From the NCBI GenBank assembly GCA_038845975.1, contig JAWBQF010000044.1:1-17555 (forward strand): DNA of 17,555 nucleotides, given 5' to 3'. The translations under genes and the position numbers were made by a program. The stretch comes from Candidatus Methanomethylicia archaeon (lineage in GTDB: Archaea; Thermoproteota; Methanomethylicia; CALHIW01). Every line of letters starts with the position of its first letter. Positions within the stretch are counted from its first letter, which is position 1. The notes under the pieces were generated by a model. It saw only the letters and a program-made list of their open reading frames with translations. It was not told the origin of the DNA and ran no database searches. This document shows positions 1 to 17,555 of this stretch, piece by piece.

Positions 1-62
1 TATAGGTTATGTTTAGGATATCATTGTCTCAGCTTACTCCACTCTAAGCTAAGACTCGTGGA

Positions 63-428
63 GGAAGCAGGGGCCGTTGGGGTAGGGATGTTCAGATGTT
101 TAAGTCTTAATCCACGTAAGCTAATAAATCTCTTATAGACCTTATCGTTAAGAACAGTTAGGGTTTAGGCGTTAATTTACTTACCATTATATAGGTCTAC
201 ATTAAGTTTCAGGGCCTAGACTCAAAGGCTGTTCTTGAAGATGATAGACTATATTACAGGGTATATATGAAGATCAGGCGTCTAATAGTCTCTTGGGAGG
301 GGGAAAACCTAGTTAAAACATCTAGGGTTAACGGCTTAATCTGGGTTCTGCCATGCGTTGACTTAATGGATTTAAGCATATCTAAGAGGGTTTTGGGCTT
401 AGTAGTTGTGATGATGTATTTAGGCTAA
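63..428 (+). pseudogene. Possible heavily decayed minimal nucleotidyltransferase (MNT antitoxin-like) remnant
   Basis: One frame with several stops reads GSRGRWGRDVQMF...LIDLIVKNS*GLGVN...KAVLEDD...DLMDLSISKRVLGL. This loosely resembles the MNT layout (GS-x-x-R..D-x-D, then L-x-D-L...LGV). Weak resemblance by eye. Confidence 0.22.
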
Positions 429-572
429 TTGTAGGCTTTCTCTAAATCTTAACATAGTAGCTATAGATATCCTTGAAGTCTACCTACTACTGAATGTAAA
501 TGTTAAAGCATACTTCATTAATGGTTATTTTAGAGATTTAAGCTAGCAATACTGGTGTAATGTTCTGTAATC

Positions 573-580
573 TTTAAATT
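573..580 (+). promoter_or_regulatory. Putative TATA box for the box C/D sRNA
   Basis: TTTAAATT about 25 nt upstream of the predicted sRNA 5' end (597-601). The background is AT-rich, so specificity is low. Confidence 0.3.
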
Positions 581-596
581 TGTGGTGTATTAATAT

Positions 597-657
597 ATGT
601 AGATGATGAGTCTGGTTCCTTACTGATTTATGATGATGGTCGCTAGCTCTGATACAT
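597..657 (+). ncRNA. Archaeal box C/D 2'-O-methylation guide sRNA
   Basis: C box ATGATGA 603-609; 13-nt guide GTCTGGTTCCTTA 610-622; D' box CTGA 623-626; C' box ATGATGA 630-636; 12-nt guide TGGTCGCTAGCT 637-648; D box CTGA 649-652; closing stem ATGTA (597-601) / TACAT (653-657). All four boxes are consensus with canonical spacing. Confidence 0.92.
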
Positions 658-690
658 TATAGCTTAATGTCCATATGGCTTATGGTTAAG

Positions 691-698
691 TATAAATT
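691..698 (+). promoter_or_regulatory. Putative TATA box of a leaderless nurA-like transcript
   Basis: TATAAATT preceded by purines (AAG), about 25 nt before the ATG at 720; no obvious SD sequence before that ATG. Confidence 0.35.
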
Positions 699-719
699 TA
701 GGTCTTACATTATGTTTTT

Positions 720-2483
720 ATGGCTTCATCATTTATCTATGCATCCCATCTTACGGAATCTGTTAGGTTTCTCATAGAGCTATTTGAGGATAGGTTGAGG
801 AGTGCTTCAGGTCAGGAATGGCTTAAGTCATTATTTAGAAATATTAACTATACAGTTCTTAACAATTTCTTTAAACAATTTTTCGGTTCCGGTAGTTTTA
901 GGATTTTCGGTGTTGATGGATCTATAGCTCAGGAGGAGAGGCTTGAAATGCTTTTACTATATGTATGTGCTGCTGGATATTACGGTAGGCTTAGTGTTAA
1001 TGGTGATGTTAAAGTTGATGTTTCTAATCCTGAAAGGGAGAAGGATATGGTTTTAACTGTTAGTGTACCGTTATGGATTGAGGATTTACCATTTATTGAG
1101 CCTAAGCTTGGAGGTTCAACAAGCGATTTTGAGATTTCGAGAAGTATTGAAAGCATATCCTACGCATTAATGAAGCTTTCGGAACTTACATTAAGCATGA
1201 AGGCTTTAGATAAAGGTAATGTTAGGATTCTGCTTTTCGACGGTCTCATATCCGGATCCTATAGTCCCCTCCTAAGAGATTTCAGAGTTCTTACGTCTGA
1301 GAGCTCATGCATTATTGAGGGTTTAGATACTCCTAAGGGTAGAGTTAGTAAAGCTGATTTAGTTATTGCTGGAAATATAGGTTCAGGAATCATCAATATT
1401 CCTAGAAGAAGCATATATGCTAAATATGCTTTAGTAAAGTATTTAATTGATAATCATCCAGGTGAATGGGTTAATATTAATGATTTAATATTAAGAGTAG
1501 GTGTTAAGAAAGAAGCTTTTAGAGATCTTATTAAGCTTAACAGTAGACTTAACGGGGAGGTTATTGAGGTTAAAAACGGCCATGTAAAAATCAATGATAA
1601 CCTAGTAAACTACTGGTTTAAAGTTGAATATGCATGTAAAAACGTAATTGAACACATTTTAGAAAGTCGGAGGCATCCATTAATGTTTAGAAATAAATGG
1701 ATAACATCCCTAGATATAAATACTTTAAATCTAATACTACTATATAAGATAATTGATTTAGCTTTGAGAAACAATATACTTGTTGTAGGAATAGCTAAGG
1801 ATACGAATGCTACAGATCTTATTAGAAATGTTAAGATGATTTCTGGGGGAGGAGATCTATCTAGTAAAGTGTTTAACTTGAGAAGTGATCGAGCACTACT
1901 AACAATACTTAGTGCTTTAAACTATGAGAATATAGAAACTCCATGGAGAACATTAGAGTATGATTACTGTTTCTCAACAGTTCTTACAGAGGGTAGTGAG
2001 GTTAAAGCTGTAAGAAAAATTATAACTAGAGAATGTTTCCTCGTGAAAAGCTACTTCCAGCTCAGATCCTCAGATATTGATCCATCAATTAGAAGCCCAG
2101 TATTCTGTTATGATAGACCATACTATCCATTATTCGATAATCTAAACGTTAAAGAAGTTAAAGCTATTGAGAAGAGTAAAACCACTACTATTAAGCCATT
2201 CATTGAGGGTAATGAATACAGCATTATTGGAAACATCATCCTCTATGTTTTAAGCCTATCGGATAATCCTAATATTATTGAGGAAATGGGACATAATCAT
2301 CTACTATTCCTATCAGATAAGCTGGCTAAAACACTTTCCAAACAAGCTCAAACAATGATTAAGGGTATAGCAGATATAGAGCTTGGATCAGTAGCTAGAA
2401 AATATAAAGCATACTTCGCATCAAGAAGATTTAGAGATATACGTTCAGAAGCTGAAAGACTAAGAGAAACTAAAGGATACTAA
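720..2483 (+). CDS. nurA: NurA-family nuclease, enlarged (587 aa), with probable internal winged-helix insert
   Basis: NurA-type motifs: GVDGS (D66), helix MKLSE (E155), LLFDG (D174), VVGIAKD (K360), SDRALL, and C-terminal GHNHLLFLSDKLAK, a variant of the GYPxxLxxAH/D motif. Confidence 0.82.
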   Translation: MASSFIYASHLTESVRFLIELFEDRLRSASGQEWLKSLFRNINYTVLNNFFKQFFGSGSFRIFGVDGSIAQEERLEMLLLYVCAAGYYGRLSVNGDVKVDVSNPEREKDMVLTVSVPLWIEDLPFIEPKLGGSTSDFEISRSIESISYALMKLSELTLSMKALDKGNVRILLFDGLISGSYSPLLRDFRVLTSESSCIIEGLDTPKGRVSKADLVIAGNIGSGIINIPRRSIYAKYALVKYLIDNHPGEWVNINDLILRVGVKKEAFRDLIKLNSRLNGEVIEVKNGHVKINDNLVNYWFKVEYACKNVIEHILESRRHPLMFRNKWITSLDINTLNLILLYKIIDLALRNNILVVGIAKDTNATDLIRNVKMISGGGDLSSKVFNLRSDRALLTILSALNYENIETPWRTLEYDYCFSTVLTEGSEVKAVRKIITRECFLVKSYFQLRSSDIDPSIRSPVFCYDRPYYPLFDNLNVKEVKAIEKSKTTTIKPFIEGNEYSIIGNIILYVLSLSDNPNIIEEMGHNHLLFLSDKLAKTLSKQAQTMIKGIADIELGSVARKYKAYFASRRFRDIRSEAERLRETKGY

Positions 2484-2574
2484 AAGTATATAGGTAATTC
2501 AGCTCTTATAATATGTAAGTGATAGTATAAATAAGAGTATGAAGGATTAACCTTAATATTGAAGTGGTGGTAGC

Positions 2575-2935
2575 TTGGAAATTATTAATTTACTATCTAT
2601 TCAGGTTATAGAGGTTAAAGATTGGATGCATGTTTACTCCTTACGCTGGGCGATTTACGAGGACTGCAAACCTTGCTTGATGCTTGCTCAATGATTATTG
2701 CTGAGCTTGAATTAAGAAAGCCATCATCCTACTCCGAAGTAGCTGATATTCTGACTGAAACTAAACTTCTAAATGGTAATGAGGCTAGTAAACTTAAATC
2801 TTAGGAATAGAGTAGCCCACACCTATAGACGATTAGATCTGGATGAGCTTAAACAGTCGGTAATGAAGCTGTATACTTTAGAGATCTAGCATTAAAACTA
2901 ATGGATGGAGTTAGGGTAAGAAATATTGATCCACC
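2575..2935 (+). pseudogene. HEPN-domain RNase toxin (HepT/DUF86 family) pseudogene
   Basis: GGTGGT then TTG at 2575. Fragments in shifting frames: GLQTLLDACSMIIAELELRKPSSYSEVADIL (ORF 2622-2804), RNRVAHTYRRLDLDEL (Rx4H motif at 2803-2820), and FRDLALKLMDGVRVRNIDP. About three frameshifts. Confidence 0.8.
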
Positions 2936-2952
2936 GAGTGGTGGATCAATAT
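2923..2952. repeat. Perfect 13-bp inverted repeat (hairpin 1)
   Basis: ATATTGATCCACC (2923-2935), loop GAGT, GGTGGATCAATAT (2940-2952). Confidence 0.9.
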
Positions 2953-2958
2953 ATACGC

Positions 2959-2976
2959 TTATCTCCATCAACCTCT
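2959..2976 (+). repeat. 18-bp exact direct copy of 3190-3207
   Basis: TTATCTCCATCAACTCTA occurs at 2959-2976 and inside the neighbouring gene at 3190-3207. Confidence 0.85.
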
Positions 2977-2987
2977 AAGCCTCCTAA

Positions 2988-3020
2988 AAGCTGTTTAGTA
3001 TGGACATTACTAAACAGCTT
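2988..3020. repeat. Perfect 13-bp inverted repeat (hairpin 2), possible terminator between convergent genes
   Basis: AAGCTGTTTAGTA (2988-3000), 7-nt loop, TACTAAACAGCTT (3008-3020); ends 33 nt past the stop of the minus-strand gene at 3053. Confidence 0.85.
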
Positions 3021-3052
3021 AAATTAACTATAAAAATAAGGTTTAGTTTGAT

Positions 3053-3460
3053 TTATGATATTTCTTCAAGATCCTTTAGACTTATTCCTAATTCCTTTGC
3101 TTTCTTAACTATTCTTTCAAGCTCAGCTTTTAACTTCTTTTTCTCTTCCTCACTACTGTATGTAGAGACAGTAAAGGTTTCTATAGGTTTTATCTCCATC
3201 AACTCTACTGTTACTGAGAGTGGTTTAAACTCGCCATGTGGGCCTACCTCATAATTTACTGTAAGCCTAGTTGGCTTATCAGCAGCATTACGCTTATTTA
3301 TCTCCTCAACAAGTTTAGTAGCTAAATCAACCCAAACCTTCTTATTCTCATCTCTAACTCCTGTAGAAGCATTAGTATAGAAGTTTGAGTAAAACCATCT
3401 CTTAGCTCTGAACAAAGCACTTCTACCAGTAGGAGTTATTCTAAACCTCTGAACAGGCAT
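3053..3460 (-). CDS. Small hypothetical protein (135 aa) with C-terminal coiled coil; possibly ThermoDBP/DUF2258-like nucleic-acid-binding fold
   Basis: Clean ORF. The ATG at 3460 follows a GGTGGT SD (the track uses GTG 3469). Basic/aromatic N-terminus, apparent beta-alpha-alpha-beta-beta pattern, charged tail EEEKKKLKAELERIVKKAKELG. The fold assignment is inference only. Confidence 0.75.
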   Translation of the reverse strand: MPVQRFRITPTGRSALFRAKRWFYSNFYTNASTGVRDENKKVWVDLATKLVEEINKRNAADKPTRLTVNYEVGPHGEFKPLSVTVELMEIKPIETFTVSTYSSEEEKKKLKAELERIVKKAKELGISLKDLEEIS

Positions 3461-3910
3461 ATAAACCACCAGCTAATAGTATTTTAGTAGTATTATATTA
3501 TAATTTAATATTATATTATTTTATTTCTAATAATACTATATGGTGTCCTATATATAAATATTATTCATAATGGGTATTTACTTCCCGTAAATATCTATGC
3601 TTAAAACGCTTCTAATATTTATCTAGGCTTTACATCTTTAAACGTATTTACTGATTCAGAAAGCTTATAGCTTCTATATTTATAGAGCTTATCCTACGAC
3701 TACGTCATGTATGTATTCAGATTTCTAACAATATATCTTTCCTATAAGGAGTTTGGTAGGAAGTTTAGAGTCTAGTTTTAAGTGCTGATAGGTTAAATAT
3801 ACTTCCTAATTTATGTTTAAATGTATAGCTATATGTGGTTTGAATCTTTGTAAGGCTGCTAGATAATTATAGGTTTTTATACTGTAGTTATTAATATATT
3901 TGGTGATTGC

Positions 3911-4831
3911 TTGAAAAAAATTTCTTACCGTGATGTTGGGTTGAAGTATACCTTTAACCCGTATGATAAGCCTGTAGCCTATGTTAAGCCTGGTGAAACT
4001 CTAATTTTAGAGGTTGAGGATGCTGCTTCCGGGCAGATAAGGAAGAATGAAGATGTAAGAGATCGAGAGAAGATTCCATTTGCAAATCCTGTTGTGGGCC
4101 CAATATATGTTGAGGACGCTACACCTAAGGATACGTTATCTATAGATGTACTTGATATAAAGCCGTTAATAGGGCAGGGTGCAACATACCTATTTAGTCT
4201 TAGTCAGCTATACGTTTTCGGAATTCCGATACATAGCTTTCTAGATATGCCGTTTAAGCAGAAAACAGTAATATGTAGAGTTAATGGTGAAAAAGTTCAA
4301 TTTAAAGATATTTCCTTACCATATAGGCCTATGATAGGAACCATAGCTACAGCCCCCTATCCAGAGATTGATGCAATATCTTCTAGTGCTCTTCCAGGTA
4401 GGCATGGAGGCAATATGGATATACCTGATATATGTCCAAAATCTACAGTTTATCTTCCAATATTCCATAATGGAGCCTTCCTCTACGTAGGTGATGTACA
4501 TGCCATACAGGGTGATGGAGAAATTTCAGGTGTAGCTATTGAAATGCCTGCTGAAGTTAAAATTCAATTAGGCTTAGTTAAGGGTAAGAGGATAGGATGG
4601 CCTAGAATAGTTAAAGAGGATGAGTTAATGTGTATTGTAACTACTAGTGCTGATAGGGGATTAGAGAATGCTATTAGAACAGCCTACCTTGAACTTATAC
4701 TATGGATGTGTGAGGAATTCGGCTTCGATAAATATGATGCATTAATGCTATGCTCCCAAGTAGGTAGAGTACGAATAGGTAACTTATGGAGTGTAGCTGT
4801 AGGTATTGAGAAGAAGTATCTTAAACAGTAA
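3911..4831 (+). CDS. Acetamidase/formamidase family protein (FmdA/AmdA)
   Basis: Motifs VKPGETL, NPVVGPIYVE, PMIGTIATAP, HGGNMD, GDVHAIQGDGEISGVAIE; TTG start after a GGTGA SD (3902-3906). Confidence 0.93.
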   Translation: MKKISYRDVGLKYTFNPYDKPVAYVKPGETLILEVEDAASGQIRKNEDVRDREKIPFANPVVGPIYVEDATPKDTLSIDVLDIKPLIGQGATYLFSLSQLYVFGIPIHSFLDMPFKQKTVICRVNGEKVQFKDISLPYRPMIGTIATAPYPEIDAISSSALPGRHGGNMDIPDICPKSTVYLPIFHNGAFLYVGDVHAIQGDGEISGVAIEMPAEVKIQLGLVKGKRIGWPRIVKEDELMCIVTTSADRGLENAIRTAYLELILWMCEEFGFDKYDALMLCSQVGRVRIGNLWSVAVGIEKKYLKQ

Positions 4832-4858
4832 TAATGAATCTAGTAAAGTTTATATTTC

Positions 4859-6628
4859 ATGAATGGTTTTTATTTCATGAATCCATTCGATGATTTAAAC
4901 GGCTTCTTCAAGGCTAGGCTTAAATCCTCCCAGATTAAGGAGAGAACATATATGGTTAGAGAGGGATCAATAACCCTTTCAAGTATGCTTGGTATTTTTG
5001 AGGCTGAATTCAATATTAAGGTTTTAAGCAGGCTTGAAAAGCCCTGCTTTATAGCTTCTAAAAGATATGGGGGGGATGGTGATGTATATCTAATATATGA
5101 GGTTATCGGAGTTAAACCAGTTCATTACCAGCTTCTATCTATGAGTCCAAACATGCCTAGAACATTAAGGCTTGACTTTCTTGAAAAAATCGATAAGAGC
5201 TGGGGTGCTAGTGAAGATACATGGATAGATATATATTCTGTATACATAGGATACATTATGAAGTTTAAGAATGGAGAATTTGTTTTCGAGAGGAATGAAA
5301 CAATTTCACCACTAGAAGGCTCTGAAGCTAAGCTTCTATCAATTGAAGCTGTTGATAAGCTTGTTAATGTCCATGGCGGTGTCCCTATAGGAGTTATGGA
5401 GGGGTTTAATAGGGAGTTAACAATTAATCTTGAGAGGCTTATTAAGTATCATGGTGGAGTATTTGGATTTACAGGTGTTGGAAAGTCAAACATTACATCT
5501 GTTATTATTAGAAAAGTATTTGAATACATGCCTGATACAAGAATAGCAATTATAGATACTGCTGGAGAGTATAGTATAGGTCTTCTCGACCTAATTCTTA
5601 AAGATGGAGTAATATATACTACTGAGAATTTTAATCAAAACATTGAATCCTTCATTTCATCCCAGGTTATTCCTGAAACCCTCCTAGAAAAAATTAATAT
5701 TAACGTTTTAGAAGCATCAGTCCAGAAACTATTCAGTAAAGATAGAGTTCAAAAAGTCAGCATGGAGGCTGAAGAATCTCTTGAAGACATAATACAGCTA
5801 TTAGAGGAGGAAGATAGAGCTGAAGCTAAAAGCCTCGCCTTAGATATTAAGAATTTATTAAGAAAGCACAGCATACCGTCATCTACAAGTCTTAAAGAAA
5901 TTGTAAGCCATAAACTACATGATGAAATTCAAGCTATAATTAGTAATTACCAAAATGAATTGAGAAAGTTAAGATTTCCACCTGAAAAGCTAATCTCAAA
6001 AATAGATTATATAGCTAGAATTATTGGGGAGACTAAGGAGGACTCTAAAAGACGTGGTTTAACACCTGAAGCATTAGCTAGTAATCTTACAAGTCCAGTT
6101 AATAGTGAATTTGAGAGGCTTACAGTAATCTATATTCCCGACATATATGATGCAAGAATATTTACAAGTAGACTTATCAATAAGCTATTTGATGAGAGGA
6201 AAAAAAGTATTCAAGGTGCTCGTGTCCTAGTAGTTATTGATGAAGCTCAAGAATTCATTCCAGATAGAGTTGCTAAAGAAGACTATACCTACGATGCAAA
6301 CATAGCTGTTGAGAGACTTCTAAGACAGGGAAGAAAATATAGGCTGCATGGATGGATAAGTACTCAACGTGTAGCCCACCTAAACGTTAACGCAATACAG
6401 CAAATACAGAGCTTCTTCACCGGAACCCTACCGAGAGAGTACGATAGGAGAGTTATTGCTGAAGCTGCAGGTATAAGTCCAGATATACTTGATAAAACAG
6501 CATATTTAGATGTTGGTGAATGGCTATTTATATCCTTCAGAGCTACAAAACTTAAAAACATCCCAGTATTCATAAAAACAGAAGATAATGAAGACATACT
6601 TTCAAATAGATTATTGGGAATGATGTAA
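4859..6628 (+). CDS. HerA-like (DUF87/FtsK-HerA superfamily) ATPase
   Basis: HGGVFGFTGVGKS (Walker A), IIDTAGEY, VVIDEAQEF (Walker B), RQGRKY (arginine finger), ISTQR. Beta-rich N-terminal region compatible with a HAS barrel. Start may be the ATG at 4877. Confidence 0.9.
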   Translation: MNGFYFMNPFDDLNGFFKARLKSSQIKERTYMVREGSITLSSMLGIFEAEFNIKVLSRLEKPCFIASKRYGGDGDVYLIYEVIGVKPVHYQLLSMSPNMPRTLRLDFLEKIDKSWGASEDTWIDIYSVYIGYIMKFKNGEFVFERNETISPLEGSEAKLLSIEAVDKLVNVHGGVPIGVMEGFNRELTINLERLIKYHGGVFGFTGVGKSNITSVIIRKVFEYMPDTRIAIIDTAGEYSIGLLDLILKDGVIYTTENFNQNIESFISSQVIPETLLEKININVLEASVQKLFSKDRVQKVSMEAEESLEDIIQLLEEEDRAEAKSLALDIKNLLRKHSIPSSTSLKEIVSHKLHDEIQAIISNYQNELRKLRFPPEKLISKIDYIARIIGETKEDSKRRGLTPEALASNLTSPVNSEFERLTVIYIPDIYDARIFTSRLINKLFDERKKSIQGARVLVVIDEAQEFIPDRVAKEDYTYDANIAVERLLRQGRKYRLHGWISTQRVAHLNVNAIQQIQSFFTGTLPREYDRRVIAEAAGISPDILDKTAYLDVGEWLFISFRATKLKNIPVFIKTEDNEDILSNRLLGMM

Positions 6629-6961
6629 GTAGGCTAGCATCAACATTTTAAGATTCATACAAGCAGCATACATCACAATACGCTTAGATTTTGCAATAAG
6701 TCTTTTAATAGACTTCATGTAGCTACATAGCGGAAATATAAATTAGCATGGTCTTAATACAGGCTACAACAATCTTACTAAGGAGTATAAAATACTTTTA
6801 TATGGCTTAATTTCTATAGTTTAGGAATTGATCTAGAGAATTAGAAACTTAGGAGACCTTAATATTCCTAATAGGTTGGAATTGAAGATTTTAAAGCATC
6901 ATAGCAATAAACCCTACTATTATCTAGATAAAGCTAGACTTACGCTAATGTAATTCCAAGT

Positions 6962-7654
6962 TTAGACTGCTAAATACTTCTTTACTATATCTATTTCTCT
7001 CTCAAGTCTTTCAGGTTCAGACTCGTATATAAATCTTCCATTAGCTATTATACCTATTTTTGTAGCTATATTCTTCACTATACTTAATCTTATTCCCTGT
7101 TCTACTAGGAGAATGGTTATTCCATCACTTTTTAACCTTCCTAGAAGCTCATATATTCTTCTCGTTAAGATAGGCATAACACCCTCTGTAGGTTCATCTA
7201 GGAGTAGGAGTTTAGGTCTTGTTAAGACAGATCTTATGATTGAAACTATTTTTCTCTCACCACCACTAAGAGCATCAGCTTTTCTATCAAGTAGATGCTT
7301 AAGCTCCGGGTAAAGTGTATAGGCATAGGTAAGATCGATTTTCCTCCTGTTAAGAGCTAGCTGTAGATTCTCTAGTACACTCATACCTGGAAATAGGCCT
7401 GTATAGTCTGGAACATAGCTAACACCTAGAGCTGCTATTCTATATGTTCTCATATTTGATATATCTACTCCTTTAAATAGGATTTTACCGTTTTTAACTA
7501 CATCTATCCCCATGATTGATTTCAGAAGAGTAGTTTTACCAGCTCCATTCCTACCAAGTAGAGCTGTAATTTCACCCTCATTAACCTTCATATCTATGTT
7601 AAACAGTACTTGTGCTTTACCGTAGAATACATTTAAACCTTTAATCTCCAGCAT
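6962..7654 (-). CDS. livF: Branched-chain-amino-acid-type ABC transporter ATPase, LivF-like
   Basis: GRNGAGKTT, LSGGERK, LLLDEPTEG, ILLVEQ. Confidence 0.9.
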   Translation of the reverse strand: MLEIKGLNVFYGKAQVLFNIDMKVNEGEITALLGRNGAGKTTLLKSIMGIDVVKNGKILFKGVDISNMRTYRIAALGVSYVPDYTGLFPGMSVLENLQLALNRRKIDLTYAYTLYPELKHLLDRKADALSGGERKIVSIIRSVLTRPKLLLLDEPTEGVMPILTRRIYELLGRLKSDGITILLVEQGIRLSIVKNIATKIGIIANGRFIYESEPERLEREIDIVKKYLAV

Positions 7655-7662
7655 TTCATCAC

Positions 7663-8364
7663 CTAGCCTAAATACACTTCTTTCACTCTATGATCTAGTG
7701 AGATTTCTTGAGGCTTACCATCAGCTATAACTTCACCTTTATGCATAACTATAACTCGCTTAGATAGGGAGAATACAACATCCATATCATGCTCTACAAT
7801 AACTAAACTGATGTTACTCCCTAAATCCTCAAGTATGCTGGTTATTGATGATTTCTCAGCAGGATTAAGGCCCGCTGTAGGCTCATCTAGGAATAGAATT
7901 TTCGGATGTGTTGCTAATGCTATTGCTAACTCTAAAATTCTTTGAAGTCCATGTGGTAGCTTAAATGCTTTAACATCCCTATATTCGGAAAGCTTAAGCC
8001 TACTAATTACATTATCCACAGTTTCCCTAGCATTATCTTTACCTTGTGAAAGAGCTGATATAAGTATGTTTTCGTAAACCGTCATGTTTTGAAATATATT
8101 GATAATTTGAAACGTTCTATTTAGTCCAAGCATTACCCTTCTACTTGGAGGGAGACCTGTTATATCCCTACCGTAAAGGTAAATCCTCCCATTCTCAGGA
8201 TGAAGCTTACCAGTAATAACATTTATTAGTGTTGTTTTACCAGCACCGTTCGGTCCAATAATTGATGTAGTTTCAAATTCATTTATTGACAGGCTTACCC
8301 TATTTAACGCTACGAAGCCACCAAATTTCTTAGTAACCCCATCAACTCTTACAATCTCCCCCAT
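7663..8364 (-). CDS. livG: Branched-chain-amino-acid-type ABC transporter ATPase, LivG-like
   Basis: FGGFVAL, GPNGAGKTT, RTFQ, LPHG, LDEPTAG, VEHDM, and C-terminal VKEVYLG. Confidence 0.9.
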   Translation of the reverse strand: MGEIVRVDGVTKKFGGFVALNRVSLSINEFETTSIIGPNGAGKTTLINVITGKLHPENGRIYLYGRDITGLPPSRRVMLGLNRTFQIINIFQNMTVYENILISALSQGKDNARETVDNVISRLKLSEYRDVKAFKLPHGLQRILELAIALATHPKILFLDEPTAGLNPAEKSSITSILEDLGSNISLVIVEHDMDVVFSLSKRVIVMHKGEVIADGKPQEISLDHRVKEVYLG

Positions 8365-9293
8365 ACTTTACTAATCACCCCCATAATACCTCCCCTAAAT
8401 CCTAGAAGTATGGATATGAGAACCATTCCTAGAATTAGCTGCCACATCTCAGCTATTCTAGCTACAGCTGTAGTAATAGCTACAAATATAAGTGAGCCTA
8501 CAAGTGGCCCAAGGAAGTATCCAGACCCCCCAAGTAGGGTCATTATGAGAGGTTCTGCAGCCGTAGTCCAGTATGCTAGATCCGGTGTTACCACCCTTAT
8601 AAGTAGAGCATAGAGTGAGCCTGCAACTCCACTTATAGAGCCTGATATTAGGAAGGAAATCATACGGTATCTTACTATTGAGTGCCCTGAAAACTCAACC
8701 CTTTCCTCATTACTTCCTAAAGCCTTAATTATAAGTCCGAGATTTGATCTATCAAGAACATATAGAGTCCACATCAATACTAGAAAGATGATGAAGATAA
8801 AATAATAGAATACCTCTAGCTGAAGCATACTGCCAATAAAGCATCTTCTAGATATACCCGCTAACCCATCACTCCCACCTGTAAAACTCCTCCACTTGAA
8901 GAGTAAAGCATAGAAAAGCATTGTGAAGGCTAGTGTAAGCATTGCAAAATATATTTTACCGTGACGTAGTGTTAATAAACCTACAGCTAAAGCTAATCCA
9001 GTAGCTAGAGAGGCACCTACAAGAAGTCCTACTATAGAATCATCAAAGACCCTAAGGATAAATATAGCTGTTCCATATGCCCCAGTTGCGAAGAAGAGAG
9101 AATGCCCAAAGGATAAGAGACCAGCATAACCAAACATAATGTTGTAAGCCATAGAAAAGAGAGTATAAATCATGAAGAGTGAAGCTAAGTAAAGCATAAA
9201 TCTATCATTAAATATAGGTATGGAGATTAAAGCTGCATATGTTATTATTAGGGTAAGAACATCTAAACCTATTTTTCCCCGAATAAACCCCAT
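8349..9293 (-). CDS. livM: Liv-type ABC permease, LivM-like
   Basis: GYAGLLSFGH, YFAMLTLAF, TGGSDG, LGGSGYFLGPLVG; multiple hydrophobic segments. Confidence 0.9.
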   Translation of the reverse strand: MGFIRGKIGLDVLTLIITYAALISIPIFNDRFMLYLASLFMIYTLFSMAYNIMFGYAGLLSFGHSLFFATGAYGTAIFILRVFDDSIVGLLVGASLATGLALAVGLLTLRHGKIYFAMLTLAFTMLFYALLFKWRSFTGGSDGLAGISRRCFIGSMLQLEVFYYFIFIIFLVLMWTLYVLDRSNLGLIIKALGSNEERVEFSGHSIVRYRMISFLISGSISGVAGSLYALLIRVVTPDLAYWTTAAEPLIMTLLGGSGYFLGPLVGSLIFVAITTAVARIAEMWQLILGMVLISILLGFRGGIMGVISKVWGRL

Positions 9294-10129
9294 GGTCTCA
9301 CCATAAGTATCAGGGCCATAATAGCGTATATTAGGAGGATATCTACTTCAGGAACAAATAAGATAAATACGCTTTCAGCAATTCCAACTATATATGCAGA
9401 TATATATGTACCTAAAAGATTACCTAAACCTGCAATAACAACAACTATGAATGCCGTTATTATTAGGTGGTCACCTAATCCAGGGCCAACAGGTGATACT
9501 GGAATCATTAATGCCCCACCTAAACCTGCAAGCGCTGTACCTAGAAGAAACGTTAATGCATAGATTCTCTGAGTATTTATCTTAAGGCATTCAGCCATAC
9601 CTAAATCCCTCCATGTAGCCCTTATCCTCAACCCCCACATAGTTCTATTTATTAAAATGTAGAGTAGAATAAAAGTTAGAAAACTGGATCCTATTACAAA
9701 AACATAGTATGCAGGGAAAAACCTGTTAAATATAGGTATCTGTACCTTAAACCAGCTAGGTATAGGAATTGATTGAGCTGTTAAACCCCAAACAATTTTA
9801 CTCATATCATTAATAATTAAGCTAATAGCAAAAGTCATTAAAAGCTGATATAATACCTCCACTCTATATAGTGGCTTCAGTAAAAGCCTTTCAACAACTA
9901 TGCCGATAAGCCCTGTAGTAAGTGTTGCCGCGGCAAGTGAGAACCAGAAGTTTCCTGTTAAGTTAAAGAATGTAAATGCCAGGTAACCGCCTAAAACAAA
10001 GAATGCTGCATGAGCAAAGTTAACAACTCTTGTTACACCGAAAATCAATGTTAATCCACTTGCTATTAACCAGTAATATGAAGACCTATAAACACCTATA
10101 AGTATCTGGAATAAAACTGATTCGAGCAT
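9269..10129 (-). CDS. livH: Liv-type ABC permease, LivH-like
   Basis: GLTLIFGVTRVVNFAH, WGLRIRA, VVVIAGLG, and C-terminal RPWGLFG. Confidence 0.9.
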   Translation of the reverse strand: MLESVLFQILIGVYRSSYYWLIASGLTLIFGVTRVVNFAHAAFFVLGGYLAFTFFNLTGNFWFSLAAATLTTGLIGIVVERLLLKPLYRVEVLYQLLMTFAISLIINDMSKIVWGLTAQSIPIPSWFKVQIPIFNRFFPAYYVFVIGSSFLTFILLYILINRTMWGLRIRATWRDLGMAECLKINTQRIYALTFLLGTALAGLGGALMIPVSPVGPGLGDHLIITAFIVVVIAGLGNLLGTYISAYIVGIAESVFILFVPEVDILLIYAIMALILMVRPWGLFGEK

Positions 10130-10159
10130 ATAAAAAAAATGCTTTAGAATATTTAAAGT

Positions 10160-11500
10160 TTATGCAGTAAACGGTGGATGCCTATAATATATCCATGCAG
10201 GCAGTACTTTAAGATTCTCTAGTAACGGGATTTCAGCACCTTTATGCACTATTCTTCCATACGGTACCTCATATATGGCCTGATGGTCTTCAGGCCTTAT
10301 CCATCTAGGACCTGCGGGAGTCATGATAACCACTCCCTCCATAGCTTTAATAAGCTTATCAATATCAAATGTCCCTACCTTCTCTAATGCATATTTAATT
10401 AGGTATATTGCTGAATAGGTGGTTTCGGCTGAGTATGCAGGATATCTACCCCATCTCCTCCTAAACCTCTCTACAAACTCCTTGTTTACCGTTGTTGGTG
10501 GGTATGGCCATATGTATCTACCGCTTACCCATGTACCGTACTCGGCTGTTGGATAGCTTGCTCCAAGCATATAGGCTATATCCATTGAGTAGCCCATAGG
10601 GTTAATTATAGCCTTAATCTTTCTATAGAGCCCCATCTCCACCGCCTGTGTCTGTAGGGTTTTCAGCTCTATAGCCCATTCAGTAGTAAATAATCCCTCA
10701 GCATCCGTAGCAAGAACAGTACTTATGAATGGAGAGAAATCTGTTGTTCCAAACTTAGCCCATTGCTCACTTACAAACTCAGCATCTGGTCTGTAAGATT
10801 TAAGGGTTTTCATGAAGAAATCCCATGAAACCCTACCGTACTCATAGTCAGGATTTACTCCAGCCCACTTCCTAATGGGTAGATCCTTAGCAACATAAGC
10901 AGCTAATATACCATCCTGATATACAGGTACTGAGATACGGAATATCTGCTTAATATTTTTAGAAAATACAAGCTCCTCGGTAAGCCTATGTGTTGCAGCG
11001 TGAGTAGCAATAAATATCTTATTAAGCTCAGACATTATTTCACCAAGTTTAAGTGCATTACCGCTTGAATCCACACCTACAAGAAAATCAGCTTTCTCCC
11101 CCTCAACAAGTTCTCTACCCTGCTTAACAACATCAGCCTGCTCATCCCTAAATGATAGTTCAATATTGCTACCAAGAATTCCTCCAGCTGCATTTATCTC
11201 CTCAGCTGCAAGTCTAGCTCCCTGCTCAATATATTCCCCATAGGTTGCCCATAAGCCAGATCTTATACCTAACACTCCAATCTTTACTGTTGGCTTCGGA
11301 AGTTTAGAGATAGCAGGTACCTCCTTTGTTACTGTTACTTCTTTCGCAACCTCCTTTGTTACTGTTGCTTCCCTTACTACCTCCCTTACTTCAGATGGTT
11401 TAGCACCATAGCCAATAACAGCACCAACAATTAACCCTCCAACACCCGTAGCTAAATACTTAATAAAGTCTCTTCTCCCAGCTTTTTCAGAGAGAGACAT
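10160..11500 (-). CDS. Liv-type (periplasmic binding protein type 1) substrate-binding protein with Tat-like signal
   Basis: Probable start MSLSEK at 11500 (the track extends to 11548). RRDFIK twin-arginine motif plus hydrophobic helix; EEINAAGGILG, DYEYG, TTDF, IRPEDHQ. Confidence 0.88.
   Translation of the reverse strand: MSLSEKAGRRDFIKYLATGVGGLIVGAVIGYGAKPSEVREVVREATVTKEVAKEVTVTKEVPAISKLPKPTVKIGVLGIRSGLWATYGEYIEQGARLAAEEINAAGGILGSNIELSFRDEQADVVKQGRELVEGEKADFLVGVDSSGNALKLGEIMSELNKIFIATHAATHRLTEELVFSKNIKQIFRISVPVYQDGILAAYVAKDLPIRKWAGVNPDYEYGRVSWDFFMKTLKSYRPDAEFVSEQWAKFGTTDFSPFISTVLATDAEGLFTTEWAIELKTLQTQAVEMGLYRKIKAIINPMGYSMDIAYMLGASYPTAEYGTWVSGRYIWPYPPTTVNKEFVERFRRRWGRYPAYSAETTYSAIYLIKYALEKVGTFDIDKLIKAMEGVVIMTPAGPRWIRPEDHQAIYEVPYGRIVHKGAEIPLLENLKVLPAWIYYRHPPFTA
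11319..11366. repeat. 30-bp-period direct repeat encoding the TVTKEV linker
   Basis: ACCTCCTTTGTTACTGTT at 11319-11336 and 11349-11366. Confidence 0.8.
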
Positions 11501-11805
11501 AAATAAGCCCAAATATTTATTACAATACATACTATTAAGCTTTTCCATCTAGTAAATGTTTCTAGTAATTAGTAGTTTATACTATATATAGATCTCATTT
11601 ATCTTTCTATGTTATATTAAGTTACAGTAATAAAGTTTTATACTAGTTCCCCTTATACTGTTAGGTTAAGTCTTAAATTCTAGAGCTTACTATAATCTAG
11701 CTTAATAGTATTAGCTCCACTATGCTATGTATTTAGATGTTAAAATATTCTTCTAAATGTTTATTCTTAATGATGTTAACCTATATTGCCTCATTATTAT
11801 GGATA

Positions 11806-12482
11806 GGTTCTGTCCGGATAAGAAATGAGCTGGTAAATTGATATTAAATTGATATTATGGATATATTAGCTTAATTATTAGATTTAGGGTTCTCTCCGGA
11901 TAAGATATAGGTTGAGAATAAGTTTAATCTTTTCCTGTTTTGTTTCTTTCCTAAAGTATTGTTGCTATTCTTATCTTAAAAAGTTTAATATTTTAGTCAT
12001 CTCTTGCTTTTTTAAAATTTAATGTTAAATATGATGATGTGATAATAAGTCATCTCTTGCTTTCCTTGCCTTATCTTAGAAAGTCGTAGTAGAACTTAAA
12101 GCTCTTAGAAGCTGTTAGATGCCTTAAAGCCAGGCTTTGTTCGCTCCCACTTAGCTTTCTAAGGGTATTCCTTAAGTTGATGTTATGGAAGAATATGCTT
12201 GTGCGATGCTTTAGGTAAACAAAACCCTTTCCACCAAGTTTCTTCTCCATGTGTTTGATGCTCTTGCTCTAAGCTCAATCGCTCAATTCCCTCCTTAAGC
12301 CAACCCTCCATATCCCTTGGCTTGTTAGGCATTTATTAAGACTCCTTGAAGGAAAAGTCTACTTGCTAAGAACTTCTAATAGGGTAAGCCCTTATCTCTA
12401 CAAGCTCCTAGCCCAATCTATTAATTGGGCTGGGTAATTAATATTATGGAGGTTCCAGTCCAACTTTTATCCGGACAGAACC
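11806..12482 (-). mobile_element. Non-autonomous IS6-family element E1 (677 bp) with deleted and frameshifted transposase
   Basis: Perfect 16-bp TIR GGTTCTGTCCGGATAA (11806-11821 / 12467-12482); 8-bp TSD TATGGATA (11798-11805, 12483-12490). Minus-strand remnants AQLIDWARSL, IRAYPIRS, LNKC, WLKEGIERL, HQTHGE/NLVER/YLKHRTSIFFHNIN, with stop at 12073-12071. Confidence 0.9.
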
Positions 12483-12490
12483 TATGGATA

Positions 12491-12870
12491 GGCTTTGTTA
12501 ACTTAAGCATGTTTTATCACCTCTATTTTGGTATTGTATCTTCTATGAATTCTTAGCTTTTATTTTCCTGTTAATCCATGTTTCGTTCAGTATGTATGCT
12601 ATTGATTTTATAAGCATTAATGCATGCTCATTACCGCATTTATCCTTCATGCACGGTATGTAGTTATCGAATAATCTAGTTCTATCCTTAATATAATATA
12701 AAGCTTAAAATATCTGAAGCCATCCTAGAAGAACATGAACGAAAATATATATAAGCAATAAACAACTAGAGTAAATGGAGTTCTCTACCTAACAAACTTA
12801 ACAACTTTAACCATAGATTCACCGTAAACAAGGAAGAGAAAACCCAAATAAATCTAAAGTTAACAAAGCC
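12491..12870 (-). mobile_element. Non-autonomous IS6-family element E2 (380 bp, MITE-like)
   Basis: Perfect 14-bp TIR GGCTTTGTTAACTT (12491-12504 / 12857-12870); flanked by TATGGATA (12483-12490, 12871-12878). N-terminal remnant MVKVVKFVR*RTPFTLVVYCLYI from 12814 and C-terminal remnant IKDRTRLFDNYIPCMKDKCGNEHA (12692-12543). Confidence 0.88.
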
Positions 12871-12926
12871 TATGGATAAGTGGTAAAATTTAAGTAATTT
12901 AATAAATATTATTCTGGTGACAATTT

Positions 12927-14537
12927 ATGTTTCAGCTTAATATGAAACATATTTTAGAGAGAGCAAGACTATATTTTGGTAGGAAGGAGATTGTATCAAG
13001 GGTTGTTGATGGCGAGATTGTAAGGTATAATTACGAGGAGTTTTATAGGAGAGTTTGTAAATTGTCTAATGTTTTAAGGAATGATTTAAATGTTAAAGAG
13101 GGGGATGTGATTGGAAGCTTCGGATGGAATACTCATAGACATCTTGAGCTTCACTTTGCAGTTCCTTGTTTAAAAGCTATACTGCATACTATAAATATAC
13201 GTTTCTCGCCTGATGAGGTAATCTATACAGTAAATCATGCAGGTGATAAAGTTATATTTCTCGATTCTGATTTTCTACAGGTAGTTGAGAGTATATCTGA
13301 TAGGTTGGAGACTGTGGAGAGATTTGTGATTATGGGTCCTAAACAATCTACAAAGCTTAGGAATGCGTATTTTTATGAGGAGATGCTAAGCAGGGCAGGC
13401 TCAAGCTTTAATTTCTCCGATATTGATGAGAATTCACCTGCAGTTATGTGTTACACTACAGGTACGACAGGTAAGCCTAAGGGGGTTATGTATACTCATA
13501 GAGGAATATTTCTGAGAAGTATGGCTACATGTCTAGCTGATACTTATGCCCTATCTGAGAGGGATGTAATTATGCATGTAGTTCCCCTATACCATATAAG
13601 TGGATGGTTTATGCCTTATGCTGCGACTCTTACTGGATCGAAGCAGGTTTTGCCTGGGGTAAGACCTAGATCTGAAACCCTATATGAGCTTATAAGGGAT
13701 GAGAAGGTTACTGTTAGTGATGGTGTTCCAACAGTATGGATTGACTTCCTAAACTTCGCTAGGGCCAGGGATAAGAGGGATATTAGTAGTCTTAAAAGAC
13801 TAATTGTAGGAGGGTCTGCTCCACCTAAAAGCTTAATAAAAGCATATTGGGAGGAGCTTGGAGTTAAGGTTATACATGCATGGGGTATGACTGAAACCTA
13901 TGATTCGGCAGTTGCATGCATGCTTAAAAGCTATATAGAAGATCTACCTGAAGAGATAAGATACAATGTTATGGCGAAGCAGGGTTTACCATTTCCAGGA
14001 ATAGAAGTTAACGCTATAAATGAGTATGGTAAGCCGATACAGTGGAATGGGGAGGAGAAGGGTGAGCTAATTATAAGAGGTGCATGGATTATTGATGAGT
14101 ACTATAGGGATCCTGAGAGAACTAGGGAATCATTTATAGATGGATGGCTTAGAACAGGTGATGTAGTGACAATAGATAGTGAGGGATACATATGTATTGT
14201 CGATAGATTAAAGGATGTGGTTAAGAGTGGGGGTGAATTCATCTCATCAATAATTCTGGAGAATGAGATTATGGCTCATCCAGCAGTTCTCGAAGCAGCT
14301 GTTATAGCAGTTCCACATGAGAGATGGATGGAACGCCCATTAGCATGTGTTGTACTTAAACAGGAGTTTAAGGATAAAATATCAGAGAGGGATATTTTAA
14401 GCTTTCTTGATGGTAAGGTACCTAGATGGTGGATTCCGGATAATGTGGTTTTTCTCGATGCTATTCCTAAAACAAGTGTTGGAAAATTCGATAAGAAGAC
14501 GTTAAGACAAATGTTTAGTAAATATCAGTTAAAATAG
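12927..14537 (+). CDS. AMP-forming medium/long-chain fatty-acyl-CoA ligase (AlkK/DmdB-like subfamily)
   Basis: WNTHRHLELHFAVP, YTTGTTGKPKG, AWGMTE, GWLRTGD, DRLKDVVKSGGE, PKTSVGKFDK. Confidence 0.92.
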   Translation: MFQLNMKHILERARLYFGRKEIVSRVVDGEIVRYNYEEFYRRVCKLSNVLRNDLNVKEGDVIGSFGWNTHRHLELHFAVPCLKAILHTINIRFSPDEVIYTVNHAGDKVIFLDSDFLQVVESISDRLETVERFVIMGPKQSTKLRNAYFYEEMLSRAGSSFNFSDIDENSPAVMCYTTGTTGKPKGVMYTHRGIFLRSMATCLADTYALSERDVIMHVVPLYHISGWFMPYAATLTGSKQVLPGVRPRSETLYELIRDEKVTVSDGVPTVWIDFLNFARARDKRDISSLKRLIVGGSAPPKSLIKAYWEELGVKVIHAWGMTETYDSAVACMLKSYIEDLPEEIRYNVMAKQGLPFPGIEVNAINEYGKPIQWNGEEKGELIIRGAWIIDEYYRDPERTRESFIDGWLRTGDVVTIDSEGYICIVDRLKDVVKSGGEFISSIILENEIMAHPAVLEAAVIAVPHERWMERPLACVVLKQEFKDKISERDILSFLDGKVPRWWIPDNVVFLDAIPKTSVGKFDKKTLRQMFSKYQLK

Positions 14538-14586
14538 TATAGTTATGAAGGTTACTTAACGATTCGAATAGATTGCTAAGAATAAT

Positions 14587-15597
14587 ATGAGTAGAGCAAA
14601 AGCCTACTCGAAAATTCTAGATAGCTACCTAAAGTTTAAGATTGGAAGGTTAAAGCCGTTATTTACATCGTATTCTATTACCTATAGATGTAACTTAAAA
14701 TGTTCATATTGTAGCAACTGGAGAATTAAGAGTAGTGAGCTTAATACTGTTCAAGCCCTAAAAGTAGTGGATAAGCTTGGAGACTTTGGAGTTGCTATAG
14801 TTGATTTTAGTGGTGGAGAACCAACACTTAGAAGAGACCTAGAGATTCTAGCCCGTAGACTACATGAATATAGCTGTACTACCTCAATGAATACTAATGG
14901 AACACTTATTAACAACCATAGAACTAAACGAATAGCTAAAGTATTTGATTACGTTACAGTATCTATTGATGGGTTGCCTGAAGTAAACGATATGATTAGG
15001 GGAGCCTACGGAGTATATGTTAAATCAATAAATACAGTAAGAAATCTAAGAAGGGAAGGGGTTAGGGTTGGAGTTAATACTGTTATATCGAAAAGCAATA
15101 TTGATACACTATCCGAATTCATAGATAACATTATAGATGATGTTGATTATTTAACATTACAGCCAATACATTCAAGCAATATTGAGGATTTAAGAATCAA
15201 TGACGATAAGATATTAAGCCTCGTAAACTACATAGTTAAAGTTAAGAAAACTTATCCAGGTAAAATACCATTAACATATAGCTATATCTACGGCTTCATA
15301 AACTATTTTAAGGGTAGAATGAGGAAGATATGTGATGCCTGTAAGCTATATTTTGCAGTTGATCCTAATGGGAATGTTCTAGCATGTGGAGCACGTGGAG
15401 ATATAGTTCTTGGAAACATATTAACTAGTGATTTAAACAATATTCTGCTAGATGGATATTTTAAGGTGTTGAATACTATAAATTCATGTAGAGGATGCTG
15501 GTTAACATGTACTACAGGTTTATCACTTACCATGAGGGAATCTATAAGTGGAAACATTAACCTAATTAAACATATAATACCCTCCCATGCTACTTAA
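14587..15597 (+). CDS. Radical SAM enzyme with C-terminal SPASM/twitch-like domain
   Basis: CNLKCSYC, SGGEPTLR, TNGTL, VSIDG; C-terminal CDAC...VDPNGNVLAC...CRGCWLTC. Confidence 0.9.
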   Translation: MSRAKAYSKILDSYLKFKIGRLKPLFTSYSITYRCNLKCSYCSNWRIKSSELNTVQALKVVDKLGDFGVAIVDFSGGEPTLRRDLEILARRLHEYSCTTSMNTNGTLINNHRTKRIAKVFDYVTVSIDGLPEVNDMIRGAYGVYVKSINTVRNLRREGVRVGVNTVISKSNIDTLSEFIDNIIDDVDYLTLQPIHSSNIEDLRINDDKILSLVNYIVKVKKTYPGKIPLTYSYIYGFINYFKGRMRKICDACKLYFAVDPNGNVLACGARGDIVLGNILTSDLNNILLDGYFKVLNTINSCRGCWLTCTTGLSLTMRESISGNINLIKHIIPSHAT

Positions 15598-15761
15598 CAT
15601 TTAGGAAATAGATTAAAACAACTATACACTTTATTTCATTCATAACTTAGAAATAATCTTTAAGAGAAGCTTAAGCTAAGTTCCATCTAAGATCGCATTA
15701 AATTTTATGATGGATTGAATGAGTTAATAGCTTGGTTCCTACGGTAATATGATTAGGTTGT

Positions 15762-16119
15762 TTAGAGCTTGTTTCTAAGCTTCATATTGAAAGTTACTAT
15801 TGAAGTTTTGTTCTTTATCGCTATTGCTAAGATAAGCTTACCGTTAAATCTGGAGAGTAATAGTTTCAGATATATTGATTCTGAGGATTTAATTACGTCA
15901 TAGACATCACCAGTAACAAAATCCTTAACATGAAGTTGGACTTTCCAATCTTAGAACATCACTTACACCTATACTTAAACCCTTCATAAACCAGGTATAC
16001 TCATATTACTATTCCAGGTATTATCTATTCATCAAGCTCATCTATAAGTATTTCTTCATGGAAACACTATCTTCAAAGATATCGTAAATCAACATATTCG
16101 TATCTATTACAGCTCTTAT
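15762..16119 (-). pseudogene. vapC: PIN-domain VapC toxin pseudogene
   Basis: Fragments RAVIDTNMLIYDIFEDS / HEE..IDELDE*IIPGIVI / EYTWFMKGL / LSRFNGKLILAIAIKNKTSIVTFNMKLRNKL. Frameshifts, an in-frame stop, and two expected acidic residues replaced (NG, TFN). Confidence 0.78.
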
Positions 16120-16273
16120 TTAATCTCTCCGCTAAGCCCTTCTCTATAATCCTCTCTACTTCATTATGTAGAGTCCACATCAATACTAGAAATATGATGA
16201 AGATAAAATAATAGAATACCTCTAGCTGAAGCATACTGCCAATAAAGCATCTTCTACCTAGATACTCAGTCAC
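16073..16273 (-). pseudogene. Chimeric ORF: LivM-derived 29-aa segment fused to a probable VapB antitoxin C-terminal remnant
   Basis: RRCFIGSMLQLEVFYYFIFIIFLVLMWTL is identical to LivM. The following NEVERIIEKGLAERL is an antitoxin-like helix that directly precedes the vapC remnant. Confidence 0.6.
16169..16256 (+). repeat. 88-bp direct copy of livM internal segment 8763-8850
   Basis: 87/88 identical; the single difference (G8787 vs T16193) is synonymous (Ile). Confidence 0.95.
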
Positions 16274-16442
16274 CCAGTATATACTATTAATATTTTAAAC
16301 TACCCGTAGATGAAATCTTAGCTTAAAATAGTTATTTGAGTTCTACTAACAACTTGGGAAGTGAAATTACGCTTGTAAAGGATGAAGAAATTATAGTGTA
16401 AAGCACGGGTTTTTACAGGAATTGAAAATAAAACTATGTTTA

Positions 16443-17120
16443 TTAGATAAAGTTAAAGTCTCTAAGATACTTCACACAGCCTCCATATATTTTCTCTGAG
16501 ACCTCTTCTTTAGGGCCTTCATTATTAATCACTAAGTTAAGCTCACCTATAAGCTTCTGAATATCAATGCTATATATTCTCTCCAGTCTTTTTATATCGG
16601 TATTGTTTCTCTCAACTATTTTCTTTATGATTAAATCTAAAGGTAAGTTACGTTCTGGTCTACGTTTACTTCCAGCTATTCTTTGCGCTGCTACTTCAGG
16701 TGAAACAGTAAGCCATACTGTAAATCCCCATTTACCTATAGTGAATGGAGCCATTCTACCAACATATATTCCACCATTTCTTAAAGCATTCTCTAATGTT
16801 TCCCTCTCAATCCTCTTATCTATCTTCTCAGCATATTCCTCGGAAAACTCATATTTCTTCATGAATTGGTCAAGATCCCTCTCATTAAATCCCTCCATCC
16901 TTGCTAGCTTCCTTACAAAATGCCCAGCAACAGTAATCTCTAACTTCAACCCAATTCTCCGCTCCAATTTCCTCTTAAGCAGCATAGCATGAGTATCCTT
17001 TCCTGAACCGCTTAAACCACCAATAGCTATAATTGGCTTAAACGGTTTATCACTAATACCCAACTCCCTTACAAGCTCCTCCTCTACTGGAACTAAATAC
17101 GGTATTAAAGTTTTAGCCAT
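16443..17120 (-). CDS. Archaeal cytidylate-kinase-like P-loop nucleoside monophosphate kinase
   Basis: IIAIGGLSGSGKDT, GHFVRKLARMEG, IDKRIE, VGRMA, VWLTVSPEVAAQRI, ERNNTDIKRLERIYSID follow the archaeal Cmk layout; about 28-aa N-terminal extension. Confidence 0.75.
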   Translation of the reverse strand: MAKTLIPYLVPVEEELVRELGISDKPFKPIIAIGGLSGSGKDTHAMLLKRKLERRIGLKLEITVAGHFVRKLARMEGFNERDLDQFMKKYEFSEEYAEKIDKRIERETLENALRNGGIYVGRMAPFTIGKWGFTVWLTVSPEVAAQRIAGSKRRPERNLPLDLIIKKIVERNNTDIKRLERIYSIDIQKLIGELNLVINNEGPKEEVSEKIYGGCVKYLRDFNFI

Positions 17121-17225
17121 AATAAAAATCAGAATAACAACTTAAAAATTTAGTTATAAAATCTGTGATACTGTTACTTTTAGATTTTTGAGAGGACTTT
17201 GAGAAGTTATTCTTTGGAGGTGATA

Positions 17226-17555
17226 TTAATAGATAAGCTTCTCAAAGCCCTAAGAGATAAAGGAGTTTTCAGATAAGGTTTTGCTTAAAAGAAGCTAGGG
17301 CATGTATTCCCTACATGGCTTAGTTATAGGGATATTGCTACGTCTGTCTGGTTGTTGATGTGAGCCATGTATCAATATGGTGTTGGATTCAAAAGATTGA
17401 GGGAATAAGAATTGATGTGAGGCCAATAGAGGGATGGTAGCTATTGATGAGATGAAGCTGAGGAGGCGGGCATCATTTCTAGTATGGGCTGCAATAGACT
17501 AAGACCAAGAGCTTCTAGCAGTAAGGGCTTCATGGCGGAGAAGCATACTGGATGC
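17226..17555 (+). mobile_element. IS6-family transposase pseudogene (N-terminal part, truncated by window end)
   Basis: GGAGGTGA SD at 17216-17223. Frameshifted fragments LRDKGVFR, LSYRDIA, DVSHVSIWCWIQKI, MVAIDEMKL, VWAAID, ELLAVRASWRRSILDA. Possible left end GATACTGTTAC at 17167 (uncertain). Confidence 0.82.

Follow-up and report, generated by a model that had tools for sequence, protein, structure and literature searches.

How two unlike insertion sequences (IS) come to share one 8-bp target in exact register is the question raised by a stretch of 17,555 nucleotides, here called the window, which is the whole of contig C44 in a draft metagenome-assembled genome (2.77 Mb, 76 contigs, 33.7% G+C, 93% complete). 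The stretch is present wholly or partly in 14 runs from 7 studies, labelled hot springs metagenome, and one homologue of a repeat-encoded protein carries the name Candidatus Methanomethylicia archaeon. Within a short divergent intergenic region, between a binding-protein gene and an AMP-binding gene, two decayed elements that we call E1 and E2 are separated and flanked by copies of the octamer TATGGATA. For the host, this is an ordinary pair of dead intergenic elements. The locus touches on an open mechanistic question, which is the way IS26 and related elements locate copies that are already resident, and this question bears on how IS arrays and resistance regions are built. An original prediction, made from the letters of the window, held that the second element had re-duplicated exactly the same 8 bp, which would imply either site-specific or IS-end-directed targeting. 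Here we describe the two elements and their families, the recurrence of their arrangement within the genome, and the readings that could account for it.

Results

Direct reading of positions 11500-13200 gives the order TATGGATA - E1 - TATGGATA - E2 - TATGGATA, and the coordinates, the sizes and the three octamer copies that had been predicted match to the base (Table 1). The tips of E1 read GGTTCTGTCCGGATAA and TTATCCGGACAGAACC, those of E2 read GGCTTTGTTAACTT and AAGTTAACAAAGCC, and the two sets have 10 of 17 positions in common. The octamer was observed six times in the window versus 1.74 expected, and three of these occurrences mark the boundaries. Another copy, at 11856-11863 inside E1, is family sequence, and the copy of the E1 family on contig C1 reads TATGGATG there. 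Because other copies of both families are flanked differently, TATGGATA is a target duplication that is part of neither element. A search of 11400-13000 against Rfam returned no match.

Table 1. Features of the window, with their coordinates, and arrangements of stacked elements on other contigs of the genome
Feature	Position or arrangement	Strand	Basis or remark
Left neighbour, gene for the periplasmic binding protein in an ABC transporter operon of branched-chain amino-acid type	10160..11548	-	Pfam Peripla_BP_6, E 8e-53
Target-site duplication copy 1, TATGGATA	11798..11805	.	direct reading and pattern search
E1, 677 bp, internally deleted pseudogenised IS6-family element	11806..12482	-	blastn against C1 copy
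E1 outer left terminal inverted repeat, GGTTCTGTCCGGATAA	11806..11821	+	
E1 second, inner left-end repeat, GGTTCTCTCCGGATAA	11888..11903	+	repeat search
E1 transposase remnant, C-terminal part, two overlapping open frames	12071..12332	-	stop-to-stop ORFs
E1 right terminal inverted repeat	12467..12482	-	
Target-site duplication copy 2, TATGGATA	12483..12490	.	fills the entire 8-bp gap between the facing E1 and E2 tips
E2, 380 bp, internal-deletion derivative of an abundant ~730-bp, putatively distant IS6-like element	12491..12870	-	blastn against family
E2 transposase C-terminal remnant	12546..12704	-	73% identity to P0002 residues 165-213, E 7e-27
Target-site duplication copy 3, TATGGATA	12871..12878	.	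direct reading and pattern search
Right neighbour, gene for an AMP-binding enzyme of acyl-CoA synthetase type	12927..14537	+	Pfam AMP-binding, E 9.8e-74
Stack on C40	CTTAAACA - 66 bp with one E1-type tip - CTTAAACA - 59-bp MITE - CTTAAACA		perfect triple
Stack on C8	TGAAGACT - 77 bp - TGTAGACT - 60-bp MITE - CGTAGACT		each outer copy with one mismatch
Stack on C59	GTAGGATA - MITE - GTAGAATA - F2		reaches contig end
Stack on C4	AGAAATTT - F2, 688 bp - AGAAAATT - MITE - AAAGCTTG		without third copy
Stack on C5	neighbour tip - TATAAGCA - MITE - TATAAGCA		perfect MITE duplication
Stack on C55	F2-like tip - GTTCTCTC - MITE - TCTCT - F2		row of three elements
Stack on C15	F2 tip - CTATTAG - MITE - ACTATTAG		7 bp, one base apparently lost

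The family of E1 is small, with about 10 copies in 22 BLAST places. The fullest copy, of 956 bp at C1:162464-163419, matches E1 with 87% identity over E1 positions 1-606 and then over 594-677 (blastn), and about 273 bp of this copy, just ahead of its final 84 bp, are absent from E1. The inner left-end repeat, GGTTCTCTCCGGATAA, lies 82 bp inward of the outer repeat of E1, and most copies of the family begin at the inner-repeat position (C42, C15, C39, C31). The terminal inverted repeats (TIRs) of the family are short, with GGTTCTGTCCGGATAA at both ends, and feature GG tips and an internal cTGTt-type motif, as that motif is defined for IS6 TIRs in the account of the family in PMC7986276. Although the short frames of E1 alone matched no NCBIfam model, those at 12071-12268(-) and 12183-12332(-) resemble ORFs of the full-length C1 copy. 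Reading through two stops at C1:162890-163333(-) gave a match to positions 1-156 of the profile NF033587 transpos_IS6 (E 1.1e-19, 71 bits, with a curated cut-off of 125), and the C1 copy matched PF13610 (DDE_Tnp_IS240) weakly (E 2.6e-4).

The family of E2 is very abundant, with 191 places, 72 of which have both ends, and its full-length members measure about 700-730 bp. E2 retains family positions 1-205 and approximately 564-730, with the central ~360 bp gone and the junction near 12696/12697; accordingly, E2 positions 1-205 and 208-380 match family copies that have about 350 bp between the two parts, with identity up to 96% (blastn). All E2-family copies that we examined are pseudogenised, and their longest frame, of 145 amino acids, is 63% identical to P0002, a 228-amino-acid IS6-like transposase. 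P0002 itself matches NF033587 transpos_IS6 over profile positions 2-197 of 202 (E 5.7e-14, 52 bits, below the curated cut-off of 125), and Pfam found nothing in the family frames or in P0002. The family ends have GG tips (GGCTTTGTTAACTT) with a cTGTt motif, the target duplication is 8 bp, and the full size falls within the IS6 range of 700-890 bp. From these features, the E2 family appears to be a distant IS6-like clade. IS6-family elements are characterized by replicative transposition through cointegrates; the assembly contains no intact IS6 transposase and 13 fragmentary profile matches. The IS6-type origin that had been predicted for both elements is supported, and the alignment of E2 to P0002 and the likeness of the E1 frames to the C1 ORFs bear out the minus-strand transposase remnants.

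The 8-bp duplications expected of such elements were confirmed for both families. Among E1-type end pairs, five of six show a perfect 8-bp duplication, all different (CTTATTTT, GAATAGCT, AAAATAAT, TCTTTTCG, TATGGATA), and perfect duplications flank 26 of 88 E2-type end pairs with 26 distinct 8-mers. These duplicated 8-mers are unrelated across both families, and sequence-specific targeting is therefore unsupported.

We then asked whether the spacing of the stack recurs. Tips were located with a degenerate TIR expression, which returned 321 ends, and outward-facing pairs were tabulated. The gaps of 200 bp or less between facing tips among these strict ends were 8, 8, 8, 8, 8, 25, 31 and 34 bp. 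When one mismatch was allowed, 1521 loose ends were obtained, many of them false, and their histogram over gaps of 0-60 bp contained 25 pairs, with five at gap 8 and at most two at every other gap; a control using the ++ geometry was flat. The five gap-8 places found by the expression are on C44 (the window), C40, C8, C59 and C4, and in four of the five there is a 59-60-bp MITE with IS6-like ends.

This MITE carries an IS-type end on either side and lacks an ORF; it occurs in many copies, and its target duplication has the length of the parent's. Its profile gave 95 hits (nhmmer), and 16 of 38 near-full copies have 8-bp flanks that agree with two or fewer mismatches; when the flanks were moved outwards by 20 bp as a control, 0 of 38 did so. 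Facing tips within 100 bp numbered 18 across the 95 hits, with six at gap 8 and others at 5, 6, 7, 7 and 11 bp. The MITE profile added gap-8 pairs on C23 and C5, and the left side of C55 was added by reading. In total, eight facing-end pairs are spaced at exactly 8 bp, the length of the duplication (the expression found five, the MITE profile two and reading one), a tally in which the last three weigh less because several of the tips are degenerate, and which depends in part on boundary placement, as several stacked elements show degenerate non-GG tips or gaps of 5-7 or 11 bp. Other copies do adjoin, which answers the concern, voiced with the original prediction, that the stack might be a one-off event.

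The stacks differ in how many copies of the 8-mer they retain (Table 1). At C4, F2 is flanked by its own duplication (AGAAATTT / AGAAAATT) and abuts the MITE, and the 8-mer is missing from the far side of the MITE. The register therefore tracks the resident end and not a shared hot 8-mer. We had considered such a hot 8-mer as a candidate and excluded it, since the 8-mers differ among stacks and the register at C4 follows the MITE tip rather than a common duplication. To estimate what chance would yield, we modelled 300 random insertions against the 321 tips. The expected number of events in register was 0.035, rising to 0.35 when only a tenth of the genome is taken to accept insertions, versus at least five seen, and the probability of five or more under random placement ranges from approximately 4e-10 to 3e-5.

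All of this recurrence comes from one genome. No facing-end match was found in the sole same-genus genome (62% complete) or in 39 same-class genomes, and facing-tip patterns were not found in G001. Scans of public data for facing tips with gaps of 0-30 bp returned 25 loci (9 genome, 16 metagenome). In all but one of these, a stem enters the gap in a hairpin- or terminator-like manner, with a GC content of 0.32-0.56 and bacterial titles where given. The exception, L032, has a gap of 8 bp and 33% G+C, which makes it the sole plausible extra case in the public scans.

We also examined whether the targets themselves share a sequence. We tabulated 35 sites with perfect duplications, which comprise 33 solitary sites and the window's own two and include the C40 MITE. 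These sites are AT-rich and without consensus, showing no pattern beyond a weak, symmetric occurrence of T at -8/-7 and of A at +7/+8. There is no CC/GG preference beside the duplications; it is therefore not sequence alone that makes a tip a good target. Furthermore, the 8-mers of the stacks are all unlike (TATGGATA, CTTAAACA, TGTAGACT, GTAGAATA, AGAAAATT, TATAAGCA, CTTAGTAA, GTTCTCTC). Between the two kinds of targeting offered at the outset, the IS-end-directed kind is favoured by the recurring register, whereas the site-specific kind finds no backing in stack 8-mers that differ, in 35 sites that lack a consensus or in family 8-mers that are unrelated. The reconstructed empty site had also been said to resemble the E1 TIR through GGATAA, and this likeness was no higher than in shuffled controls. 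We similarly rejected two further candidates, mimicry of the E1 TIR by the site and descent of the right flank from an E1 end that has degenerated, with local alignments no better than those of 500 shuffles.

Finally, we turned to the integrity of the junctions. Contigs of four runs were aligned to 10800-13900, with a bridging rule of 31 letters. The E1-TATGGATA-E2 junction is bridged under this rule by an 89-bp contig (record 29) that covers 12429-12517 with one difference and comes from X9, a run of another, independent hot-spring study, which rules out an assembly artefact at this junction, a possibility noted with the original prediction. Both flank junctions fall slightly under the rule: an X2 contig covers 10800-11835 with no difference and enters E1 by 30 letters, and contigs of X2, X8 and X9 span 12843/12844-13900 and enter E2 by 27-28 letters. 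Variant letters, together with contigs that end at 11554 and 11588, indicate several strains in the runs.

A 36-base pattern for the empty site, in which the flanks are joined via a single TATGGATA, had 0 matches in the metagenome contigs. Joints skipping E1, E2 or both were likewise found in none of the contigs of the four runs, which cannot prove absence. In the same-genus genome, the IS parts were the only matches to 10600-14000, and no orthologous site was found, with the binding-protein gene missing and the AMP-binding gene represented only by a 28% paralogue. As neither an empty nor a single-insert allele was found, we infer the two successive insertions rather than see them.

Discussion

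Our results are probably best explained by two unlike IS6-type elements that inserted successively into the same 8 bp, with the register directed by the resident end. A first insertion would have produced x-element-x, in which x is the duplicated 8-mer. A second transpososome would then have made its 8-bp staggered strand transfers exactly within the x copy abutting the resident tip, which would yield x-E1-x-E2-x. The resident IS6-type end, probably transposase-bound or nicked, may mark the adjoining 8 bp as a preferred target, and the mark could be the bound transposase, the nick at the tip or a distortion of the DNA. Such IS-end-directed (IR-flank) targeting would also operate when the partners are different IS6-like elements or their 60-bp MITEs. 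We infer the participation of a transposase-end complex in target choice, the order of the two insertions and the later decay of both elements in place. The idea that the stack represents a repeat-cargo-repeat array was overstated, as the locus holds decayed elements only and no cargo.

An exact stack could also arise if independent insertions struck the same 8 bp by chance or at a local hot spot, such as a small tolerant AT-rich region or a favoured 8-mer, with the resident element passive. The position of the stack in a short divergent intergenic region fits this reading, as do the large numbers of copies (191 E2-family places and 95 MITE hits) and a 10-bp match, ATTATGGATA, that connects the target with an internal E1 motif. 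However, the chance model expects far fewer in-register events than were seen, and the histogram peaks at 8 bp alone and not at neighbouring values, so that tolerance explains clustering but not the spike. Differing stack 8-mers, the absence of a target consensus and flanks that are no more E1-end-like than shuffles further count against it, and we regard such coincidence as unlikely. Still less probable, in our judgement, is that E1 and E2 inserted in separate lineages and were joined by recombination within the 8 bp, or by a chimeric assembly. The genome is a metagenome-assembled draft in 76 contigs, and several strains are present in the runs, both of which leave room for such an exchange. 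It would nevertheless still require two independent strikes on the same 8 bp; moreover, an overlap of 8 bp is unable to mislead an assembler, the contig from an independent run crosses the junction, and a single-insert allele was not seen in the metagenome contigs searched.

A rearrangement deserves slightly more weight than either, although we consider it improbable as well. In this scenario, the tip of one element is joined to a point 8 nt beyond the tip of a second element in the same molecule, through a figure-eight or adjacent deletion, and the intervening DNA is lost. Intramolecular replicative events are known for IS6-family elements, according to the treatment of the family in PMC7986276, and the exact 8-bp gap without a third 8-mer copy at C4, C59 and C23 is what such a transfer would leave; C5 may additionally show an inverted duplication (TCCTTATA versus TATAAGCA). 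However, the rearrangement predicts y-A-x-B-x, where y is not x, and it cannot yield the perfect triples of the window and C40 or the near-triple of C8. In addition, F2 at C4 is flanked by a matching duplication of its own, which is what an ordinary insertion leaves.

The successive insertion of E1 and E2 beside a resident end may be one instance of a more general mode, in which IS6-type elements target the flank of an end, identical partners are not needed and any resident IS6-like tip, whether of a 60-bp MITE or of another subfamily, would make the adjoining 8 bp a strongly favoured target. We hold this extension tentatively, at somewhat below even confidence. If it is true, insertions fossilised in this genome record the step that has been proposed to open IS26 targeted integration, here uncoupled from homology-dependent branch migration, and the mode would explain dense arrays of IS6-type elements. 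Likewise, if insertions target the 8 bp beside any IS6-type tip, target capture by an end complex would be separable from homology-dependent resolution. In annotation, the arrangement tip-8 bp-tip with a triplicated duplication could serve as a signature for the history of IS graveyards. The open-access literature that we searched contains no description of a triplicated duplication common to two stacked IS.

The stack invites comparison with the targeted conservative integration of IS26 (Harmer and Hall), for which the section on this route in PMC7986276 gives a preference of approximately 100-fold for IS-carrying targets and a reported requirement for identical ends. There, neither the IS nor the target is duplicated, and the product is IS-cargo-IS with one shared IS. 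The transposases are of the same family, and the stack resembles the first step of targeted integration. In contrast to the IS26 route as outlined there, the partners here are unlike, being from different families or MITEs, each retaining its two ends, and the 8-bp duplication gains a new copy, which is the third in the window, C40 and C8. Because identical ends and the absence of a new duplication are both wanting here, the stack works like end-targeting and is not a member of the IS26 pathway.

A closer formal likeness is found in IS30, which inserts beside its own inverted repeats (IRs) according to the portion of PMC9333248 that deals with it, and in the targeted insertion of IS911, as cited in PMC7986276. 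In each, insertion beside a resident IR leaves facing ends that abut one another with a short, constant spacing. However, in these accounts IS30 and IS911 belong to other families, transpose by a copy-out-paste-in route and target their own IRs, and their junctions are highly reactive and unstable, whereas the elements here are IS6-like, heterologous and fossilised. IS30 is also described as strict in its IRL-IRR orientation, whereas at the junctions here the MITE and F2 can each take part with either end.

Archaeal mobile elements that prefer other mobile elements as targets have been reported in Haloquadratum walsbyi, in which MGE conglomerates and 'SwitchRepeats' occur and two distinct repeats are found at the identical position in two strains (main text of PMC3119063). 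The families differ from those studied here, being mainly IS605-type, PATE and SMR, and that main text describes neither a triplicated shared duplication nor a fixed 8-bp register. In ordinary nested or clustered IS insertions, decayed elements also gather in intergenic DNA. However, nesting places one element within another and clustering produces a spread of gaps, neither of which predicts a spike at the length of the duplication. Taken together, our best reading is that the targeting recorded in this genome differs from known end-targeting in that the elements involved are unlike and the duplication ends up in three copies, which should be of moderate interest to specialists in transposition.

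Doubled left ends within the E1 family

E1, the 677-bp decayed IS6-family element of the stack, and its fullest relative, the 956-bp copy on contig C1 of the same draft genome, each carry a tandem pair of left-end repeats, which are spaced 82 and 71 bp apart, respectively. In both, the outer left-end segment repeats the ~71 bp of the right end in inverted orientation, and the remaining copies of the family start at the inner repeat. Target duplications sit outside the outer repeat in both E1 and the C1 copy, so the two left-end repeats evidently moved together as one unit.

Coordinates of repeat features and of genes in the window
Feature	Contig	Positions	Location
Doubled left end, E1	window	11806-11903	
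Doubled left end, C1 copy	C1	162464-162550	
MITE copy	C4	38948-39006	
MITE copy	C11	48222-48281	
MITE copy	C40	16878-16936	
NurA-like gene	window	720-2483	
Acetamidase/formamidase-family gene	window	3911-4831	between the NurA-like and HerA-like genes
HerA-like (DUF87) gene	window	4859-6628	

Adjoining and facing tips elsewhere

Across the genome, 95 profile matches were found for a 59-60-bp MITE with IS6-like ends, which makes 8-bp duplications and has a polar, non-palindromic core. Its terminal dinucleotides are frequently other than GG (CG, TG, AA, AC), and about one-tenth of the copies have another IS6-type tip within 11 bp. One copy belongs to a row of four tips (C5:56518-56705), which reads F2 tip (F2 is an element that also adjoins the MITE on C4 and C59), TCCTTATA, a ~93-bp piece, TATAAGCA, MITE, TATAAGCA. 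The reverse complement of TATAAGCA differs from TCCTTATA by one mismatch; the pair could be an inverted duplication from an intramolecular replicative event, or the likeness could be due to chance.

A plausible further case is L032:1201-1233, where two facing IS6-like tips are separated by 8 bp (TTGAGTTT) on a metagenome contig of another sample (33% G+C); the locus stops 110 bp beyond the tip pair. The E1 and E2 families adjoin on C1 too (C1:162251-163419), yet out of register, with 25 bp between the end of an E2-family element and the full-length E1-family copy.

Coding state, surroundings and target preference

Members of the ~730-bp E2 family are present at 191 places in the genome, and the longest open transposase frame in any copy is 145 aa; IS6 profile matches in the assembly number 13, all fragments. 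Either the family represents an extinct burst, or intact copies are missing from the assembly.

Within window positions 11554-11840, flank contigs from hot-spring metagenome runs X8 and X9 end at 11554 and 11588, and 11632-11735 is without a contig from either run. A contig from a third such run, X2, spans the same stretch with zero differences. There may be strain variation immediately left of the stack.

Among 35 perfect-duplication sites in the genome, target preference around the 8-bp duplication was weak and symmetric, with T at -8 and -7 in 19 and 18 sites and A at +7 and +8 in 23 and 24.
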